Origin: Acidimicrobiales bacterium
Lineage (GTDB): Bacteria > Actinomycetota > Acidimicrobiia > Acidimicrobiales > CATQHL01
Direction: 5' to 3'
DNA length: 64,000 nt
Assembly (NCBI GenBank): GCA_963664235.1
Contig: OY760933.1
Coordinates: 1,043,920-1,107,919 of the forward strand
In this document: positions 1 to 64,000 of the stretch, one piece after another
Layout of the letters: every line of letters starts with the position of its first letter
Position numbering within the stretch: the first letter of the stretch is position 1
The notes under the pieces: model-generated
Told to the model about the DNA's origin: nothing
What the model saw: the letters and a program-made list of their open reading frames with translations, nothing else
Database searches by the model: none
Position numbers and translations under genes: made by a program

Positions 1-2595
1 CTCGTTCACGCCCGGCGGCAGCTCGTGGTCCTCCTCGCGGCGGAAGACCTTGACGTCGATCACCTTGCCGGCGTCGCCGTGGGGGACCTTCAGCGAGGTG
101 TCGCGCACCTCGCGCGCCTTCTCGCCGAAGATGGCGCGCAGCAGGCGCTCCTCGGGGGTCAGTTCGGTCTCGCCCTTCGGCGTGACCTTGCCCACGAGGA
201 TGTCGCCGGGACCCACCTCGGCGCCGACGCGCACCAGACCGTTGTCGTCGAGGTCCACGAGCACCTCGTCGGAGAGGTTGGGAATGTCCCGGGTGATCTC
301 CTCGGCCCCGAGCTTGGTCTCGCGGGCGTCGATCTCGTGCTCGTGGATATGGATGGACGTCAACACGTCGTCGCGCACCAGCCGGTCGCTGACGATGATG
401 GCGTCCTCGAAGTTGTACCCCTCCCAGGACATGTACGCCACCAGGACGTTCTTGCCGAGCGCCAACTCGCCGTGGTCCGAGGAGGGCCCGTCGGCCACGA
501 GAGAACCCTTGGTCACCCGGTCGCCGGCGCGCACCAGGGCGTGCTGGCGGATGCACGTGTCCTGGTTGGAACGCGCGAAGCGTGCCAAGGGGTGCACCAC
601 ATGGCCCAGGGAGTCGTAGTGCATCGTGATGGCCCGGCCGTCGAGGTCGATCACCTCGCCGTCGTCGAGGGCCAGGACCACGTCGGCGGCATCGCGAGCC
701 GCCCGGGCTTCGATGCCCGTGCCGATGTAGGGGGCCTCGGCTCGCTGCAGGGGCACCGCCTGACGCTGCATGTTTGCGCCCATGAGTGCCCGGTTGGCGT
801 CGTCGTGCTCCACGAACGGGATCAACGCGGTCGCCACGGAGACGATCTGCTTGGGCGACACGTCCATCCGCTCGATGTCACTCGGCGGAGCGAAGACGAT
901 CTCGGTCGTGGCACCGAAGAAGTGCTCCTCCTCGAGCTGCAGCTTGAGATCCTCCAGCGAGGCCGCCTGCGGGGAGCGCCTTGCCAGCACGCGCGGGTTG
1001 CGGAAGGTGCCGTCGGGGTTCAGCGGCGCGTTGGCCTGCGCCACCACGTACTCCTCCTCCTCATCGGCGGTGAGGTACTCCACCTCGGTGGTCACCTGGC
1101 TCTCGCGCACGACGCGGTACGGCGTCTCGATAAAGCCGTGTTCGTTGATCCGCCCGTAGGTGGCGAGCGCCCCGATCAGGCCGATGTTGGGTCCTTCCGG
1201 CGTCTCGATGGGGCACATCCGGCCGTAGTGGCTGAAGTGCACGTCCCGCACCTCGAAGCCGGCGCGCTCCCGTGACAGACCGCCGGGACCCAGTGCCGAC
1301 AGCCGGCGCCGGTGCGTCAGCCCCGACAGGGGGTTGACCTGGTCCATGAACTGGCTGAGCTGGCTGGTGCCGAAGAACTCCTTGATGGCGGCCACGACCG
1401 GGCGGATGTTTATGAGCGTCTCGGGGGTGATGGCCTCCATGTCCTGGGTGGTCATGCGCTCCCGCACGACCCGCTCCATGCGCGACAGGCCGATCCGCAC
1501 CTGGTTCTGGATCAACTCGCCCACCGACCGGATCCGGCGGTTGGCGAAGTGGTCCTGGTCGTCCAGCCGGTAGCCCTGCTCGTAGCGCACCAGGTGCAGC
1601 AGGTAGGTGGAGGTGGCCAGCAACTCGGCGACGCTGAGCGTCGGCTGATCGGGCGCCGGGGCCTCGACGTCGATGTCGAAGATCTCCCTGATTCGATCGA
1701 TCTCGCGGCCGAGCTTGCGGTTCAGCTTGTAGCGCCCCACCCGCGAGAGGTCGTAGCGGCGGGGATCGAAGTACGCGCCGGCGAAGTAGGCCCGGGCCGC
1801 CTCGGCGCTCGGCTGGTCACCGGGCCGCACGCGCTTGTAGATCTCAATGAGGGCGTCGTCCCGCGACAACTCGTTGCTCTTCTCGTTCTCCCACTGCGGG
1901 GCAAGGAAGTCGAAGTAGGACACGAAGCGGTCGAAGAACCCGGGATACGCCTCCTCGTCACTGAAGCCCAGCGCCGTCAGGAAAGTGAACAGGCTGAGGC
2001 GACGCTTGCGCGCCACCCGCACGCCGGCGCTGACGTCCCTGCCCGGCCGGTGCTCGACGTCGAACTCGATCCACTCCCCGCGGTAGGGATGGATCGTGCC
2101 GGTCACGAGCTGGTGCTTGGACATGTTCCGCAGCCGGTAGCGCTCGCCGGGCTGGAAGATGACGCCGGGCGACCGCACGAGTTGCGAGACCACCACTCGC
2201 TCGGTGCCGTTGATGATGAAGGTGCCCTTCGGGGTCATCTTGGGGAAGTCCCCCATGAAGACCACCTGCTCCTTGATCTCGCCGGTGTGGCGATTCAGGA
2301 AGCGCGCCCGCACGAAAACGGGTGCGCTGTAGGTCATGTCCTTCTCTTTGCACTCCTCCACGGAGAACTTGGGGTCCATGAGGAGGAAGTCGTCATCGGG
2401 ATCGAATTCGAACTCCAGGAGCAGGTTCTCGGAGTAGTCCTTGATCGGACTTATGTCCGCGAAGACCTCCGCCAGGCCCTTCTTGAGGAACCAGTCGAAG
2501 GAATCACGTTGGATCGCAATCAGGTCGGGAAGTTCGAGAACCTCCTCGAGATTACCGAACGAGTAACGCTGACGAGCGACAGCTGGAGATGGCAC
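1..2595 (-). CDS. rpoB: RNA polymerase beta subunit (5' part; runs off the window start)
   Basis: Minus-strand translation from GTG 2595 (AGGAG RBS): [29 protein letters not shown]..., [53 protein letters not shown]; lies downstream of rplL. Confidence 0.98.
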
Positions 2596-2801
2596 ATCTC
2601 ACTCCTGGGGAAGCACATGAACGACTTGGGGGCGCGCGACGGGGCCACGAGGTTCAGGACCCGAAATCCCGACAGCGGGAACCGGGAATGCCTATGCGGA
2701 GAACGGCGACACGGGAGAACCACCCTACTGTCCGCCGCCCACGGCCGCAACCTCGGAGGCGTTCAAATTGCCGGACCCCGCCGCATCGTCCGGCAGCGGG
2801 G

Positions 2802-3185
2802 TCAGGAGACCTTGATGACGGCGCCGGCGGCCTCGAGGGCTTCCTTGGCTCCGTCGGCCTCCTCGCGCGGCACGCCTTGAAGCACCGGCTGGGGTGCGGT
2901 GTCGACCAACTCCTTGGCCTCCTTCAGCCCCAGGCTGGTGAGCGCGCGCACCTCCTTGATGACCTGGATCTTCTTGTCACCGACCTCGGAGAGGACGACA
3001 TCGAAGGCGGTCTGCTCCTCTTCTTCCTCGGCGGCCTCGGCGGCGGCGGGTGCCGCCATGGGCACGGCCGCCACGGGGGCTGCCGCGGTGACGCCGAAAC
3101 GCTCCTCGAACTCCTTGAGGAGTTCGCTCAGCTCCAGCACCGTCATGGCACTGATGGTGTCGAGAACTTCGTCGACCTTGGACAT
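2802..3185 (-). CDS. rplL: 50S ribosomal protein L7/L12
   Basis: [47 protein letters not shown]. Confidence 0.98.
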
Positions 3186-3268
3186 GGTGTTTCTCCTTGT
3201 TCTTGTCTCGGTGCGTTTGTCTTGTCCCGCCGGCTGCTCCGGCGGGTGTTACGTGCCGGCGGGCGCTC

Positions 3269-3871
3269 TCAGTTCGCGGAGCGCTCGTCGATCAGGGCCT
3301 GGAGCAGGCCGGCGAAATTGCGGGCCGGCGCGGCCGCCAGACCCGCGAACTCCTGGAGTGGCGCGCCGAGCAGCCGCGCCATCTTCTGCATTGGACTTGC
3401 AAGCGCCCCTGCCAGTTCGGCCTGCAGTTGCTCGGCAGGAGGCAGCTTGGACAGGTGCTCCACCGCCTCGGGTCCGACCGAGTCGGTGCCCAGGAGACCC
3501 CCCTTGACGACCAGACTCTTCTCGGTTCGCTGGAAGTCGAACAGGGCTTTCGCCACTGCCGCGGCGTCGCCGGGGCGCCCGTCCTCGAGGGTCTCCACGA
3601 ACGCCACCGCCGTGGGACCCACCAGCAGGTGGTCGCAGTCGATCCCGAGTTCGCGTGTCGCCAGCCGGATCAGGGTGTTCTTGTACACCTTGTAGCTGCC
3701 ACCGAACGGCGCGAGAGAGTGCCGCAGCGCGGCCATCGCCGCCGTGTCGAGCCCGCGGTACTCGGTCAGCACCGCACCCTGGGCGGCGGCCAGCCGTTCG
3801 CGGATCTCTGCGACGACGGCCACCTTGTCCGGGCGGGGCGGGCGGGAGTGTTCACTCGATGACTCGGACAC
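3269..3871 (-). CDS. rplJ: 50S ribosomal protein L10
   Basis: KVAVVAEI, LTEYRGL, YKVYKNTL, LVGPTAVAF, VKGGLL; GTG 3871 with GGAG RBS preferred over the longer ORF start. Confidence 0.95.
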   Translation of the reverse strand: MSESSSEHSRPPRPDKVAVVAEIRERLAAAQGAVLTEYRGLDTAAMAALRHSLAPFGGSYKVYKNTLIRLATRELGIDCDHLLVGPTAVAFVETLEDGRPGDAAAVAKALFDFQRTEKSLVVKGGLLGTDSVGPEAVEHLSKLPPAEQLQAELAGALASPMQKMARLLGAPLQEFAGLAAAPARNFAGLLQALIDERSAN

Positions 3872-3974
3872 GGTGGTCTCCGGATCGGTTCGGGATGCGG
3901 TGCAGGCCGGCCGGTGCAAGCCCGCCGGAAACGGCAACGGCGCCGCAGAAGATCACGCGGCGCCGGGGGATTGG

Positions 3975-4052
3975 GGCGTCACCTCATCAGGCGGGTGGCA
4001 GCGGGGCGCTGCCGTGCCTTTCAGCTCCTACGAGCACCGGAGATCTTCAGCG
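3975..4052 (-). promoter_or_regulatory. Putative L10 leader (autoregulatory RNA of rplJ-rplL)
   Basis: Position in the rplA-rplJ intergenic region; GAAGA..CCGGTG..TGAA..CCCGCC..GAGG motif layout resembles L10 leaders; boundaries approximate. Confidence 0.4.
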
Positions 4053-4129
4053 AGCATTCGGTTGTCGGGCCTCGCAGGGTAGCGGGCCCTCACACCACCT
4101 CCACTGCACGCCGCAAGGGTCGGGGTGGC

Positions 4130-4816
4130 TCAGATGCTCCCGGGGTCGATCTTGACCGGCGGTCCCATCGTGGAACTGATCGTCACCTTCTGGACGTAGC
4201 GACCCTTGGCGGCCGGGGGCCGCACCCGGTTCAGCTCCTCCATCACCGTGCGCAGGTTGTCCATCAGCGCCTCGGTGCTGAAACTCAACTTCCCGATCGG
4301 GACGTGCACGTTGCCCTGGCGGTCGGTGCGGTAGCCCACGCGCCCGCCTTTGAAGTCGGCGACGGCCTTGGCCACGTCGGCGGTCACGGTGCCGCTCTTC
4401 GGGTTGGGCATCAGCCCGCGGGGCCCGAGCGTGCGCCCCAGCCGGCCGACGAGCGGCATCATGTCCGGCGTGGCGATGGCCACGTCGAAGTCCATCATGC
4501 CCCCACTGATCTCCTGGACGAGGTCGTTGTCGCCCACGTGGTCGGCTCCAGCGTCGCGGGCGGCGATCGCCGCCTCACCGGCGGCGAAGACGGCCACACG
4601 CACCTGCTTGCCGGTGCCCGATGGCAGCGAGACGGTCCCGCGCAGCATCTGCTCGGACCGGCGGGGGTCGACCCCCAGGCCGACGGCCATGTCCACGGTC
4701 TCGTCGAATCCGGCTGACGGCAGCCCCTTCACCACGTCGAGCCCCTCGACGGCATCGTGCACACGCTGCCGGTCGTAGCGGTGGGCGGCATCGCTGTAAC
4801 GCTTTCCCTTGTTCAT
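4130..4816 (-). CDS. rplA: 50S ribosomal protein L1
   Basis: FDETVD, LGVDPR, LGPRGLMPNPKSGTVT, SSTMGP. Confidence 0.98.
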   Translation of the reverse strand: MNKGKRYSDAAHRYDRQRVHDAVEGLDVVKGLPSAGFDETVDMAVGLGVDPRRSEQMLRGTVSLPSGTGKQVRVAVFAAGEAAIAARDAGADHVGDNDLVQEISGGMMDFDVAIATPDMMPLVGRLGRTLGPRGLMPNPKSGTVTADVAKAVADFKGGRVGYRTDRQGNVHVPIGKLSFSTEALMDNLRTVMEELNRVRPPAAKGRYVQKVTISSTMGPPVKIDPGSI

Positions 4817-4927
4817 CCTTCTCCTCCGGCCCTTGGACGTTCAATGGCCTCGACGCCGTTGCGGGCTGTGGTCTTCTGAGGTCTTCCCGGGCGGCGGCCG
4901 ACGCGCCGCGCCCGTGGGGTGGCCGCG

Positions 4928-5353
4928 CTAGCGGACCACCCGCACTCCCATGCTGCGGGCAGTGCCGGCGACCTGGCGCTTGGCCATGTCGATGTCGTCG
5001 GTGTTCAGGTCGGGCAGCTTGATCTCGGCGATGGAGGTCACCTGCTCATCGGTGATCGAGCCGACGAACTCGCGCCCCACCTCGCTGGCCCCTTTCTCCA
5101 GACCTGCCGCCTCGCGGACGAGGAACGACGTCGGCGGGGTCTTGAGGATGAAGCCGAACGACCGGTCTTCGTAGATCGTGATCTCCACGGGAACGATCTG
5201 GCCGGCCTGATCGGCGGTGCGGTCGTTGTACTGCCGGCAGAAGTCCATGATGGCGATGCCGTGGGGACCGAGCGCGGTTCCCACCGGCGGCGCCGGGGAG
5301 GCCTTGCCGGCCTCGATATTGACCTTGACGACTGTTAGGACCTTTTTCGCCAT
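4928..5353 (-). CDS. rplK: 50S ribosomal protein L11
   Basis: [27 protein letters not shown]. Confidence 0.98.
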
Positions 5354-5383
5354 GAACGGCTCTCCTGTCAGTGGTTGCGGCGG

Positions 5384-6181
5384 CTAGAGCTTGGCGACCT
5401 GGGAGAATTCCAGCTCGACCGGGGTCTCGCGGCCGAAGATGTTGACCAGCACCTTGACCTTCAACTGCTCGGCGTTGATGTCGATGATCTCGCCCGACAA
5501 CTCCGCGAACGGCCCCTCGCGCACCCGCACCGTCTCTCCGGCCTCGAACTGCAGGCGGGGACGACCGCGCTTGACGGCCTCGTCACCGGTTGTCTTGGAC
5601 TCCAGGAACGTCTCCACGTCGCGCCGGCCCAGCGGGGTGGGCTTCGGCCCGTGCCCCACGAAGCCCGTGATCGACGGGGTCTCCTTGATGACCTGGAAGG
5701 CTTTGTCGGTGAGCCGGCAGCGCACCAGCAGGTAGCCGGGAAAGACTTTCTTCGGGACGACCACCTTCTTCCCGCCCTTGAACTCCACGACGTCCTCTGT
5801 GGGGATCTGGGCCTCGTAGATGAGGTCCTCGGCATCGAGGCTGCGAACCCGCGCCTCGAGATCCTGCTTGGCCTTCTTCTCGTAACCCGACTGGGTGTGC
5901 ACGACGTACCAGCGGCCGGGACGGCGCGATGGGCGGTCCTCGTCGGGGGGCTCGACGATGTCCTCGCCGGCGGTGGCCTCTGCAGCCGCTTCGGCCGTGG
6001 CGTGGAGTTCGTCCTCGCTCAGCACGTCGTAGTACTGCTCCTCGCCGGGCGCATCGGTGACATCCGCGAGGGGACCCGAAGGCAGTACCGCCTCGACGGG
6101 CGGCGCGGTCACCTGCTCTGGTGCGCCACCGGGCAGATCTGTTTCGACTGGGGGGGACTGCTCACTCACGGAATCACTCAT
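5384..6181 (-). CDS. nusG: Transcription termination/antitermination factor NusG (acidic N-terminal extension)
   Basis: [32 protein letters not shown] motif, [15 protein letters not shown]; ATG overlaps the secE stop (ATGA). Confidence 0.96.
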
Positions 6182-6471
6182 CGCTCGAAGAGTTTCAGGA
6201 TCGCCTCGCCGAAGCCGTAGTCCAGGGCACCGATCACAGCCGTGAGGATGACCACGACGACAAGGGTGACGATGGAATAGTTGACGACCTCGGAGCGGGT
6301 TGGCCAGGAGACCTTGCGCAACTCGGCGCGAACCTCGCGCATGAACTGCGCCGGCGAGGCCCGCTCGCGGCGCGGCGCGGCCTGCTGGCGCCGCTCGGCT
6401 ACGGGCGCGCCCTCGTCGTCGATGGCCCCCTGCTTGCGGGCCATACGGCGAAACTGTCTGTTCATTTCCAT
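6178..6471 (-). CDS. secE: Preprotein translocase subunit SecE
   Basis: [16 protein letters not shown] followed by one TM helix; start may be 6471 or 6465. Confidence 0.95.
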
Positions 6472-6546
6472 GGCAGGGCAGGAGGGACTCGAACCCCCAA
6501 CCGCCGGTTTTGGAGACCGGTGCTCTCCCAGTTGAGCTACTGCCCT
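6471..6546 (-). tRNA. tRNA-Trp (CCA)
   Basis: Cloverleaf AGGGCAG..., anticodon arm CCGGT-CTCCAAA-ACCGG, GGTTCGAGTCC T-loop, encoded CCA. Confidence 0.97.
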
Positions 6547-6641
6547 CGGATTTAGCCCAAGCGGTGCGGGACAGGTCAGGATACCCAGCCAACCGGGTCA
6601 TCCCCACGGCGGGAACGCACCGGCGGGCCCCAGGCGTGAAG

Positions 6642-6715
6642 TAGCGGCGGCCAGATTCGAACTGGCGACCTCTCGATTATGAGTCGAGCGCTCTTACCAA
6701 CTGAGCTACGCCGCT
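6642..6715 (-). tRNA. tRNA-Met (CAT), probably elongator
   Basis: AGCGGCG/CGCCGCT acceptor stem, CTCGA-CTCATAA-TCGAG anticodon arm, GTTCGAATC; CCA not encoded. Confidence 0.93.
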
Positions 6716-6739
6716 TGGCGATTCGGGACCGTGCCCGCG

Positions 6740-6812
6740 AGCTCCCTGAGAGAATCGAACTCTCGACCTTTTCCTTACCATGGAAACGCTCTGCCGACTG
6801 AGCTAAGGGAGC
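6740..6812 (-). tRNA. tRNA-Thr (GGT)
   Basis: GCTCCCT/AGGGAGC acceptor stem, TTTCC-ATGGTAA-GGAAA anticodon arm, GTTCGATTC. Confidence 0.95.
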
Positions 6813-6926
6813 CGAGCGGTCCACATGCTACACGGCCCGCCTGCGCCCCAACCCCGTGGTCACACGTCGCGCCGGCCCCTCAGGGAGCCCGATCGAGGGT
6901 CCTGTCGGGCGGTAGCGTCTGCGGCG

Positions 6927-7415
6927 ATGGAGATACGTCTGGCGAACCGGGGCGACGCCGAGGCGATCGCGGCCATCTACAACCACGAGGCGACCCGGGA
7001 GCGCACCGTCTTCGACCTGCGCGAGCGTACGGTCCCCGAACAGCAGGATTGGCTGGCGGAGCGCTCGGGGGCGCACTCGGTGATCGTGGCCATCAGCGAC
7101 GGGGATCTCGTGGGATTCGCCTCGCTCTCGCCCTACCGGCCGCGGCCCGCCTACAACACCAGCGTCGAGAGTTCGGTGTTCGTGCGGCGCGACCGGCTGC
7201 GCGAGGGCATCGGCCGGGCGCTGCTGGAGCACCTCGTGGCCCTCGCCGCCGAACACGGATTCCACAGCATGATCGCCCGCATCGCGGGGGAGAACCAGGC
7301 GTCGGTGGACCTGCACGCCGAGTGCGGGTTCGAACTAGTGGGCACCGAGCGCGAGGTGGGTCGGAAATTCGGCCGCTGGCTGGACTGCACCGTCATGCAG
7401 CGCCTCCTGGGGTAG
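6927..7415 (+). CDS. GNAT N-acetyltransferase (Pat/YncA, methionine sulfoximine acetyltransferase-like)
   Basis: IAAIYNH, VGFASLSPYRPRPAY, GIGRALL, NQASVDLH, VGRKFGRWLD. Confidence 0.88.
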   Translation: MEIRLANRGDAEAIAAIYNHEATRERTVFDLRERTVPEQQDWLAERSGAHSVIVAISDGDLVGFASLSPYRPRPAYNTSVESSVFVRRDRLREGIGRALLEHLVALAAEHGFHSMIARIAGENQASVDLHAECGFELVGTEREVGRKFGRWLDCTVMQRLLG

Positions 7416-7428
7416 CGGCCGGCGGCGC

Positions 7429-7456
7429 CTGGATTCCGGCCTTCGCCGGAATGACG
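7429..7456. repeat. REP-like palindrome, copy 1
   Basis: CTGGATTCCGGC-CTTC-GCCGGAATGACG; near-identical copies at 30143 and 33930. Confidence 0.85.
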
Positions 7457-7594
7457 ATGGGTGGGCCGGCGTGACGATGGGTAGGCCGGAATGACGATGG
7501 GTAGGCCGGAATGACGATGGGTAGGCCGGAATGACGATGGGTAGGCCGGAATGACGATCCGCAGGCCCGCGTGACGATCCGTAGGCCGGAATGG
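7445..7594. repeat. Tandem repeat, ~7.5 copies of a 20-bp unit GCCGGAATGACGATGGGTAG
   Basis: Units start at 7445, 7465, 7485, 7505, 7525, 7545, 7565 and 7585 (partial); three perfect copies, flanking copies degenerate. Confidence 0.95.
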
Positions 7595-7608
7595 TTGTGC
7601 GGGGCTCC

Positions 7609-9417
7609 TCAGGCGCCGCTGGTCGCCAGCGGTCCGATGATCTCCATGGTCTCGGTGAGGATGATCCCGCGGTCGGTGAAACCCACATTGGGGATATTGG
7701 GGAGGCAGAGGAAGTTGAGGGCATAGACGGGGCGGTAGCCGATCGAGCACCCCAGCCGGTCGATCAAGACCCGCTCCAGCGCCGCCAACCGCTCCCCGAC
7801 CACCTCCAGGGGATCCGGCGAGAGCAGACCGGCGATCGGCAGCGGCACCACGGCCGCAACCTCGGTGCCCACGGCCACGGCGTAGCCTCCCTGCGCCTCG
7901 ATGACCGCCCCGGCGGCTGCAGCCATCGAGGCGTGCGAGTCGCCCACCACCACCACGTTGTGCGAGTCGTGGTTCACCGTAGAGGCCACCGCGCCGCCGC
8001 GAATGCCGAGGCCCGTGACGAATCCCTTGCCGATGTTCCCGGTGCCGTGGTGCCGCTCGAGCACCGCGATGGCGGCCACGTCAGCGGCATCGTCGGGACC
8101 CACCACGCCATCGCGGGCGCGCAACTGCACCCGGTGCATGGTCTTGGGCGCCCCGAAGGCCACCGCGTTCGCAGTCACCGGCCCGTCGGCAACGTCCAGG
8201 TGCAGGGCCAGATCGTCTGCGCCGGGCACCTCGACGTGCAGGGTGCCGGTGGACCAGGCCGGGTAGTCCGCAGCGGGCGGGGTCTGCACGAGGGCGCCTG
8301 CGGCGGCGACCACCTCACCGCGGTACAGCACCGTCGAGGGCGCGAAGTCCTCCAGGCTCTCCAGGAGCACCAGGTCGGCGAAGCGGCCGGGCGACACGCT
8401 GCCCAGGTGCCGGTCGATGCGCATCAGCTCGGCAGCGTTGAGGGTGGCCATCTGCACGGCGGTCAGCGGATCGAACCCGGCCTCGATGGCGAGACGCACC
8501 CTCTGGTCGAGGTGACCCTCGCTCATGAGGATGTTCGGATGGATGTCGTCGGTGCACAGCACCAGGCGCCGGGTGTCCAGCCCGAGGCGCTCGGTGGCAG
8601 CCACGATCTCGGGCCACTCGGACGCCGGCAGCCGGTCGATGCGCGGCGTCAGCAGGACGCGTGCCCCGCGACGCAGTTGCTCGACAACCTCGGCGGGCGA
8701 TTCCGCCACATGGGTGTCCTCCACGCCCGCCACCAGCGTGGCGTCCAGGACGGCGCCCGTGAATCCGGGCAACTGGCCGCCCACGGTCATGCCGCGCTCG
8801 ATGGTGGCCTCGATCTTCGCCAACTGCGACCGGTCCGCGTCCAGCAGCAGGGCGGGATTGATGTCGCCGCCGATGCACACCGCCTCGGGCCGATCCAGCA
8901 TCGCCAGCGTCTCGGCCAGATCCATGGCGTGGCCTGAGGTCTCCCGGTCGGCCGGCATGGCCGGCACCCGCCCGGGCACCCGCAGGAACAGGTTCAGCGG
9001 TAGGTGGGCGGCTTCGGCGGTGAGCAGGTCGATGCCCGCGATGCCCAGCACGTTGGCAATCTCGTGGGGGTCCTCGCAGACCGAGAGCACCCCACGGGGA
9101 ACGATGGCCCGGGCCAGCTCGCTGACGGTGATATTGGAACTCTCGAGGTGCATGTGCGGGTCGATGAGGCCGGGCGCCACGAACCGGCCGGCGGCATCGA
9201 TGATCTCGGTGTCGGGACCCACGAGCTGCCCGGCGCTGTCGCCGACCGCGGCGATCCGCCCGGCCGCGATCACGACGTCGGCAGGAACGATCTCGCGGGT
9301 GAAGACGTTGACGACCCGAGCGCCGGTCAGCACCACATCGGCCGGTTCGTCTCCCAGTGCCACCCGGATCAGCCGGGTGCGCACGTCGGTCCCCATGTCC
9401 AGTGCTCGTGCGGTCAT
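7609..9417 (-). CDS. ade: Adenine deaminase
   Basis: PGLIDPHMHLESS, DPHEIANVLG, LCTDDIHP, QMATLNAAE, ASTVNHDSHN, LPIAGLLS. Confidence 0.88.
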   Translation of the reverse strand: MTARALDMGTDVRTRLIRVALGDEPADVVLTGARVVNVFTREIVPADVVIAAGRIAAVGDSAGQLVGPDTEIIDAAGRFVAPGLIDPHMHLESSNITVSELARAIVPRGVLSVCEDPHEIANVLGIAGIDLLTAEAAHLPLNLFLRVPGRVPAMPADRETSGHAMDLAETLAMLDRPEAVCIGGDINPALLLDADRSQLAKIEATIERGMTVGGQLPGFTGAVLDATLVAGVEDTHVAESPAEVVEQLRRGARVLLTPRIDRLPASEWPEIVAATERLGLDTRRLVLCTDDIHPNILMSEGHLDQRVRLAIEAGFDPLTAVQMATLNAAELMRIDRHLGSVSPGRFADLVLLESLEDFAPSTVLYRGEVVAAAGALVQTPPAADYPAWSTGTLHVEVPGADDLALHLDVADGPVTANAVAFGAPKTMHRVQLRARDGVVGPDDAADVAAIAVLERHHGTGNIGKGFVTGLGIRGGAVASTVNHDSHNVVVVGDSHASMAAAAGAVIEAQGGYAVAVGTEVAAVVPLPIAGLLSPDPLEVVGERLAALERVLIDRLGCSIGYRPVYALNFLCLPNIPNVGFTDRGIILTETMEIIGPLATSGA

Positions 9418-9499
9418 GCGCCGACAGTACCAATTGGCGCCGGGGTCGCCGCCGTCGAGGCCCTGTTTCCGGCGGCGGGGGCTATCGTGACCGCTTCGA

Positions 9500-9584
9500 G
9501 GGTCGGTGCCCGAGCGGACAAAGGGAGCAGGCTGTAAACCTGCCGGCAGCGCCTTCGGAGGTTCGAATCCTCCCCGGCCCACCA
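9500..9584 (+). tRNA. tRNA-Tyr (GTA)
   Basis: GGGTCGG/CCGGCCC acceptor stem, GCAGG-CTGTAAA-CCTGC anticodon arm, long variable arm, GGTTCGAATCC, CCA. Confidence 0.96.
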
Positions 9585-9630
9585 CCTTTCACCCGTCGGC
9601 GGGGACCCGGCCCGCCGGCGAGCCGGGTCC

Positions 9631-11127
9631 CTACGAGCCCGAGCCGTCGCCGAGGTCCTCCTGCCACCGGAGCACCGGGCGTCGAGCCGCCGTGGCCTCG
9701 TCGAGGCGCCCTATGGGTGCGCTCCAGGGGGCGCCGTGCAGGGTCTCGGGGTCGCTGCGGGCCTCGGCGGCAATGGCGATCATGGCCTCCGCCAGGGCCT
9801 CGATGGCCTCGGGGGGCTCGGTCTCGGTCGGCTCGATCATCAGCGCTTCCTCGACGATCAGGGGGAAGTAGACCGTCGGCGGGTGGAATCCGTGGTCGAT
9901 GAGGCGCTTGGCGATGTCATAGGTGGGCACACCGTGGCTGCGGCGCTGCCGCGTGCCCGAGAAGACGACCTCGTGCAGTACGGGCCGGTCGTACGGCAGG
10001 TCGTAGTGGTCGCCCATCAGCACGCGCAGGTAGTTAGCGTTGAGCACGGCCTGACCCGAGACGGCTCGCAGGCCCTCGAGGCCCAGGGCGCGCATGTAGG
10101 CGTAGGCACGAATCAGGACACCCACGTTGCCGTTGAATTGCTGGAGGCGTCCGATGCTGCGCTCCGGCTCGATGAAGCGCACGACGCCGTCGTCGCACTC
10201 GGTGACGACCGGGGTCGGGAGGTACGGCGCCAACTCCTCGCTGCAGCAGACGGGTCCCGCGCCCGGGCCGCCGCCGCCGTGGGGCGTGCTGAAACTCTTG
10301 TGCAGGTTCAGGTGGGCCACGTCGAATCCCAGGTCGCCGTAGCGCACGCGCCCCATGATGGCGTTGAGGTTGGCCCCGTCTCCGTAGAGGTAGGCGCCGG
10401 CCCGGTGGATCACACCGGCCACCTCCTCGATGCCGCGCTCCCACAGGCCCAGCGTGTTCGGCACGGTGACCATGACGGCGGCCACCGAGGCGTCCAACTC
10501 CCTTTCGATGGTTGCCCGGTCCAACGAACCGTCGGCGCCGGTGGGGATCTGGGTCACGGCGAAGCCGGCCATGGCGGCGGTCGCCGGGTTCGTGCCGTGC
10601 GCCGAATCCGGAACGAGGATCCTGCGCCGCTGCGACAGCTCGCCGCGATCCTCCAGGGCGCGCGTGATCATCAACACGCCGGCGAGCTCACCCTGCGCCC
10701 CGGCGGCCGGCGCCAGGCTCACCGCTCCCAGACCGGTGATCTCGCCCAAGCCGCGCTGCAATTCGAGCAGCGTCTGAAGGGTGCCTTGGACCTCCTCCGG
10801 TGGCGCCTGGGGATGCGCGCCCGCCAATCCGGGAAGCGACGCCACGAGGTCGTCGACCTTCGGGTTGTACTTCATGGTGCAGGAACCCAGCGGGTAGGTG
10901 CCGGAGTCGATGCCGTAGTTCCGCGCCGAGAGTTCCGTGTAGTAACGCACCAGTTCGCCCTGGCTCAGTTCCGGCAACCGCACCGAGTCCCGCAGCAGAT
11001 GCGCATCGGGCAGCGGCGCCGGTTCGCCGTCCCAGCGGGGAACGTCGACCGCCCGCCGGCCGGGCACCCCCCTGTCAAAACTCAAGCGGGCACCGAAGTC
11101 CTCGCTGTTGGGCCCTGGCGCGCTCAC
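9631..11127 (-). CDS. gcvPB: Glycine dehydrogenase (decarboxylating) subunit 2
   Basis: YPLGSCTMKYNP, SAHGTNPATA, HLNLHKSFSTPHGGGGPG, GFHPPTVYFPL; GTG overlaps the gcvPA stop. Confidence 0.96.
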   Translation of the reverse strand: MSAPGPNSEDFGARLSFDRGVPGRRAVDVPRWDGEPAPLPDAHLLRDSVRLPELSQGELVRYYTELSARNYGIDSGTYPLGSCTMKYNPKVDDLVASLPGLAGAHPQAPPEEVQGTLQTLLELQRGLGEITGLGAVSLAPAAGAQGELAGVLMITRALEDRGELSQRRRILVPDSAHGTNPATAAMAGFAVTQIPTGADGSLDRATIERELDASVAAVMVTVPNTLGLWERGIEEVAGVIHRAGAYLYGDGANLNAIMGRVRYGDLGFDVAHLNLHKSFSTPHGGGGPGAGPVCCSEELAPYLPTPVVTECDDGVVRFIEPERSIGRLQQFNGNVGVLIRAYAYMRALGLEGLRAVSGQAVLNANYLRVLMGDHYDLPYDRPVLHEVVFSGTRQRRSHGVPTYDIAKRLIDHGFHPPTVYFPLIVEEALMIEPTETEPPEAIEALAEAMIAIAAEARSDPETLHGAPWSAPIGRLDEATAARRPVLRWQEDLGDGSGS

Positions 11128-12497
11128 GCCGCACCCCCGATCTCCGCCAGCGCCTCGACGAGCGCGTCGGTGTGTTCCTGGAGCGTGGCCTCGGTCACCG
11201 AGAACAGCAGGGCCTGGCGCGCCTCGGGCTCGGGTCTGCCCGAGACGTCGAAGCCGGGACCGATGCCGCGCGCCCTGAGTGCGGAGGCCAATTCTGCGGC
11301 CGGCATCGGGCCGCGTACCAGGAACTCCGAGAACCACGGACCGCGCTCGGGGGTCTCGAAGCCGTCCAGTGCGGCGATGCGCCGGGCGGCGTCATGAGCG
11401 CGCTGGTAGCTCAACTCGGCGGCCTCGCGGAGCCCTCGGGGGCCCAGAGCCTGCAGGGTGATCGTGAAGGCGAGCGCGATCAGTGACTGCGCAGTGGAGA
11501 CGTTCGAGGTGGCCCGCTCGCGCCGGATGAACTGCTCGCGCGCCTGCAGGGTGAGCACGTAGCCGGTGCGCGGTTCAGCGCCGCCGGGGGGCGCTTGCAG
11601 CTCCCGCGTGCGCCCGACGATGCGGCCGGGCATCTGCCGAAGGAACGTCGACCGGGCTGCGAACAGTCCGAGCGAGGGCCCGCCGAACTGCGGCGGCCCC
11701 GCCAGATCTCGCCCCTCGCCGGTGACGATGTCGGCGCCCGCGTCGCCCGGTGCACGAAGCATCCCCAGAGCGAAGGGGTCGGCGACGGTCACCAGGAGCA
11801 CGCCGTCGGCGTGCACCCTCTCCGCAATCGGCTCGAGGTCCACGATGGCTCCCAGGAAGTCCGGCTGCTGGACGACGAGACAGGCATGATCGGCACTCAC
11901 CGCCTCCGGGGTCTGCAGCACGTCCACCCGCAACCCCGCGCCGCGGGCGTAGGTACGCACGACGCCGGTGGTTCCGGGGTGGATCGGCTCGAGCAGTGCC
12001 ACCGCGCTGCGCTTCGTGACGCGAGACGCCAGCAGGCATGCCTCGGCCGTGGCGCTGGCCCCGTCGTACAGGCCGGTGTTGGACACGTCCAGGCCGCTGA
12101 GTTCGCACACCACCGACTGGTACTCGAACGCCGTCTGCAGCGTCCCCTGGCTGATCTCCGGCTGGTACGGCGTGTAGGCGGTGACGAACTCGGAGCGGCT
12201 GGTGAGGTGCGAGGTGATGGCGGGGATGGCGTGCCGGTACGCCCCGGCGCCGAGGAAGTCCGGGCGGCCGGCGACGGCGTTGGCGGCGGCCCGCTCGGCC
12301 AGCAACGCGATCAACTCCGGCTCCGTGAGGGCCGGGGGAAGCTGGATCGTCGGATCCAGCACGGCCGCCGGCAGATCGGCGAACAGCGCGTCGATGTCGG
12401 CGACACCGACCCGCTCGAGCATCCGGGCGCGGTCGGCCTCGGTGGCCGGGATATACGGATGTGGGGAGCCGCCGGAGGGCGAGGACACGGCCGTCAA
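11124..12497 (-). CDS. gcvPA: Glycine dehydrogenase (decarboxylating) subunit 1
   Basis: FLGAGAYRH, EFVTAYTPYQPEISQG, LYDGASA, REQFIRRERATSN. Confidence 0.96.
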   Translation of the reverse strand: MTAVSSPSGGSPHPYIPATEADRARMLERVGVADIDALFADLPAAVLDPTIQLPPALTEPELIALLAERAAANAVAGRPDFLGAGAYRHAIPAITSHLTSRSEFVTAYTPYQPEISQGTLQTAFEYQSVVCELSGLDVSNTGLYDGASATAEACLLASRVTKRSAVALLEPIHPGTTGVVRTYARGAGLRVDVLQTPEAVSADHACLVVQQPDFLGAIVDLEPIAERVHADGVLLVTVADPFALGMLRAPGDAGADIVTGEGRDLAGPPQFGGPSLGLFAARSTFLRQMPGRIVGRTRELQAPPGGAEPRTGYVLTLQAREQFIRRERATSNVSTAQSLIALAFTITLQALGPRGLREAAELSYQRAHDAARRIAALDGFETPERGPWFSEFLVRGPMPAAELASALRARGIGPGFDVSGRPEPEARQALLFSVTEATLQEHTDALVEALAEIGGAA

Positions 12498-12898
12498 CTC
12501 GCCTCGACCTCCGCCCGGTACCCGGCGGCGTCGAGCATTCCCTCCAGTTCGGCGCCCTCAGAGATACGCACGCGGATCAGCCACCCCTCGCCATAGGGCG
12601 ACTCGTTGACGAGTTCCGGGGCGTCGGCGAGCTCGCCGTTGGCGGCGACCACCTCGCCGCTGACCGGGGCGTAGAACTCCGCGACGGTCTTGGTGGACTC
12701 GATCTCGCCACACACCTCACCGGCGGTGACCGGGGTCCCCGCGGCAGGAAGATCGAGGTACACCACATCGCCGAGCTGATCCTGGGCAAAGTCCGTGATG
12801 CCCACGGTGGCCTCATCGGGGTTGTCGCCGTCGCGGCGCAACCACTCGTGGCTGGGCGTGTAGAGGAGGTCACCGGGGGTGTTGTTGTCGGTCATCAC
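12494..12898 (-). CDS. gcvH: Glycine cleavage system H protein
   Basis: SHEW, VGITDFAQDQLGDVVY, IESTKTV lipoyl-lysine motif, NESPYGEGWL. Confidence 0.97.
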   Translation of the reverse strand: MMTDNNTPGDLLYTPSHEWLRRDGDNPDEATVGITDFAQDQLGDVVYLDLPAAGTPVTAGEVCGEIESTKTVAEFYAPVSGEVVAANGELADAPELVNESPYGEGWLIRVRISEGAELEGMLDAAGYRAEVEAS

Positions 12899-14010
12899 GT
12901 ATTCCTCACTTTCCGGTAGAACGGGCGGCGCACGACCTCCACCGGGAGAGCGCGGCCGCGGACATCGACTTCGAGAGTGACACCGGGGCTCGCAAGCTCG
13001 GCCGGAAGGTAAGCCATGCCGATGCCGAGGCGCAGGCTGGGGCTGAAGGTCCCGCTGGTGAGTCGCGCCACCGCCTCGCCGGCGGGCTCGTGCACGGCGA
13101 ACCCCGCTCTCGGCACGCCGCGGCCGCGAGCCATCAGATGGCAGAGCCGTCGGCTGCGAGCCCGGGCCTTCGCCTCCAAGAGCGCTTCCCGTCCGGTGAA
13201 CGGCGCTCCGTCGTCGAGGCTCACCGCGAATCCCAGCCCGGCCTCGTAGGGGTGCGTGGTGGCGTCGATGTCATTGCCGTGAAGCGGCAGCGCCGCCTCG
13301 AGTCGCAACGTGTCGCGTGCTCCGAGGCCTACGGGCGTGGCCCCCCCGCCCACCAGCGCGTCCCACAGCGCCCCGGCACCGCCGGCGCCGACGATGCACT
13401 CGCCGCCGTCTTCGCCCGTGTAGCCGGTCCGAGCGAAGAGCACGGGTGAGGCGTCCCAATCAAGTTCCACGCAGTCCCGCGGTGCCAGCGCTGCCAGGCC
13501 CTCACCGAGGACGGCGCTGAGCAGGCCGATCGCCTCGGGTCCCTGGACGGCGAGCATCACCGTGTCCTGGGTCACCTCGGCTGCGTCGTCGCCGGCGACG
13601 GACCGCAACCGCGCGAAGTCCTCGCCGGCATTGGCCGCGTTGTGGACGATCAGCCAGCGTTCGTCGGGCAGGCGGTAAATGAAGACGTCGTCGTCGATAC
13701 CGCCGGACTCGTTGCAGTAGAGCGAGTAGTGCGCCCTACCCACCTCCAGGGTGTTCACGTCGAAGGTCGTCACCGAGCGCAGCAGCGACGCCGCCCGCGG
13801 TCCGCGCAGCCAGACCCGTCCCAGGTGCGACACGTCGAAGACACCCACCCGCTCCCGCACGGCCTCGTGCTCGCGAACCGTGCCGGCGTACTGCAGCGGC
13901 ATCTCCCAGCCGGCGAAGGGCGCAAAGCGGGAGCCGGCCGCCTCATGGCGATCACGCAGTGTCAGCGTGTGCAGCCCGCCGTCACTGCCGGGCCCTTGGC
14001 TCTCGCCCAC
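12895..14010 (-). CDS. gcvT: Glycine cleavage system aminomethyltransferase T
   Basis: FAGWEMPLQY, FDVSHLG, ARTGYTGEDG, GLGARDTLRLEA, TSGTFSPSL. Confidence 0.96.
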   Translation of the reverse strand: MGESQGPGSDGGLHTLTLRDRHEAAGSRFAPFAGWEMPLQYAGTVREHEAVRERVGVFDVSHLGRVWLRGPRAASLLRSVTTFDVNTLEVGRAHYSLYCNESGGIDDDVFIYRLPDERWLIVHNAANAGEDFARLRSVAGDDAAEVTQDTVMLAVQGPEAIGLLSAVLGEGLAALAPRDCVELDWDASPVLFARTGYTGEDGGECIVGAGGAGALWDALVGGGATPVGLGARDTLRLEAALPLHGNDIDATTHPYEAGLGFAVSLDDGAPFTGREALLEAKARARSRRLCHLMARGRGVPRAGFAVHEPAGEAVARLTSGTFSPSLRLGIGMAYLPAELASPGVTLEVDVRGRALPVEVVRRPFYRKVRNT

Positions 14011-14099
14011 GCCTCGAATTTATCCCCGCTCGACCGCCGGCGGCGACCACCGCCCGCTCCCGGCGAGGCTGTCGTCGGTTCGGCTGCTCATTGGCCTGC

Positions 14100-14912
14100 T
14101 CAGTCCCGCTGCACCGCATCCCCGGCAGACCACACCGTGCCGGTGCGGGTCCGGCGCAAGGTTCCGCCCGGAGTTTCTCCCCCTGCTGCCGCCTCGCCAC
14201 CCGCCAGGGCCGCTGCCACACCGAGGCACCGGCGCCCGTCCCCCGAGCGGTCGGGTGTCGGACCCGCACCGTCGCCGGACCCGGGCGGTGGTGGGCAACC
14301 GATCATCGCCGTAGGGCTGGCGGCGAGCATGTCCCACTCATCGAGCACGCGGGCAATCCGCTGCGCGGTTCGGACGGTGCCGCCGGTCACGAGCGCGGCT
14401 CGCTCGGCGTCGTCGCCCCCGTTCGCCGCGGCGGGCAACGAGTCGATGCGCGCCGCGGCAACCACAGACAAGCGCACGGCCGCCGCGGCCACCCGGGCCG
14501 CGAGGGGCACAAGGCTCTCGAGGGGGATCTTGGGATCGCGGCCGATGGACGTCCCGTGACTGAGCCATTCCAGAGCGTCAGGGATGTCGCAGTCGGCCAG
14601 GACCCGGTCCACATCTTCCCGCACGCCCTCGGGCAGCCCGAGGGACGATCGGGCCTTCCGGCGGCTGCGCCGGGACTTCGTCTCGGCCGCCTCATGGGCG
14701 AGCGACTTGAGGGCGTTCTCCAGAATCGCCTGCGATTGAGCGCACACGCCCCGCATGCGCGCCGCCACTGCGCCGCCATAGCCGTCGGCGTCGCTGCTCT
14801 CCAGCGCTGCCCGCTCGTCGGAGAGCGGGTAGAGGAGAGCCCCGAGCAGGACAAGCGCCCGGCGGGCACTGTCCATCGATGCGACTGCATCGTTGCTGTC
14901 TGCAGCAGGCAA
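14100..14912 (-). CDS. Hypothetical protein, possible degenerate HEPN-like helical domain
   Basis: 270-aa ORF, TTG start preceded by GGAGAGGAG; VCAQSQAILENALKSL resembles the HEPN N-terminal helix. Confidence 0.5.
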   Translation of the reverse strand: MPAADSNDAVASMDSARRALVLLGALLYPLSDERAALESSDADGYGGAVAARMRGVCAQSQAILENALKSLAHEAAETKSRRSRRKARSSLGLPEGVREDVDRVLADCDIPDALEWLSHGTSIGRDPKIPLESLVPLAARVAAAAVRLSVVAAARIDSLPAAANGGDDAERAALVTGGTVRTAQRIARVLDEWDMLAASPTAMIGCPPPPGSGDGAGPTPDRSGDGRRCLGVAAALAGGEAAAGGETPGGTLRRTRTGTVWSAGDAVQRD

Positions 14913-15192
14913 ACCGATCTCCTCTCCCGATTCCCGCCTCCCGGCGGGCCCCGGCCATCTGCGGCGACGAATGAAGGATCATGCCACTTCGGTGCCGCAG
15001 GCCTATCGGCCACCGGTGAACAGTAGTCGGACCGCTGCACTTCTCGTAGCGCGTCCATACGATTCAAGCCTGTTCGGGCCAACCCAACGACACCGGTGAT
15101 GCACTGGTCCGCGGCGCGGGGGGAACCGTCGAGGGTCGGCGCCTCCTAGAGTGGCTTCCGGTGGCGGGGCGGAACAAGGAAAGGGAGACCAG

Positions 15193-15999
15193 ATGAGTGC
15201 AACGGGCGCGGACATGTTCCGCCTGGACGGCAAAGTGGCGCTGGTAACCGGCGGATCCGGCGGCATCGGCAAGGCGCTGGGAATCGGCCTGGGGTTGGCC
15301 GGCGCCCGCCTGGCGCTCACCGGCCGCTCGCAGGAGAAACTCGACGCCAACGCCGCCGCAGCGAAGGCTGCCGGCTGTGACGACGTCGAGACGTTCGGCG
15401 ACTTCGACCTGACCCATCCGGGCCGGCCCGCGGCGCTCGCGGACACGGTCGCAGAGCGGATGGGAGGCGTCGACATCCTCGTCAATGTGGCAGGTCTCAA
15501 CCGTCGCAAGCCCGCCCTCGACTTCGCCGAAGAGGACTGGGACGCCGTCATGAACCCCAACCTGAAGGCCGTGTTCTTCCTGTCGCGGGAGGTGGCTCGA
15601 CTGTGGGTCGAGGGCGGTCGGGACGCCGAGAGCGACGGTAGGGGCAAGATCATCAACATCGCCAGCCTGGCGGGGGCGATCGGGATCGCCGAGATCGCCC
15701 CGTACGGCGCCTCGAAGCTGGGTGTGGTGGCACTCACGCGGTCCCTGGGCGTCGAGTGGGCCCGCGAGGCGATCTGCGTGAACTGCATCGCGCCGGGCTA
15801 CCACGAGACGCCTATGACCATCGCCCAGGGGATCTTCGACAACCCGAAGATCGGGCCGTGGGTACGCAGCCGCATCCCCATGGGGCGACTCGGAACGACC
15901 GAGGACCTGGTCGGGCCGGCGATCTACCTGGCCTCGGCGGCCAGCGACTACATGACCGGCCAGACCGTCTTCGTGGACGGCGGCTTCGAGGCGGGCTAG
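15193..15999 (+). CDS. SDR oxidoreductase (KduD/gluconate 5-dehydrogenase-like)
   Basis: TGGSGGIG, YGASK, VNCIAPG, YMTGQTVFVDGG; GGAG RBS. Confidence 0.9.
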   Translation: MSATGADMFRLDGKVALVTGGSGGIGKALGIGLGLAGARLALTGRSQEKLDANAAAAKAAGCDDVETFGDFDLTHPGRPAALADTVAERMGGVDILVNVAGLNRRKPALDFAEEDWDAVMNPNLKAVFFLSREVARLWVEGGRDAESDGRGKIINIASLAGAIGIAEIAPYGASKLGVVALTRSLGVEWAREAICVNCIAPGYHETPMTIAQGIFDNPKIGPWVRSRIPMGRLGTTEDLVGPAIYLASAASDYMTGQTVFVDGGFEAG

Positions 16000-16053
16000 C
16001 GGGACCCGCCTCAAGAGCCCACCAGGCCGACGAGCCGGTGATTCGCGACGCGC

Positions 16054-16089
16054 CTCAGGTGAGGTAGCGCTGGCGCCACTCGCCGGAGC
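16054..16089. repeat. 36-bp direct repeat, left copy (orphan duplicate of the htpX 3' end; att-like)
   Basis: CTCAGGTGAGGTAGCGCTGGCGCCACTCGCCGGAGC, identical to 23609-23644. Confidence 0.95.
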
Positions 16090-17597
16090 TAGTCCGTGCT
16101 GCTAGTCCAAGGGCCGCGGGGTGCGGCCGGATCGAAACGCACCTTCTGGACATCAAGTGCATCAAGTCCTTCCTGACCGGTTGTTCGAAGCCAGGCGTCC
16201 TGCCCGTACCACATCGGTTCCAAGATCGCGCTGAGTTCAGGCGTCAGTCGTTGCTCCGCATGAAGACGCACCGCCTCCCGTGGCAGATCGCCGAGTGCAC
16301 GTAGCGCCAGCAACCGCGCCTGCCCGGCTATCGCGCAGGCGTCGAGCAAACTGTCGATGCAACGGTGTCGCGCCAGTAGGCAAGCAGCCAACTCGGCGCG
16401 CTCCACGTCCTCGGCCAAGAGCCACTCGGTCAGTGTCTCCTGCACGCTATGGGGCAGTCCCTCGATGGCGGCGATGGCGTGAAGTGCAACGATCTCGTCG
16501 CTGTCGAGTCCGAGTCGGATCAGCAGGTCGGGTCGATGCAAACCGCCTTGGCCGAGCCCCCAGGCTGCTGCCGCTCGTACTTCCGAAGGAAGGCTTGACG
16601 AATCGGCGACTCGGGCTAGTTCATTGGCCGCAGCGCCGTCGCGCAACTCCGTCAACGCGAACACGGCCTCCATTCGCTGTTCCGTGTCGACATCGTCGCC
16701 GATGGCGCCGTCAGCTATCGCGGGAGCCCATGACGCGGCATCGAGTCGGGCGAGGTTCGCTCGGGCTTCGAGCCGGGTTCGCCAGTCCTCCGCTGTGTCC
16801 GCCTCGATGGCGAGGAGCCCGTTGACCAAGTCCCGGCGTCCAGAGATTCCTACCGCCCGGACAGCGGCGTAACGATCCACCGGATCGTTGGACCGCAGGT
16901 CCGCCGCAAAGTTCCAGGAATCACCATCACAAGCGAGAGATCCCACTGGCTGTACGACTCCAGCCACGATCGTCTCGCCGGCGGCGAACTCGTCGCCGGG
17001 AATCAGGTAGACGTGCCTTGGCGGCGTCCAGTTCCGCCAATGCCAGTACCGGCGCTGCACACCGAAGTCATCGTGGTAGCAAATCCGGCCTTCGGCATCG
17101 AGCCCGAGGAACCTGCCGCGGCGTGACGGCACCCAGCATGGCCAGGTCAGCGTCGATTCGGAGCCTTCCGACGCCGCCTTCGGCGCCGACCGCCGGGCTT
17201 GGCTGATACTGGCCCTCAGCGCCGCTCTGGAGAAGCAGACGGGCGCGCCTGCGTATGGAGGGAAGTGGCTCAGATCAGTACGTATGAACGCGAAGAGGTC
17301 GCCGTCTCGCATTCCGCCCGCGTCCCACTCGCGGCCGGGCGCGTCAGAGTGCGACAACACGACCCCCAGCTTGGACTTGGCGCGCGCTTCGACGCGCAAG
17401 CCGCAGCGGACGCACAGAAGGTCGGGCAGGCGGAGGCGCTTGACCTTCGTCTGCCACACCTTGTTGGCCATGGCGTAGCGCTCGAGTTCGACCATCCGAT
17501 GGCCGTGCTCGTCACTCAGATCAAAGGCCACGGCGGCTGCGCCAACAGCGCCCATCGAGACGAATCGGGCGAAGTCGGCATCCTCCTTGAAGCCCAT
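16089..17597 (-). CDS. Putative PD-(D/E)xK-type restriction endonuclease fused to C-terminal HEAT-like repeats
   Basis: N-terminal LRLPDLLCVRCGLRVEARAK (PD..E-x-x-x-K variant with CxxC); C-terminal repeats DRYAAVRAVG, RMEAVFALTE, EVRAAAAWGLG, ARLLALRALG; divergent from a DNA methyltransferase; ATG 17597 has TACGCT 6 nt upstream. Confidence 0.6.
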   Translation of the reverse strand: MGFKEDADFARFVSMGAVGAAAVAFDLSDEHGHRMVELERYAMANKVWQTKVKRLRLPDLLCVRCGLRVEARAKSKLGVVLSHSDAPGREWDAGGMRDGDLFAFIRTDLSHFPPYAGAPVCFSRAALRASISQARRSAPKAASEGSESTLTWPCWVPSRRGRFLGLDAEGRICYHDDFGVQRRYWHWRNWTPPRHVYLIPGDEFAAGETIVAGVVQPVGSLACDGDSWNFAADLRSNDPVDRYAAVRAVGISGRRDLVNGLLAIEADTAEDWRTRLEARANLARLDAASWAPAIADGAIGDDVDTEQRMEAVFALTELRDGAAANELARVADSSSLPSEVRAAAAWGLGQGGLHRPDLLIRLGLDSDEIVALHAIAAIEGLPHSVQETLTEWLLAEDVERAELAACLLARHRCIDSLLDACAIAGQARLLALRALGDLPREAVRLHAEQRLTPELSAILEPMWYGQDAWLRTTGQEGLDALDVQKVRFDPAAPRGPWTSSTD

Positions 17598-17622
17598 CTT
17601 GAGAGCGTAGGGTTGACATTCG

Positions 17623-19437
17623 ATGACAGCTACGGGCCACGCTGCCTCAGTCGAGAGCGCTGCACGACGACCGGGCGCGGAAGCGCCGACGTCAGACGTC
17701 ACCGGGAACGGGGAATCCGAGTTGGCGGGCACGATCTCAGTCCGCCGCAGCGACCCCGTCTACATGGCCCACGCGTATCTCACGAAGGTACCGGTGGCCG
17801 CGATCACGCCGTTCATCGAGGCGTTCACAAAGCCGGGCGATGTAGTCCTCGATCCGTTCGCCGGTTCCGGGATGACCGGTGTGGCCGCCGCTGTCACTGG
17901 CCGGCGCGCTCAACTCTTCGACATATCTGTGCTGGGCCGTCATATCGGCGCCAACTACGTCAACCTGGTCGACCCTGACATGATGCACCATCACGGCGAA
18001 GCTGTGTTGGAGAACGCCGCCCGACGAGTCGGAAATGCGTACGGAGCACGTTGCGAGGCGTGCGGTTCTGCCGCGGAACTCGTCAAGACCGTGTGGTCGG
18101 CGGTCCTCGAGTGCCAAGCCTGCAGCGAGGGGGTTAATTACTACCGGGCGTTGGAGGCCGCAGGGTGGGCAAAGCAGCGAATGACGTGCCCAAGCTGCGG
18201 CACTCGCTTCGGTGCCCGCTGTCGACGACTAGCTGAAGAGCCCGTACTCGACTCGATCCGCTGCCTCTGCTCGCGGACTCAGCTCGAACAGGACCACAGG
18301 TCACCGCTGGAGTTTCCCGATCCCGCCGGCCTGACCTGGCCTGACGTGCCGATAGGTGAATCGCGCCAGATGTACGTTGCGTCCGCCCTCGGGCGCAACG
18401 GTCTGACAACAACAGGGGCGTTCTACTCCCCTCGGAACCTGTGCGCGCTCGCCGCGCTGCGAGACGCCATCGAGGCCGTCTCCGAGCCCCAGGTGCGGGC
18501 GAAGTTGCTCTTCGCGTTTACCGCCGTGCTGACACGTGCGAGCAAGCGGTACCAGTGGTCGCGGCAGCGCCCGCTCAATGCCGCCAACGCCAACTACTAC
18601 GTCGCCCCAGTGTTCTACGAGTGGAACGTGTTCGATCTGTTCGACCGCAAGGTTGCGGCCGCGATTCGCTCCGACGAATGGATCAGGCAGCACCAGAACG
18701 GTGATTCCTCGACAGGCGCCCGCTGCCCGGACGTGGTGTACGACCTAGCCAGCGCTGACAAGCTCCCGCTGGAAGACGACTCGGTGGACTACGTCTTCAC
18801 CGATCCCCCATTCGGCGCCAACATCTTCTATTCCGACATGAATCTGTTCCAAGAGGCTTGGCTCTCCGAGGTGACGGATCCTGCCGCCGAGGCGGTGGTA
18901 GACCGCGTGGATACTGGCGCCCCTCGCACCGCCGAGCGTTACGAACGGATGCTTGCCGGCGCACTACGAGAATGTCGACGTGTCGTCAAGCCTGGCGGGC
19001 ATATCACACTGCTGTTCGGCAATAGTTCCGGCGCTATGTGGCAGCTGCTTCAGCGAGCGTTGACCCGTGCTGGGTTGGAGCCGGTGCCAGAGTTGATTGC
19101 CGTTCTCGACAAGGGCCAGCGCTCCGTTAAGGGTCTCGCCTCCGGATTCGAGAACGTGTCGACGCTGGATCTGATGCTGACTCTTAGGCCGGCTTCAGAC
19201 GGGCACGGCTTGCTCTTGACACCGCCGCCCGGTGTTGTGGACGACTTCGTCGTTGACCTGCTAGCGAGAGATCCCGAACCAACGCCCAGCCGGCTCTACC
19301 TGGCCCTGCTGCGGCATGGTCTCACTCAGGGTTGGGACCTCAGCCACCTCGATCTGCAGCGTGTCACAGCACTCCTCAGATCCACCGATGTAGCGGTCGA
19401 TCGCCAAAGCGCACGCGTACTCTCCGCCAACTGCTAA
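17623..19437 (+). CDS. Amino (N6-A/N4-C) DNA methyltransferase with Zn-ribbon insert
   Basis: HAYLTKVP, motif I VLDPFAGSGMTG, Cys pairs CEAC/CQAC/CPSC, motif IV DYVFTDPPF, ECRRVVKPGG; exact start uncertain. Confidence 0.88.
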   Translation: MTATGHAASVESAARRPGAEAPTSDVTGNGESELAGTISVRRSDPVYMAHAYLTKVPVAAITPFIEAFTKPGDVVLDPFAGSGMTGVAAAVTGRRAQLFDISVLGRHIGANYVNLVDPDMMHHHGEAVLENAARRVGNAYGARCEACGSAAELVKTVWSAVLECQACSEGVNYYRALEAAGWAKQRMTCPSCGTRFGARCRRLAEEPVLDSIRCLCSRTQLEQDHRSPLEFPDPAGLTWPDVPIGESRQMYVASALGRNGLTTTGAFYSPRNLCALAALRDAIEAVSEPQVRAKLLFAFTAVLTRASKRYQWSRQRPLNAANANYYVAPVFYEWNVFDLFDRKVAAAIRSDEWIRQHQNGDSSTGARCPDVVYDLASADKLPLEDDSVDYVFTDPPFGANIFYSDMNLFQEAWLSEVTDPAAEAVVDRVDTGAPRTAERYERMLAGALRECRRVVKPGGHITLLFGNSSGAMWQLLQRALTRAGLEPVPELIAVLDKGQRSVKGLASGFENVSTLDLMLTLRPASDGHGLLLTPPPGVVDDFVVDLLARDPEPTPSRLYLALLRHGLTQGWDLSHLDLQRVTALLRSTDVAVDRQSARVLSANC

Positions 19438-19629
19438 CAGCGGCTGCTTGGGTGAGCAGTCGCGCGCGCCCGTCAGGTCCGGTCAGGCTCGGCCTGGCCG
19501 GGGACACCCTCCTCCGACGCTCGCCGCAGTCGTTCCTGGCCGCAGGCTTGGAATAGACAGACAAACTTCGTTGTTGTAGTTGCATCATTGGCATTCCGGC
19601 CACCTCAAGAACTGCCCGGAAGGGACGCA

Positions 19630-20955
19630 ATGGCAGAACATGAACAGATACCCAGCAGCGCCCCTGCAGTCGAACCGCGCGGTCCGGTCTTCATCTCGTA
19701 CCGTCATAGCGACGCCAGAGCGCTAGCGGAATCCCTCGCGTGGGCGCTTCGGGCAGCCGGCGTGCCTGTCTGGCACGACGTGACCGACCTTCCTCCTGGC
19801 GACACCGATCGCCGCCTTGGCGAGGCGCTCGATTCCGGGCTGTCCGGCGCCGTGGTCATCGTCACACCCGAGATCGGGCAGTCTCAGGTAATTCGCGATC
19901 TCGAGTTGCCACGTCTGCTGGACCTTGAGCAGGAGTCCGAGTTCACTCTTGCGGTCGGATCAACGGTTGAAGCAGGTGACAGCACCGGGAGTCTCGACTA
20001 CTCGGCACCTGACCAGCTTCTCGGTCAGCCACCCGGGACGCTGCAACGCCTTAACCAGAGACGAGTGGCAGACGCCGAAGAGCGAGCGGAACTGGCAAAC
20101 GCTCTGGCCAGACAGCGTCTTGCGCGGCTTCGGACCGAGATCCAAGCCGCGGGTGGAGTGCTCGTGATCGATATCCAGACTCGCGTTCCCCCGGTAGCGA
20201 CAGCCCAGGACGGCGATCTGGTTCTGCGGCTACGACCACCTGTGGACGGTGAGCGCCGCCCGCACCGCGGAGGCCTCGAGAACTTGCACCGGTTTCTCGG
20301 TGAACTACCGCTGCTGATTGCCACGTCAGGCGCCCGTGCCATACGAGTGCGCGGAGGGGCACACCTGTCGGTTGCCTGTGCCATCGGCGCAGCACTCCCC
20401 ACCACGCTTGTGGGCACCGTCGAGGTTGTCGATACGGCAGGCCACACGTGGGTGCTGTCCGGACAGGCGCCATCACCCACCCGCGAGCGGCTCTGCGGGG
20501 CTGTCACACCCCCTGGATACAACTGTGGGCATGGTCCAGTGCTCGCCTTCATCGACCTGCTGCCGCAGCAAAGCGCCGCTGCGTTCGACGCGATGCTCCG
20601 GTCAGGCCGAGCCGCCTTCGCGGGCGTTCTCCACTTGCGCCCACGCGGTGCTGGCCTGCTCAATCCTGACGACGCCGAGATGCTCGTGGGTGAACTCAAC
20701 GCAGAAATCCGCGCGCTCGCAAGTACGCATCACACGACGGAGGTCCATCTGCTCCTGCGGTGCCCGTACCCGGTTGCGGTTCTTCTCGGCCGCACCCTCA
20801 ACACCCTCACGATCAATCTCTACGAATGGGAGGACACCCCTGATGGCGACTCCGGGCCTGATCCACGGTACGTCCCGAGCATCGTGTTGCGCTCGGGAAG
20901 TGGGGGCTCACCAATCGACCGCATCACAGCTCCACCGTTGAGCTGCCGATCTTGA
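19630..20955 (+). CDS. CBASS effector, TIR-SAVED (NADase plus cyclic-oligonucleotide sensor)
   Basis: TIR: VFISYRHSD, GVPVWHDVTDLPPG, IRDLELP (catalytic Glu); SAVED: GGAHLSVACAIG, EVHLLLRCPYPVAVLLG, INLYEW. Confidence 0.9.
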   Translation: MAEHEQIPSSAPAVEPRGPVFISYRHSDARALAESLAWALRAAGVPVWHDVTDLPPGDTDRRLGEALDSGLSGAVVIVTPEIGQSQVIRDLELPRLLDLEQESEFTLAVGSTVEAGDSTGSLDYSAPDQLLGQPPGTLQRLNQRRVADAEERAELANALARQRLARLRTEIQAAGGVLVIDIQTRVPPVATAQDGDLVLRLRPPVDGERRPHRGGLENLHRFLGELPLLIATSGARAIRVRGGAHLSVACAIGAALPTTLVGTVEVVDTAGHTWVLSGQAPSPTRERLCGAVTPPGYNCGHGPVLAFIDLLPQQSAAAFDAMLRSGRAAFAGVLHLRPRGAGLLNPDDAEMLVGELNAEIRALASTHHTTEVHLLLRCPYPVAVLLGRTLNTLTINLYEWEDTPDGDSGPDPRYVPSIVLRSGSGGSPIDRITAPPLSCRS

Positions 20956-20968
20956 AAGGAATGTGTTA

Positions 20969-21991
20969 ATGGAGACGCTGCACACGCAGTTCAGCCAGGC
21001 CCTGTCGAACATCGAGATCAGCGACGCCAGGCGCCAGCGCGCGATTGCTGCGCATACAGAGATCCAAGACTCGCTCTCCAGCGACAGGATTTTGTGCGAC
21101 TGGGGAATCAGTACACGGCTCATCGGCTCCTACAGCCGGCACACCGCAATTCACCCTGGCAAGGACGTCGACGTGTTCGCACGCCTCGAACGCCTCGACG
21201 CGGGAGCCAACCCTGAAGCCGTCTATCAGCGCGTGTGGGATCTGCTCTTTGCGCGGTATGGCAGTCGAGCCACGCCGCAGGCACGCAGCATCAAGGTCGA
21301 GTTCCCGAGCGGGGCCGGAATAGACACCAGCTTTGCTGTCGACGCCGTGCCCGCCGTCCGCTCTGGCAGCCGATGGGCGATCCCTGCCACGGACAGGAGC
21401 TTGTGGGCCGACAGTCCGAGCCGTTGGGTCGTGACCGATCCTGAGCGGTTCGGTGCGCTCTCAAGCGACCTGAGCACGGCGGCTTGGAGCCCCATCGTGC
21501 GGGGCCAGGATGCCTACAAGCCCGTGGTAAAACTGATGCGACAGGTACGCGAGACGCACCTGGGCGATCTAAGGCCCGGCGGCCTGTACGCCGAATTCGC
21601 CACCTACGACGTCTGGAACTCCAGGCTGGTTCGCGGTAGCGAGTGGTGCCAACTCCTCGCTGCGACGCTTGGTGCTGTGGCTTCTAGGTTCGAGGCCGCA
21701 CCAACGAAGCCGCTCGTGGATCCTGGGCTCGGCACGCCGGTTGACCCGGCACTCGACGCAGCCGTCTGGCTCTCAGCCGCCCAGACTTTCTTCAGGCTCG
21801 CCGATCTGGCTGCCGAGGCCCTGAACTTGGGAAAGTGCACGGCCGCAGCACGGTGGCGAGAGATCCTGGGAGAAAACTCGAGGGGGAAGGTCTTCCCTGT
21901 GCCACCCGGGTGTGACGCCAGAGGATTTGCCACGACAGGCATGGCCGGACTAGTCGCGGCTAGGCCGAGGGAGGCTCAAGGATTCGGATGA
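20969..21991 (+). CDS. CBASS cGAS/DncV-like nucleotidyltransferase (CD-NTase)
   Basis: LIGSYSRHTAIHPGKDVDVF, RSIKVEF, VDAVPA, TDP, KPVVKLMRQ, WREILG; C-terminus ...AQGFG. Confidence 0.92.
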   Translation: METLHTQFSQALSNIEISDARRQRAIAAHTEIQDSLSSDRILCDWGISTRLIGSYSRHTAIHPGKDVDVFARLERLDAGANPEAVYQRVWDLLFARYGSRATPQARSIKVEFPSGAGIDTSFAVDAVPAVRSGSRWAIPATDRSLWADSPSRWVVTDPERFGALSSDLSTAAWSPIVRGQDAYKPVVKLMRQVRETHLGDLRPGGLYAEFATYDVWNSRLVRGSEWCQLLAATLGAVASRFEAAPTKPLVDPGLGTPVDPALDAAVWLSAAQTFFRLADLAAEALNLGKCTAAARWREILGENSRGKVFPVPPGCDARGFATTGMAGLVAARPREAQGFG

Positions 21992-23565
21992 GCGAGTCGG
22001 CACCGGTCGACACCTTCGATCAAGCGTCACTTGAGTGCTTTATAGCGGAGTTGGTGGCGGCTGGATTCGAACCAGCGCCGGGAACCGGTAGGAGAATCTG
22101 GGTAGGACCCATTCATCCCGCTCTTGCGCCGCTCACCGACGCCCAAGAGATGCGCCTTTTGCTCCGAGACGGATGGCCTGTGGTCTTTCCCTACTTGTTC
22201 GCGGGGGGTCTGCTCACGAACCACCTCACGTCCGATGGATACGTGTGCCTCTGGCACGAAGGCGACAGCTCGGGGGAATGGGTCACGCTTAACGGCGTCC
22301 TTGATCGGCTCATCCAGTGGAGCAACAGTGCCAAGCATGGGTGGGATCCTGCTGGCCTCGCCCAGGACGCGCAACTCAACTTCCAGACGAAGCATGCAGC
22401 AGTCGCCACGTTTGACCTGGATGAACTACAACTTGGCCGCGCCGGGACGTGGGGATCGTTCCACGGCAGAGCGCACCACCCTCTGCACATCTCACTTCAT
22501 CCGGGCCGCCGACCTGACAATCAGGGACTCGACGGCCTGTGGATTCGTTCGACTGTCCTGGACGTGCCGCCGCGGAACCTGGCCGAGTTGAGACAGGTAC
22601 TCAATCGAGCCCAATTGCACGGTCTCGACCGGGCGCTCGACTCTCGCCGTAACGGCGGCGAGACGCTCCAGCCGAGCGGGTCGACTGATGTCATCCTGTT
22701 TGCGTGGGATCGAGAGGAACTTCGGCACGTGCTCGTCCTTGCCCTCGAAGGGACCGGCGCCGATACGACCGCGGTCGCCCTCCGACCCGGTCCCAGAGAC
22801 AGGAAGTCCCTCATGCTGCGAGCCGGACCCGATGCAACAGAACTTGCAGAACGGACGGTCGTCGTTCTCGGTTTGGGCGCACTCGGCGGTCATGTGTCGG
22901 TTGCATTGGCTGAGAGTGGCGTCACTCGACTCCAACTCGTTGACGGCGACCAGCTTCTGCCCGAGAACGCCGTTCGCCACGTGGCAGGCCAGCACGCGGT
23001 CGGGCACCCTAAGCCAGTCGTGGTGGCGGCGACCGTCGCCGATCACGCTCCGTGGACCGAGATCACCACGCTGGCAACTAACCCAATGTCTCCGGAGGCG
23101 CTCGGTCAGGCCATCACAGACGCTGATCTGGTTGTTGACGCTACGGGTGGCGGCGCAGCCACTCAGGCCATCTGCCTCAGCGCACTAGCTCAGGACAAGG
23201 CGGTTGTATCTGGCGCACTCTTCCGGGGTGGCGCCATCTCGCGAATACGGCGCCAAGGAACGCCTGGCGATACGCCCATTCTCGACCGGACACCGGCGCT
23301 CGGCTACCCGCTGATCCCATTTGGCGACGGCGATGACCTGATCCGGCCCGCGGTCGGCTGCTCTGGACCCGTGACGAACGCTCCACCAACGACAGTCCTA
23401 GCCGCGGCGGCACTAATCGCCGAGACGGCCATAGATGCCCTTACCGGCCGCTTGGCGCTACCGGACGAAATCATCGACGTCTACCGGGCTCTGCCCGACG
23501 AGCCGCCGTTCGACCGGATCGGGAGAGTGGCGCGGCGAGTACCAGAGGAACCCACTCTCGTCTGA
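21988..23565 (+). CDS. cap2: CBASS Cap2, E2-E1 (ThiF) ubiquitin-like conjugating enzyme
   Basis: E2: GWP..FP, NHLTSDGYVCLW; E1: VVLGLGALGG, VDGDQLLPENAVRH, LVVDATG, VGCSGP catalytic Cys; ATGA overlap with the CD-NTase. Confidence 0.88.
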   Translation: MSESAPVDTFDQASLECFIAELVAAGFEPAPGTGRRIWVGPIHPALAPLTDAQEMRLLLRDGWPVVFPYLFAGGLLTNHLTSDGYVCLWHEGDSSGEWVTLNGVLDRLIQWSNSAKHGWDPAGLAQDAQLNFQTKHAAVATFDLDELQLGRAGTWGSFHGRAHHPLHISLHPGRRPDNQGLDGLWIRSTVLDVPPRNLAELRQVLNRAQLHGLDRALDSRRNGGETLQPSGSTDVILFAWDREELRHVLVLALEGTGADTTAVALRPGPRDRKSLMLRAGPDATELAERTVVVLGLGALGGHVSVALAESGVTRLQLVDGDQLLPENAVRHVAGQHAVGHPKPVVVAATVADHAPWTEITTLATNPMSPEALGQAITDADLVVDATGGGAATQAICLSALAQDKAVVSGALFRGGAISRIRRQGTPGDTPILDRTPALGYPLIPFGDGDDLIRPAVGCSGPVTNAPPTTVLAAAALIAETAIDALTGRLALPDEIIDVYRALPDEPPFDRIGRVARRVPEEPTLV

Positions 23566-23608
23566 GCGGCGAAGTTCCGACCAGCGCCTGAGGTCTCCGG
23601 TGCGGTGG

Positions 23609-23644
23609 CTCAGGTGAGGTAGCGCTGGCGCCACTCGCCGGAGC
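23609..23644. repeat. 36-bp direct repeat, right copy (in-frame 3' end of htpX)
   Basis: Identical to 16054-16089; on the minus strand encodes SGEWRQRYLT-stop. Confidence 0.95.
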
Positions 23645-24479
23645 GGAGGCGCTTGACCCGCTCCTCGGTGGCCGGGTGGGTGGAGAACAGGCCGGCGAAC
23701 TCGACGCGCTGGCCGGCCAGCGGGTTCACGATGTAGTGCGAGGCCTGCTCGCGCGCCACCGGGGTGGGGATGCGGCGCCCGGCCCGGTCCAGCTTCTCCA
23801 GCGCCCGCGCCAGGGGCTCGCCGTCGCCCAGCAGCTGCGCGGCGGTGCGGTCGGCCTTGAACTCGCGGGTCCGGCTGATCGCCGACTGGACGAGGGCCGC
23901 CGCGATCGGGGCCAGGATCATGGTGGCCAGGAGCACCAACGGGTGCCCGCCGCCGCGATCCCTGCTGCCCCCGCCGCCAGTGAAGAGGGCGGCGAAGAAG
24001 GCGATGCGAGCCACCAGCGTGATCGCCATGGCGATTGCCGCCGCCACCGAGCCGATGAGGATGTCCCGGTTGCGAATGTGCATCAACTCGTGCGCCAGCA
24101 CGCCCTTGATCTCGGTCCAGGAGAGGTGCTCGATGAGTCCCGCCGTTATCGCTACCGCGGCGTTGTCGGGATTGCGCCCCGTGGCGAAGGCGTTGGGCTG
24201 CGGGTTGGGCGTGACGTACAGCCGGGGCTTCGGCAGCTTGGCCCGTGAGGCCAACTCCTCCACCACGGCGTGGTATTCGGGGAATTCGTGACGCTCCACC
24301 AGCCGGGCGCGGGCCGATGCGATGGCCAGCTTGTCGGAGAACCAGTAGGAGAAGCCGACGATGGCGAAGGCCAGGACCGCCCCCACGATGAGCCCGCCCG
24401 TCCCGAAGATGCCGCCGATGCCGATGCACAGGCCCCCCAACAACCCCAGCAGGACGAAGGTCTTGAAGCTGTTCTTCAC
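23610..24479 (-). CDS. htpX: Zinc metalloprotease HtpX (M48)
   Basis: PNAFATGRNP, GVLAHELMH, ISRTREFKAD, LFSTHPATEERV. Confidence 0.95.
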   Translation of the reverse strand: MKNSFKTFVLLGLLGGLCIGIGGIFGTGGLIVGAVLAFAIVGFSYWFSDKLAIASARARLVERHEFPEYHAVVEELASRAKLPKPRLYVTPNPQPNAFATGRNPDNAAVAITAGLIEHLSWTEIKGVLAHELMHIRNRDILIGSVAAAIAMAITLVARIAFFAALFTGGGGSRDRGGGHPLVLLATMILAPIAAALVQSAISRTREFKADRTAAQLLGDGEPLARALEKLDRAGRRIPTPVAREQASHYIVNPLAGQRVEFAGLFSTHPATEERVKRLRSGEWRQRYLT

Positions 24480-24552
24480 GTCGCCTCCTCACTCCCGGGG
24501 TCCCCGCCGCCGGGGTCCGGCCCTGGCGAGTCGAGCGTGCCCGTCCGGCCGC

Positions 24553-25053
24553 TCAGCTGTAGTAGCCGGAGTGGACGTAGACGCACGGCAAGGACTCGCC
24601 TGCGTACATCTCAACGATACGAGGATCATCCTCGAGGGCGAACACCGGGGCGAACCCGAAGGAGCGCAACTCGCTCAGCGCCTGGCGCTTGAAGCGCACC
24701 GAGTGAACCATGTCCTGGGCGGGTCCGCGCAGGGCCAGCAGGTCCCACCGCAACCCGTGCCGGCGGACCCACTCCAGGGTGAGTTCCCGGAGGCGGAACG
24801 GGCGGGCCGTCAGCAACACGACCTGCAACTGCTCGTCGAGACACCGGACCAACTCCGCGTGATGGGCCAGTAGGGCGTCGCCCGCAGCCGCACTGAAGAA
24901 CCCGACCCAGTCGCGCACAGGGCCATCGAGGTGCCACTGGCGGTGCGCGGCGTCCGCCAGCACGCCGTCGATGTCCACGATGGCGGCCTCCCCCGGTTGC
25001 CCCGGGCCGCTCCGCCAGGTCCAGTGGTCCGGGAGAGCCGTCGGATCGGTCAT
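24553..25053 (-). CDS. HAD-superfamily phosphatase (polynucleotide kinase 3'-phosphatase-like)
   Basis: IVDIDGVLAD, LLTARP, ALEDD. Confidence 0.75.
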   Translation of the reverse strand: MTDPTALPDHWTWRSGPGQPGEAAIVDIDGVLADAAHRQWHLDGPVRDWVGFFSAAAGDALLAHHAELVRCLDEQLQVVLLTARPFRLRELTLEWVRRHGLRWDLLALRGPAQDMVHSVRFKRQALSELRSFGFAPVFALEDDPRIVEMYAGESLPCVYVHSGYYS

Positions 25054-25144
25054 CGCGGAGTTCGCAGAGGGTGACCGATCACGATGCCGCCGGCATCGGT
25101 TGCTCCAGGTCGCCTGGGCCGGACGGCGACACGCCCCAGGCCCC

Positions 25145-27148
<2,004 letters not shown>

Positions 27149-27291
27149 GGTCACACCTCGCTTCGCCCCGCAGCGGGACGATGGAGATCCCGTCCGCTTC
27201 CCAGCCCGGTCGCCGGGCGATCGCCGATCCTACCCGGCCCCACCGGACGCGACCCGGCCCCGCGGCGACCGGGCCCAAGTAGTCTGGACAG

Positions 27292-29016
27292 GTGCATGAC
27301 CTGCTGATTCGCAACGGCACCATCATCGACGGCAGCGGTGATGCGGCGTTCGTGGGCGACGTCACGGTCACCGCAGGGATGATCGCGGCGGTTCATCCCG
27401 CCGGCGGCAACGGCGACCGCGTGACCGCCGCCCGGCGGGTCGTCGACGCCGAGGGACACCTGGTGCTGCCCGGCTGGGTGGACATCCACACGCACTACGA
27501 CGGGCAGGCCACCTGGGATCCCGAGATGACGCCCTCATCCTGGCACGGGGTCACCACCGCGGTATTCGGCAACTGCGGTGTGGGTTTCGCACCGGTGGCC
27601 GCCGGCAGCGAGGACTACCTCATCAACCTCATGGAGGGGGTCGAGGACATTCCGGGCTCGGTGCTGGCCGAGGGCATCGACTTCTGCTGGGAGTCCTATC
27701 CCGAGTACCTCGACGAGTTGGAGGCCATGCCGCGGGTGATGGACGTTGCCGCACAGCTGGCGCACGGGGCGCTGCGGTTCTACGTCATGGGCGAGCGCGG
27801 CGCCGACCACGCCGAAGTGCCCAGTGCCGGCGAGTTGGACAGGATCGAATCGCTGACGGCGGAGGCGTTGCGAGCCGGCGCGCTCGGAGTCACCACGTCC
27901 CGCACAACCAAGCACCGGGCGGCCGACGGCCGGCTGACGCCGTCGCTCTCGGCGGGGGATCCGGAGCTGGCGGCGCTGGCGCGCGGCATGCGCGCCGCCG
28001 GTGCGGGCGTGCTGCAGGTGAACTCCGACTTCGGTCCCGGCGAGTTCGACCTGCTGCGCGACGCCGCTGAGCTGTCGGGCCGGCCGCTCTCGGCGCTGAT
28101 CGTGCAGATGGACGCCTGGCCCGAGCGCTGGCGGGAGACGCTGGCGAACATCGGTGCCGCGAACGCCGAAGGCATCGCCGCCAACGGGCAGGTGGGCTGC
28201 CGCCCCATCGGGGTGCTGCTGGGCCTCGAAGCCACGGTCAACCCGTTCGGCAGCCATCCCGCCTACCGCCGCGTGGCGCACCTGCCCACACCCGAGCGGG
28301 CGGCACTGCTGCGCCACGACCGGGCGCTGCGGCGGGAGCTGATCGAGGACCGCCCGGACAACGGCTACACCCGCTGGATCGACTACGCCCTGGGGCGCAC
28401 CTACGAGTTCGGCGAACATCTGGACTACGAGCCGCACCCGGACACGTCGGTGGCGTCCCGGGCCGCCACCGACGGCATCAGCCGCTGGGAGCTGGCGCTC
28501 GACCTCCTCGCGGCCGGCGACGGTGACAACCTGCTGCTGTACACGTTCGAGAACTACAGCGGCGGCAGCCTCGACGATGTCGCTGAGATGCTGGCCGACC
28601 CGCACACCATCTGCGGCATCGGCGACGCCGGCGCACACGTCGGGACGATCTGCGACGCGGCCTATCCCACGTTCCTGCTGACGCACTGGGCCCGCGACCG
28701 CAGCCGCGGCCGGCGTTTCCCGTTGGAGTTCCTCGTCAACAAGCAGACCCGGCGCACCGCCCTGGCCTACGGACTCGCCGACCGGGGACTGCTGGCACCC
28801 GGCTACAAGGCCGACATCAACATCGTGGACTACGAGGCGCTGGGCCTGACCCGGCCGAAGGTGGTGTACGACCTCCCCGCCGGTGGCAAGCGGCTGGAGC
28901 AGCGCTCGGTCGGCTACCGCCACACCTTCGTGTCCGGGGTCGAGGTGGCCGCCGCCGGCGAGTTCACCGGCGAGCGCCCCGGCCGGTTGATCAGGGGGCC
29001 GGCGCAGCCGCGCTGA
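27292..29016 (+). CDS. N-acyl-D-amino-acid deacylase family amidohydrolase
   Basis: PGWVDIHTHYD, HGVTTAVFGNCGVGFAP, GDAGAH, DRGLLAPGYKAD. Confidence 0.88.
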   Translation: MHDLLIRNGTIIDGSGDAAFVGDVTVTAGMIAAVHPAGGNGDRVTAARRVVDAEGHLVLPGWVDIHTHYDGQATWDPEMTPSSWHGVTTAVFGNCGVGFAPVAAGSEDYLINLMEGVEDIPGSVLAEGIDFCWESYPEYLDELEAMPRVMDVAAQLAHGALRFYVMGERGADHAEVPSAGELDRIESLTAEALRAGALGVTTSRTTKHRAADGRLTPSLSAGDPELAALARGMRAAGAGVLQVNSDFGPGEFDLLRDAAELSGRPLSALIVQMDAWPERWRETLANIGAANAEGIAANGQVGCRPIGVLLGLEATVNPFGSHPAYRRVAHLPTPERAALLRHDRALRRELIEDRPDNGYTRWIDYALGRTYEFGEHLDYEPHPDTSVASRAATDGISRWELALDLLAAGDGDNLLLYTFENYSGGSLDDVAEMLADPHTICGIGDAGAHVGTICDAAYPTFLLTHWARDRSRGRRFPLEFLVNKQTRRTALAYGLADRGLLAPGYKADINIVDYEALGLTRPKVVYDLPAGGKRLEQRSVGYRHTFVSGVEVAAAGEFTGERPGRLIRGPAQPR

Positions 29017-29055
29017 AGGCGCCCGCTCCGGCGACCAGCTCCTCCCCTGAGCCGC

Positions 29056-30114
29056 TCAACGACTCCAGACGGCGGCCGTGAACGCGCCGAGACCGCCCGG
29101 GTCGCACAGCGCCTCGGACTCGTGCACCCGGCTGCGGGCCTCGAGAGCAGCCAGGTCCCCGATCGCAGCCCGCTCGTGCCAGACGGCGCGGCCCTCGGCA
29201 ACCAACTCGTCGATGCCCAGATCGCCCAGAAGCGTCGTCTGGTCGCAGACCTCGGCCCCGGGGTGCGCGGCCAGGATCTGATCAAGCGGCACCTCGACGG
29301 TGATGTCGCAGCTGCCGGCGTCCCGGAGCGGCTCGTGGCCCCGCACACCGGCACGGTAGGTGCGCACCCACTCCCGGTGCGGCCGGGCGGCCAGGGAGGC
29401 GCTGGAGTCCGTGTAGTCGATCACGACGAGGCTCCCCCGGCGCAAGAGGGCGAGCGCCCGGCCCACCCACTCGACCGCTTCGACGGCCAGCGGCAGGCGC
29501 CCACCGGCCGGCGCGCCGGGCGCCAGCGCATCCGCAGCGTTCTGCAACTCGGAGGCGACCGGCCGCAGCGCCTCGGTGAGCCCGCCGTCGCCGGCCGGTC
29601 CATCCGCTGCAACGTAGACCTCTGTCCAGCCGTCCGGGGTCCGCTCCAGGAGGCGGCACGGCAGGTTGTCCAGCAACTCGTTGGCAATCACCACGCCGTC
29701 GAGCGGCCCGTCGGGTAGGTCGGCCCGCGACTCGAGGGCGGCGCACGGCCCCGGCGGGCGCTCCAGCAGCTGCTCGTGCTCTCGCCGCAGGACCGCCGAT
29801 CGCTCCACCAGCACGTAGCGCAGGGCGCCGGCATCAGCGCAGCGCGGACGGGCTGCCAGCACGCTGCGGGCCAGCATGCCCCTGCCGGCACCGGCGTCGA
29901 TGAGTGCGAAGTCCGCTGGCCGACCCGACGCCTCCCAGCAGCGGTCCGCAAGCCGCGCCACGAGCCGACCGAACAGCGGGCCGACCTCGACGCTGGTCAG
30001 AAAGTCCCCAGTCCGCCGCCCCGCGCCGCGCCCGGAGGTGTAGAACCCGCCGGGTTCGGCATAGAGCGCCGACTCCATGAACGCGTCGAAGCGCAACTCG
30101 CCACCGGAAGTCAC
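29056..30114 (-). CDS. SAM-dependent methyltransferase, MidA/NDUFAF7 family
   Basis: FMESALY..GFY, GDFLTSVE, DAGAGRG, IANELLDNLP, VIDY, DITVEV. Confidence 0.88.
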   Translation of the reverse strand: MTSGGELRFDAFMESALYAEPGGFYTSGRGAGRRTGDFLTSVEVGPLFGRLVARLADRCWEASGRPADFALIDAGAGRGMLARSVLAARPRCADAGALRYVLVERSAVLRREHEQLLERPPGPCAALESRADLPDGPLDGVVIANELLDNLPCRLLERTPDGWTEVYVAADGPAGDGGLTEALRPVASELQNAADALAPGAPAGGRLPLAVEAVEWVGRALALLRRGSLVVIDYTDSSASLAARPHREWVRTYRAGVRGHEPLRDAGSCDITVEVPLDQILAAHPGAEVCDQTTLLGDLGIDELVAEGRAVWHERAAIGDLAALEARSRVHESEALCDPGGLGAFTAAVWSR

Positions 30115-30142
30115 AGGACGGCGCAGCTCAACGGTCCCAGCA

Positions 30143-30170
30143 CTGGATTCCGGCCTACGCCGGAATGACG
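30143..30170. repeat. REP-like palindrome, copy 2
   Basis: CTGGATTCCGGC-CTAC-GCCGGAATGACG. Confidence 0.85.
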
Positions 30171-30204
30171 GGCGAGGGCGGGGATGCCGGGAGGACGGAG
30201 GCGG

Positions 30205-31596
30205 TCAGGCGGTCGCGGACTCCTTGCGGCCGATGTTCACCGGCACGGGGCTGTCGGCGGCGGCCACGGCGGCCAGATGCATCTCGTTCAACTCGGGGTC
30301 GAAGAAGAAGCCGTCGTCGAACGGGGCGGGCTTCAGATCGTCCCACCAGACCGCCGCGGGGTCGTAGGTGGCGAAGAAAATGCGATTGGTCCACTCGGCG
30401 TTGCGGCCCTGCAGCATCCGGAGCGCGAAGACCTTCTCGCCGTTGACCTGCATGATGTCCAGGACCTGGACCTTGCCCGGCGTCGCCGACATCGAGGGCC
30501 CACGCATGGTGCGGCCCAGGCCGGAGACGTCCCGGAAGGCCCCGTTGTAGATCTCCAGGGCCCGCTCCAGGGGCAACTCGAAGTAGCGCTTCGCCCCGGT
30601 GTCGCGCTCCACGAACATGTAGTAGGGGATGCAGCCGAGCTTCACCTCGCGGCGGATCATGTCGGCCCAGATCTTCGAGTCGTCGTTCACGTGGCGGATC
30701 AGCGGTGCCTGACAGCGGATGACCGCCCCGGTGTTCAGGATGTTGCGCACGGCCTTCTCGGAGGCCTCCGTGGCCAACTCCACCGGGTGGGAGTAGTGGC
30801 CCATGATGGCCAGGTGTCGCCCGGCGGCGGTGATGTCGTCGAAGAGGCGCAGCGTCTCGTCAGCGTCCTTGTCATCCACGAAGCGGTGCGGCCAGTAGGC
30901 CCCCGCCTTCGTGCCGATGCGGATGGTGAGGCGCTCGAACTCGGGTTCCAGCAGCGGTTCGATGTAGCGGCGCAGTATCTCGGTGCGCATGATCATGGGG
31001 TCGCCGCCGGTGAACAGCACATCGGTCGCCTCGGGGTGTGCCCGCAGGTAGCGCACCAGGTTGCCGCCCTCCTTGGTGGCGAACTTCAGATCGTCGAGTT
31101 TCACGAACTGCGGCCAGCGGAAGCAGTAGGTGCAGTAGGCGTGGCAGGTCTGGCCCTGGGCGGGGAAGAACAGCACCGTCTCGTCGTACTTGTGCTGCAT
31201 GCCCGGCATCGGCTCGCCGTCCACCTGCGGCACGTTCATCGCCACCTGGCCGCTGGGGTGCGGGTTAAGGCTGCGCTGGATGTTCCGCGCCACCTCGTCG
31301 ATCTCTTTGGCCGGCAACTCGGCGCGCACCATGTCGGCGATGGTGGAGAAGTGCTCGGGATCGATCATCCCCTCTTGGGGGAACGTCAGCTGGTAGATCG
31401 GGTCGTCGGGGATGTTGTCCCAGTCGATCAACTGCTCGCAGACGTAGTTGTTGGTCTTGAAGGGAAGCACCCGCGAGACCACATCAGTGACCAGACGCTG
31501 ATGGTCGGTCATCCGGTCGAAGCCGGGGATGTCCTCCATGTTGCGCCGCTGGAACGTCCGGAACACCGGCGTCTGTCCATTGGTCGCCTGTACCAT
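30205..31596 (-). CDS. KamA-family radical SAM enzyme (lysine 2,3-aminomutase-like)
   Basis: HKYDETVLFF, CHAYCTYCFRW, DVLFTGGDP, IRIGTK, QAPLIRHVND, PYYMF, PGKV. Confidence 0.88.
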   Translation of the reverse strand: MVQATNGQTPVFRTFQRRNMEDIPGFDRMTDHQRLVTDVVSRVLPFKTNNYVCEQLIDWDNIPDDPIYQLTFPQEGMIDPEHFSTIADMVRAELPAKEIDEVARNIQRSLNPHPSGQVAMNVPQVDGEPMPGMQHKYDETVLFFPAQGQTCHAYCTYCFRWPQFVKLDDLKFATKEGGNLVRYLRAHPEATDVLFTGGDPMIMRTEILRRYIEPLLEPEFERLTIRIGTKAGAYWPHRFVDDKDADETLRLFDDITAAGRHLAIMGHYSHPVELATEASEKAVRNILNTGAVIRCQAPLIRHVNDDSKIWADMIRREVKLGCIPYYMFVERDTGAKRYFELPLERALEIYNGAFRDVSGLGRTMRGPSMSATPGKVQVLDIMQVNGEKVFALRMLQGRNAEWTNRIFFATYDPAAVWWDDLKPAPFDDGFFFDPELNEMHLAAVAAADSPVPVNIGRKESATA

Positions 31597-31758
31597 CGTT
31601 CTGCCCCCTTCTGAAGCACGTCCTCCTGCTGAACCGAGCAGCCGAGCACTCCCCCGTCGTCGGCCTGGTGCACACATTCTAGCAAAATCCGCTCCCATTC
31701 TTCCCAATCGCCAGGTCAGAGCCTCCCGTCGACGGCGTGCCGGCGGATCATGCGGCCC

Positions 31759-33897
31759 ATGAGCGCTGCCAATACGGGAACCCCGCCGCTGGCGGCGCGC
31801 CTCGCCGCGGACTCGCCGCTCGACGGATTCGTGGACTACGTGACCTCTGAAGGCATCTCGCTCTATCCGGCTCAGGAGGAGGCGCTGCTGGAGATCCTGG
31901 ACGGCCGCAACGTCATCATGAACACGCCAACAGGCTCGGGGAAATCACTTGTCGCCGCCGGCGCCCATTTCGCCGCCCTCGCAGCCGGGCGCCGCAGTGT
32001 CTACACGGCCCCGATCAAGGCGCTCGTGAGCGAGAAGTTCTTCGCGCTGTGCGAGGCCTTCGGGGCTGATCGGGTGGGGATGATCACCGGCGACGCCGCC
32101 GTCAACCCGCAGGCGCCGATCATCTGCGCAACGGCGGAGATCCTCGCCAACTGGGCACTGCGCGACGGCGCCGAAGCGGACGTGGACGTCGTCATTGCCG
32201 ACGAGTTCCATTTCTACGCCGATCCCCAGCGCGGCTGGGCGTGGCAGGTGCCCTTGCTGACTTTGCCGCAGTGCCAGTTCGTACTGCTCTCGGCCACCCT
32301 CGGGCCCACCCAACGCTTCGCCGATGAACTCACCGGGCGCACCGGGCGGGAGACCGTGACCGTGCGATCCGCTGAGCGGCCTGTGCCGCTGCGCTTCGAG
32401 TACGGCATGCTGCCGCTGCATGCCTCCATCGAGGACCTCCTCGAGCGCAACCGGGCACCCGTCTACGTGGTCCACTTCACCCAGCGAGAAGCCATCGAGG
32501 CCGCGCAGGCCTACACCAGCATCGGGGTGCTGAGTCGCGCCGAGCGGGACCTCGTGGCCGAGGCCGTCGGCGGCTTCAAGTTCGACTCGCCCATCGGCAA
32601 GGATCTGCGCCGCCTCATCGGCCACGGCGTCGGCGTGCACCACGCGGGACTGCTCCCCAAGTACCGCCTGCTCACCGAGCGGCTGGCGCAACAGGGCCTG
32701 TTGAAGCTCATCTGCGGCACCGACACCCTGGGCGTGGGAGTGAACGTGCCGATCCGCACGGTGCTGTTCACGCAACTCTGCAAGTACGACGGGCAGCGCA
32801 CTCGCCTGCTGAACGCCCGCGAGTTCCACCAGATCGCCGGGCGGGCAGGTCGGGCCGGCTACGACGACCAGGGTTGGGTGCGGGTGCAGGCCCCGGCTCA
32901 CTGGATCGAGAACCGCGTCGCGGCCGAGAAGGCGGAATCAAATCCCAAGGCCAAGCGCAAGCTGACCAAACGCCGACCTCCGGAACGCAACTACGCCCAC
33001 TGGAACACCGAGACGTTCGACAGGCTCGTGGCCGCGGAGCCCGAGCCGCTGACCTCCAGCTTCGAGGTGAGCCACCAGATGGTGATGCACATGCTCGACC
33101 GTCCGGGTGACGGCTGCGCCGACCTGCGGCGGCTGCTGGTGCAGAACCACGAGACCCGCCGTCGCCAGAGGCGGCACATCCGCCGGGCGGTCGCCATCTA
33201 CCGGTCGCTTGTCGACGCAGGGGTGGTCGAGGTGCTGGAAGCGCCCGACGAGTGGGGTAGGCGCGTCCGGGTGACGGTGGACCTGCAGGACAGCTTCGCC
33301 CTGCACCAGCCGCTCTCACTGTTCGCCGTGGAGGCACTGGGGGTTCTCGACGCAGATGAGACGGACTACCCGCTGGATGTGCTGTCAGTGATCGAGTCGG
33401 TCCTGGAGAATCCGGGACCGGTGATTGCAGCCCAGGTCGAGCGGCTGCGGAGCGACCTGCTGGGGGAGCTGAAGGCACAGGGCGTCCCGTATGAGGAAAG
33501 GATGGAACGCCTCGCGGCGGTCGAGCACCCCAAGCCGCTGCGCGAGTTCCTCTACGGTGCCTTCGACATCTTCCGCGGGCATCACCCCTGGGTGGAGGGC
33601 GAGAACGTGCGCCCCAAGTCCATCGCCCGGGAGCTGCATGAGCGGGCCATGACCTTCGGCGAGTACGTCAACCACTACGGCCTGAAGCGCTCGGAGGGGC
33701 TGCTGCTGCGCTATCTGAGCGATGCCTACCGGGCCCTTGTTCAGAACGTGCCCACCGATCACCGCACCCCTGAGCTCGACGAGTTGACCGACTGGCTCGG
33801 AGCCCTGGTGCGCGGCGTCGACTCCAGCCTGCTCGACGAGTGGGAACGGCTCACCGCGGTGGCAAGCGAAGCCGAGGCCGGGTCCTCCGCCGGCTAG
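31759..33897 (+). CDS. Ski2-like DExH helicase with DUF3516 C-terminus
   Basis: TPTGSGKS, APIKALVSEK, DEFH, HHAGLLP, QIAGRAGR, VDSSLLDEWE. Confidence 0.9.
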   Translation: MSAANTGTPPLAARLAADSPLDGFVDYVTSEGISLYPAQEEALLEILDGRNVIMNTPTGSGKSLVAAGAHFAALAAGRRSVYTAPIKALVSEKFFALCEAFGADRVGMITGDAAVNPQAPIICATAEILANWALRDGAEADVDVVIADEFHFYADPQRGWAWQVPLLTLPQCQFVLLSATLGPTQRFADELTGRTGRETVTVRSAERPVPLRFEYGMLPLHASIEDLLERNRAPVYVVHFTQREAIEAAQAYTSIGVLSRAERDLVAEAVGGFKFDSPIGKDLRRLIGHGVGVHHAGLLPKYRLLTERLAQQGLLKLICGTDTLGVGVNVPIRTVLFTQLCKYDGQRTRLLNAREFHQIAGRAGRAGYDDQGWVRVQAPAHWIENRVAAEKAESNPKAKRKLTKRRPPERNYAHWNTETFDRLVAAEPEPLTSSFEVSHQMVMHMLDRPGDGCADLRRLLVQNHETRRRQRRHIRRAVAIYRSLVDAGVVEVLEAPDEWGRRVRVTVDLQDSFALHQPLSLFAVEALGVLDADETDYPLDVLSVIESVLENPGPVIAAQVERLRSDLLGELKAQGVPYEERMERLAAVEHPKPLREFLYGAFDIFRGHHPWVEGENVRPKSIARELHERAMTFGEYVNHYGLKRSEGLLLRYLSDAYRALVQNVPTDHRTPELDELTDWLGALVRGVDSSLLDEWERLTAVASEAEAGSSAG

Positions 33898-33929
33898 TTG
33901 TGCATGCCACGGGCGGAACTGCCGACGCA

Positions 33930-33956
33930 TGGATTCCGGCATTCGCCGGAATGACG
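33930..33956. repeat. REP-like palindrome, copy 3
   Basis: TGGATTCCGGC-ATTC-GCCGGAATGACG between convergent genes. Confidence 0.85.
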
Positions 33957-33993
33957 ATCGTCGTCGCGCGCCGAACCCGGCTCGGCGAGAACC

Positions 33994-35331
33994 TCAGGCG
34001 TTGAGCAGCAGGAAGATGCCGGTGATGGTGAAAGCCAGCATCATGACCAGCAACCCGTACTGGGATCGCAGGGCATTCCGCGGCGAGAACCGGGACACCG
34101 CCTTGTCGTGCGCCAGGACCACACCCGCCAAGTGGCCCGCCACCGTCGTGAGGGCCTGCACGAGGGCGATCGCCCCGGTGCCCACGAGCAGGTAGTTCAC
34201 GTCGAAGTGGGCCGTGCCGAACAGGTCGGCGGTCCCGCCGAAGGGGCGCGACAGCAGGGCCAGGAAGTTCTGGCCCTCGAAGAGAACCAGCGAGAAGTAG
34301 TGCCCCACGTGGTAGGCGAAGGCGATCGGCACGATGGAGGGGGCGAAGTCGGTCAGCATCTGCCGCAGCGGCGTGCGGGTGAGTGCGGCGCCGACCGCCA
34401 TCGCCGCGATGTACACCACCACGAAGTTCGCCGCGAACTGCAGCAGGCCGAAGGCACCGAAGCCGACCGTCTCCCAGCCGAGGCGCGGTCCCAGCAGGCC
34501 GCCCCACCACTCGGTGCGGGAGATGCCGTCGAAGCTCGTCGTGGCGGGCATCAGCAAGAGCACGAAGGTGTGCGGAAGGGTCATGTGCAGGCTCGCCAGA
34601 CCCACGATCGGGGGGCGAACGGCCAGCCGGCCCTTCCCGTCGCCGCAGAAGATCCCCATGGCGCCGATGTGGCGGAAGATCACGCCGAATCCCTCGCCGT
34701 GGCGCAGCCACTCCCGGCCCCACAGCGACGCCCCGGCCAGCATCAGCACCGAGTAGCCGGCGATGGCGATACCGAGCAGGCGGGTCTCCGGAGGGTTGGG
34801 GTGCACCAATTCCAGGGCGGCGAAGCAGAGCACGGTTGCCACACCCAGCCAGCCGCTGCGCACCGGGTCGGGGCGCCAGAGACGGTGGGCCGGCACGTGG
34901 CCGAAGAAGCGCCGGCGGATCGCCGCGCCCACCAACGCCAGGGTCTCCCAGGGACTGAGGAGGCGCCACACGTCGCCGAAGACGGCCGACAGGAACAGCA
35001 GCCCTACCCAGAACCCCACGTACACCGCCACCGGGGCGATCGTGGCATAGGCCCCGAGGTCGCCGGCCAGCGAGGCCCACAGCACCACGGCGAACATCGC
35101 CAGGCCAACCAGTCGCAGCCCGACGGCCAGACCGCCGGCCAGCGGCTGCACTCCTCCGGGCAGCGGGCGAGGTGCGAAGCGGCCTTCCAACCTGGGCTTC
35201 GGCCAGAAGCTACCGAGCAGTAGGAACGAGACGACCAGCGCCGCGCCCGCCACGTAGGCGAACATCCACACGGGGATCGGCAGGTCGCCGCGGACCCCGA
35301 TGCCGTGTGCCAACACTCCTGCGGGACTCAC
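33994..35331 (-). CDS. Conserved multi-pass membrane protein (family often annotated fenitrothion hydrolase-like)
   Basis: AHG..DLPIP, about 10 hydrophobic segments, PIAFAYHVGHYF, GHLAGVVLAHD, SQY. Confidence 0.7.
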   Translation of the reverse strand: MSPAGVLAHGIGVRGDLPIPVWMFAYVAGAALVVSFLLLGSFWPKPRLEGRFAPRPLPGGVQPLAGGLAVGLRLVGLAMFAVVLWASLAGDLGAYATIAPVAVYVGFWVGLLFLSAVFGDVWRLLSPWETLALVGAAIRRRFFGHVPAHRLWRPDPVRSGWLGVATVLCFAALELVHPNPPETRLLGIAIAGYSVLMLAGASLWGREWLRHGEGFGVIFRHIGAMGIFCGDGKGRLAVRPPIVGLASLHMTLPHTFVLLLMPATTSFDGISRTEWWGGLLGPRLGWETVGFGAFGLLQFAANFVVVYIAAMAVGAALTRTPLRQMLTDFAPSIVPIAFAYHVGHYFSLVLFEGQNFLALLSRPFGGTADLFGTAHFDVNYLLVGTGAIALVQALTTVAGHLAGVVLAHDKAVSRFSPRNALRSQYGLLVMMLAFTITGIFLLLNA

Positions 35332-35340
35332 CGTGACCTC

Positions 35341-36102
35341 CTAGGAGACCTGCAGTTGGAAGAGTTCTCGGTGCGAGGGGTGTAGTTCGGCCTCCCAGAC
35401 ACCGGGGAGGCCGGCCTCGAAGGTCAGGATGACCTCGGCTCCCGGTTCGAGCTGCAGGTAGAGGTCGTAGCCGTGCAGATGGACCTCCTCGGCTACATCG
35501 GAGGCGACGCGGATCTCCACCGTGTCGCCGAAGGAGACCTCGTAGCGGCGCTCGCCCTCGATGCGGCCGTCCACCAGGGTCACGGTGATCGTCACGTCCG
35601 CCGCCGGCTCGGTGGTGGGAGGTGGCGGGGGTGGCTCCGAAGGCGGAGGCGGGAGTGGCTCCGGAGGCGGGGCCGGCTCCGGCGAGGACGGCTCGGGTGG
35701 CGGAGGAGATGGCTCTGGAGGCGGGGGCGGGGCCGGCTCCGGCGCGGGCGGCTCGGGTGGCGGAGGCTGCGGCTCCGGAGGCGGCGGAGGCGAAGGCTCA
35801 CTCGGTGGCGGAGGCCCGGGTTCCGCGGGCTGCTCGGCCGCCGGAGGCGTGGGGTCCGGAGGCGGTGGCTCGGCAACCTCGGGGACCGGCGCTGGTTCGG
35901 TCACCTCGGCCGGCGCAGAGGCGGGTGAGACCGCCGTGGTGGTCGGGGCGACCGTCGTCGCGGGCGCAGCGTCGGCTGCCGGAGCCGCTAGCGGCACTGT
36001 CGCCGATGGCTCCGGGTCGGCGGTGCCACATCCCGCTGCGAGCAGGAGGCAAGTTGCCAACGCTGCGACGCCAAGGCTGCGCCGAAGGGTCACGATTAGC
36101 AT
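35341..36102 (-). CDS. Pro-rich lipoprotein with C-terminal cupredoxin-like domain
   Basis: Lipobox LAAGC, long P/E-rich linker, GDTVEIRV, EVHLHGYD, GVWEAELH. Confidence 0.7.
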   Translation of the reverse strand: MLIVTLRRSLGVAALATCLLLAAGCGTADPEPSATVPLAAPAADAAPATTVAPTTTAVSPASAPAEVTEPAPVPEVAEPPPPDPTPPAAEQPAEPGPPPPSEPSPPPPPEPQPPPPEPPAPEPAPPPPPEPSPPPPEPSSPEPAPPPEPLPPPPSEPPPPPPTTEPAADVTITVTLVDGRIEGERRYEVSFGDTVEIRVASDVAEEVHLHGYDLYLQLEPGAEVILTFEAGLPGVWEAELHPSHRELFQLQVS

Positions 36103-36200
36103 TCTGGCAGCAGTCGACACCCGGCGACTACCTCCCCGAGGACAAGGGTGCCAGGTCCGGGCTGCCACCGGAGAGCAAACGAGAGAGGGACGGCGCAGCG

Positions 36201-37406
36201 ATGAGCGACATCAGCACCGATCACTTGCGAGGCATGGCGCGTGATCTTGTCGCCGACATGCCGGCCGAGGCGGGGATGGCCGCGTTCCGGGGCGAGCAGT
36301 TCGACCGGGGTCTGGCATGCGTGCACTTCCCAACCGGTCGCGGCGGGCTCGGATTGAAGCCGGAGGCCCAGGCCGTCGTCGACGATGAGTTGGCCGCCGG
36401 CGGCCGCCAGTACCACAACCTCGCGGTCAACCCGATCGGCATCGGGATGGGTATGCCCACGGTTCTGGCCCACGGCACCGACGAGATGTTGGACCGGCTA
36501 CTCCGCCCCTGCTTCACCGGTGAGGAGATCTGGTGCCAGCTCTTCAGCGAACCGGGAGCCGGCTCGGACGTGGCTGGTCTGGCGACCCGCGCCGTCCTCG
36601 ACGGCGAGGAGTGGATCGTCAACGGCCAGAAGGTGTGGACGACGCTGGCTCACGTGTCGCGCTGGGGCATGTTGCTGGCCCGAACCGACCCCACACAACC
36701 CAAGCACAAGGGCATGACCTACTTCATGATGGACATGCAGGCACCGGGAGTGGATGTCCGGCCGCTGTTCCAGATCACCGGCGAGGCCGAGTTCAACGAG
36801 GTGTTCATGACCGACGTGCGCATCCCCGACTCGATGCGCATCAGCGAGAGGGGCCACGGCTGGGGCGGAGCCATCACGACGCTCATGAACGAACGGGTGG
36901 CGCTCGGCGGCGGTGTGCCCGCCAGAGGCTCCGGGAACATCGGGACGCTCATCAAGGAGTGGATCGACCATGCGCCGGCGCCGGAGACAGCCGCCCATCA
37001 CCTCGCTCGGGACCGGGTGAGCAGGCTATGGATCCGCGCGGAACTGCTCCGGCTCACGAACCTGCGCGCCCGCGAGTCGGCGTCGGCGGGCGTTCCGGGC
37101 CCCGAGGGATCGGTCGGGAAGCTCCTGTCGGCGGAGTTGAACAAGGAGATCCTCGAGTGCGCGGTGGACGTGCGGGGCAGCCGCGGCATGGTGCACCAAC
37201 ACGGCTACCCCATGGTGCGGCCCGAGCAGGCGGGCGGTTCGGGCTCATTCGACACGAGCCGGCTGTTCCTGCGGGCCCGGGCCAACTCCATCGAGGGCGG
37301 CACGTCGGAGATCATGCGCAACATCCTCGGCGAGAGAGTGCTGGGCCTACCCAAGGAACCGCAGGTGGACCGGGACGTTCCCTGGAGTGACATCCCCCGC
37401 AACTGA
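36201..37406 (+). CDS. Acyl-CoA dehydrogenase
   Basis: WCQLFSEPGAGSD, NGQKVWT, FNEVF, SIEGGTSEIMRNI. Confidence 0.93.
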   Translation: MSDISTDHLRGMARDLVADMPAEAGMAAFRGEQFDRGLACVHFPTGRGGLGLKPEAQAVVDDELAAGGRQYHNLAVNPIGIGMGMPTVLAHGTDEMLDRLLRPCFTGEEIWCQLFSEPGAGSDVAGLATRAVLDGEEWIVNGQKVWTTLAHVSRWGMLLARTDPTQPKHKGMTYFMMDMQAPGVDVRPLFQITGEAEFNEVFMTDVRIPDSMRISERGHGWGGAITTLMNERVALGGGVPARGSGNIGTLIKEWIDHAPAPETAAHHLARDRVSRLWIRAELLRLTNLRARESASAGVPGPEGSVGKLLSAELNKEILECAVDVRGSRGMVHQHGYPMVRPEQAGGSGSFDTSRLFLRARANSIEGGTSEIMRNILGERVLGLPKEPQVDRDVPWSDIPRN

Positions 37407-37407
37407 G

Positions 37408-37434
37408 GAGGGCCGGACTTGAAGTCCGGCCCTC
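37408..37434. terminator. Hairpin, likely bidirectional terminator
   Basis: GAGGGCCGGACT-TGA-AGTCCGGCCCTC, 12-bp stem between convergent genes. Confidence 0.65.
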
Positions 37435-37473
37435 GCATGGTTCGATTCCTATGCCCGCTGAGCGGGCGCTCCG

Positions 37474-38247
37474 TTAGCGGATGGCAGAGCGCAGGCGCCG
37501 TCCGGCACCGATCGCCAGCAGGCCGGCCATCAGGATGCTGGCACCCACGATGACGAGCAGGTTGCTCTCCGAACCGGTCACGGGCAACTCCTCTTCGTCG
37601 CCCATGTCGTCCATCGGCTCCTCATCGGCCGCGTCGTCCATCTCTTCGCCGGAGTCATCCATGGACTCCTCTTCACCGGAGTCGTCCATCTCTTCGCCGG
37701 AGTCATCCATGGACTCCTCTTCACCGGAGTCGTCCATCTCTTCGCCGGAGTCGTCCATCGACTCCTCTTCACCGGTGTCGTCCATGGTCTCGCCGATGGC
37801 GATGACCCCGACTGTGGCGAACGATTCGGGATCGGCGAGCGTGTCGGTGCTCAGCCATCCCGCCATGACCACGAGAGCGCCGGCGTCGATGTCGGCCTGC
37901 GTGATGCTGGCCGTCCACTCCGTCGTGAAGCTACCGTCGTCCCAGGTCACGGCGAGCGCGGCGGCCATGAGGTTCGGGCACATGGCGATGGCGTCAGGAG
38001 CACTCGAGAGGGTCAGCGGGGCGGTCGGATCACCCGCGGCCCCGGGGCAGGCGACGATGAAGAACGGTGTCGGCTCGCTCCAGTTGGCCCCGGTGATCGT
38101 CACCGTGACGTCACCCACCTCCGCCGGCACGCTGGCCGGATCGATCGTGATGGTGGGAAGATGGCCGTCGGCGGCCGCAGGCGAGGCCCACAGCATCCCG
38201 ATCAACGCCATCACCCCGGCAAGTACGAACAGTCTCTTGAGCTTCAT
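37474..38247 (-). CDS. Secreted sortase-anchored surface protein (LPVTG) with Met/Asp/Glu repeats
   Basis: Signal peptide MKLKRL..ASPAAA; MDDSGEE(ES) repeats; LPVTG + TM helix + RRLR tail. Confidence 0.8.
   Translation of the reverse strand: MKLKRLFVLAGVMALIGMLWASPAAADGHLPTITIDPASVPAEVGDVTVTITGANWSEPTPFFIVACPGAAGDPTAPLTLSSAPDAIAMCPNLMAAALAVTWDDGSFTTEWTASITQADIDAGALVVMAGWLSTDTLADPESFATVGVIAIGETMDDTGEEESMDDSGEEMDDSGEEESMDDSGEEMDDSGEEESMDDSGEEMDDAADEEPMDDMGDEEELPVTGSESNLLVIVGASILMAGLLAIGAGRRLRSAIR
37600..37790 (-). repeat. Intragenic tandem repeat (~48-bp unit, MDDSGEEESMDDSGEE)
   Basis: Repeated tccatctcttcgccggagt / tccatggactcctcttcaccggag blocks; boundaries approximate. Confidence 0.8.
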
Positions 38248-38383
38248 CGTGCGACTCTCCCGATGGGACACTCCAACGGGGTGAGATCATAGCGCGCCGG
38301 AGACCTCTGAACCAGGAGTCCACCGAAGAATCCCCCATTCTTCTCGCGGCGCATTGTGGCCGGCAAATCGAATCCTGCCCGCA

Positions 38384-39418
38384 TCACAGGCGCAGCAACT
38401 GCTTGCCCTCGTTGGCGCCGGTGAACAGGCGCTGGAACGTGCGGGGAATGTTCTCGAAGCCTTCCTGGGTGTCGACGCGGTAGGCGATCTCGCCCGCCTC
38501 GACCCAGCGCCGCAGGTCGGCGGAGGCCTCCGGGAGCCTGTCCAGGAAGTCCCACAGCAGCAGCCCCTGGATCGAGGCGCGCCGGACGATCAACTGGAAC
38601 AGGTTGTGCGGCCCAGGTCTTGCCTCGGCGTCGTTGTAGCCCGAGATCAGCCCGCACAGCGCGATGCGGGCACCGAGGGCCAGGTTGTCCAGCACAGCCT
38701 CGAGGGCGGCACCGCCCACGTTCTCGAAGTACACGTCCACGCCGTCGGGACAGGTCTGGCGCAGGCGGAGGCCGAGGTCTTCGTTCTTGTAGTCGATGGC
38801 GGCGTCCAGCCGCGCCTCGGTCAGCAGCCAGCGACACTTCTCGGCACCGCCGGCGATGCCCACGACACGGCAACCCTTGATGCGGGCGATCTGCGCAGCA
38901 ACCGAGCCGGTCGCCCCCGCCGCTCCCGACACCACGACGGTGTCGCCGGGGTCGGGTCGGCCCACGTCAAGCAGCCCCACGTATGCCGTCATGCCCGTAC
39001 TGCCGAGCGGGCCCAGCAACAACTCGGCGGGCACGTCGGCGGGCACCTGCCGGTAGCCGCGCCCGGCGGTCTCGGCGGACCAGCGGCCGGTCACGTATTC
39101 CGACCAACCCATCATCCCGAAAACCACGTCGCCGACGGCGAAGTCGGGGTCGTTCGACGCCACTACCTCCGCCAGGCCGGGCGCCCGCATCGGCGCACCG
39201 AGGTCCACCGGCGCCACGTAACTCTCCCGCTCGTCCATCCAGCCGCGCATGGCGGGCTCGAAGGACAGCCAGCGGACACGGGCCAACACCTCCCCCGGTC
39301 CGATCTCCGGAACGGGCCGCTCGATCAGCTCGAAATCCGACTCGGACACCATCCCCAGCGGCCGCCGGGCCAGCAACCATTGCCGGTTCCGCGCCGCCGC
39401 GCCCTCGCCTGCTGCCAT
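38384..39418 (-). CDS. NADP-dependent alkenal/one oxidoreductase (CurA/PTGR family)
   Basis: LSFEPAMRGWM, GMTAYVGL, VSGAAGATGS, GVDVYFENVGG, CGLISGYN. Confidence 0.9.
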   Translation of the reverse strand: MAAGEGAAARNRQWLLARRPLGMVSESDFELIERPVPEIGPGEVLARVRWLSFEPAMRGWMDERESYVAPVDLGAPMRAPGLAEVVASNDPDFAVGDVVFGMMGWSEYVTGRWSAETAGRGYRQVPADVPAELLLGPLGSTGMTAYVGLLDVGRPDPGDTVVVSGAAGATGSVAAQIARIKGCRVVGIAGGAEKCRWLLTEARLDAAIDYKNEDLGLRLRQTCPDGVDVYFENVGGAALEAVLDNLALGARIALCGLISGYNDAEARPGPHNLFQLIVRRASIQGLLLWDFLDRLPEASADLRRWVEAGEIAYRVDTQEGFENIPRTFQRLFTGANEGKQLLRL

Positions 39419-39508
39419 CTCACACTCCGATCGGTGCCATCCCGACGCCGTAACATGTTCGCCGGCAGCAAGATGCCCACGAACGACGACGGATGATAGG
39501 GGAGGCTC

Positions 39509-40438
39509 ATGGCCAGGCTCTGCGAAGGACGGGTGGCCGTCGTCACCGGGGCGGGACGCGGCATAGGCCGCGAGCACGCGCTGATGCTCGCCGCCGAGGG
39601 CGCCAAGGTGGTCGTCAACGACCTCGGAGGCGACGCCGCCGGCGGGGGCATGGACATCACCCCGGCCCAGCAGGTGGTCAACGAGATCGTCGCCGCGGGT
39701 GGCGAGGCGGTCACCAACGGCGACGACGTCAGCGACTTTCACCAGGCCAAGGACATGATCCATCAGGCCATCGACACCTTCGGCGGCCTCGACATCCTCA
39801 TAAACAATGCCGGGATCCTGCGAGACCGCATGGTCTTCTCGATGTCCGAGAGCGATTGGGACGCGGTGATGGCAGTCCACCTCAAAGGCACGTTCGGTCC
39901 CACCCATCACGCCGCCGCGTGGTGGCGCCAGCAGGCCAAGTCCGGCGCCAAGCTCGACGCCAGAGTCATCAACACGTCCTCACCGTCGGGCATCTACGGA
40001 AATGTCGGCCAAGCCAACTACGGCGCCGCCAAGGCCGGGATCGCCGCCTTCACCGTGATCTGCGCCATGGAGTTGGCTCGCTACGGGGTCACGGTGAACT
40101 GCCTGGCCCCCAACGCTCTCACCCGGCTCACCATCCCCATCGTCGGGGAGGAGAACGCGCCGAAGCTGGCCGAGTCCTGGTCGCCTCGCTGGATCGCCGT
40201 GATTGCCACCTGGCTGGCCTCTCCGGAGGCCGCGGGCGTGACAGGCCGCGTGTTCCACGTGAGCGGCAAGCAACTCGGCATCGCCGACGGCTGGCGGCTC
40301 GGCCCGATCACCGACCAGCCCGACGACCCGGCGCAACTCGGCGAGGTCGTGCGCTCACTGATGGCCGACGCCCGCCTCAACGTCGACATGGGCGGCCTCG
40401 AGACCGAGGGGCCGGGCCGCCCGTCGAAGACCATCTAG
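39509..40438 (+). CDS. SDR oxidoreductase
   Basis: TGAGRGIG, VVVNDLGG, NNAGILRD, NYGAAKAG. Confidence 0.92.
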   Translation: MARLCEGRVAVVTGAGRGIGREHALMLAAEGAKVVVNDLGGDAAGGGMDITPAQQVVNEIVAAGGEAVTNGDDVSDFHQAKDMIHQAIDTFGGLDILINNAGILRDRMVFSMSESDWDAVMAVHLKGTFGPTHHAAAWWRQQAKSGAKLDARVINTSSPSGIYGNVGQANYGAAKAGIAAFTVICAMELARYGVTVNCLAPNALTRLTIPIVGEENAPKLAESWSPRWIAVIATWLASPEAAGVTGRVFHVSGKQLGIADGWRLGPITDQPDDPAQLGEVVRSLMADARLNVDMGGLETEGPGRPSKTI

Positions 40439-40502
40439 CGGAACGCCGGCGCTCGGGGGACGCTGTGTTGGTGCACGCGGCAGAAACTCCGGGGATCCAC
40501 CC

Positions 40503-41234
40503 ATGAGCATCGCCGCGTCGCGACGACTGCACCGGTGGGTCCTGGCCACCGCCGACCGCTGGTTCTCGCGACGGATCTACTGGCTGTGCCGCAACGCCGG
40601 GCTGCTGGCGGGACTGTTCTACTTCCGCATCCACGTAAACGGGAAGGAACACCTGCGCACACCCGGACCCGCAATCCTGGCGCCGGTTCATCGTTCCAAC
40701 CTTGACGTGCCGCTCATCGCCGGGCACTGCCCGCGGCGCTTGCGCTCCCTCGCCAAGCAGGGCATGTTCCGGGGACCCGTCAGCCGCTGGTTCTCCTCAT
40801 GCATCGGCGCCTTCCCCGTCCACCGCGACCAGTTGGACCGGGTGGCGCTGGAAACGGCGCAGGCACTGCTGGCGCGCGGCGAGATGCTGCTGGTCTTCCC
40901 CGAGGGAACACGAGGCACCGGACCCGCCATCGGTGATGTGCACAACGGCTGTGCCTACCTGTCCGCCACCACGGGGGCCCGGGTGATTCCCATCGGCGTC
41001 GCCGGGACCGAGGAGGCCATGCCGCCCGGGGCCAGGCTGCCGCGGCCGAAGCGTGTGGTCGTCACCGTCGGCGAGCCCATCGAGCCGGCGCAGGCCACCG
41101 CGGAGGCGGACGTTGGGCGGGAGCGGCGCCGTGTCCTGTCCGATCGCGTCCGGACGGAGATGCAGCGGCTTCTGGACGAGTCCCACAAGGCCCTCGCGGC
41201 GCGTTCGCGGCGCCGCGGCGCCCGCACGGGCTAG
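40503..41234 (+). CDS. 1-acyl-sn-glycerol-3-phosphate acyltransferase (PlsC family)
   Basis: HRSNLD, LAK, GAFPV, VFPEGTR. Confidence 0.88.
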   Translation: MSIAASRRLHRWVLATADRWFSRRIYWLCRNAGLLAGLFYFRIHVNGKEHLRTPGPAILAPVHRSNLDVPLIAGHCPRRLRSLAKQGMFRGPVSRWFSSCIGAFPVHRDQLDRVALETAQALLARGEMLLVFPEGTRGTGPAIGDVHNGCAYLSATTGARVIPIGVAGTEEAMPPGARLPRPKRVVVTVGEPIEPAQATAEADVGRERRRVLSDRVRTEMQRLLDESHKALAARSRRRGARTG

Positions 41235-41318
41235 CGCGGGCGCTTCCCTGGAGAGAGTCGCCACACTGCTCGGGATCCGGCACGAGACCGATGCCGTTGT
41301 ACAAGGGACCGGGACTAG

Positions 41319-41337
41319 CTAGGTTAAGGGAACCTAA
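41319..41337. promoter_or_regulatory. DtxR/IdeR iron-box upstream of bfd-bfr
   Basis: CTAGGTTAAGGGAACCTAA, 15/19 match to TTAGGTTAGSCTAACCTAA. Confidence 0.75.
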
Positions 41338-41368
41338 CTGCACGTCTACCACCGTCGAGGCCTCGCCG

Positions 41369-41569
41369 ATGATCGTCTGCCACTGCCTGGCCATCAACGA
41401 CCGGCTCATTGAAGCCGTCGCCGGCGGAGATCCCCTCAGCGTGGACGATGTCATCGAGCGGTGCGGCGCGGGGGCACGCTGCGGGGGCTGCCGCGAGTCC
41501 ATCCAGCAGGTTCTCGACGAGGCCCGGCACCGCTCAACGCCCGCTCTCGGGCTCACGGGCACCCGGTAG
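41369..41569 (+). CDS. bfd: Bacterioferritin-associated ferredoxin
   Basis: MIVCHC...CGAGARCGGC directly upstream of bfr. Confidence 0.9.
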   Translation: MIVCHCLAINDRLIEAVAGGDPLSVDDVIERCGAGARCGGCRESIQQVLDEARHRSTPALGLTGTR

Positions 41570-41578
41570 GCTGACCCC

Positions 41579-42049
41579 ATGCAGGGGTCACCGAAGATCA
41601 TCGAGTTTCTCAACGAGGCGCTGACGTCGGAACTGACGGCCATCAACCAGTACTTCGCGCACGCCAAGATCTGCGAGAACTGGGGTTACAACCGCCTGGC
41701 GGCGAAGTATCGCGAAGAGTCCGTCGAGGAGATGAACGACGCCGAGAAGCTCATGGATCGCATCCTGCTGCTGGATGGAATGCCCAACATGCAGCGGCTG
41801 AACAGCGTCCGGATCGGCGAGACCGTGCCCGAGCAACTGTCCTCGGACCGCTCGCTGGAAGAGCATGCCATCGCCATGTATCGCCGGGGAGTGGCCCTCG
41901 CGCTCGCCGAGGGCGATCCCGGCACCCGGGAACTGCTGGAGCACCTCGTCGTGGGCGAGGAGGAGCACCTCGACTGGATCGAGTCCCAGCAGCAGATCAT
42001 CAGCGACATCGGCGTCGAGCGCTACCTCCAGTCGCAGATCGGCGAGTGA
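41579..42049 (+). CDS. bfr: Bacterioferritin
   Basis: LNEALTSELTAINQYF, EEMNDAEKLMDRIL.LDG.PN, EEEHLDW. Confidence 0.95.
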   Translation: MQGSPKIIEFLNEALTSELTAINQYFAHAKICENWGYNRLAAKYREESVEEMNDAEKLMDRILLLDGMPNMQRLNSVRIGETVPEQLSSDRSLEEHAIAMYRRGVALALAEGDPGTRELLEHLVVGEEEHLDWIESQQQIISDIGVERYLQSQIGE

Positions 42050-42089
42050 GCCGCACGCGCTGAGATCCGGGCGACCATAGGCTCGGGGC

Positions 42090-43262
42090 ATGGTCGAACG
42101 GGCTCCCTTCCTCACGACCCGGCTTCAGGGGTTCGGCGCGACGATCTTCGCGGAGATGTCCGCTCTGGCCGTGCGCACCGGCGCCATCAACCTCGGCCAG
42201 GGATTCCCCGACACCGACGGGCCGCCGGAGGTGCTGCAGGCCGCCATCGACGCCATCGGCGGCGGGCGCAACCAGTACCCGCCCGGCATCGGCATCCCCG
42301 AGTTGCGCCACGCGGTATCGGCGCACCAGAAGCGGTTCTACGACCTCTCCTACGACCCCGACAGCGAGGTGCTGATCACCGCCGGCGCCACCGAGGCGAT
42401 CGCCGCCGCCCTGCTCTCGCTGTGCGAAATGGGCGACGAGGTGGTGTGTTTCGAGCCCTACTACGACAGCTACGCCGCCGGGATCGCCATGGCCGGCGCG
42501 GTACGGCGCCCGGTGCTGCTGCGGGGGCCCGACTCCTCCTATGTCCCTGAGGAACTCGAGGCGGCGATCAGACCACGCACCCGGCTGATCCTGCTGAACT
42601 CGCCGCACAACCCCACCGGCAAGGTCTACAGCCGGGCCGAACTGGAGCACGTGGCCGAGTTGGCGATCCGCCACGACCTGCTGGTGGTGACCGACGAGGT
42701 CTACGAGCACATCGTCTTCGAGGGCACCCACATTCCCCTGGCCACACTTCCGGGAATGCGCGACCGCACCGTCACGATCAGTTCGGGTGGCAAGACGTTC
42801 TCCACCACCGGCTGGAAGATCGGCTGGGTGTGCGCCACGCCCGAGTTGGTCACCGCGGTGCGGACCTCCAAGCAGTTCCTGACCTACGTGAGCGGCGGGC
42901 CCTTCCAGTACGCCATCGCCGAGGGACTCAACCTCGGTGACGACTACTTCCGATCGCTGGCCGACGGTCTGCGGGAGCGCCGTGACCGCCTCAGCGCCGG
43001 GCTGGCGGACGCCGGATTCGACGTCTGGAACTCCGCCGGCACCTACTTCGTGACGACCCACCTGGCACCCATGGGCGACTCCGACGGCGTGACCTTCTGC
43101 TGGTCCCTGCCGGAGCGCTGCGGGGTCGTAGCGGTGCCCAGCGTGGTGTTCTACGACAGCAAGGAGGTGGGGCGGCCGCTGGTGCGCTTCGCCTGCTGCA
43201 AGCGGCCCGAGGTGATCGCCGAAGCGGCCGAGAGGCTCGCCACGCTCCGATCGGGCCGATAG
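42090..43262 (+). CDS. PLP-dependent class I/II aminotransferase (YbdL/glutamine transaminase-like)
   Basis: AINLGQGFPD, NSPHNPTG, TDEVYE, SGGKTFSTTGWKIGW. Confidence 0.9.
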   Translation: MVERAPFLTTRLQGFGATIFAEMSALAVRTGAINLGQGFPDTDGPPEVLQAAIDAIGGGRNQYPPGIGIPELRHAVSAHQKRFYDLSYDPDSEVLITAGATEAIAAALLSLCEMGDEVVCFEPYYDSYAAGIAMAGAVRRPVLLRGPDSSYVPEELEAAIRPRTRLILLNSPHNPTGKVYSRAELEHVAELAIRHDLLVVTDEVYEHIVFEGTHIPLATLPGMRDRTVTISSGGKTFSTTGWKIGWVCATPELVTAVRTSKQFLTYVSGGPFQYAIAEGLNLGDDYFRSLADGLRERRDRLSAGLADAGFDVWNSAGTYFVTTHLAPMGDSDGVTFCWSLPERCGVVAVPSVVFYDSKEVGRPLVRFACCKRPEVIAEAAERLATLRSGR

Positions 43263-43273
43263 GGGGTCCCACC

Positions 43274-44032
43274 GTGAAGGTCGCCGCGCTGCAACACGAC
43301 ATCGTCTGGGAGGACCGCGACGCCAATTTCGCCCGGCTGGAGCCGATGATCGCCGGGGCGGCCGCCGCCGGGGCGCGGCTGGTGGTCCTCACCGAGATGT
43401 TCAGCTACGGGTTCTCCCTCGACGCCGAGCGGATCACCGAGACACCCGGCGGTCCGAGCACGCGATTCCTGCGCGAGACCGCCGCCGGGGCGGACATCTG
43501 GCTGTGCGGATCGATACCGATCCTGACACCCGGCGACCCGCGCCCCTTCAACCGCCTGGTTCTGGCGGGCCCGCGCGGCGAGCTGGGGAGCTACGCCAAG
43601 ATCCACCCCTTCAGCTACGGCGACGAGCATCTGGTCTACGACGCCGGCGACAAGACGGTGACCGTGCAGGTGGACGACCTCCGGGTCAGCCTGTTCGTCT
43701 GCTACGACCTGCGCTTCGCCACCGAGTTCTGGTCGGTGGCGCACGACACCGACCTCTACCTGGTGCCGGCCAACTGGCCCCGCCCGCGGCGCACCCACTG
43801 GCAGGCACTGCTCGTCGCCCGGGCCGTGGAGAACCAGGCCTACGTGGTGGGGGTGAACCGTGTCGGGTCGGGCGGCGGGCTGGACTACGCCGGCGACAGC
43901 CGCATCGTGGATCCGTCGGGTGAGATCCTGGCCGGCGGCGCCGAGACCGAGGCCACGCTGATCGCCGAAGTGGATCCGGCGCTGGTCACACAGACGCGCC
44001 AGCGCTTCCCGTTCTTGCAGGACCGCCTCTGA
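43274..44032 (+). CDS. Nitrilase-superfamily hydrolase (omega-amidase, YafV/Nit2-like)
   Basis: LTEMF, YAKIHPF, VCYDLRF (Glu-Lys-Cys triad), ARAVENQ; paired with the aminotransferase. Confidence 0.88.
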   Translation: MKVAALQHDIVWEDRDANFARLEPMIAGAAAAGARLVVLTEMFSYGFSLDAERITETPGGPSTRFLRETAAGADIWLCGSIPILTPGDPRPFNRLVLAGPRGELGSYAKIHPFSYGDEHLVYDAGDKTVTVQVDDLRVSLFVCYDLRFATEFWSVAHDTDLYLVPANWPRPRRTHWQALLVARAVENQAYVVGVNRVGSGGGLDYAGDSRIVDPSGEILAGGAETEATLIAEVDPALVTQTRQRFPFLQDRL

Positions 44033-44113
44033 CGCCCGTATTCCCCTGACTCCCACAGACGGCGCGCGTGGGGCCGAAGGCCCGGGCCGGCGGGAGACAG
44101 CAGGTTGGCGCGA

Positions 44114-44740
44114 TCAGCCGCCGGACCAGGCGGCCACAACCTCGGCGGTGTTGGAGATCGTGGCCACGAACGCCAGCGAGTGGTCGATGGCCATCTCCGC
44201 GTAGTCGGTGGGGATACCCGTCACGGCATCACGGGGAATCACCACGTCGTAGCCCCTGTTGACGGCGTCGAACGTGATGCCGGTGATGGCCCAGTTCACC
44301 GCTATCCCCGCCGGGACGATGGTGCTCACTCCCTCGTTGCGCAACAGAGAATCCAACTCGCTGACCGGGAAGGGTGAGACCCCGTGGTGGCGGGCGATCG
44401 TGAAGTCGGCGGGCTCGACACCGATCTCGTCGAGGACCTGCACCGCGCTACTGCCGGGATACAGCGTGACCGGGGACTCGTCGACCAACCTGAACAGTTC
44501 CCGGTTGGTGTTGTCGCCCCACCCGTCGGGGCGCTGATGGAAGACGCTGTGGATGACGCGCACGCCCGCGGCCCGGGCGGCGTGCACCAGCCGGGTCACC
44601 GCGTCGATACAGCCCGAGGAGCGGGCGATCTCGGCGAGGGCCGGCAGCCCGGATTCGGTCCCGATGATGCCGTTCTGGCATTCCTGCAGCACGACGGCCG
44701 TACGGGAGGGTTCGAGGAGTTCTGGGACAGAAAGTGCCAT
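44114..44740 (-). CDS. Isochorismatase-family (cysteine hydrolase fold) protein with atypical active site
   Basis: TAVVLQECQNG, ARAAGVRVIH, LDSLLRNEGV, AVNRGYDVVIPRDAV. Confidence 0.8.
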   Translation of the reverse strand: MALSVPELLEPSRTAVVLQECQNGIIGTESGLPALAEIARSSGCIDAVTRLVHAARAAGVRVIHSVFHQRPDGWGDNTNRELFRLVDESPVTLYPGSSAVQVLDEIGVEPADFTIARHHGVSPFPVSELDSLLRNEGVSTIVPAGIAVNWAITGITFDAVNRGYDVVIPRDAVTGIPTDYAEMAIDHSLAFVATISNTAEVVAAWSGG

Positions 44741-44824
44741 ACCGCGCACTCTAATGAGTCCGCCGGCGGCGTGTCTGCGGCGCCGGGTGCGCCGCATCGG
44801 CGCTGCGCAGGCCAGACTTGAGCC

Positions 44825-45280
44825 ATGCCCGGCCCGCAAACCGGCACGCCCCCCGTCTCGGTCTACGAGCAGTTGGGCGGCGCCCCGTTCTTCGACGCAT
44901 TGGCGGCGCGCTTCTACGCGGGCGTGGCCGGCGACCCGGTGCTCCGGCCGCTCTACCCCGAGGACATGACCGATGCCGAGGTCAACCTGCGGGACTTCCT
45001 CATCCAGTACTGGGGTGGACCCGACGACTACAGCCGCCGGCGCGGCCACCCCATGCTGCGTGCCCGCCACCTGCCGTTCGCGATCGGCCCGGCGGAACGT
45101 GATGCCTGGATGCGCCACATGGGTGCAGCTGTCCGCTCCTCCGGCGCCCGGCCCGACCTCGCGGCGGAACTGCTCGGCTACTTCGACCGCGCCGCGACAC
45201 ACCTCGTCAACACCGAGCCGCCGCGTCCGGGCCACCTGCCCATCGTCCCGCCGCCCTCTGAACTTCCACGGGACAACTGA
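44825..45280 (+). CDS. glbO: Group II truncated hemoglobin
   Basis: YEQLGG, FYAGVAGDPVLRPLYP, QYWGGP..YS..RGHPMLRARH. Confidence 0.9.
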   Translation: MPGPQTGTPPVSVYEQLGGAPFFDALAARFYAGVAGDPVLRPLYPEDMTDAEVNLRDFLIQYWGGPDDYSRRRGHPMLRARHLPFAIGPAERDAWMRHMGAAVRSSGARPDLAAELLGYFDRAATHLVNTEPPRPGHLPIVPPPSELPRDN

Positions 45281-45338
45281 ACGCGGCGCCGGGCCCGCAG
45301 GCCCACCGCTCGGCGACGCCGGGGCCGGGGGGATCCAG

Positions 45339-45424
<86 letters not shown>

Positions 45425-45609
45425 GTGGCCGGCAAGGCTACTCGGGGACACCTGCGGTGGCACTGCCGGTCGCGGCCGCTGCACGGGAGCCGCGCCGGGG
45501 CGCGGCCCGGATGCGGCGACACCTCCGCCACCTAGAATCGACCGATGCCCGCATGCAGCGCCACCACCTGCCGGGGGTCCTCCCGGCGGCAGGCTCGAGA
45601 CGCAGCTGC

Positions 45610-46350
45610 ATGAGCCGACGGGACTTCCGACTCCACGCCGACGCTCGTACCCACGTGGGCCGCCGACGGCGCCGCAACGAGGACGCCTTCCTGCTTACCG
45701 ACGACCTCGTGGCGGTGGCTGACGGCCTTGGCGGGCACCCCGGCGGCGATCTGGCATCAGCCGTGGCGGTCGAGTCGCTGCACTCCTCGGGCGCCACCGC
45801 CGATCCCGACAGCCTCCGTGACGCCTTCGTGGAGGCACATCTGGCCGTCAAGCAACGCGCCGCTGAGGAGCCACAACTGGAGGAGATGTCCACGACGCTG
45901 TGCGCGCTGGCGCTGGATCCCGCCGGGCGGCTGGTTCTCGCAAACGTCGGCGACTCCCGGATCTACCGGCTCAGCGGCAGCCGGATGACCCAGGTCACCT
46001 GGGATCACAACTGGGCGAACGAGTACATGCGGATGGGCATGAGCCCCGCCGAGGCGCAGCGCATGAAGGGGGCCGGCTCCCTGTCCCGGGTGATCGGGGC
46101 GTTCCCGGAGCCGTGCGAGGCGGACACCTGGACCTTCGACGCCGTTGACGGCGACCGCTACCTCCTGGCCAGCGACGGTCTCACCCGGGAACTGCCCGAT
46201 GGCGACATTGCGGCGCTGCTGGCAGCCGGTGATCCGCCGGGGGCCACCGCCGGCGAACTCGTGGAGGCGGCCAACAACCGCGGCGGGAACGACAACATCA
46301 CCGTGATCGTGGCCGACGTCGTAGCGCCCGAGTCGCGGCGGCGGCCGTGA
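45610..46350 (+). CDS. PP2C/PPM Ser/Thr phosphatase (soluble, no TM)
   Basis: GRRRRRNED, VADGLGGH, NVGDSRIY, LASDGL, GGNDNITV. Confidence 0.92.
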   Translation: MSRRDFRLHADARTHVGRRRRRNEDAFLLTDDLVAVADGLGGHPGGDLASAVAVESLHSSGATADPDSLRDAFVEAHLAVKQRAAEEPQLEEMSTTLCALALDPAGRLVLANVGDSRIYRLSGSRMTQVTWDHNWANEYMRMGMSPAEAQRMKGAGSLSRVIGAFPEPCEADTWTFDAVDGDRYLLASDGLTRELPDGDIAALLAAGDPPGATAGELVEAANNRGGNDNITVIVADVVAPESRRRP

Positions 46351-46401
46351 CCCGTCGCGGCACCGAGTCCGCAGCCCCGCGCTCGTAGGCTTTCGGTAAC
46401 T

Positions 46402-48624
46402 ATGGCAGCCCAGAACCCACCCACCCTCGGCGGGCGCTACGAACTCCGGCGCCGGCTGGCCCAAGGGGGAATGGCGACCGTCTACCTCGCCAGGGATCGC
46501 CAACTGGACCGCCAGGTGGCGATCAAGATGCTGCACCCCCAGTTCGTCGCCGATCCCACATTTGCCGAGCGCCTTCGCCGGGAGGCGCGCGCCGCGGCAG
46601 GGCTGAGCCACCCCAACATCGTCGGGGTCTACGACTGGGGCCGCCAGGGCGAGCGCTACTTCATCGTCATGGAGTACGTGAGCGGTCACAGCCTCGCCGA
46701 GATCATTGCGGCACGGGGGCCTCTCGGCCCCAAGGCAGCCGCCGCCATCGCCTTCGAGGTTGCCGCTGCGCTGGCGTTCGCGCATCGGGCAGGCATCGTG
46801 CATCGCGACGTCAAACCGCAGAACGTCCTTCTGAGCAACGACGGCCACGTGAAGGTGACCGACTTCGGCATCGCCACGATGATGGGCGGAGGCCCGTCCG
46901 CGGGCCTCACCGAGACGGGCACGGTGGTCGGCACCGCCTCCTACCTGTCGCCCGAGCAGGCGCGCGGCGAACCCACCGATGCCCGCAGCGACCTCTACTC
47001 ACTCGGCGTGGTGCTCTACGAGATGCTCTCCGGGTACCCGCCCTTCCGGGGCGACACGCCCATCTCCGTCGCCTACCAGCACGTCCAGGACCCGCCGGTG
47101 CCCCTCGGGGAGATCGCGGCGGGGGTGCCGAGGGCGCTGGAGAGCATCACGATGCGACTGCTCGCCAAGGACCCCGAGGACCGCTACGAGCGTGCCGAGG
47201 ATCTGCGCGAGCACCTCCAGATCATCCGCGAGCGACTCGAGCAGCCCGCACCGGAACATCCGCCTGCGCCGGCGCCGCCCCCACGCCCGCCGGCGCGGCC
47301 CGAGCGCCCGGCGCTGCCTCCGCCCCCGCCGACGCCGCGCCGCCCGGTCGTATCGAGCCCGGCACGCCGCCAGGACCCGCGTCCGGGTGCACAGCCTCGC
47401 CAGCGACCCCCCCGACCCCAGGTGCGCCGAGCGCCGCCGAAGGGGATCACCCAGTGGTGGACCGGCCGGATACCCGCAGCACGCCGCCCGCCCGGCTACG
47501 GGCAACGGCCCGGCAGCGACCGCGGCGGGAGCCGCGACATCTACGGCCGCCTGGAGCGCCAGCGCCGTTCGGGTCTCTTCTTCGTCGGCTTCGCCGTGCT
47601 GCTGGTGGTCCTGCTGATCATGGTCGTCGTGCTCGTGCAGGTGCTGAGTCCCGACGGCAGCGACACCGGGACTCCCGAGCCGGCGTCGGTCTCGGTGCCG
47701 TCCGTGTTCCAACTCGAGGAGGCGGTCGCGGTGCGCACCCTCGAGTCGGCGGGATTCCCCGTGATCACGGTGCGGGAGGCGAACGCCGAGATTCCCGCGG
47801 GGCGCGTATTCGACCAGCAGCCGCGCGCCGGGACGAAACTGGCGCCCGGCTCGACGATCACCCTCACGGTCAGCGCGGGCGCCTCGGCGGTTCCCGTGCC
47901 CAACGTCCAGGGATGGCAGGCCATCGACGCCGAGCGGGCCCTGCGGGGGGCGGGATTCGCCGTCAACCTCGTCCAGGTGGGCAGCGAGCGACCCGCCGGG
48001 GAAGTCCTACTGCAGGAGCCGGCGCCGCTGGTTCCCCACGAAGTCGGCGCGGCGGTCACACTGAACATCTCCGCGGGCCCCGCGGCCATTCTGGTGCCGA
48101 ACGTGGCGGGAATGGACGATGTCGACGCGGCGGTGGCCATCACGAACGCCAGGCTGATCGTCGAGCGCCTCGACGAGCCGTCCGGGACGGTGGCGGAGGG
48201 TTTGGTCATCCGCACCGAACCCCAGCCGGGCAGCCAATTGGCCGAGGGCAGCCAGGTGCTCGTCTACGTGTCGTCGGGACCGGAGAGCGTGACCATGCCC
48301 GATCTGACGGGCCTCGACCCCTCGACCGCGCTCATCCAGCTCGACACGCTCGGCGTGACCGCCGACGTCGTGGCCGTTCCCCCGCTGGAGGGCGAGACGC
48401 CGGGCCTCATCGTCTCCCAGGAGCCCGAGGCGGGGACACCGATCGGTCCCAGCTCGATCCTCACGCTGTACGTGATCGGAGAACTCGAGCCCGGAGAACC
48501 CCAAGATCCCGACGGCGACGAGCTGATACCGCTCGAAGGCGACAGCGGAGGCGAGACGCCCCCCGTCGACGGTGAGGCCGATCCGTCCGGTCTGCCGGAC
48601 CGCCCGGCACCCGAGGAGGGCTAG
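46402..48624 (+). CDS. pknB: PASTA-domain Ser/Thr protein kinase
   Basis: GGMATVY, VAIK, HRDVKPQN, DFG, YLSPEQ; Pro/Arg-rich linker, TM helix, about 4 PASTA repeats. Confidence 0.9.
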   Translation: MAAQNPPTLGGRYELRRRLAQGGMATVYLARDRQLDRQVAIKMLHPQFVADPTFAERLRREARAAAGLSHPNIVGVYDWGRQGERYFIVMEYVSGHSLAEIIAARGPLGPKAAAAIAFEVAAALAFAHRAGIVHRDVKPQNVLLSNDGHVKVTDFGIATMMGGGPSAGLTETGTVVGTASYLSPEQARGEPTDARSDLYSLGVVLYEMLSGYPPFRGDTPISVAYQHVQDPPVPLGEIAAGVPRALESITMRLLAKDPEDRYERAEDLREHLQIIRERLEQPAPEHPPAPAPPPRPPARPERPALPPPPPTPRRPVVSSPARRQDPRPGAQPRQRPPRPQVRRAPPKGITQWWTGRIPAARRPPGYGQRPGSDRGGSRDIYGRLERQRRSGLFFVGFAVLLVVLLIMVVVLVQVLSPDGSDTGTPEPASVSVPSVFQLEEAVAVRTLESAGFPVITVREANAEIPAGRVFDQQPRAGTKLAPGSTITLTVSAGASAVPVPNVQGWQAIDAERALRGAGFAVNLVQVGSERPAGEVLLQEPAPLVPHEVGAAVTLNISAGPAAILVPNVAGMDDVDAAVAITNARLIVERLDEPSGTVAEGLVIRTEPQPGSQLAEGSQVLVYVSSGPESVTMPDLTGLDPSTALIQLDTLGVTADVVAVPPLEGETPGLIVSQEPEAGTPIGPSSILTLYVIGELEPGEPQDPDGDELIPLEGDSGGETPPVDGEADPSGLPDRPAPEEG

Positions 48625-49220
48625 CCAGCCGGCTCAGCGTCCGTTCCCGGCAGTCCCAGGAAGTTCGCCAGGATGGCGTGGCCGTCGACGGTCATCTGGG
48701 ACTCCGGGTGGAATTGCAGTCCTTCCACGGCCATGGAGCGATGGCGCAGCCCCATGATGACGCCGTCGGCTGTGGTGGCGGTGACCTCCAGGCTGTCGGG
48801 CACCGAGGAGGGTTCCACCACCAGGGAGTGGTAGCGGGTGGCCTGCAGCGGGTTGGACACCCCCTCAAGGACACCGGCACCGTCGTGGCGGATCTGCGAC
48901 ACCTTGCCGTGCATGACCGCGGGGGCGCGCACGATCGTGCCGCCGAAAACCTCGGCGATGCACTGGTGTCCCAGGCACACCCCCAGGATCGGGCAGCGGC
49001 CCGCCAACTCCTCGATCGCGTCGCAGCAGATGCCCGAGTCGCCGGGACGACCGGGGCCGGGGCTGACGAGCATGGCCTCGGGCGCCAGGGCAACGGCCTC
49101 GCGCACCGTGAGCTCGTCATTGCGTGCCACGATCGTCTCGGCCCCAAGCTCTCGCAGGTACTGCACCAGGATGTAGACGAACGAGTCGTAGTTGTCGAGG
49201 ACCAGTACCCGGCGTCGCAC
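48621..49220 (-). CDS. trpG: Anthranilate/aminodeoxychorismate synthase glutamine amidotransferase component
   Basis: LDNYDSFV, SPGPG, LGVCLGHQ, RYHSL, QFHPES. Confidence 0.9.
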   Translation of the reverse strand: MRRRVLVLDNYDSFVYILVQYLRELGAETIVARNDELTVREAVALAPEAMLVSPGPGRPGDSGICCDAIEELAGRCPILGVCLGHQCIAEVFGGTIVRAPAVMHGKVSQIRHDGAGVLEGVSNPLQATRYHSLVVEPSSVPDSLEVTATTADGVIMGLRHRSMAVEGLQFHPESQMTVDGHAILANFLGLPGTDAEPAG

Positions 49221-49255
49221 GGGTGTTGAGGGTACCGGCCGCCTATCCTGCGGGC

Positions 49256-49522
49256 ATGGCGAATCCTCCCAAGCGCAAGGTCCAGGGCGGCAGGGTGACC
49301 CCGAAAGGGACGCGACCAGCGGGGGAGCAGTTCCTTCCCCCCGAGGCCAAGGTGAGTCCCACCTGGGTCCCGATCCTGCTGTTCTCCCTGCTCGCTGCAG
49401 GAACGATCCTCATCATCATCAACTATCTGGGGCTGATCCCGGGCGGCACCAGCAACTGGTGGCTGCTGGCGGGTCTGGGGCTCATTCTCGGCGGGGTGGT
49501 CACCGCAACCCAGTTGCACTGA
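49256..49522 (+). CDS. crgA: Cell division protein CrgA
   Basis: SPTWVP followed by two TM helices, SNWWLLAGLG; canonical position next to trpG/pknB. Confidence 0.88.
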   Translation: MANPPKRKVQGGRVTPKGTRPAGEQFLPPEAKVSPTWVPILLFSLLAAGTILIIINYLGLIPGGTSNWWLLAGLGLILGGVVTATQLH

Positions 49523-49651
49523 CGGCGCCGGCGCGGGCAGCGCGCCGGGGCTCGATTGCCGGGCTTGCGGAGCGGCCCGTGGCCAAGAGGAGCGGTGGCG
49601 AGCAAGAACGCGGCGAGGCGGACCGCAAACTACATACTCGTACTTCCCCCC

Positions 49652-49679
49652 AAGGTTTTCCACAGCTGTGGAAACCTTT
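49652..49679. promoter_or_regulatory. Inverted pair of DnaA-box-like 9-mers (or terminator hairpin)
   Basis: AAGG-TTTTCCACA-GC-TGTGGAAAC-CTTT. Confidence 0.45.
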
Positions 49680-49693
49680 GCGGTCCGGAGACC

Positions 49694-50020
49694 TCAATCC
49701 TCGATCGGCGCCATCATCGACATCTCCTCGGCGCAGTGGCGCGGCGGTTCGGGATCCTCCGTCGGCGAGACCGTCATGCGGACCTCGGTACCGCACAGGG
49801 TGCAGCGATACGTGATGCGCACCTTGCGCAACTCTCCCGGCGGCGGGGGTTCGGGCTGCGGTTGCGCCAGGACGCGGAGGATCAGGATCCCCACCCAAAG
49901 GATCACCAAGCCACCTAGGGCGGCTGCGAGCGCCTTCAGTACCGTCCCCACAGTGCTGGCCAGCACAACCCCGATGGCTACGAAGTCGACTGCGGCGCAC
50001 ACGCCGGCGGCAGAGGTCAT
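49694..50020 (-). CDS. Small membrane protein with Zn-ribbon-like C-terminus
   Basis: TM helices then YRCTLCGTEVRM...PRHCAEEM; ATGA-coupled to the upstream thiolase-like gene. Confidence 0.7.
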   Translation of the reverse strand: MTSAAGVCAAVDFVAIGVVLASTVGTVLKALAAALGGLVILWVGILILRVLAQPQPEPPPPGELRKVRITYRCTLCGTEVRMTVSPTEDPEPPRHCAEEMSMMAPIED

Positions 50021-51156
50021 GTCTCCAACAGTACGGCCACGCCGTGCCCGTCGACAGCGTCGCAGGCCGCCAGACCGTGGGCGCCGCCTCCCAGCGTCGC
50101 CAGCCCCCGTACCAACCGCGCCACGAGCCCGAGCCCTGTGGCGCCCTGCGGGTGACCCAGCGCCAGAGAGCCACCGTCGGGGTTCAGGACCTCGGCCAAT
50201 TCGGGGCAGCTGCCCTCCCAGTGCACGATGCCGGTGGCGAACAGCTCGGCAATCTCGACACGGCGGACGTTGCCCGCGGTGACACCGGCGAGCGCCAGGA
50301 CACGCCGTGCTGCCTCCGGCGACGATCCGCAACCGGCACCGGGATCACCACCGACCGCCGCTGCGGCAACCACCCGGGCGACGGGATCGAGGCCCAGCCG
50401 GCGAACTGCTGACGGCGACGCCACGACAGCCGCCGCGGCACCGTCGGCCATCGGGGCCACAGTGGCCGCCGTCAGGAGCCCGTCGGGGCTGTAGAGGCCT
50501 TCGGTGAGCCTCTGATCGCCCGACTCGCCCGCACCCGGCAGCTCATCGCCGGCGACGGTCTGCGACTCCTCGCCGGCCGGTGCGAACAGTTCGGCCACCA
50601 GTCGCCCGGCGGTCTGCGCGTCCCGAGCGCGCCGGCGGCTCCGCTGCGCCACGGACTCCAGCCGGTCTCTGCCCACGCCGTGGCGTTGCGCCCACTGCTC
50701 CGCCGCGGGGCCCGGAGCCAGGAGCGTTTCGCCCTGCTTCGGCGGCAGGGGCAGACCGAAGCCCCGATGGCTCATGTCGGCGCCGGCGGGCACCATGCTC
50801 ATCAGTTCAACCCCACTCACCAGCACCATCCCGCAGCGGCCCGACCGCACCGCGTCGACCGCCCGAACCAGGGCAGTGAGGGAGGACGTGTCCCGCGTGC
50901 TGACCACCGACGCCGGCACCCCCCGCAGACATCCGGACGCCCGGGCCGCGACACCAGCCAAATCACCCGCCTGCGCCCCCACGGGCGTCGCGCACCCCAC
51001 GAGCACCTCGTCGACGTCGCTAGGGTCCGCGCCGCTCTCGGCCAGCACGGCGGCGAGGACCTCGCCCACCAGATCGGCGGGATGGCGTCGGGCGAAGCGA
51101 CCGTGGCGGGCGCCGAATGGGCTGCGCCCCGCCCGCAGAATCAGCGCGTCGTGCAC
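50017..51156 (-). CDS. Thiolase-fold protein with degenerate catalytic motifs
   Basis: RSPFG, VDEVLVGC, GVELMS, MADGAAA, NPDGGSLALGHPQGATG; nucleophile Cys absent. Confidence 0.8.
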   Translation of the reverse strand: MHDALILRAGRSPFGARHGRFARRHPADLVGEVLAAVLAESGADPSDVDEVLVGCATPVGAQAGDLAGVAARASGCLRGVPASVVSTRDTSSLTALVRAVDAVRSGRCGMVLVSGVELMSMVPAGADMSHRGFGLPLPPKQGETLLAPGPAAEQWAQRHGVGRDRLESVAQRSRRRARDAQTAGRLVAELFAPAGEESQTVAGDELPGAGESGDQRLTEGLYSPDGLLTAATVAPMADGAAAAVVASPSAVRRLGLDPVARVVAAAAVGGDPGAGCGSSPEAARRVLALAGVTAGNVRRVEIAELFATGIVHWEGSCPELAEVLNPDGGSLALGHPQGATGLGLVARLVRGLATLGGGAHGLAACDAVDGHGVAVLLET

Positions 51157-51296
51157 GTCACGCAGCTCGAAGGTGTCCCAGCAGCCGGCCGGGAGCCAGT
51201 GGCCGCCGCACTAGGATCGGGTATCACGCGGGGAGCGGCTCGGGCGCTTTGAATCCCCCGTGCACACAGCGTCCGGCGTGGCTCGACGGGAGGGCA

Positions 51297-51803
51297 GTGG
51301 AAGTAGGCGATTGGGCACTGCTGCTCTTGCGGGTCGTGGTCGGTCTGACGCTAGCCGCCCACGGTTACAACAAGTTCTTCGGCGGCGGGCGCATCGCGGG
51401 AACCGGGCGCTGGTTCGAGAGCATCGGCATGCGACCCGGTCGGCGCCACGCCGTGTTGGCCGCAGCAGGCGAGATCGGCGCCGGCCTGGCGCTGGCCGCC
51501 GGGTTCTTGACCGTACCGGCGGCCGCCGGCTTCGTCGGGCTGATGGCCGTGGCGTTCTGGGTGGCGCACCGGGGCAAGGGGTTCTTCGTCATGAACGACG
51601 GCTGGGAGTACACCGCCGTCCTCGCCACCGCAGCGGTTGCGATAGCCATGGCGGGGCCGGGTGATCTCTCGGTGGACGGCGTCATCGGAATCGCCGACGT
51701 GCTCGACGGCTGGGTGGGGCTTGCCATCAGCGCCGGGGGTGGTCTCGTGGCGGCCGCTCTGCTGCTGGCGGTGTTCTATCGCCCTCCCCCCCGTGACGCC
51801 TGA
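51297..51803 (+). CDS. DoxX family membrane protein
   Basis: LLLRVVVG..LAAHG.NK, GFF...GWEY, GPG.LSVD. Confidence 0.85.
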   Translation: MEVGDWALLLLRVVVGLTLAAHGYNKFFGGGRIAGTGRWFESIGMRPGRRHAVLAAAGEIGAGLALAAGFLTVPAAAGFVGLMAVAFWVAHRGKGFFVMNDGWEYTAVLATAAVAIAMAGPGDLSVDGVIGIADVLDGWVGLAISAGGGLVAAALLLAVFYRPPPRDA

Positions 51804-51861
51804 GTCGGCGAGGCCGTCTGCCGGCTCCCGCTGACCCTCCAGCGGCCCCACCAGAGTCACG

Positions 51862-52749
51862 ATGGCCTTCCTGCTCGGCGTCCTCGTCGCCGCCAGCATC
51901 GGTTCGGCGGACTTCCTCAGCGGGCTTGTGGCGCGCCGCATGCGCACCTCGGTTGTCGTGACGTACTCGCAACTGTGGGGCCTCGCCCCGCTGGGGATCT
52001 ACATCGCCGCCAGCGACCGGACCCTCCCGCCGGCATGGGATCTCGTGCTGGGGGTCTTCGCCGGCTTCGGGCTGGTGGTGGGCATCGTCTGCCTGGTGCA
52101 GGGACTGGCGGTCGGGCGCATGTCGGTGGTGGCACCCACCACCGCGGCCCTCGGAGCTGCAGTGGGCGTCGTCTACGGGTTCATAGTCGGCGAGCGCCCG
52201 GGGACGGTCGCTGTGGCCGGAGTTGTCCTCGCGGTCGCGGCCGTCGTGCTGATCGCCCGCGTCGCCGAGCATCACGAGACGGACGTGGGTACCCCGCAGG
52301 CCCACACCCGCAATGCCATCGCCAGCCGGGCCCAGGAAATGATCCTGGCCTCCGGGGCCGGTCTGACGCTGGGTGCCACACAGATCTTCTTCGCGGCCAC
52401 CAGCGAGGACGCCGGGATGTGGCCGGTGGCCTCCGGGCGCCTGACGGCCGGAGGCCTGGCCGGCGCGTTCGTGCTCTGGCGGCTTCGGACCGACGGGCGC
52501 CCGGCGCGACTCACAGTCGGGAACGCCCGCCTGCTGGCGGGCTACGCGCTGCTCGACACGCTGGGGACCTGCCTGCTGATCGAGGCGTTCCGCCAGGGGC
52601 TCGTGAGCCTCGTGGCCCCGGTTGCCGCGCTCTTCCCGGCGGCGACGGTGCTGTGGGCAAGGCTGATCCTGCACGACCGCATGAACCGCGGTCAGCTCGT
52701 GGGGTTCGGTCTCGCCGCCGCCGGGTTGGTGCTCATCGGCCTGGGTTGA
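51862..52749 (+). CDS. EamA/DMT family transporter (paralogue 1)
   Basis: ADFLSG, GRMSVVAP, GERP, about 10 TM. Confidence 0.85.
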   Translation: MAFLLGVLVAASIGSADFLSGLVARRMRTSVVVTYSQLWGLAPLGIYIAASDRTLPPAWDLVLGVFAGFGLVVGIVCLVQGLAVGRMSVVAPTTAALGAAVGVVYGFIVGERPGTVAVAGVVLAVAAVVLIARVAEHHETDVGTPQAHTRNAIASRAQEMILASGAGLTLGATQIFFAATSEDAGMWPVASGRLTAGGLAGAFVLWRLRTDGRPARLTVGNARLLAGYALLDTLGTCLLIEAFRQGLVSLVAPVAALFPAATVLWARLILHDRMNRGQLVGFGLAAAGLVLIGLG

Positions 52750-52827
52750 AGCTGCCCGGCCGCCGCATCCGGCGCTGAGTAGTCTCGCCCGATGCACCCT
52801 TCGTCGGCCCAACGGGCCGGGTGAATA

Positions 52828-53709
52828 TTGGACGTTCTCCTCGGGCTGGCCGTGGCGGTGAGTCTGGGGATCGCCGACGTGACCGGCGGGGTGGCCGGCC
52901 GGCGGCAGGGCCCGCTACGCACCACCACGGGGGTCCACCTCACAGGTGCCGTGCTGATCGGCATCTACCTGCTCGCCACGATGCAGTCGCTCGGCGGTGC
53001 CCGCGAGATGCTGCTGTCGCTGGCGGGAGGCGTGATCATGACGTTCAGCGCGCTCTGCTTCTACGCGGGGTTGTCGTGGGGTCGCGTGGCGATCTTGTCG
53101 CCGGTCTCCTTCGCGACAATTGCCGGGTTGACCTTCACCGTCGGGTTGCTGCGCGGCGAGCGCCCCTCGCAGCTGGCCGTCGCCGGCGCGATCCTCATCA
53201 TCCCGGCGGTTGTGCTGGTCTCCCGCCCGGTGCGGACAGCCCGGCCGTTCGACCGCAGGGACTCCGAACGGAGGCTGGGCCTCCCCGGCGAGTTGGCGCT
53301 GTCTGTGTGCGCCGGCGGCGGCTTCGTGGCCTTCCAGATCGTGCTGCTGGAGATCGGAGTGGGGGACGGCCCGGCGCCGCTCCTCATCGTGCGCAGTGTC
53401 GGCGGCATTCTGGGGCTCGTCGCCCTAGCCGTAATCCGCAGGAGGTCCCCCGCCGCTGTGGCCCCGGGCCCGCAGCGACGAGCGGTCCTGCTGGTGGCTT
53501 CGGCAGGAGCGCTGCTGATCCTGTCCCACGCGTTGCTGATCGAGGCCCTGGACCGGGGATTCCTTTCGGTCGTGGGGCCGATCACCTCTCTGACGCCCGC
53601 CTTCACTGTGCTCGGGGCACGAATTTTCCTGCGTGAGCACGTCAGCCGGCTCCAAGTGGCCGGCATGGCCGTCATCATCGCCGGGTTGGTGCTGCTGGCG
53701 CTCGGCTAG
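52828..53709 (+). CDS. EamA/DMT family transporter (paralogue 2)
   Basis: GRVAILSP, GERPS, SLTPAFTV, about 10 TM; TTG start. Confidence 0.85.
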   Translation: MDVLLGLAVAVSLGIADVTGGVAGRRQGPLRTTTGVHLTGAVLIGIYLLATMQSLGGAREMLLSLAGGVIMTFSALCFYAGLSWGRVAILSPVSFATIAGLTFTVGLLRGERPSQLAVAGAILIIPAVVLVSRPVRTARPFDRRDSERRLGLPGELALSVCAGGGFVAFQIVLLEIGVGDGPAPLLIVRSVGGILGLVALAVIRRRSPAAVAPGPQRRAVLLVASAGALLILSHALLIEALDRGFLSVVGPITSLTPAFTVLGARIFLREHVSRLQVAGMAVIIAGLVLLALG

Positions 53710-53729
53710 CTGTGACAACCGCTGACCGC

Positions 53730-54062
53730 TCAGGTGACCGTCAGGATCCCGAGGTATGCCGCCGCCACGCCGCCGGCCAGCGAGGCGGCCGAGTAACCCA
53801 CTGCCCGCCAGCGGTTCCGGCGCCACAACTCGGTTGTCTCCACCGCCAAGGTGGAGAAGGTCGTGAGAGAGCCGAGGGCACCGCTGGCCACTATCACCGT
53901 CGTGGCCTCGCCCGCACCGGCGAGCAGACCCAGGGCGAACGAGCCGATCACGTTGACCGCCAGCGTGCCGAAGGGGAACGCCTCGCGGTTGAGGCGCGCC
54001 GACGCCGCCACCCGCAGGAGGGTGGCGGCCCCGGCGGCGGCCAGGAACCCCACGGCCGTCAC
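53730..54062 (-). CDS. crcB: Fluoride channel Fluc, subunit 2
   Basis: FPFGTLAVNVIGSF, GALGSLTTFST; GTG overlaps the stop of the upstream crcB. Confidence 0.88.
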   Translation of the reverse strand: MTAVGFLAAAGAATLLRVAASARLNREAFPFGTLAVNVIGSFALGLLAGAGEATTVIVASGALGSLTTFSTLAVETTELWRRNRWRAVGYSAASLAGGVAAAYLGILTVT

Positions 54063-54433
54063 GCGACCACCCGACGCAACCGGCGCCGCACCAAGCCCGC
54101 TGCGGTGGCCGCGGCGATCGCCGCGGCCAGCGAGATCGCGGCATAGAGCAGGCCCGTGCCAGGCTGGGCCGACTCGAGGTGCTCGGCGGTGATCAGGCTG
54201 AACGCCGAGAACGTGGTGAAGCTGCCGCAGAAGCCTGCCCCGGCGACCCTGGCGAAGACGCTGCGGCCGGCGTCCGCCGCCAGCAACCAACCCAGAACCG
54301 CGCTGCCGGCGACGTTCACGATCAACGTCGCCCACGAGGTCGAGGCGCCGGGCCAGAGGTCGTGCACCCACCAGCGCAGCGCTGCCCCGGCCATCCCGCC
54401 GAGGGCGATCGCGGGGGTCGCCCGGAGGTCCAT
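54059..54433 (-). CDS. crcB: Fluoride channel Fluc, subunit 1
   Basis: GGMAGAALR, TLIVNVAGS, GFCGSFTTFSAF. Confidence 0.88.
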   Translation of the reverse strand: MDLRATPAIALGGMAGAALRWWVHDLWPGASTSWATLIVNVAGSAVLGWLLAADAGRSVFARVAGAGFCGSFTTFSAFSLITAEHLESAQPGTGLLYAAISLAAAIAAATAAGLVRRRLRRVVA

Positions 54434-54507
54434 CGCCGCCGAAGGTAGCGCTACCGCCGGACTAGCCTCGCCTGATGCCCACCAGCGCCACACGGCGCCA
54501 CCGCTGA

Positions 54508-55392
54508 ATGGAGGTCCTCCTCGGCGTCGGGGTGGCCGCCGGCCTGGGGTTCTCCGACTTCGTCGGGGGGACAGCCGGCCGGCGCACCGGGCCGCTGCGG
54601 GCCATCACCGGGATCCAGTTCACCGGTGCCGCCGTCATCGGCATCTACCTGCTGGTGACGTCGCAACCACTCGGGAGCCTCCGCGTGACGGTGCTGGCGG
54701 CGATCGGTGGCGCGGCTCTGGCCTTCGGCGCGGGGTCCATGTATGCGGGGCTCTCCTGGGGCCGCATGTCGGTGATGGCGCCGGTGACCGCCGCGGCCGT
54801 GGCGGTGTTCACGTTCGGGGTGGGACTGGTGCGCGGCGAGCGCCCGTCCGATCTGGCTGTGGCCGGGGTGGGGTTGGCGATCGTGGCAGTGATCCTCATA
54901 TCGCGGCCGCCTCCTGCACCCCATGTCTCCTCGGTACCGGGGGGCGCGCCGCGGCGGATCGGCCTCGGAGCGGAGTTGGCCCTCTCCGTCGTTGCCGGAG
55001 CCTCATTCGCCACGTTCCAGACCATGATCGGCGAGATGGGTGGCGAGGCGGGCGTGGCGCCCCTGCTGGTCGTGCGTGCCGTCGGCGGGACCCTCAGCCT
55101 GCTCGCCCTGGGTGTGGTCTGGCGACGGGCCGGCTCTCCCCGCCTCCGGGCGCCCCGGCGCAGCACGCTCGTGCCGGTGGCTACGGCCGGACTGATGCTG
55201 ATCGTGGCGCACGCGTTGTTGATCGAGGCTCTCGCACTGGGCCTGTTGTCGATCGTCGGGCCGATCACCTCGCTCTCACCCGCCTTCACCGTGATCCCGG
55301 CGCGGATCTTCCTCCACGAGCACATCAGTCGCACGCAGATCGTCGGCATGGTCCTGGCGACGGCGGGGCTGGTGCTCGTGGCGCTCGGCTAG
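54508..55392 (+). CDS. EamA/DMT family transporter (paralogue 3)
   Basis: SDFVGG, GRMSVMAP, GERPS, SLSPAFTV. Confidence 0.85.
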   Translation: MEVLLGVGVAAGLGFSDFVGGTAGRRTGPLRAITGIQFTGAAVIGIYLLVTSQPLGSLRVTVLAAIGGAALAFGAGSMYAGLSWGRMSVMAPVTAAAVAVFTFGVGLVRGERPSDLAVAGVGLAIVAVILISRPPPAPHVSSVPGGAPRRIGLGAELALSVVAGASFATFQTMIGEMGGEAGVAPLLVVRAVGGTLSLLALGVVWRRAGSPRLRAPRRSTLVPVATAGLMLIVAHALLIEALALGLLSIVGPITSLSPAFTVIPARIFLHEHISRTQIVGMVLATAGLVLVALG

Positions 55393-55501
55393 GGCGGGCC
55401 GCGGCGCGGCGCCCGGCACCCCGGGTACCCCGGAAGGCCAACCCCCAGCGCACTAGTCTTGCCGGGTGTTTTGCCCCGGTGCCGAGCTGAACGTCTAGGG
55501 A

Positions 55502-56380
55502 ATGGACGTCCTGCTAGGCGTCGGCGTGGCTGCCGGCCTGGGACTCGCCGACTTCTTCGGCGGGATGTCCGGCAGGCGCACCGGGCCGCTCCGCACCATC
55601 ACCGGCGTCCAGATCGTCGGCGGGGTGATCATCGGCATCTACGTGCTGGCCATGTGGCAACCTCTCGGCGGCACCCGCACGATGCTCCTGGCGGTCCTGG
55701 CCGGAGGGGCGCTGACGCTCGGCATCGGCTTCATGTACACCGGCTTCACGTGGGGTCGCATGGGGGTGGTCGCTCCGGTGACCGCCGCGTTGATCGCGGT
55801 CCTCACCTTCGGGGTGGGTCTGGTGCGCGGCGAGCGCCCGTCGGCGCTGGCTCTTGCCGGTGTGGCACTGGCGATCGTGGCCGTCGTGCTCATCTCGAGA
55901 CCGCCGCGGGTGGCCGAAGCAGCGACCACCGAGACCAGGAAACGGTTCGGGCTGGGCGCCGAATTGGGTCTCTCGCTCGCCGCCGGCGCGTCATTGGCGA
56001 CGTTCCAGACGACGATCGGCGAGATCGGCGACGCCGCGGGCCTGGCACCCCTGCTCGTCGTGCGCGCCGCCGCCGCGACCCTCGGCCTGCTCGCCCTGGG
56101 TGTGGTCTGGCGGCGTGCCGGTTTCCCCCGCCTCCGGGCGCCGCGGCGCAGCACCCTCGTGCCGGTGGTGGTCAGCGGGATCCTGCTGCTGCTGGCGCAC
56201 GCCCTGCTGCTGGAGGCGCTCGCGCTGGGTCTGCTGTCAATCGTCGGCCCGATCACGGCGCTGTCCCCCGCCTTCACGGTGATCCCGGCGTGGCTCTTCC
56301 TCCACGAGCACATCAGCCGCGTGCAGGTATTCGGCATGGTCGTGGCGACGGCGGGGCTGGTCCTCGTAGCAGTGGGCTGA
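55502..56380 (+). CDS. EamA/DMT family transporter (paralogue 4)
   Basis: ADFFGG, GRMGVVAP, GERPS; closely similar to paralogue 3. Confidence 0.85.
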   Translation: MDVLLGVGVAAGLGLADFFGGMSGRRTGPLRTITGVQIVGGVIIGIYVLAMWQPLGGTRTMLLAVLAGGALTLGIGFMYTGFTWGRMGVVAPVTAALIAVLTFGVGLVRGERPSALALAGVALAIVAVVLISRPPRVAEAATTETRKRFGLGAELGLSLAAGASLATFQTTIGEIGDAAGLAPLLVVRAAAATLGLLALGVVWRRAGFPRLRAPRRSTLVPVVVSGILLLLAHALLLEALALGLLSIVGPITALSPAFTVIPAWLFLHEHISRVQVFGMVVATAGLVLVAVG

Positions 56381-56492
56381 GGGCGCGGCCGGCGCCGGCC
56401 GCCCGGCACTGGCGACGCCGGCCGCGCCGCAACTGCTCCGCCGCGGCCTGACCTCGCCTGGAACAGGCGGAACGAGGCCTACCGTACGTGGC

Positions 56493-57566
56493 GTGCACCT
56501 GCCGGTGATGCCGCCCGTGTCTCCGATGCTGGCCCGGGCCGCCGAATCACTTCCCGCCGCCGGCCCGGGCGAGTTGTGGTTCGAGCCCAAGTGGGACGGC
56601 TTCCGTGCCGTGGTCTTCCGCGACGGCACAGAGGTGGAGATCGGCAGCCGCCAGGAGCGGCCGCTGACCCGCTATTTCCCCGAATTGCCGGGTCCCCTGC
56701 GAGCGCGCCTGCCGCAGCGCTGCGTGCTGGATGGCGAGTTGGTGATCGCGGGACGCAGCGGGCTGGACTTCGCCGCCCTCAGCGCCCGCATCCACCCGGC
56801 TGCCAGCCGTATCGGGCGCCTCGCCTCCGAGACACCGGCGCAGTTCGTGACCTTCGACATCCTTGCGCTGGGCGACCGGGACCTCACCGGCCTGCCGTTC
56901 AGCGAGCGCCGCCGCGTCCTGGTCAACGTGGCAGCCGGCTTCGCCCCGCCGGTGCATCTCACCCCCGCCACCACAGACCGCTCCGTCGCCACCGACTGGT
57001 TCGAACGCTTCGAGGGAGCCGGTTTGGACGGCATCATCGCCAAACCCGCCGCAGGCACCTACGAGGCGGGCAAGCGCGCCCAGTTCAAGATCAAACACCG
57101 CCACACCGCCGAGTGCGTCGTGGCGGGCTATCGCCGCCACCGCAGCGGTGACGGGGTGGGCTCGCTGCTGCTGGGGTTGCACGATGCCCGGGGCGTGCTG
57201 CACTACGTGGGTGCGGCCTCGGGGTTCGCGGCCGGCCGGCGGGTCGAGCTGGCAGAACTGCTGGCGGCCCACCGTGTCGATGACCCCGCAGGGCATCCCT
57301 GGACCGCAGCCGGGGCGCAAGGACGCCTGCCCGGTGCACCGAATCGCTGGCGCACCGGCGCCGACGCCTGGGTGCCCCTGGCCGGCGCCCCCGTGGCCGA
57401 AGTGGCCTACGACGCCGTGCTGGCGGGACGGTTCCGCCACAGCGCCCGCCTGCTGCGCTGGCGCCCCGACCGGCTGCCCGAGAGTTGCGGCTACGCCCAG
57501 ATCGTGCGCACTCCCCCGGTGGAGCTGGCGGAGATATTCGGCGCCGCCGCTCAAGAGGCGGAATGA
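56493..57566 (+). CDS. ligC: ATP-dependent DNA ligase LigC
   Basis: PPVSPMLA, EPKWDGFR, LTRYFPEL, EGAGLDGIIAK, VGSLLLGL, RFRH. Confidence 0.9.
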   Translation: MHLPVMPPVSPMLARAAESLPAAGPGELWFEPKWDGFRAVVFRDGTEVEIGSRQERPLTRYFPELPGPLRARLPQRCVLDGELVIAGRSGLDFAALSARIHPAASRIGRLASETPAQFVTFDILALGDRDLTGLPFSERRRVLVNVAAGFAPPVHLTPATTDRSVATDWFERFEGAGLDGIIAKPAAGTYEAGKRAQFKIKHRHTAECVVAGYRRHRSGDGVGSLLLGLHDARGVLHYVGAASGFAAGRRVELAELLAAHRVDDPAGHPWTAAGAQGRLPGAPNRWRTGADAWVPLAGAPVAEVAYDAVLAGRFRHSARLLRWRPDRLPESCGYAQIVRTPPVELAEIFGAAAQEAE

Positions 57567-57665
57567 CGGCGACGGCGTGACGCGCCGCCGACCGGGCGCA
57601 GGCTGGAGCAGGGAAGCCGGAGCAGTTGCACCGCGGCGGGGTGCCCAACCACTAGACAGCACGTA

Positions 57666-59039
57666 GTGCACACGGATCCCTTCGGCGGCGGACTCTCCGC
57701 CCACGAGTCGCGCCGGCGCAGGCTGTTGCTGCTCGGCGGGCTCCTCTTGGCCGTAGCCGTCATCGTCGTGGCGGTCATCCGCATCGGTGGCGATGAGACC
57801 GAGCCCGGCGGGTCGGGCGGCAGCACCACCGAGGCGACGGCCGGCGTGGAGGCACCCCCCGCTCCCTCCACCGAGCCGCCCACCACGACCGAGCCCCCGA
57901 CCACGACCACCGAAGCGCCCACCACGACGACCACCACCGAAGCGCCCACCACGACGACCACCACCGAACCCCCGCCCACCACCACGACCACCAAACCTCC
58001 GCCCACCACCACGACCACCACCGAACCGCCGCCCCCACCGCCGGTCGCCCTGCTCACACCGGCGGGCATACCGGTCACCGTCCTCGAAGTGCTCGAGTCG
58101 GGCTTCTTGGTACGCACGCCGTGCGGGAACACCGCGGAGATCGCCGACGGCGAGCGCATCGAGCCGGTACAGGTCGTGCTGGATCCCGGCCACGGCGGAC
58201 CCATCGAGACCGGCACGGTGGGCCCCAACGGACTCGTCGAGCGCGACCTCAACCTCACGCTCACCGACGCCGTCCTCGCGGAACTCGACGAACGCGGCAT
58301 CACGGCCACCACGACGCGGACGGGCGACTACATGGTCCGGCTGGGAGTCCGGGTCGAGTTCGCGGACGCCTTGGAGCCCGAGGCGCTCGTTTCGATCCAC
58401 CACAACGGCCCGACATGGGATCTGGGAGACGTCCCCGGAACCGAGGTCTACGTGCAGTCCGAGTCCCCCACCGAGACTCGCCCCGAGTCCGGCCGTCTCG
58501 GCGGTCTCCTGTACGAGGAGATCACCGCGGCCCTCAGCACGTTCGAGGACGTCCAGTGGAGCGCCCTCCCCGACGCCGGTGTGAAGCGCGTGCTGCTTCC
58601 CGACGGGACCGACACGTACGCGCTGGTCAGGGGCCCGGTAGTGCCCTCGGCGCTCGTGGAGTACGGCTACCTCACGAACGCATCGGAGGCCGAACTCTTC
58701 GCCACCGAGGAGTACAGCGGCGTCGCCGCTGTCGCCACGGCCGACGCCATCGAGGCGTTTCTGGACACCGACGAGCCGGGCAGCGGGTTCATCGAAGAAC
58801 CTCGCGTCTACGACCCGCCCGCCATCGACATCGAGTGCACCGACCCGCCGCTGGAGCCGGAGCCCGCCGAGCAGGTCGACGAGAACGAGGGGGACGGCGA
58901 CGGGGAGCAACCGGAAGCCACCGGCGACGATCCCGGCGAGCCCCGCGACGGCCAGGACCCTGAGACGCTCGGCGAGTCAGCCGACCCCGAGACCGGCCCG
59001 GAGACCGGCGCCGGAACCGACTCGACGACAGACTCGTAG
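57666..59039 (+). CDS. Membrane-anchored N-acetylmuramoyl-L-alanine amidase (Amidase_3) with Thr/Pro-rich stalk
   Basis: TM helix, TTTTE repeats, VLDPGHGG, ERDLN, VSIHHN, LVEYGYLTN. Confidence 0.88.
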   Translation: MHTDPFGGGLSAHESRRRRLLLLGGLLLAVAVIVVAVIRIGGDETEPGGSGGSTTEATAGVEAPPAPSTEPPTTTEPPTTTTEAPTTTTTTEAPTTTTTTEPPPTTTTTKPPPTTTTTTEPPPPPPVALLTPAGIPVTVLEVLESGFLVRTPCGNTAEIADGERIEPVQVVLDPGHGGPIETGTVGPNGLVERDLNLTLTDAVLAELDERGITATTTRTGDYMVRLGVRVEFADALEPEALVSIHHNGPTWDLGDVPGTEVYVQSESPTETRPESGRLGGLLYEEITAALSTFEDVQWSALPDAGVKRVLLPDGTDTYALVRGPVVPSALVEYGYLTNASEAELFATEEYSGVAAVATADAIEAFLDTDEPGSGFIEEPRVYDPPAIDIECTDPPLEPEPAEQVDENEGDGDGEQPEATGDDPGEPRDGQDPETLGESADPETGPETGAGTDSTTDS

Positions 59040-59064
59040 CCGAGCGGCGTCCCCGCCCGGCGCG

Positions 59065-60030
59065 CTAGGAGCGTCGCGGGTGGTGCGGCGGCCAGGGAGC
59101 GTCGGCGACTCCCTGCGCGGCATCCTGGCGGGCCAGAGCCAGCAGCGGCGCCAGCGATCCGGCCCGGTCCTCGAGAGCCGCTTCCACGTCGCCGGCGGTT
59201 CGCCAGCGCTCCGGCATCGTGGCGAGCGTGAAATCACCCGGCTCGGCGCCGGCGACCTCGTCCCAGCGCAGTGGCGCCGCAACCCGCCCGTCGGGACCGG
59301 GGCGCACCGAGTACGCAGACGCCAGCGTGCGGTCACGGGCGTTCTGGTTGTAGTCCACGAAGACCTTCCGGCCCCGGTCCTTCTTACCCCAGGCGCTGGT
59401 GATGAGGTCGGGCCGGCGCCGCTCGGCGGCCCGCGCCAGGGCAAGGGCGGCGTCACGCACCTCGCTGAAGCCGGCAACCGGCACGATGCGCACCACGATG
59501 TGCATGCCCCGTCCACCGGAGGTCCGGGGCCAGCCCACCAGGCCGAAGTCGCCGAGCAGCTCCCGCAACAGGAAGGCCGCCCGGCGGACCGCATCGAAGT
59601 CCAGGCCGGGGGCCGGATCCAGGTCGACGCGAAGTTCGTCGGGGCGGTGCGGTTCGAATCGCCGCACTGCCCAGGGGTGCAGCTCCAGGCATCCCAGGTT
59701 CACTGCCCAGATGACGTGGGCCAGATCCGTGGGGCACAACTCGGTGGCTGTGCGCCCCGACGGGAACGCCACGACGGCCGTCTCCAGCCAGTCCGGGCGG
59801 CTCTCGGGCACCCGCTTCTGGTAGAAGCTCTTGCCCTCGGCGCCGTCGGGGAAGCGGTGCAGCACTGTGGGCCGGCACCACACGCCTCGCAGCGCCCCCG
59901 GGCCGACTGTCAGGTAGTGCCCGACGAGATCCAGCTTGGTCTCACCCCGGGCGGAGAAGTACACCTTGGCGGGGTTGGAGATCCGCACCTGGCGCCCGTC
60001 CACCTCGACGGTCGTGAAGTCTCCGGCCAT
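59065..60030 (-). CDS. Primase-polymerase (Prim-PolC / stand-alone LigD polymerase domain)
   Basis: RFPDG, FYQKR, NLGCLELHPW, DLDP, TSGGRGMH, DYNQNARDRT. Confidence 0.9.
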   Translation of the reverse strand: MAGDFTTVEVDGRQVRISNPAKVYFSARGETKLDLVGHYLTVGPGALRGVWCRPTVLHRFPDGAEGKSFYQKRVPESRPDWLETAVVAFPSGRTATELCPTDLAHVIWAVNLGCLELHPWAVRRFEPHRPDELRVDLDPAPGLDFDAVRRAAFLLRELLGDFGLVGWPRTSGGRGMHIVVRIVPVAGFSEVRDAALALARAAERRRPDLITSAWGKKDRGRKVFVDYNQNARDRTLASAYSVRPGPDGRVAAPLRWDEVAGAEPGDFTLATMPERWRTAGDVEAALEDRAGSLAPLLALARQDAAQGVADAPWPPHHPRRS

Positions 60031-60051
60031 CGGGGGCCACCGCAGGGGTTG

Positions 60052-60969
60052 TCAGCCGCGGGACCGGTGGGCCGCCGCAAGCGCTGCGGCCTGTTCCGCC
60101 AGGCGCCGGGCGTCGATTCGCTCGCACAGTTCCGCGAAACCCGGTCGGGGCCCAACCCAGGCCAGCGAGTCGACCGCTCCGCCGCCTCCCGGCGGCGTGC
60201 TGTCCAGAACCCCCGACACGTCGGTGACCAGTGTGGCCAGGCGCCGGTACAGGTAGGCCTCTTCGCGCCGGGCCACCAGCCGTGCAGCCAGGTTGACCGC
60301 TCCCCGCACCGCCACGTCCCACTGACCCGAGGCGTCGGGGACGTCCTCGATGCGGCCGTAGCGAGCCAGCACCGCCGCGGCTGACTTCGCGCCCCAGCCC
60401 GCCAGGCCACCGAATCCGTCGGCGCTGTCGCCCACCAGCGCCAGATAGTCGGGAATCGAGGCGGGCGGGACGCCGAACCGCTCCACCACCCCGTCCCAGT
60501 CGGTGATCCGGCCGTGACGGCGATCGAACTGCACCACCCGCCCGTCGTCGCTCACACACTGCGCCAGGTCCTTGTCGGGGGTGCAGACCAGGATCCGCTC
60601 CACGGCGGGATCCGTCGCAGCCCGGGCGGCGGCCGTGGCCAGCGCGTCGTCTGCCTCATAGTCGGTCATCGCCCATACGGTGAAGCCGGCGGCGGCGGTG
60701 ACCTCCTCCAGCAGGGGGAACTGCGCCAGCAGGTCGGCGTCGATCCCCTCGCCGCTCTTGTAGCCCGGGTACATGTCGTTGCGGAACGACGGGATCACAT
60801 GGTCGGTGGCGACGCCCACGTGGGTGGCGCCGTCGGTGACCATGCGAAGCAGGCCGCTGACCACCGCCCGGGTGGCCGCCACCTCCTGGCCGGTGGCGGT
60901 GCGGTGCGACGGTCGGGCGAAGTACTGCCGGAACAGTTCGTAGGTTCCGTCGACGAGGTGGACCTGCAT
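60052..60969 (-). CDS. Stand-alone 5'-3' exonuclease / flap endonuclease
   Basis: LVDGTYELFR, SFRN.MYPGYK, EADD, PDKDL, LALVGDSADG..G..GWGAKSA. Confidence 0.9.
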   Translation of the reverse strand: MQVHLVDGTYELFRQYFARPSHRTATGQEVAATRAVVSGLLRMVTDGATHVGVATDHVIPSFRNDMYPGYKSGEGIDADLLAQFPLLEEVTAAAGFTVWAMTDYEADDALATAAARAATDPAVERILVCTPDKDLAQCVSDDGRVVQFDRRHGRITDWDGVVERFGVPPASIPDYLALVGDSADGFGGLAGWGAKSAAAVLARYGRIEDVPDASGQWDVAVRGAVNLAARLVARREEAYLYRRLATLVTDVSGVLDSTPPGGGGAVDSLAWVGPRPGFAELCERIDARRLAEQAAALAAAHRSRG

Positions 60970-60999
60970 TCCCTGCCCCCCTGAGCCGCCGGCCCCGGC

Positions 61000-61401
61000 C
61001 TACTCCTGGACCAGCTCGATGAGCGTGCCGAACGATCCCTTCGGATGCACGAAGGCGATGGTCGTGCCGCGCGAGCCGGGCCGAGGCTCCCGGTCGATCG
61101 GGGTGGCGCCGGCAGCGACCATGGCGGCCAGCGCCGCCTCGCAGTCCTCCACCCGGTAGCCGACGTGGTGCAGCCCCTCGCCGCGGCGCTCGATGAACCT
61201 GGCCACCGGCGAATCGGGTCGCGTCGGCGAGATGAGCTGGATGTAGGAGTCCGCCACCGCCAGCAGGGCCTCCTCCACGCCGTCGCGCTCGACGGTCTCG
61301 CGGTGTGCCACGGTGGCGCCGAAAGCCCGGCGGTGGTAGTCCACGGCGGCCCCGAGGTCGCGCACGGCGACGGCCACGTGGTCGATCTCGGTGAGCAGCA
61401 C
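61000..61401 (-). CDS. mce: Methylmalonyl-CoA epimerase
   Basis: IDHVAVAV, GEGLHHVGYRV, IAFVHPK, GTLIELVQ. Confidence 0.9.
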   Translation of the reverse strand: MLLTEIDHVAVAVRDLGAAVDYHRRAFGATVAHRETVERDGVEEALLAVADSYIQLISPTRPDSPVARFIERRGEGLHHVGYRVEDCEAALAAMVAAGATPIDREPRPGSRGTTIAFVHPKGSFGTLIELVQE

Positions 61402-61503
61402 GACTCCATGATGCCCGCGACGCTGCCCAACGCGTCGGGGGTGCGGCTGTGGGGCACCGCTAGCGTGGTCGGGACAGCCCAACCCGCCGCCACGGAGGTC
61501 GAG

Positions 61504-62697
61504 ATGAGCCCAACGCTGATCCTTGGAGGTGCCCGCACGCCGATCGGCAGGTTCTCGGGAGGGCTCTCGTCGTTCTCCGCAACCGACCTCGGCGGCCTCG
61601 CCATCAGCGCAGCTCTCGAGGCAACCGACGTCCCTGCCACCGAGGTGGACTACGTGTTCATGGGGCAGGTTCTGCTGGCCGGCGAGGGTCAGGCTCCGGC
61701 ACGGGCCGCCGCCACGAAGGCGGGCATCCCTCTCACCGCGCCGGCCGCCACGGTGAACAAGGTCTGCCTCTCGGGGCTCAACGCCGTCTACCTCGCCGGC
61801 CGGATGATCGCCGCCGGCGACGCGGACATCGTCGTGGCGGGTGGCATGGAGTCCATGAGTGGGGCGCCCTATCTGGTGCCGGGGGCGCGTGCGGGGCTGC
61901 GGGCGGGTGACGCCACATTGGTGGACTCGATGATGTACGACGGTTTGACCTGCGCCATCGAGGGCCAATCCATGGGCCTCAGCACAGAACACCATCTCGC
62001 TGCCATAGGGGGCATCAGCCGCGCTTCCCAGGACGCCTTCTCGGCCGCCTCGCACGAGCGGGCGGCACGAGCCACCAAGGACGGACTCCTCGACAGCGAG
62101 ATCGCCCCCGTCGAGGTGCCCCAGCGGCGCGGCGACCCCGTGATCGTGGCGAACGACGAAGGCATCCGTCCCGACACCAGCACCGAGTCTCTTGCCCGGC
62201 TGCGCCCTGCCTTCGATTCGCAGGGCACGGTGACCCCCGGCAACGCCTCGCAGATTTCCGACGGCGCCTCGGCGTTGGTGCTGGCGTCGGCCGCCGCAGC
62301 CGAGCGGCTCGGCATCACGCCGCTCGCCGAGATCCTCTCGTACGGCCAGGTAGCCGGCCCGGACACCTCGCTGCTGACCCAGCCGTCGGTGGCCATCGGA
62401 AAGGCGCTCGAGCGGACCGGCGCCGAATTGGGTGACATCGACCTGTTCGAGATCAACGAGGCGTTCGCCGCGGTGGTGCTCGCCAGCATGGCCGCCCTGG
62501 GGGTACCGCACGACGTGGTGAACGTGAACGGCGGCGCCGTCGCCCTGGGGCACCCCATCGGGGCCTCGGGCAACCGCGTCCTGCTGACGCTGATGCACGA
62601 GCTGCAGCGGCGCGGCGGCGGGCTGGGGGCGGCCGCTCTCTGCGGCGGCGGCGGGCAGGGCGACGCGGCCCTCGTGCGGGTTCCCGCCGCTCCGTAA
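61504..62697 (+). CDS. Acetyl-CoA C-acetyltransferase (thiolase)
   Basis: TVNKVCLSG, NEAF, GHPIGASG, LCGGGGQG. Confidence 0.95.
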   Translation: MSPTLILGGARTPIGRFSGGLSSFSATDLGGLAISAALEATDVPATEVDYVFMGQVLLAGEGQAPARAAATKAGIPLTAPAATVNKVCLSGLNAVYLAGRMIAAGDADIVVAGGMESMSGAPYLVPGARAGLRAGDATLVDSMMYDGLTCAIEGQSMGLSTEHHLAAIGGISRASQDAFSAASHERAARATKDGLLDSEIAPVEVPQRRGDPVIVANDEGIRPDTSTESLARLRPAFDSQGTVTPGNASQISDGASALVLASAAAAERLGITPLAEILSYGQVAGPDTSLLTQPSVAIGKALERTGAELGDIDLFEINEAFAAVVLASMAALGVPHDVVNVNGGAVALGHPIGASGNRVLLTLMHELQRRGGGLGAAALCGGGGQGDAALVRVPAAP

Positions 62698-62767
62698 CCC
62701 CGACGTTACGGACGTAACATTTCCGACGGCGCTTTGAGCAGGGAAAACGTCACGCTGTTGGGGGTAC

Positions 62768-62796
62768 TTGACACATCTGCGTCAAGCTCGTAACAT
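62768..62796 (+). promoter_or_regulatory. sigma70-type promoter TTGACA-N17-TAACAT
   Basis: Perfect -35 at 62768-62773, 17-nt spacer, TANNNT -10 at 62791-62796; -35 overlapped by the dyad CTTGAC-N8-GTCAAG. Confidence 0.7.
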
Positions 62797-62802
62797 AATC
62801 CT

Positions 62803-62926
62803 CATGGTTCTCATCGGGGTTTGCACGATCTTCCCCTCCCCCGGTGCGACGGTCGGGGCGCTGCCTCGTCGGGCCGTAACGTAGCCCGCGCCCACAGCCC
62901 ACGAGGAGCGCCCCGACCGTATTTCT
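62803..62926 (+). ncRNA. Candidate structured small RNA
   Basis: Downstream of the promoter, between convergent genes; C-rich loop CTTCCCCTCCCCC; 14-bp perfect stem 62849-62862/62907-62920 followed by ATTTCT. Confidence 0.5.
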
Positions 62927-62950
62927 CCCGCTGGTTGGTAGCCGCGGGTC

Positions 62951-63565
62951 TCAGTCGCCCAGGATGTCCCGGCGGCCGGTGAGCGCCCGACCCAGCGTCA
63001 ACTCGTCGGCGTATTCCAGGTCACCACCCACGGGCAGGCCACTCGCCAGGCGGGTGACGCCGACGCCCAGCGGGCCCAGCACGCTGGCCACATACATGGC
63101 GGTCGCCTCCCCCTCCAGATTGGGGTTCGTCCCGACGACGACCTCGGTGACAGGCTCGTCGCCGACTCGCCGCAACAACTCCGCCATCCGCAGTTGCTCG
63201 GGCCCGATGCCCTCCATGGGATTGATGGCCCCGTGCAGGACGTGATAGAGCCCTCTGAACTCCCCGGTCCGCTCGAAGGCCACGACGTCCCGGGGATCTT
63301 CGACGACACAGATCAGGGACTCGTCGCGGCGGGGATCGCCGCATATGTCACACAGTTCGTCTGTGGCCATATTGCAGCACCGCCGGCAGAACCGCACGCT
63401 GCGCTTCGCCTCGCTGATCGCGGCCGACAGTTCCTCGACATCGGCAGCCGGCGCTTTCAGCAGGTGGAATGCGATGCGTTGGGCCGACTTCGGGCCGATG
63501 CCGGGCAGCCGTCCCAGCTGGTCGATCAACTCCTGGATCGGGGCGGTATAGCCGCCGGTGGCCAC
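62951..63565 (-). CDS. recR: Recombination mediator RecR
   Basis: [18 protein letters not shown]4 zinc finger, [32 protein letters not shown]. Confidence 0.97.
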
Positions 63566-63576
63566 GGCGTGTCCCG

Positions 63577-64000
63577 CTAGGTGGCTTCGAGTTCGACGAG
63601 GCGCGAGCCGGGAAACGCCTGCTGGACCTGAGCCACCCCGCTGCGGTCCCGGCTGATCGGCCGCGCCCTGGGAAGCGCCGTGGTGTTCAAGACCTCGCCG
63701 AGATACGGCGAACGCGTCGCTGGAGCGCCCGCCGAAGCAGACGGCGGGCCCGGCGTGCTGCGGTCGTCGAGTACGAGCTCGACAGACACGGGACGGTCGA
63801 AGCAACGCCCGAATTCCGCCTCGACGGCCGAGCGCAAGTCCTCGCACCGATCCAGGGACCCGGGAGTGGGGAACGCCAGCCGGAGGGCGCCGGGCGCGTT
63901 CGGCAGGAATCGCCCGGTGGCGAGCCGGGCGCCGGCACTCTTGGGCAGCGAGGGCAGAATCTCCGCCACCCACGCCAGCACCGCCTCGTCGCGATCCGGC
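63577..64000 (-). CDS. dnaX: DNA polymerase III gamma/tau, C-terminal part (runs off the window end)
   Basis: Directly upstream of recR; ends [15 protein letters not shown], resembling actinobacterial DnaX C-termini. Confidence 0.65.

Follow-up and report, generated by a model that had tools for sequence, protein, structure and literature searches.

The window, the whole 64,000-nucleotide stretch of Acidimicrobiales DNA that was analyzed, contains two genes lying head-to-head, with start codons that point apart across a 25-bp spacer (17598..17622). The first, protA (16089..17597, minus strand, stop codon counted in), encodes a 502-aa protein in which a nuclease-like domain is followed by an SH3-like barrel and a HEAT solenoid. 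The second (17623..19437, plus strand) encodes a 604-aa DNA amino-methyltransferase of a permuted PF01555 type with a Zn-ribbon insert. An earlier note on this DNA had described the head-to-head arrangement of a 502-aa and a 604-aa protein, and its coordinates hold. The same 25-bp spacing is found at loci L001, L003, L005 and L046. An SDR gene, CBASS genes and an M48 peptidase gene neighbor the pair in the window. Scanning positions 15900-19700, we found no sigma-70-like promoter and no intrinsic terminator.

The protA open reading frame extends up to a first GTG (16089..17732, minus strand), which would yield a protein of 547 aa. This longer reading was ruled out: the additional 45 residues run into the methyltransferase start and are missing from homologues. 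The N-terminus MGFKEDADF, encoded from the ATG at 17597, is invariant in the family alignment (A1), and (M/V)GFKED(A/G)DF is the N-terminus in 47 of 47 related loci (the match beginning at locus position 10001). Because the N-terminus is invariant across homologues, we regard ATG 17597 as the genuine start. Among 8000 scored candidates, 582 relatives of protA were retrieved at E ≤ 1e-3, so the open reading frame is beyond what is expected by chance.

Domain architecture of protA

The basic N-terminal domain (aa 1-135; 17193..17597, minus strand; net charge +4, pI 9.2) is a putative PD-(D/E)xK nuclease. Its candidate catalytic motif, P58-D59 ... E70-x-R72-x-K74 (17376..17426, minus strand; residues 58-74 read PDLLCVRCGLRVEARAK), was assessed for conservation in 90 protA sequences. 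D59, E70 and K74 are each present in all 90, E39 in 88 and E37 in 86. The invariant motif of the domain is E...PD...E-x-(K/R)-x-K, and it includes the conserved acidic and Lys residues typical of the PD-(D/E)xK superfamily. Position 72, which corresponds to the canonical Lys of ExK, is Arg in 73 sequences, including the window protein, and Lys in 17. The "shifted Lys" of the earlier note is thus not a simple shift: position 72 is occupied by Arg or Lys, and the invariant Lys, K74, comes after it. That note had also seen a CxxC embedded in the motif. C62 is present in 88 of the 90 sequences but C65 in only 65 (Thr in 21), and a zinc-binding CxxC inside the motif was ruled out for lack of a conserved metal site.

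The predicted secondary structure of the domain starts with a long helix, followed by strands 35-37, 60-62, 68-74 and 79-84. The motif Asp and the ExK region sit on the adjacent predicted strands 60-62 and 68-74, and this predicted strand order fits the PD-(D/E)xK core. The domain is the best-conserved part of protA (mean identity 0.47, rising to 0.58 in the core, residues 33-105). As an observation in its own right, a core conservation of 0.58 is unusually high for a restriction enzyme and counts against the restriction-modification reading given below.

We compared the domain with known nucleases using structure, profile and language-model searches. Foldseek against the PDB retrieved nothing at E ≤ 0.001; the top-ranked matches (E 0.066 and above) are non-nucleases, and the best nuclease, Hjc 2wcw_A, came at rank 26 (E 0.23, prob 0.60). 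Against BFVD, Foldseek matched small phage proteins (prob 0.96-0.99, E 0.013-0.05), one of which is named "Restriction endonuclease". A PDB sequence-profile search with the N-terminal alignment gave no match below E 0.078. Alignment with hhalign to the single-sequence E. coli YraN reached a probability of 0.3% and covered the wrong region. The hhalign comparison to rudiviral Hjc, represented by a narrow alignment of 34 sequences that are 57-100% identical, was not significant (probability 0.85%, E 0.065); in it, the PD and ExR of protA line up with the Hjc PD and ExK. Pfam detected a nuclease family in none of 31 N-terminal segments and none of 45 short representatives, and no model of Pfam, NCBIfam or PADLOC lies over the domain. 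PHROGs gave no nuclease family for the domain, with a weak "tail assembly chaperone" match on the basic loop alone. The language-model neighbors include PDDEXK_16, DpnI and PDDEXK_14 (0.87-0.90), and all named neighbors among those listed are PD-(D/E)xK families. We infer a nuclease fold from the motif, the predicted topology and the weak, sub-threshold structure and language-model matches. The N-terminal nuclease of the earlier note is thus supported as far as the invariant PD...E motif and the strand order are concerned, but not by the Foldseek, profile and family searches, which returned no significant nuclease.

An AlphaFold2 model of full-length protA (mean pLDDT 84.8, pTM 0.80) was obtained. 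The middle domain (aa 146-232; 16902..17162, minus strand) is an SH3-like beta-barrel with predicted strands 147-152, 161-166, 172-176 and 181-184, then a short helix (186-189). Two of its residues, E147 and W152, are invariant in the family. Foldseek matched the barrel locally, over 65-85 columns, to RNA polymerase beta-subunit barrels (prob 0.87-0.99), and weak Pfam matches to DUF4314, SH3-C_UBE2O, BPL_C and KOW were recorded.

The remainder of the protein (aa 233-490; 16128..16901, minus strand) is an acidic HEAT/PBS-lyase-like alpha-solenoid, as the earlier note had recognized. In the PDB, the protA family profile matched HEAT proteins of the alphaRep type (9.1e-26), Foldseek gave 4.6e-07 for the region, and with the full model it retrieved HEAT and armadillo proteins only. 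Fourteen helices are predicted between residues 239 and 483, forming the tandem helical repeats that characterize HEAT proteins. For the window protein alone, Pfam HEAT_2 scored 25.8 bits, slightly below the cut-off of 27.7. HEAT_2 was the only Pfam family on whole protA, PADLOC and NCBIfam gave nothing, and none of the three libraries detected a helicase or ATPase domain in the protein. The net charge of the solenoid is -18 for the window protein, against a family median of -12 (pI 4.95). This acidity argues against DNA binding, and against the targeting half of the earlier note's proposal that the domain controls or targets the nuclease. It is also the most variable domain of protA (mean identity 0.27).

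The methyltransferase and its zinc-ribbon insert

The partner protein matches Pfam N6_N4_Mtase (PF01555; 1e-19, 71.8 bits against a cut-off of 26.7), PADLOC MTase_II (PDLC03312; 1.3e-97) and PglXI (3.3e-75), and NCBIfam DUF1156_antiphage (1.2e-05). Its closest PDB matches, CcrM and M.RsrI, cover the motif I region only. HAYLTKVP (aa 50-57) and the SAM-binding motif I DPFAGSG (aa 77-83) together span 17770..17871 on the plus strand and are invariant in alignment A3 and in an alignment of 56 sequences; the region aligns to "HPTQKP...DPFFGVGTTG" of CcrM. The catalytic motif IV, TDPPFG (aa 393-398; 18799..18816, plus strand), is invariant in 56 of 56 sequences, including those from loci with a broken protA. 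Motif I FAGSG therefore precedes motif IV DPPF, in agreement with the earlier note. Between the two motifs lies a Cys-rich insert (18052..18270, plus strand), in which that note had correctly counted three CxxC pairs (C144/C147, C164/C167 and C189/C192) but overlooked a fourth conserved Cys pair, C214/C216. Because the eight Cys are each conserved in at least 98% of the 56 sequences, the insert probably carries two Zn(Cys)4 sites.

The order of elements (HxYxTKxP and motif I at aa 50-83, the insert, then motif IV at 393-398) is not the beta-class order (IV ... X-I), and we take it to be alpha-like. Pfam covers the protein in two separate stretches, with residues 50-101 corresponding to profile positions 160-211 of 221; judged from its sequence, the methyltransferase is a circular permutant of PF01555. 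It is 29.8% identical to a methyltransferase whose gene is flanked by brxF and pglZ on a plasmid of Roseicitreum, and it is a putative member of COG1743. The modified base is predicted to be N6-adenine because motif IV reads DPPF, and N4-cytosine may be an alternative.

Linkage, spread and one-sided decay of the pair

In 55 of 57 loci, a homologue of the window methyltransferase lies divergently upstream of protA. These are all the loci with visible upstream DNA, since the other two (L030 and L057) start within protA at the end of a contig and fall outside the linkage count. Co-occurrence across genomes had been proposed as a check in the earlier note, and the result is that protA homologues are linked to a methyltransferase throughout. 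Only the protA and methyltransferase families are common to more than 50 loci, the next real family occurring in 18, and the families shared across loci include no helicase, ATPase or translocase. We found no fused methyltransferase-protA protein among proteins of 880-2510 aa (weak evidence) or in the 150 listed representatives, none of which exceeds 524 aa. The two gene trees are largely congruent, which indicates co-inheritance: the methyltransferase tree recovers 16 of the 20 strongly supported protA splits, the reverse comparison gives 18 of 23, and the 3 incompatible split pairs are all within close relatives.

The related loci are mostly from Acidimicrobiia. Hosts of the protA family comprise Acidimicrobiia and Dehalococcoidia bins, Streptomyces, Nonomuraea and Corynebacterium, and the N-terminal domain alone matched 298 representative clusters (50% identity). 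The Dehalococcoidia clade is nested within the Acidimicrobiia section of the tree. In the window, the GC3 of protA and the methyltransferase is 0.74, compared with 0.886 ± 0.03 for 15 host genes. The foreign composition and the nested Dehalococcoidia clade mark the pair as mobile. No match to protA was retrieved by tblastn in 72,556 plasmids and 50,697 phage records.

In the window and in L003, L005 and L046, the pair directly adjoins a CBASS operon. We scanned the neighbors at 12 further loci with PADLOC. DISARM genes adjoin the pair in L029 (DrmA/B/C at 7.7e-205, 7.6e-76 and 3.5e-22), DRT and SoFic are neighbors in L021, PDC-S01 in L018, PDC-S27 in L047, and type I R-like helicases in L006 and L050. 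At L007 and L009, the matches to "mad3", SspA and DndA probably reflect ATPases or desulfurases with housekeeping roles, and three of the 12 loci (L017, L027 and L051) had no PADLOC neighbors.

Decay affects only one side of the pair. protA is disrupted in 9 of 56 evaluable loci by a stop, frameshift, truncation, deletion or IS insertion, whereas the methyltransferase is a single uninterrupted match with TDPPF intact in 55 of 55 (Fisher p = 0.0028 for 9/56 against 0/55). Four of the nine disruptions (L010, L015, L038 and L056) include frameshifts in assemblies from metagenomes, for which sequencing error is a possible cause. With its linkage, congruent trees, foreign composition, defense neighbors and protA-only decay, the pair behaves as the dedicated restriction-modification type of pair that the earlier note had proposed.

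A restriction-modification reading and its alternatives

We think that the pair is probably a mobile restriction-modification module of two genes whose nuclease has an architecture not described before. The methyltransferase, a relative of BREX-3 PglXI, would mark host DNA at a specific motif, and its two-zinc insert is the likely target-recognition region. protA would be the restriction partner, with its N-terminal domain acting as a minimal PD-(D/E)xK nuclease whose candidate catalytic residues are E39, D59, E70, K/R72 and K74. It would use Mg2+ to cut DNA that does not carry the methyl mark, and it would need no NTP because the Pfam scan placed no ATPase or helicase domain in it. The SH3-like barrel may help to hold DNA, and the acidic HEAT solenoid would be a protein-protein scaffold (for self-association or nuclease gating) and not a DNA reader.

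Such a module would resemble orthodox type II systems in several respects. The amino-methyltransferase, with SAM-binding motif I and catalytic motif IV in 56 sequences, and a PD...ExK-type partner are adjacent and separately encoded in 55 of 55 loci; there is no NTPase, the pair is mobile, and decay strikes the nuclease partner but spares the methyltransferase. Unlike type II enzymes, protA adds an SH3-like barrel and an acidic HEAT solenoid of ~260 aa, fits none of the restriction-enzyme models of PADLOC, Pfam or NCBIfam, and has a nuclease core that is highly conserved across phyla. Within the libraries and literature covered here, the pair is uncharacterized, as the earlier note had suggested, with no PADLOC or NCBIfam model for protA. 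Hjc shares the minimal PD-(D/E)xK layout (the D-to-E spacing is 11 residues in protA) and provides the best solved nuclease match (2wcw_A, TM 0.44 normalized to the target, not significant), and passages of PMC1874659 tie Hjc-like nuclease domains to COG1743-type methylases. protA differs from Hjc by an extra N-terminal helix of 30 residues, a conserved basic loop (K46-R56) and, in most members, an Arg at the ExK Lys position.

We consider it unlikely that protA lacks specificity of its own and is guided by the methyltransferase, with the HEAT solenoid docking on a Mod-like enzyme in a helicase-free type III-like or minimal BREX-3-like complex. In favor of this, the methyltransferase most resembles types from multi-protein systems, being clearly related in sequence to BREX-3 PglXI and DUF1156-type Zn-ribbon methylases (by the PADLOC PglXI match and the identity to the BREX-3 operon enzyme given above). 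In passages of PMC1874659, COG1743 methyltransferases are presented as putative Mod subunits that lie next to nuclease-helicase proteins resembling Hjc, and a COG1743-DUF499-SWI2/SNF2-nuclease operon is reported in passages of PMC7641849; both arrangements count for such guidance, as do an acidic solenoid suited to protein binding and a small nuclease domain (135 aa). The missing fusions (weak evidence for the longer proteins) and the missing translocase or ATPase in the conserved module count against it. The window enzyme has 604 aa compared with about 920-960 aa for PglXI and is accompanied by a single nuclease-like partner, with BrxC, PglZ, BrxHII and BrxF not nearby, so that of the BREX type 3 set (PglXI with BrxC/PglY, PglZ, BrxHII, BrxA and BrxF) only the methyltransferase has a resembling counterpart. 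A type III Res subunit with an SF2 helicase/ATPase was not detected by Pfam, NCBIfam or PADLOC. Complex prediction with methyltransferase residues 38-530 and full protA, using both alignments, scored 0.00 and is uninformative on binding either way.

We also regard as doubtful that the pair represents a new NTP-independent restriction class, a motor-free two-gene minimal relative of BREX-3 and type III. In such a class, the acidic HEAT solenoid would shut the minimal Hjc-like nuclease via autoinhibition or DNA mimicry. Only two events would release the nuclease: an encounter of the PglXI-like methyltransferase, which alone would read the DNA, with an unmodified site, or binding of a phage factor to the solenoid.

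It seems quite improbable that protA is not a nuclease and that its N-terminal domain binds DNA or reads the methyl mark, as part of an epigenetic or regulatory module or as a Dcm-Vsr-like repair helper. No sequence or structure search gave a significant nuclease match, Arg occupies the place of the canonical Lys in most members, and protA is dispensable in 9 of 56 loci, whereas the methyltransferase is intact throughout. However, the invariant D59, E70 and K74 and the conserved E39 are hard to explain without catalysis, and the foreign composition, the defense-island neighbors, the patchy cross-phylum spread and the nuclease identity of every named language-model neighbor listed also speak against it.

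Very improbable, finally, is a sensor-gated nuclease that a phage protein frees by binding the solenoid while methylation merely shields host DNA: a precedent is DSR2, a SIR2 effector fused to a long HEAT solenoid in a defense context, whose HEAT domain acts as a sensor of phage proteins (PMC11263360), and the HEAT part of protA is acidic and the most variable domain, in a model whose pTM suggests a fixed domain arrangement, but a dedicated methyltransferase in 55 of 55 loci would then be needless, and the one-sided decay fits constitutive toxicity restrained by methylation. DSR2 also has a different effector and no methyltransferase partner.

If protA is a restriction enzyme, as the restriction-modification reading holds, it would represent a widespread family whose layout of minimal nuclease, SH3-like barrel and HEAT solenoid is unreported for restriction enzymes in the literature searched. 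Because the methyltransferase paired with it has relatives that serve BREX-3, the family could illustrate the re-use of PglXI-type methylases alongside other effectors, and it could also reveal a role of HEAT solenoids in DNA-targeting defense. In Streptomyces strains with the pair, it may hinder incoming DNA transfer, and it would be an unannotated addition to the defense inventories of Acidimicrobiia.

Layout, distribution and decay of the gene pair

The gene for protA (16089-17597, minus strand, 502 aa), a protein with a nuclease-like N-terminal domain, an SH3-like barrel and a HEAT solenoid, and that for the Zn-ribbon methyltransferase (MTase; 17623-19437, plus strand, 604 aa) lie in a lower-GC stretch (~15-24 kb) of a window with ~70% G+C. 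The head-to-head arrangement described in the earlier note was confirmed, the divergent start codons being 25 bp apart (spacer 17598-17622). The motifs it had listed were also recovered: PDLLCVRCGLRVEARAK forms protA residues 58-74, and in the MTase FAGSG stands ahead of DPPF with three CxxC pairs in between. With a spacer this short and no sigma-70-like promoter found in 15900-19700, each promoter would have to sit within the opposite gene, unless the transcripts are leaderless. A longer protA ORF (547 aa, from the GTG at 17732) was rejected: its 5' extension overlaps the MTase start and is missing from relatives. The protA N-terminus reads (M/V)GFKED(A/G)DF in each of the related loci with a match beginning at locus position 10001 (47/47). 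Conservation of MTase residues 1-37 is low (identity 0.31), so translation of the MTase may in fact begin at another point upstream of residue 38.

We scanned species-representative genomes for protA and retrieved 57 loci, mostly labelled as Acidimicrobiia or Acidimicrobiales bins; other labels are Dehalococcoidia (5), Streptomyces (5), Nonomuraea (1) and Corynebacterium (1). Culturable carriers include Streptomyces echinoruber JCM 5016, S. megasporus NRRL B-16372 and Nonomuraea sp. NBC_01738. The proposed co-occurrence of the pair held wherever upstream DNA is visible: an MTase homologue lies divergently upstream of protA in 55 of the 57 loci, and the other two start inside protA at a contig end. 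When ORFs were clustered across loci, only the protA and MTase families were common to >50 loci (the next real family reached 18). When the two protein trees are compared (43 rows), 16 of 20 splits with strong support in the protA tree recur in the MTase tree, and 18 of 23 recur the other way round. The four pairs from bins labelled Dehalococcoidia (Chloroflexota; L029, L036, L040 and L042) that the protA tree includes group as a single clade inside its Acidimicrobiia section, which would result from transfer between phyla or from binning error (mis-binned contigs).

Among 56 evaluable loci (L048 was left out because it runs off the contig edge), protA is disrupted in nine. The lesions are a stop plus a frameshift (L010), frameshifts (L015, L038 and L056), an internal stop at residue 295 (L018), truncations after residue 376 (L033) and about residue 185 (L039), an insertion sequence with a DDE_Tnp_1_4 transposase (1.1e-48) inserted after residue 250 (L034, 10750-12478), and a locus with fragments only (L057). 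In contrast, every MTase (55 of 55 loci) is a single unbroken match free of stops (Fisher's exact test, p = 0.0028). Frameshifts in metagenome assemblies may be sequencing or assembly errors; the nonsense codon, truncations, deletion and insertion are less likely to be errors. Another DDE transposase ORF lies directly downstream of protA in L001 (11948-13630).

For a restriction-modification pair, the expected fate is that the nuclease is lost and the methylase retained. On balance we favor the reading that the pair is a two-gene restriction-modification module. In such a module the MTase would mark host DNA, and the basic N-terminal domain of protA would cleave DNA lacking the mark in a Mg2+-dependent, NTP-independent manner. 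The barrel would probably help in holding DNA, and the acidic HEAT solenoid would act as a protein-protein element, not as a DNA reader.

The methyltransferase and its relatives

Pfam PF01555 matches the MTase in two pieces. As residues 50-101 align with the last part of the profile, the enzyme is circularly permuted, its order running from HxYxTKxP and motif I to motif IV. TDPPFG is invariant, and DPPF by itself would predict N6-adenine as the target. The conservation of eight insert cysteines, each present in 98% or more of the 56 sequences compared, suggests a pair of Zn(Cys)4 sites.

Among library models, the MTase is nearest to PADLOC MTase_II (PDLC03312, 1.3e-97) and to PglXI, the BREX type 3 methyltransferase (3.3e-75), and there is a weak match to NCBIfam DUF1156_antiphage. 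One of its distant relatives on plasmids is a methyltransferase encoded in an annotated BREX-3 operon. This kinship to PglXI-type enzymes favors a model in which protA rides on the MTase to reach its sites instead of finding them alone. However, no fused MTase-protA form occurs among the 880-2510-aa proteins or the 150 listed representatives, and we consider the guided model unlikely.

Passages in two published accounts tie COG1743-type Zn-ribbon methylases to nuclease-helicase partners resembling Hjc, a Holliday junction resolvase-type nuclease (PMC1874659), and to a DUF499-SNF2-nuclease operon (PMC7641849). The window MTase probably belongs to COG1743. Arthrobacter-group plasmids carry two tandem methyltransferases of the MTase family with 37% identity to the window enzyme (L059, NC_015146.1 154232-157845). 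A small HTH gene lies ahead of the two, and behind them come genes for a hypothetical protein and an AAA ATPase; here a methylase of the same type may work with another set of effectors.

Domains of protA and the putative nuclease

An AlphaFold2 model of protA was built on 31 homologues (mean pLDDT 84.8, pTM 0.80), and residues 1-240 were modeled separately (pLDDT 85.2). The modeled N-terminal domain (residues 1-135) consists of a long helix (3-31), a strand (35-37), a low-confidence basic loop (40-54) and further strands at 60-62, 68-74, 79-84 and 101-108; D59 opens the second strand, and the third carries E70, position 72 and K74. The SH3-like domain (146-232) is a small beta-barrel in the model, its fourth strand being followed by a short helix, and has weak SH3/KOW-type matches in Pfam. 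With the N-terminal model, Foldseek aligns 65-85 columns to RNA polymerase beta-subunit chains (probability 0.87-0.99), which we take to fall on this barrel.

Across 90 aligned sequences, namely window protA and 89 full-length representatives drawn from clusters at 50% identity, D59, E70, K74, R40, W48, R56, S82, R89, W91, D100, E147 and W152 are invariant, and E39 (88/90) and E37 (86/90) nearly so. R occupies position 72 in 73 sequences and K does so in 17; the motif is thus a canonical PD...ExK in some homologues (those of Streptomyces, Corynebacterium and Nonomuraea) and PD...ExR-x-K in most other members. The CxxC noted within the motif is present in the window protein but is no conserved metal site, since C65 is replaced by Thr in 21 of the 90 sequences. 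Mean pairwise identity is 0.47 in the N-terminal domain (0.58 for residues 33-105), 0.29 in the barrel and 0.27 in the HEAT part.

The N-terminal domain, which is basic (median net charge +4, pI 9.2), likely has a nuclease fold. In the model, the invariant E...PD...ExK-type residues sit on the expected adjacent strands. The best solved nuclease in Foldseek is Hjc (2wcw_A, TM 0.44 normalised to target, probability 0.60, E 0.23). Several phage proteins of 130-190 aa match with probability 0.96-0.99 and TM up to 0.61, and one small phage protein among the matches carries the name 'Restriction endonuclease'. Those language-model neighbours that were shown with a name belong without exception to PD-(D/E)xK families (PDDEXK_16, DpnI and PDDEXK_14; 0.87-0.90), and a local hhalign alignment sets the PD of protA on PD and its ExR on ExK of a rudiviral Hjc.

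Against this, that alignment is below significance (E 0.065, probability 0.85%), Foldseek returned nothing at E 0.001 (best nuclease-like hit 0.013 in BFVD, with Hjc the best in PDB), and the domain is covered by no model in Pfam, NCBIfam, PADLOC or PHROGs nor recognised by the PDB profile search. None of the matches to the nuclease fold expected by the earlier note is significant. We regard it as quite improbable that protA is a non-nuclease.

The HEAT/PBS-lyase-like repeats (residues 233-490, by profile and Foldseek) were borne out: the family profile matches alphaRep proteins at 9.1e-26, and Foldseek gives 4.6e-07 for the HEAT part. Window protA on its own falls just below the Pfam HEAT cut-off. 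This part is acidic (median net charge -12, range -47 to +4; -18 in the window protein). A role of the HEAT domain as a phage-protein sensor is very improbable.

Defence neighbourhood and novelty

Downstream of the MTase, the window encodes a type II CBASS operon (19588-23565) with a TIR-SAVED effector (19588-20955, PADLOC 3.4e-136), a CD-NTase (20963-21991, 5.8e-100) and a Cap2 E1-E2 fusion (21988-23565, 1.9e-152). No Cap3/JAB protease ORF follows the operon; an M48 peptidase comes next, 45 bp on and on the opposite strand. In close relatives the island is likewise bordered by an SDR gene and an M48 (HtpX-like) peptidase. Within this chromosomal slot, CBASS accompanies the pair in the window, L003, L005 and L046 but is absent beside it in L001 and L004, so that this defence hotspot is polymorphic for an insertion/deletion. 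GC3 is 0.67-0.74 for protA, the MTase and the three CBASS genes, whereas host genes have 0.886 +/- 0.03 (n = 15). A glycine-cleavage T protein gene upstream of the island (GCV_T, 5.2e-79; 12895-14010), a landmark of the host backbone, sits among ordinary high-GC3 housekeeping genes.

We also ran PADLOC on 105 neighbouring ORFs from 12 loci picked to cover different contexts. A DISARM set (DrmA 7.7e-205, DrmB 7.6e-76, DrmC 3.5e-22) with a C5-cytosine methylase directly adjoins the MTase in a Dehalococcoidia bin (L029, 291-7455). Other neighbours are DRT and SoFic (L021), PDC-S01 (L018), PDC-S27 (L047), type I R-like helicases (L006 and L050) and a mad2-like methylase (L040). In L007 and L009, housekeeping ATPases or desulfurases probably account for the 'mad3', SspA and DndA matches, and three of the 12 loci (L017, L027 and L051) have no PADLOC neighbours.

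Sources label protA 'hypothetical' or 'HEAT repeat domain-containing', and the MTase may already be listed as putative in REBASE. Full-text literature searches on HEAT repeat and restriction or anti-phage themes found no description of such a pair. Restriction-modification is a known kind of system, and new families of restriction enzymes are common. The new element is the fixed layout of a putative nuclease, an SH3-like barrel and a HEAT solenoid tied to a PglXI-like methylase.

Follow-up and report, generated by a model that had tools for sequence, protein, structure and literature searches.

The movement of defence genes into and out of hotspots bounded by core genes has been discussed in terms of homologous recombination through the conserved flanks (PMC10250203), and transfer by flank homology is likewise proposed for core defence hotspots (PMC10250203, PMC10121019). 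Insertion in which one end is joined by homologous recombination and the other by illegitimate joining has been described (PMC3240628), as has a class of integrase-less, att-flanked elements, the CIMEs (PMC5704250 and PMC6323972). For hotspots that hold no mobility genes, the way in which defence systems come and go is put as an open question in PMC10250203.

Our analyses of a window of 64,000 nucleotides from an Acidimicrobiales genome revealed an islet of about 7.5 kb, with five genes in two modules, between two convergent core genes encoding a short-chain dehydrogenase/reductase (SDR) and the metalloprotease HtpX. The islet belongs to a known kind of core-gene-flanked defence hotspot, with conserved flanks, empty and variously filled alleles, and no mobile-element genes that would account for the cargo. 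On balance, we favour a model in which this two-module anti-phage islet was built by recombinase-independent insertion anchored in flank homology, a mechanism that we infer from the scars left at its borders.

The islet and its boundaries

The locus comprises the following features.

15151 to 15999, plus strand: SDR gene, left flanking core gene (Pfam adh_short_C2, 1.2e-51; GC3 0.88)
16000 to 16054: native 55-nt SDR–htpX intergenic spacer of the pre-insertion site, aligning to empty-allele gaps
16054 to 16089, plus strand: left repeat copy (36 bp), an orphan that was the native htpX 3' end before its displacement
16089 to 17597, minus strand: nuclease-HEAT gene, 502 aa, with a probable PD-(D/E)xK N-domain of about 230 aa and C-terminal HEAT repeats
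17623 to 19437, plus strand: DNA methyltransferase (N6/N4 amino-methyltransferase), divergent from the nuclease-HEAT gene
19438 to 19587: spacer from the methylase stop to the CBASS operon
19588 to 20955, plus strand: TIR-SAVED, CBASS effector (Pfam and PADLOC)
20963 to 21991, plus strand: CD-NTase, CBASS oligonucleotide cyclase (Pfam and PADLOC)
21988 to 23565, plus strand: Cap2, an E1-E2 fusion (Pfam and PADLOC)
23566 to 23608: spacer that came in with the cargo, lacking homology to the empty-site gaps
23609 to 23644, plus strand: right repeat copy (36 bp), which supplies htpX with its functional 3' end and stop
23610 to 24479, minus strand: htpX (M48 zinc metalloprotease), right flanking core gene (Pfam Peptidase_M48, 2.4e-33; GC3 0.95)

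NCBIfam HtpX models match the right flanking gene with values down to 2.1e-88, all below the model cut-offs. An earlier note on this DNA had reported an exact 36-bp direct repeat around the cargo, and the sequence CTCAGGTGAGGTAGCGCTGGCGCCACTCGCCGGAGC is indeed present at 16054-16089 and 23609-23644, both on the plus strand and with 0 mismatches. No further match with up to 3 mismatches occurs in the window, where 0 of 100 shuffles gave two or more matches. The genome is one contig of 3,494,148 bases (3.49 Mb), and the search for more copies that the note had proposed returned the same two there, with no reverse and no third copy at up to 3 mismatches and a control pattern scoring 0. The pair is one of 23 isolated exact direct repeats genome-wide that are at least 24 nt long and spaced 2-80 kb apart.

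The right copy is composed of 1 base, the htpX stop (23610-23612), 10 codons and 2 bases, so that its description as the last ten htpX codons plus stop, and of the left copy as an orphan, holds. The repeats bound the islet and restore the htpX 3' end (36/36), with the orphan adjoining the native spacer. The 55 nt from the SDR stop to the left copy align to the 55-nt empty-allele gap in G010 and L113 with z about 4.3, a score that none of 300 shuffles attains, and no empty-site gap aligns above shuffles to the spacer adjoining the functional copy. The orphan is the original htpX end, now displaced: together with the 55-nt spacer it forms the native empty-site junction, and the spacer next to the functional copy is foreign. 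At the inner border of the orphan, the nuclease-HEAT stop codon (minus strand) is the complement of 16089-16091, and base 16089 is common to stop and repeat, the overlap that the note had pointed out. Across four genomes the stop, TAG, ends the common sequence, beyond which the DNA is unrelated, and the window junction accordingly consists of 35 duplicated bases and a 1-base overlap.

The cargo also stands apart in composition. Its five genes have a GC3 of 0.67-0.74, versus 0.85-0.95 in gcvT, SDR, htpX and HAD, which bears out the excess of A/T-ending codons seen earlier. The GC content is 0.644 in the islet and 0.692 in the genome, placing the islet in the lowest 2.6% of 7.5-kb windows. Neither a recombinase nor a transposase nor a JAB domain was found in its five large ORFs and 36 further ORFs of at least 60 aa, in agreement with the integrase- and transposase-free gene list given before, and the sole domain match among the 36 is a sub-threshold DUF6248.

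Seventeen congeners were compared at the SDR/htpX site. Eight are empty, five carry the methylase–nuclease pair, alone or alongside CBASS (and, in one case, a different MTase-HNH gene as well), one has an ABC ATPase gene, two show other synteny, and one ends with its contig. Both the empty site and the alternative cargo foreseen in the earlier note thus exist: the empty, convergent SDR–htpX alleles have gaps of 13-113 nt. SDR orthologues with 90-97% amino acid identity adjoin htpX in eight congeners. No integrase or recombinase was detected at any of the six occupied loci (the window and five relatives), where mobile-element genes are limited to a single IS transposase, next to the cargo in G013. 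Since related species are empty or differently filled at this spot, the locus is a genuine defence hotspot, if a rather ordinary one. In the four CBASS-bearing genomes, alignment shows that the part of the 19438-19587 spacer adjoining TIR-SAVED is conserved in all, and the 23566-23608 spacer has its length and a CCTCAGG motif in common; the left junctions vary among carriers.

Two defence modules

The CBASS operon itself is ordinary. Its effector matches Pfam SAVED (1.6e-12) and TIR_2 (5.2e-11), both above cut-offs, and the PADLOC TIR effector PDLC00728 (3.4e-136); the alignment covers 167-582 of a JAB-fused model, and the protein is thus without that model's N-terminal part. The CD-NTase matches Pfam SMODS above cut-off (1.7e-11) and the PADLOC cyclase PDLC00810 (5.8e-100, over 3-340), and Cap2 matches Pfam ThiF (7.1e-20) and the PADLOC E1-E2 model PDLC00847 (1.9e-152, positions 1-515 of 523). 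We take the operon to be type II. It resembles type II CBASS with a TIR-SAVED effector in its full-length PADLOC matches to CD-NTase, the Cap2 E1-E2 protein and TIR-SAVED, but differs in having no Cap3/JAB gene or domain among the 41 islet ORFs scanned. Judging by family membership, infection would lead the cyclase, presumably primed by Cap2, to make an oligonucleotide signal, whose binding by SAVED would switch on the TIR NADase.

The second module is a restriction-modification-like pair. The methylase, whose start codon within 17623-19437 is provisional, matches Pfam N6_N4_Mtase (1e-19; 71.8 bits versus a cut-off of 26.7), PADLOC MTase_II PDLC03312 (1.3e-97) and a PglX-like model (3.3e-75). 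Its divergent neighbour gives HEAT_2 as its only Pfam match, the Pfam scan of the N-domain being empty as well, and has no PADLOC or NCBIfam match. The AF2 model of the whole protein reaches a pLDDT of 84.4. By fold comparison, residues 227-467 match alphaRep (Z 12.3), and residues 7-230 match the I-Ssp6803I homing endonuclease 2ost_A with a middling Z of 7.4 (rmsd 4.1, 133 of 148 residues aligned); the N-domain folded by itself yields a poor model (pLDDT 46.6). P58, D59, E70, R72 and K74 are invariant in 30 homologues. On these grounds the N-domain is a probable PD-(D/E)xK nuclease, and the protein a candidate restriction partner of the methylase. The label "nuclease" in the earlier note accordingly stands as a probable fold, although Pfam returns HEAT_2 only, and the start is moved from 17732 to 17597, where the conserved MGFKEDADF opens a protein of 502 aa. 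The same note's view that all five genes are of defence type holds overall and is only probable for this one.

More than 580 homologues were found, and the pair is present at 60 loci, in genomes of Acidimicrobiia, Dehalococcoidia, Streptomyces, Nonomuraea and Corynebacterium. In 58 of the 60 the methylase adjoins the nuclease-HEAT homologue divergently; the other two lack upstream DNA or are fragments. Gene pairing and fold suggest that the methylase would mark host DNA and the PD-(D/E)xK-HEAT protein would cut DNA left unmarked. Like type II restriction-modification systems, the module strictly pairs an amino-methyltransferase with a probable PD-(D/E)xK nuclease protein; unlike them, it has a partner with a 270-aa HEAT-repeat C-terminus that matches no PADLOC, NCBIfam or Pfam nuclease model. 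This widespread, unnamed pair is a candidate restriction-modification family.

Scars and the mode of insertion

How did the islet arrive? The carriers differ in what they retain at their borders. The scar in the window is a perfect htpX end (36/36), and in G008 it is the SDR 3' end (159/160), flanking the methylase–nuclease pair. In G012, a decayed 3' pseudo-copy of htpX of about 145-170 bases lies between CBASS and methylase, in the interval matching 19438-19587, with 101/145 to 128/177 positions identical to extant htpX ends, and a second htpX copy (26/30) lies beyond the nuclease; the two copies show that two serial insertions took place. G009, G013 and G014 have no scar above shuffles. The orphan htpX ends of the window and G012 start within about 7 bases of each other. 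Such near-identical starts are also predicted by a site-specific enzyme, and count against recombinase-independent insertion.

We propose that the islet was not placed by an integrase of its own. The incoming DNA would have derived from a related genome in which the cargo was already attached to a duplicate of the 3' end of htpX, and would have entered through homology to the conserved flank, either by one-ended homologous recombination with an illegitimate join or by a single (Campbell-type) crossover of a circularised fragment. In either case the resident last 35 htpX bases would be cut off and remain as the orphan copy, with the resident end replaced by an identical incoming one; given this displacement and replacement, the repeat would be an insertion scar. 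At the hotspot, modules may then be stacked and swapped among species by recombination, a view supported by the mosaic dS of the island genes and the position of G013 in the flank tree, both described below. The model has its difficulties. A junction microhomology of 1 base gives little support to illegitimate joining, a RecA-dependent crossover would normally need more than 36 bp, and the three scarless loci among the six occupied ones call for other routes or later decay.

An extension of this model, which we put forward tentatively and regard as rather unlikely, holds that the defence cassettes of this lineage are mobile without a recombinase of their own. Each would travel with a short 3'-terminal piece of a neighbouring core gene (for htpX 36 bp or about 145-170 bp, for SDR 160 bp). 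In a new host, a single homologous crossover within this gene would recreate the repeat, from which host recombination could excise a circle; the second module would represent a restriction-modification family, as yet uncharacterised, with a nuclease that reads DNA by means of its HEAT repeats. If true, a self-perpetuating "flank-copy" cassette would explain the filling and stacking of integrase-free defence hotspots.

The earlier note had taken the repeats for the attL and attR of a site-specific recombinase targeting the htpX 3' end, the cassette being either a CIME moved in trans or the integrase-less remnant of a larger element. An exact direct repeat that overlaps and restores a gene's 3' end, an orphan that is the native htpX end, and an orphan in G012 starting close to that of the window are what such an enzyme would leave, and CIMEs themselves are a described class. 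Classical examples also occur in the genome: a 33-nt tRNA-end repeat has its copies 26 kb apart and two tyrosine recombinases next to it, and another tRNA-end repeat, of 96 nt, encloses a 19.4-kb island that lacks a tyrosine recombinase. However, all six occupied loci are free of a recombinase and the genome offers no third core copy. The recombinase search suggested in the note did yield five tyrosine recombinases, but these lie at 2.41-3.47 Mb, the nearest at a distance of over 1.3 Mb, and the genome yielded no serine recombinase. The same methylase–nuclease cargo is moreover accompanied by different scars, namely the 160-bp SDR repeat, the htpX piece of about 145-170 bp, and none at three loci. 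Finally, the nuclease stop abuts the core without a spacer. Any arm sites on that side would have to lie within coding DNA, and a lost integrase could only have been deleted with base precision. We therefore consider site-specific integration doubtful, with mobilisation in trans still conceivable.

It is improbable, in our estimate, that the islet is ancestral to the genus and vertically inherited, the empty sites being precise deletions between repeats and the repeat of the window being kept exact by gene conversion. Gene order is the same in four species, with a similar right junction in all four, where about 45 nt separate the htpX and Cap2 stops, and for many species pairs the dS of island genes (0.35-0.6) overlaps with the core-gene range. 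Yet GC3 is far below core in every carrier, left junctions differ among them, and the orphan is identical to the functional copy of the window at 36/36 positions, against 0-4 differences in the functional 36-mers of congeners. Island-gene dS between species, estimated from 100-600 codons per gene with unequal GC3, is a mosaic from 0.16 to 0.95, compared with about 0.38-0.67 for the core genes HAD, htpX and SDR. Some values (0.16-0.27) fall well below core, as for the methylase (0.16, G009–G008), TIR-SAVED (0.18-0.21) and the HEAT gene (0.27, G000–G013), and others (0.8-0.95) well above. In addition, the pair-carrying G013 is nested with the empty G002 and G015 (support 100/100); 10 of 16 inner branches of the flank tree are unresolved, so that gains and losses cannot be counted.

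An assembly artefact that conceals an empty chromosomal site and a circular or otherwise placed cassette is very improbable: short-read contigs (k=31) of two other studies do break inside the 36-mer, where the integrated form and an empty site plus circle are indistinguishable, but the genome is a single 3.49-Mb contig, runs X6 and X9, from two further studies, contain all four unique segments with 100% identity and at similar depth, and in four other species the same htpX–CBASS–methylase–nuclease order is assembled on contigs that range from 49 kb to 645 kb.

Comparison with known systems

The closest counterparts are the core defence hotspots cDHS1/2 of Pseudomonas aeruginosa (PMC10250203) and the E. 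coli hotspots without identifiable mobilisation (PMC10121019), which share with our locus constant core flanks, variable defence cargo, lower GC and a lack of mobile-element genes. Our islet differs in being tiny (0-7.5 kb) and in residing in sponge-metagenome, Acidimicrobiia-like genomes. Whereas the exchange proposed there is scar-free, the islet keeps scars, in the form of duplicated 3' ends of either flanking gene (36, 160 and about 145-170 bp).

Islands that are att-flanked but integrase-less, such as the CIMEs and the microcin H47 island (PMC3191183), are similar in that a direct repeat overlapping a gene end bounds a small cargo without a recombinase. In contrast, our genome yielded no cognate integrase-bearing element and no third att copy, and the gene and length of the repeat differ between species. 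Homology-facilitated illegitimate recombination and Campbell-type single crossover share with our model one homologous anchor in a conserved gene, a non-homologous join at the other end and a duplication, of variable length, of the homologous piece. Both are known from laboratory transformation and conjugation (PMC3240628); here such a process is suggested by natural scars only, with 1-base microhomology at the join. The locus keeps scars that are usually lost from larger hotspots, and these are of three ages, in sister species and around the same cargo, so that it offers, in compact form, a natural setting in which cassette movement independent of recombinases can be put to the test.

Structure of the islet and its surroundings

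The five genes between the core genes SDR and htpX constitute a two-system defence cassette within a small hotspot flanked by core genes. Genes for a TIR-SAVED effector, a CD-NTase and Cap2 form one predicted CBASS operon, with Cap3/JAB absent from the islet (five genes and 36 further ORFs of at least 60 aa scanned); the other system consists of a methylase gene and a divergent gene for a nuclease-HEAT protein.

Features of the islet and its edges
16054-16089: left copy of the 36-bp repeat (36-mer), an orphan
17623-19437, divergent from the nuclease-HEAT gene: DNA methyltransferase (N6_N4_Mtase; PADLOC MTase_II, 1.3e-97)
19588-20955: TIR-SAVED effector (PADLOC, 3.4e-136)
20963-21991: CD-NTase (PADLOC, 5.8e-100)
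21988-23565: Cap2 E1-E2 (PADLOC, 1.9e-152, over nearly the whole model length)
23609-23644: right copy of the 36-mer
23610-24479, minus strand: htpX (M48 protease gene), whose last ten codons and stop are the right 36-mer copy

The two 36-mer copies are identical (0 mismatches). No further match at up to three mismatches exists in the window, and none of 100 shuffles produced two matches. Since the whole genome, a single contig of 3,494,148 bases, contains just these two copies, both on the plus strand, the 36-mer is not a dispersed repeat; the earlier note had held that a common dispersed repeat would count against its reading. Base 16089 is common to the orphan copy and the stop codon of the minus-strand nuclease-HEAT gene (complement of 16089-16091).

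GC3 across the boundaries, a check named in that note, drops inside the islet, and so does GC: GC is about 0.70-0.73 outside the islet versus 0.61-0.67 inside, shifting at both edges, and GC3 is 0.67-0.74 in the five cargo genes and 0.85-0.95 in gcvT, SDR, htpX and HAD. The 7,519-bp interior has a GC content of 0.644, and just 2.6% of same-size windows of the genome are lower.

The claim that the cassette holds no integrase or transposase was borne out, as neither the five genes nor the 36 further ORFs contain a recombinase or transposase domain. Rfam gave 0 matches across 14000-26000 at E values up to 0.1; the nearest tRNA lies at 9500-9584. The islet ends carry no terminal inverted repeats or other transposon-like ends, the best inverted pairs being internal and 71-78% complementary, and a promoter and terminator scan returned 0 promoter-like sites and 1 terminator-like site, neither exceeding shuffles. 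Between gcvT and SDR, a 355-aa ORF (13959-15026, plus strand) overlaps the gcvT start and has no Pfam or NCBIfam match.

An exact 16-nt match joins 17430-17445, in the nuclease-HEAT gene, and 23643-23658, in htpX, where it begins at the right repeat's inner edge. On the minus strand each copy codes for VKRLR, and recombination between them would join the two genes into one fusion. Because the motif is invariant across the nuclease family, including members that do not neighbour htpX, chance and codon bias probably account for the match.

Elsewhere in the genome, PF00589 scores above its cut-off five times, at 2.41, 2.484, 2.486, 3.147 and 3.465 Mb (the window lies at 1.04-1.11 Mb), and PF00239 has no match. 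Three of these five tyrosine recombinases are of non-Xer type. Two of the genome's regions are also bounded by repeats. At 2460950-2487331, 33 nt of a tRNA 3' end recur exactly at a spacing of 26.3 kb, and two tyrosine recombinase genes (2484430-2486482) lie beside the right copy; this looks like a classical integrated element. At 762102-781591 (loci L194/L195), an exact 96-nt direct repeat with a tRNA 3' half surrounds a 19.4-kb lower-GC island encoding GH65, mannitol dehydrogenase, an ABC sugar transporter, a DeoR regulator and a Mutator-family transposase. PF00589 is absent inside this island, a second one in the genome that is bounded by a repeat and has no integrase. A 47-nt repeat at 213042/218607, considered as a second gene-end scar, proved to be the common end of two paralogous genes.

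Allelic states and insertion scars

What does the site look like in relatives? Each of the genus's 17 other genomes contains htpX, and eight carry the predicted empty allele, in which SDR and htpX converge and their stops are 13-113 nt apart (G002, G003, G004, G005, G006, G007, G010 and G015). The 36-mer is identical in G002, G007 and G015 and differs at 1-4 positions in the remaining five. A metagenome scan with HtpX found a close relative in only one of 80 loci, where the site is empty.

State of the site in the other congeneric genomes
G014: all five window cargo genes, order unchanged
G009: the same five genes, then three core-like genes
G012: the same five genes, SDR not nearby
G013: methylase-nuclease pair only, and an IS
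G008: in order, MTase-HNH gene, SDR fragment and methylase-nuclease pair
G017: ABC ATPase gene between SDR and htpX
G016, G011: different synteny around htpX
G001: contig terminates within htpX

The alternative cargo in G008 (locus L040, 1160-2767) is a 535-aa protein in which an N6_N4 DNA methylase is fused to an HNH nuclease domain, encoded between htpX and the SDR fragment. G013 has a 560-aa DDE transposase (DDE_Tnp_1_6, DUF772; locus L036, 5365-7047) between the nuclease-HEAT gene and SDR, adjoining what is left of the ABC ATPase gene, which is intact in G009 and G017.

The scars differ among the carriers. In the window the duplicated stretch is the htpX 3' end (36/36). The 55-nt segment from the SDR stop to the orphan aligns with the gap, likewise 55 nt long, in G010 and in metagenome locus L113, a score equalled in 0 of 300 shuffles, and the 44-nt spacer at the functional copy matches none of the empty-site gaps. 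The orphan is therefore the resident htpX end, the functional end and its spacer having come with the cargo. The nuclease gene ends at the same TAG in the window, G009, G013 and G014, with unrelated sequences beyond, so the window junction comprises 35 duplicated bases and a one-base overlap. G008 has the same pair bounded by a repeat of the opposite flank: the pair lies between a 160-bp SDR 3'-end fragment and the intact SDR, identical at 159/160 positions. In G012, a decayed htpX 3' pseudo-copy, interrupted by stops and frameshifts, sits between TIR-SAVED and methylase (101/145 to 128/177 identity to extant ends), and a second copy beyond the nuclease matches its own htpX end at 26/30 positions and that of G013 at 26/28. 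These two copies record two serial insertions, the pair first and the CBASS operon later between htpX and the pair. Boundary comparisons in G009, G013 and G014 revealed no repeats above shuffles, and the nuclease-SDR spacer of G014, judged by inspection, shows no homology above chance to the window's 36-mer and spacer. In G009 and G013, the sequence past the nuclease stop runs into the htpX-ABC spacer found in G017, and a relative in sequencing run X4 has 12 other letters between the SDR stop and the 3' end of the nuclease gene.

HAD, htpX and SDR, as core genes, show pairwise dS values of 0.38-0.67 among the six carriers. Islet values fall both below this range (0.16 for the methylase between G009 and G008, 0.18-0.21 for TIR-SAVED between the window and G014 and G009, 0.27 for the nuclease between the window and G013) and above it (0.78-0.95 for the window's Cap2 and most G012 comparisons), so some segments are younger, and others older, than the species splits. 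This mosaic points to exchange between species in preference to simple descent. A tree of 2.4 kb of flanks groups occupied G013 with empty G002 and G015 at 100/100 and is mostly unresolved, making counts of gains and losses impossible.

The methylase/nuclease-HEAT pair

The nuclease-HEAT protein, 502 aa from a conserved start at 17597, carries HEAT_2 as its sole Pfam label and has no PADLOC or NCBIfam match. A structure model built on an alignment of 30 homologues (pLDDT 84.4) places HEAT repeats at residues 227-467 (Z 12.3 against an alphaRep), and residues 7-230 align with the homing endonuclease I-Ssp6803I (2ost_A; Z 7.4, rmsd 4.1, 133 residues), an enzyme of the PD-(D/E)xK fold. P58, D59, E70, R72 and K74 are invariant across the 30 homologues. 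Foldseek against the PDB returned HEAT/ARM repeats only, and a protein atlas solely the protein's own unnamed HEAT clusters (scores up to 0.79); a viral library gave 0 matches at E values up to 0.001. The N-domain is probably a nuclease on this modelled evidence, a label kept at probable because the Z score of 7.4 is middling, the N-domain modelled alone was unusable (pLDDT 46.6) and Pfam found nothing meaningful in eight N-domains.

The pairing itself is strongly supported: the methylase adjoins the nuclease-HEAT homologue on the opposite strand at 58 of 60 genome loci (L053-L112, 36-91% identity), and at the other two the upstream DNA is missing or the loci are fragments. Record titles place these loci in Acidimicrobiia, Dehalococcoidia, Streptomyces, Nonomuraea and Corynebacterium, and the nuclease-HEAT family occurs in 4 of 201 genomes sampled across the order; for an unnamed two-gene module, the spread is wide and patchy. 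Only five of the 60 loci have htpX as a neighbour, every one from the window's genus. In a low-sensitivity tblastn search, the five resident tyrosine-recombinase domains had no match of at least 60 aa at E<=1e-4 in the 60 loci. In G058 the pair sits among housekeeping genes (RNR, IleRS), with no integrase among 14 ORFs scanned.

The starts of the two genes are uncertain (17598-17763): with the ATG at 17623 they are 25 nt apart, the ORFs at their longest share 110 nt, and distant methylase homologues begin aligning near residue 24. In runs X6 and X9, 17437-17483 forms a separate 47-nt contig deeper than its neighbours (26 versus 18 and 53 versus 25), which fits a conserved nuclease motif common to other organisms in those samples.

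Routes of arrival and known hotspots

The earlier note was right about the exact repeat, the orphan, the integrase-less cargo and the predicted empty allele, and its notion of an htpX hotspot is upheld by the empty and alternative alleles among congeners; its att-site mechanism is the weaker reading, given scars that differ between species. We lean, with some reserve, towards insertion anchored by homology at a flank, because it covers every scar type, the stacking and the mosaic divergence. One-ended homologous recombination at the flank could be completed by an illegitimate join at the other end, or a circularised fragment bearing a piece of the flank could enter by a single crossover. Its weak points are the one-base microhomology and the shortness of 36 bp of homology.

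It is conceivable, if rather doubtful, that the islet is instead an att relic or an element mobilised in trans. The orphan in G012 starts nearly where the window's does, which a site-specific enzyme would fit too, but a recombinase was found in none of the six occupied loci, the core has no third copy in the genome, the spacer is missing at the nuclease end, and the same cargo is edged by repeats of differing gene and length, or by none. We think it improbable that the islet is ancestral and the empty sites arose by precise loss.

The four unique segments are all present in runs X6 and X9, from two other studies, at similar depth and with 100% identity. Contigs of these two runs break within the 36-mer, an unavoidable result of k=31 graphs, with no bridge and no visible empty or circular form; contigs of four runs in all do not span the 36-mer, which is compatible with integration and excision alike. 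Joints with a side shorter than 30 nt, such as 16992 to 24173 in X3, were ignored. That the duplication of the 36-mer is an artefact is very unlikely.

How does the locus relate to known systems? No mention of htpX as an integration site was found among the open-access papers searched. P. aeruginosa and E. coli have defence hotspots that lie between core genes and lack an integrase, and scar-free transfer through conserved flanks has been proposed (PMC10250203, PMC10121019). Att-flanked elements that carry no integrase (CIMEs) are likewise described, as is homology-facilitated illegitimate recombination. The locus belongs with the known integrase-free, core-flanked defence hotspots, to which it adds modestly in two ways: its flank-duplication scars form a graded series, and it contains a pair of methylase and nuclease-HEAT genes that is unnamed.

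Follow-up and report, generated by a model that had tools for sequence, protein, structure and literature searches.

A type II CBASS operon with full-length Cap2 and no Cap3 on a genomic island of an Acidimicrobiales bacterium, a likely member of a Cap3-less lineage

The window analysed here, a stretch of 64,000 nucleotides from the genome of an Acidimicrobiales bacterium, contains a short genomic island that carries a CBASS operon. The features of the island and of its chromosomal flanks are as follows.

15151 to 15999, plus strand: short-chain dehydrogenase (SDR) gene, the chromosomal flank opposite to htpX (Pfam adh_short_C2, 1.2e-51)
16054 to 16089, no strand: left 36-bp direct repeat, island boundary, matching the right copy at 36/36 positions
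16089 to 17732, minus strand: HEAT-repeat protein of 547 aa, island cargo, function not assigned
17623 to 19437, plus strand: DNA methyltransferase of 604 aa, island cargo (Pfam N6_N4_Mtase, 1e-19)
19630 to 20955, plus strand: TIR-SAVED effector, 441 aa from the ATG (Pfam, PADLOC and PDB 7QQK)
20963 to 21991, plus strand: CD-NTase of 342 aa, ending in ...EAQGFG (Pfam and PADLOC)
21988 to 23565, plus strand: Cap2, an E2-E1 fusion of 525 aa (PADLOC PDLC00847)
23566 to 23608, no strand: spacer of 43 bp from the cap2 stop to the right repeat, not long enough to encode cap3
23609 to 23644, no strand: right 36-bp direct repeat, a perfect copy of the left one, formed by the 3' end of htpX
23610 to 24479, minus strand: htpX (M48 peptidase), chromosomal flank and insertion target (Pfam Peptidase_M48, 2.4e-33)

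According to the ORF calls, the three CBASS genes (19630-23565) all lie on the plus strand in the order TIR-SAVED, CD-NTase, Cap2, and all three are intact. Since the first two genes are 8 bp apart and the last two share a 4-bp ATGA overlap, they form one operon. This is in agreement with the initial sequence-only reading of the region, in which a TIR-SAVED, CD-NTase and E2-E1 operon had been recognised, and the Pfam and PADLOC family matches given below support the same assignment. A promoter and terminator scan of positions 19300-23750 returned no promoter-like site and one intragenic terminator-like site, both results being within chance.

The effector matches Pfam TIR_2 (5e-11) and SAVED (1.6e-12) as well as the PADLOC TIR effector model PDLC00728 (3.4e-136), and its residues 12-433 align with the TIR-SAVED protein of Microbacterium ketosireducens (Mke; PDB 7QQK, 7.7e-93). 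The glutamate to which a catalytic role is ascribed in the available text of the Hogrel preprint, E84 of the Mke chain, is kept as E92 in the 441-aa numbering. An alternative TTG start at 19588 would extend the protein to 455 aa; in two related loci (L004 and L005), the alignment of the TIR-SAVED proteins begins at residue 1 of the ATG form.

The CD-NTase is recognised by Pfam SMODS (1.7e-11) and by the PADLOC cyclase model PDLC00810 (5.8e-100), its nearest solved structures being 6P8U/6P82 (about 2e-12) and 9SA4. The active-site residues of the GS...DxD type (G55, S56, D68, D70 and D127) are invariant among 27 homologues. The translation ends in ...REAQGFG, as had been noticed from the letters alone, and an ...EAxGFG terminus is conserved among homologues, so that the Gly or Ala terminus expected of a type II CBASS cyclase is present here as ...QGFG and is found family-wide.

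Cap2 shows a Pfam ThiF match (7e-20), with the ThiF/E1 domain at residues 284-487, and a PADLOC E1-E2 match (PDLC00847, 1.9e-152) spanning residues 7-517 of 525. The two catalytic cysteines pointed out earlier in the motifs GYVCLW and VGCSGP are indeed there, at C87 (motif residues 84-89) and C458 (456-461). Together with H79, G295/G297/G300, D319, R330 and K342, they are at least 95% conserved among 64 homologues (26 Cap3-less and 38 Cap3-positive), and within the Cap3-less clade described below neither the catalytic cysteines nor the adenylation residues vary. The AF2 model of the protein (pLDDT 85.6) finds its best PDB fold match, over the full length, in the Cap2 structure 7TO3 (E 1.6e-20).

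The two 36-bp repeats delimit an island of 7.55 kb inserted at the 3' end of htpX. When same-genus relatives were inspected for an empty site with the SDR gene as the anchor, 7 of 11 were found to carry a single repeat copy, with htpX directly adjoining the SDR gene. The distance of 43 bp between the cap2 stop and the repeat, given in the sequence-only reading, is exact. Besides the CBASS genes, the island encodes a methyltransferase with PADLOC matches to MTase_II (PDLC03312, 1.3e-97) and to a PglX-like model (3.3e-75), and a protein whose Pfam HEAT_2 match is weak and under the cut-off (1.3e-5), its ESM Atlas neighbours being HEAT-repeat clusters; this protein gave no PADLOC or NCBIfam matches. 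The HEAT-repeat protein, the methylase and the CBASS genes occur together in L004, L005 and L008, three loci from acidimicrobial MAGs with 71-85% cyclase identity, which harbour this island with an unchanged set of genes.

The absence of a JAB gene from the island, already remarked upon from the sequence, was confirmed by three models. A six-frame search of the whole 3.49-Mb genome with Prok-JAB (PF14464), a check that had been proposed together with that remark, yielded two matches only, neither of them in the window or the island: one is a Mec-like gene adjacent to cysM, and the other is BilC, part of a complete BilABCD system. A family-specific Cap3 HMM gave no match in the window, its best match in the genome (E 0.014) falling on the Mec-like gene, and the PADLOC JAB model PDLC00904 had no matches in the genome. 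Hence, the cognate Cap3 that accompanies Cap2 in the E1E2/JAB class was found neither in the window, nor on the island, nor in the genome. A JAB domain hidden in Cap2 or in the effector was also considered and ruled out: the profiles cover residues 7-517 of 525 and 26-447 of 455, respectively, and with such protein lengths there is no space for a fused domain.

To place the operon among its relatives, 80 related loci were kept. In 44 of these, Cap3 directly follows Cap2 (E 1e-46 to 1e-71). No Cap3 match below E 0.5 was obtained within 8 kb in the window or in any of the 32 other assessable loci; the neighbourhood survey suggested by the sequence-only reading thus reveals that the near homologues do not all possess cap3. 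The genes found downstream at Cap3-less loci vary and include HsdM, helicase, Mrr, GmrSD and HEPN genes. In a tree of CD-NTase and Cap2 comprising 67 rows, one clade (SH-aLRT 99) unites all 28 Cap3-less rows, including that of the window, with a single Cap3-positive locus, L057; the members of the clade are Acidimicrobiia and Chloroflexota and span two phyla. The distribution of Cap3 on this tree requires a minimum of two state changes, compared with a mean of 21.6 after shuffling. Across the clade, Cap2 identity falls from 78% to about 47% with every catalytic residue kept. Several Cap2 residues (H43, N78, W119, L124, N131 and P454, the last near the E1 cysteine) are particular to the Cap3-less group.

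The genomes of the relatives were searched as well. The cognate Cap3 model, which recovered 3/3 positive controls, had no match at E<=1e-3 in 30 of 31 Cap3-less genomes; many of the relatives are MAGs, for which the genome-wide absence of Cap3 is less certain. At least one PF14464 match over the Pfam cut-off is present in each of the 31, as it is in 11 of 14 control genomes. In same-numbered-contig comparisons within these 31 genomes, none of the PF14464 matches lies inside a CBASS locus except for a partial, RadC-like one in L032, which is 5.4 kb off and on the opposite strand. Replacement of cap3 by a non-homologous gene was rejected after 1732 flanking six-frame ORFs of the 33 Cap3-less loci had been clustered, given that no clade-wide family emerged; the largest family, a weak CRP-like regulator, is confined to 13 Chloroflexota loci.

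The C-termini of the cyclases differ between the two groups. In all 33 Cap3-less loci the mature residue is also the last one (32 Gly, 1 Ala), whereas 28 of the 44 Cap3-positive cyclases bear C-terminal extensions of 2-14 residues, often with the motif S-L-P-W-P-x-R-R; that of L052, for instance, is 10 residues long. Since another 15 of the 44 are already mature at the C-terminus, maturation cannot be the sole role of Cap3. The extension state changed five times in the Cap3-positive subtree (length 14.9) and not at all in the Cap3-less one (6.7), with P of about 0.10. The correlation between a mature C-terminus and the absence of Cap3 is therefore suggestive, and weak once phylogeny is taken into account, the comparison resting effectively on one or two independent losses of Cap3.

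In our opinion, these data make it likely that the operon in the window is a functional type II CBASS with an architecture of its own that has been stable in evolution, namely a full-length Cap2 and no Cap3. That the variant would be natural and stable is suggested by the same layout in about thirty related species. Of the two options raised by the sequence-only reading, it is the natural Cap3-less variant that is favoured by the 32 further loci, the grouping of 28 of the 33 Cap3-less loci (including the window) in one clade and the 30 of 31 genomes without a cognate Cap3. The other option, local loss of cap3 upon insertion or trimming of the island, which would leave a truncated canonical system, draws on the cap2 stop lying just short of the island boundary and on Cap3-positive relatives having cap3 at exactly that spot. 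However, the other assessable loci lack cap3 with unrelated genes after cap2 and no island edge, the Cap3-less rows form one old clade, and L004, L005 and L008 have the same island and gene content. Because the other Cap3-less loci differ in their downstream genes, the operon is not regarded as an edge truncation, and such a loss seems extremely improbable. Nor is there much to commend the view that the operon is a decaying remnant in which the Cap2 module is no longer relevant. Breaks do occur in 5 of the 33 Cap3-less loci (in L017, L027, L028 and L046 the cap2 match falls into two HSPs, and an in-frame stop interrupts the cyclase tail of L039), but broken or ambiguous genes are similarly frequent in Cap3-positive loci (5 of 44), the three genes of the window are intact, and the catalytic residues persist throughout the divergence of Cap2, which makes decay very unlikely.

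Housekeeping JAB proteins of the Mec type are carried by most bacteria. Priming could be reversible if BilC, the Mec-like JAB protein or an unrelated protease acted in trans as the deconjugase; this genome has two Prok-JAB proteins, one of them within a complete BilABCD system, and all 31 Cap3-less genomes have a match over the cut-off. These matches, however, resemble the housekeeping Mec type and are common in the control genomes too, none is linked to a CBASS locus, and no accessory gene is shared by the 33 Cap3-less loci. In addition, Cap3 is described as active on its cognate cyclase only in the part of the mLife 2026 article that was available, and a trans-acting deconjugase is considered improbable. 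It is also unlikely, albeit conceivable, that Cap2 of this clade has been repurposed, either releasing or hydrolysing its own products or halting at the Cap2~cyclase thioester, so that no deconjugase is needed. The residues particular to the Cap3-less group could be read in this way, and the E2 of E2-only CBASS, according to the accessible portion of the Yan et al. preprint, itself processes the cyclase as a cysteine protease, by means of two His residues. On the other hand, the group-specific residues may reflect common ancestry alone, none of the canonical catalytic residues of E1 and E2 has changed, and the fold matches that of canonical Cap2.

The simplest mechanistic reading of a naturally Cap3-less operon is irreversible priming. 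The cyclase is translated in its mature form, with a conjugatable Gly at its C-terminus, and hence would require no C-terminal processing. The terminal Gly would be adenylated by Cap2 and passed through thioesters at E1 Cys458 and E2 Cys87, and the cyclase, once conjugated to targets, would be primed. As there is no deconjugase, priming would be one-way and would be reset by protein turnover only. Upon infection, the cyclase would probably produce a signal of the cyclic tri-adenylate type, which would be bound by TIR-SAVED; the effector would then polymerise and hydrolyse NAD+, and the infection would be aborted. A broader proposal can be put forward only tentatively: E1E2-only systems may be a natural class of type II CBASS in their own right, the third, trimming of the C-terminal pro-peptide (2-14 residues) so as to uncover the residue used for conjugation may be a main job of Cap3 in this cyclase family, and lineages whose cyclases are born with a terminal Gly may have dropped Cap3 and turned to irreversible priming by Cap2. 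If this is true, CBASS control can in nature do without the layer of deconjugation.

In the type II CBASS papers, Cap2 and Cap3 are treated as an obligate pair, and, according to the available text of the Ledvina preprint, every CBASS system that encodes Cap2 encodes Cap3 as well. A Cap3-less clade with intact Cap2 would amount to a natural knock-out, which can reveal whether deconjugation serves autoimmunity control, cyclase recycling or pro-cyclase maturation only, with the Cap3-positive sister locus L057 and the relatives bearing pro-peptides as matched comparison systems. Defence-system finders that demand a JAB gene could assign such operons to the wrong type. The same preprint, as far as its accessible text goes, describes Cap3 of Vibrio cholerae CBASS as dispensable for defence and places its cut exactly behind the final residue of the cyclase. 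For the E. coli system, the available part of Jenson et al. reports that the induction of cGAMP by T4 infection depended on both Cap2 and Cap3, so that Cap3 cannot be dispensable in every case.

The canonical E1E2/JAB systems of V. cholerae, E. coli and E. cloacae (Ledvina et al., Jenson et al. 2023) share with the window a Gly-ending CD-NTase, a full-length E2-E1 Cap2 with both catalytic cysteines, the adenylation site and a 7TO3-like fold, and an effector activated by a cyclic nucleotide; they have Cap3, whereas the operon, the island, the genome and the clade of relatives lack it. Two classes of type II CBASS, E1E2/JAB and E2-only, and no others are given in the available text of the reviews (Yan et al. 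preprint; mLife 2026), and no class of E1E2 without JAB is recognised in the text covered, although supplementary tables may list such operons. The E2-only type (type II short, exemplified by CdnG-E2 of Serratia marcescens), as described in the accessible portion of Yan et al., resembles the window in lacking a JAB deconjugase and in using the C-terminal Gly of the cyclase as the attachment point. Its cyclases mostly belong to clade G and carry an additional motif at the C-terminus, and its E2, acting as a self-protease via two His, comes without an E1 domain, while Cap2 of the window has a complete E1 domain (ThiF/E1, residues 284-487) within the full Cap2 fold. BilABCD, the bacterial ISG15-like system of the same genome, is likewise a ubiquitin-like conjugation defence with E1, E2 and JAB, but it occupies a separate locus about 1.05 Mb off and has its own Ubl substrate, and BilC is missed by the Cap3 family model.

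The effector also resembles that of the type II-C CBASS of M. ketosireducens (Hogrel et al. 2022; 7QQK), to which it is homologous over the full length and with which it shares the catalytic Glu and W394. According to the available text of the Hogrel preprint, the Mke cyclase produces cA3, which activates the NADase, and both R388 and W394 are needed for the cA3-driven assembly of TIR-SAVED. As R388 aligns with a Thr in the window, the ligand or its contacts may differ from those of Mke. Microbacterium loci of the same cyclase family, with cyclases about 50% identical to that of the window, are arranged as cyclase, Cap2 and Cap3, followed by TIR-SAVED in L035 and L043, and their cyclases carry extensions of two residues (L035, L043) or four (L033), whereas the order in the window is effector, cyclase and Cap2, without Cap3, and the cyclase ends in its mature Gly.

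The CBASS operon occupies positions 19630-23565, where ORF calling in the window gives three genes in the same direction. The order TIR-SAVED, CD-NTase, E2-E1 proposed in the sequence-only reading is borne out by Pfam and PADLOC matches:

TIR-SAVED effector, first gene: Pfam TIR_2 and SAVED; PADLOC PDLC00728, 3.4e-136
CD-NTase, second gene: Pfam SMODS; PADLOC PDLC00810, 5.8e-100
Cap2 (525 aa), third gene: Pfam ThiF; PADLOC E1-E2 model PDLC00847, 1.9e-152, residues 7-517

The first two genes are separated by 8 bp, and those of the CD-NTase and Cap2 overlap by 4 bp (ATGA). The QGFG terminus reported earlier for the CD-NTase is read from its ORF (...REAQGFG), and the two Cap2 motifs named with it are present at residues 84-89 (C87) and 456-461 (C458). 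The effector also matches the PADLOC JAB-TIR-SAVED fusion models, yet over the TIR-SAVED part only (167-582 of 584), and therefore carries no JAB domain.

The source genome, a single 3.49-Mb contig estimated to be 95% complete, yielded two matches in a six-frame search with Pfam Prok-JAB: a 138-aa protein adjoining a cysM-type gene, read as the housekeeping Mec type, and BilC of a complete BilABCD system. An HMM built from 27 Pfam-confirmed Cap3 proteins of the same cyclase family had no match in the window, and its top match in the genome, at E 0.014, was the Mec-like gene. The PADLOC JAB model PDLC00904, which matches the Cap3 of this family at 1.2e-38, had 0 matches in the genome. The island thus has no JAB gene, as previously noted, and none of the three models reveals a cognate Cap3 anywhere in the genome. 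The Bil system itself (locus L002, G000:C1:2115736-2118990 of the source genome) lies outside the window, the CBASS island being some 1.05 Mb away; BilA, BilB, BilC and BilD have PADLOC E-values of 1e-39, 2e-55, 1e-57 and 3e-139, and a divergent HTH-like gene is located upstream.

The window cyclase has 302 homologues (E<=1e-3), among which the ...EAxGFG terminus is conserved. A neighbourhood survey with one genome per species gave 93 related stretches, of which the best 80 were retained together with their 8-kb flanks. Among these best 80 of 93, the Cap3 HMM matches 44 loci (E 1e-46 to 1e-71), and Cap3, where present, always lies directly 3' of cap2, being fused in a few loci to the next effector. 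Four loci (L007, L034, L038, L067), in which the contig end falls within cap2 or the cyclase gene, were left unscored. The remaining 32 showed nothing below E 0.5 within the 8-kb flanks, cap2 being followed by unrelated genes (HsdM, helicase, Mrr, GmrSD, HEPN) or by nothing recognisable. Clustering of all flanking ORFs revealed no extra gene common to the 33 Cap3-less loci (the window and these 32). At the genome level, the Cap3 model found three of three positive controls and had no match at E<=1e-3 in 30 of 31 genomes with Cap3-less loci; the one other genome has a single weak match (2.8e-5), located in a frame of 1131 aa that lies about 370 kb away from its CBASS locus. Prok-JAB has at least one match in each of the 31 genomes. 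Where match and locus share a numbered contig, none falls within a Cap3-less CBASS locus except a partial RadC-like one at L032, 5.4 kb off on the opposite strand.

A tree of cyclase plus Cap2, without the last 25 cyclase residues, was built from 67 rows, 14 others (fragments, frameshifts or stops) being left out. It unites 28 Cap3-less rows and a single Cap3-positive one (L057, sister of L016) in one clade (SH-aLRT 99), which divides into an Acidimicrobiia and a Chloroflexota part. At least 2 changes in the Cap3 label are needed, versus 21.6 on average when labels are shuffled. The natural Cap3-less variant suggested from the sequence is thus supported by 32 further loci, by their clustering and by the 30 negative genomes. 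Since every row outside the clade has Cap3, loss appears likelier than gain on this midpoint-rooted tree. Two MAGs carry two Cap3-less copies each on different contigs: in one (L007, L012) each cyclase is about 63% identical to that of the window, and in the other (L024, L025) the copies are nearly identical to each other. L037, from a MAG labelled Croceicoccus (Pseudomonadota), is almost identical to L033 of Microbacterium helvum, with end branches of 0.045 and 0.053, owing either to a recent transfer or to an error in binning.

Of the Cap3-less loci, 13 from Chloroflexota (L015, L018, L021-L025, L027, L029, L031, L041, L046, L047) share a conserved, divergent minus-strand gene (about 260-330 aa), situated some 150-1000 bp upstream of TIR-SAVED, that the Acidimicrobiia loci lack. 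Its cNMP-binding (5e-4) and Crp-HTH (7e-3) matches are weak and below cut-off, and it could encode a regulator of the CBASS operon.

Each of the 33 Cap3-less cyclases ends precisely on the conserved terminal residue, which is Gly in 32 and Ala in 1. The 44 Cap3-positive cyclases comprise 28 that extend 2-14 residues past the conserved G-F-A, 15 mature ones and 1 unclear case; Ala occupies the conjugation site in 40 of 43 Cap3-positive sequences. The extension, often S-L-P-W-P-x-R-R, is conserved across genera, its carriers lying among loci L030-L082 (e.g. L052, L053, L049, L079). Its association with Cap3 gives 3e-10 in a Fisher test uncorrected for phylogeny, and P about 0.10 when phylogeny is considered (5 changes in the Cap3-positive subtree, 0 in the Cap3-less one), so that the link between a mature terminus and Cap3 absence is suggestive only. 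The pattern fits the report in the Ledvina preprint that Cap3 cleaves a cyclase-GFP fusion exactly after the last cyclase residue. The extension is likely a pro-peptide, which Cap3 would need to cleave off before Cap2 could act.

In 64 Cap2 sequences (26 Cap3-less, 38 Cap3-positive), conservation is 95% or more in either group for each of C87 (E2), H79, C458 (E1), the G295/G297/G300 loop, D319, R330 and K342; H43, N78, W119, L124, N131 and P454 are peculiar to the Cap3-less one. The AlphaFold2 model (mean pLDDT 85.6, low confidence only in loops round both cysteines) has E. cloacae Cap2 7TO3 as its best PDB match, over the full length (E 1.6e-20). Broken genes are not more frequent in Cap3-less loci (5/33) than in Cap3-positive ones (5/44).

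The solved structures closest to the window cyclase are 6P8U and 6P82, followed by 9SA4. The former two we take to be CdnC/CdnD. The latter is B. cereus CdnD, the product of which is cA3. The effector matches the Microbacterium ketosireducens (Mke) TIR-SAVED (7QQK) at 7.7e-93, and the Hogrel preprint describes Mke TIR-SAVED as an NADase activated by cA3. By analogy with these two proteins, the signal is therefore likely of the cyclic tri-adenylate type. The catalytic Glu and W394 are kept, but Thr replaces the Mke SAVED residue R388, and R388E abolishes assembly in the same preprint; hence the ligand may be other than cA3, or its contacts may be different.

The operon lies between perfect 36-bp direct repeats (16054-16089 and 23609-23644), the right copy being the 3' end of htpX. 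The 43-bp distance between this copy and the cap2 stop, noted before, is confirmed. The repeats enclose:

16089-19437: 547-aa HEAT-repeat protein and 604-aa DNA methylase, divergent, predicted 5' ends overlapping by about 110 bp
19630-23565: CBASS operon

G+C is 0.63-0.66 within the island versus about 0.69-0.72 in the flanks, and no integrase was seen in it. With the neighbouring dehydrogenase gene as anchor, 7 of 11 same-genus loci show an empty site (dehydrogenase adjoining htpX, single 36-mer copy), three contain the island and one has neither arrangement within 1.5 kb; the island is therefore a real, variable insertion. The same island, also beside htpX, is present in three Acidimicrobiia MAGs, L004, L005 and L008 (identity to the window: effector 75-93%, cyclase 71-85%, Cap2 76-79%). 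Allowing up to 8 mismatches, no left repeat was recovered from L004 or L005, and that of L008 is degenerate (7 mismatches), so the boundary has decayed in these relatives and not in the window. The HEAT-repeat/methylase pair accompanies CBASS in all three. The HEAT-repeat protein has no defence-family match, the N6/N4 methylase resembles the methylase part of long type II/PglX-like enzymes, and the pair may be an unrecognised restriction-like or defence module.

We infer that the cyclase would be born mature and that Cap2 would prime it by one-way conjugation, TIR-SAVED then depleting NAD+ in defence. According to the Ledvina preprint, all Cap2-encoding CBASS systems also encode Cap3; V. cholerae CBASS can defend without Cap3, and a surplus of it counteracts defence. 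Full-text searches, along with passages of the papers cited here, yielded neither a Cap2-only class nor natural cyclase pro-peptides. Jenson et al., analysing 1,583 operons that encode full-length Cap2 and Cap3, report that cGAMP induction needs both proteins, and the E2-CBASS papers divide type II into E1E2/JAB (1,583 systems) and E2-only (616) forms.
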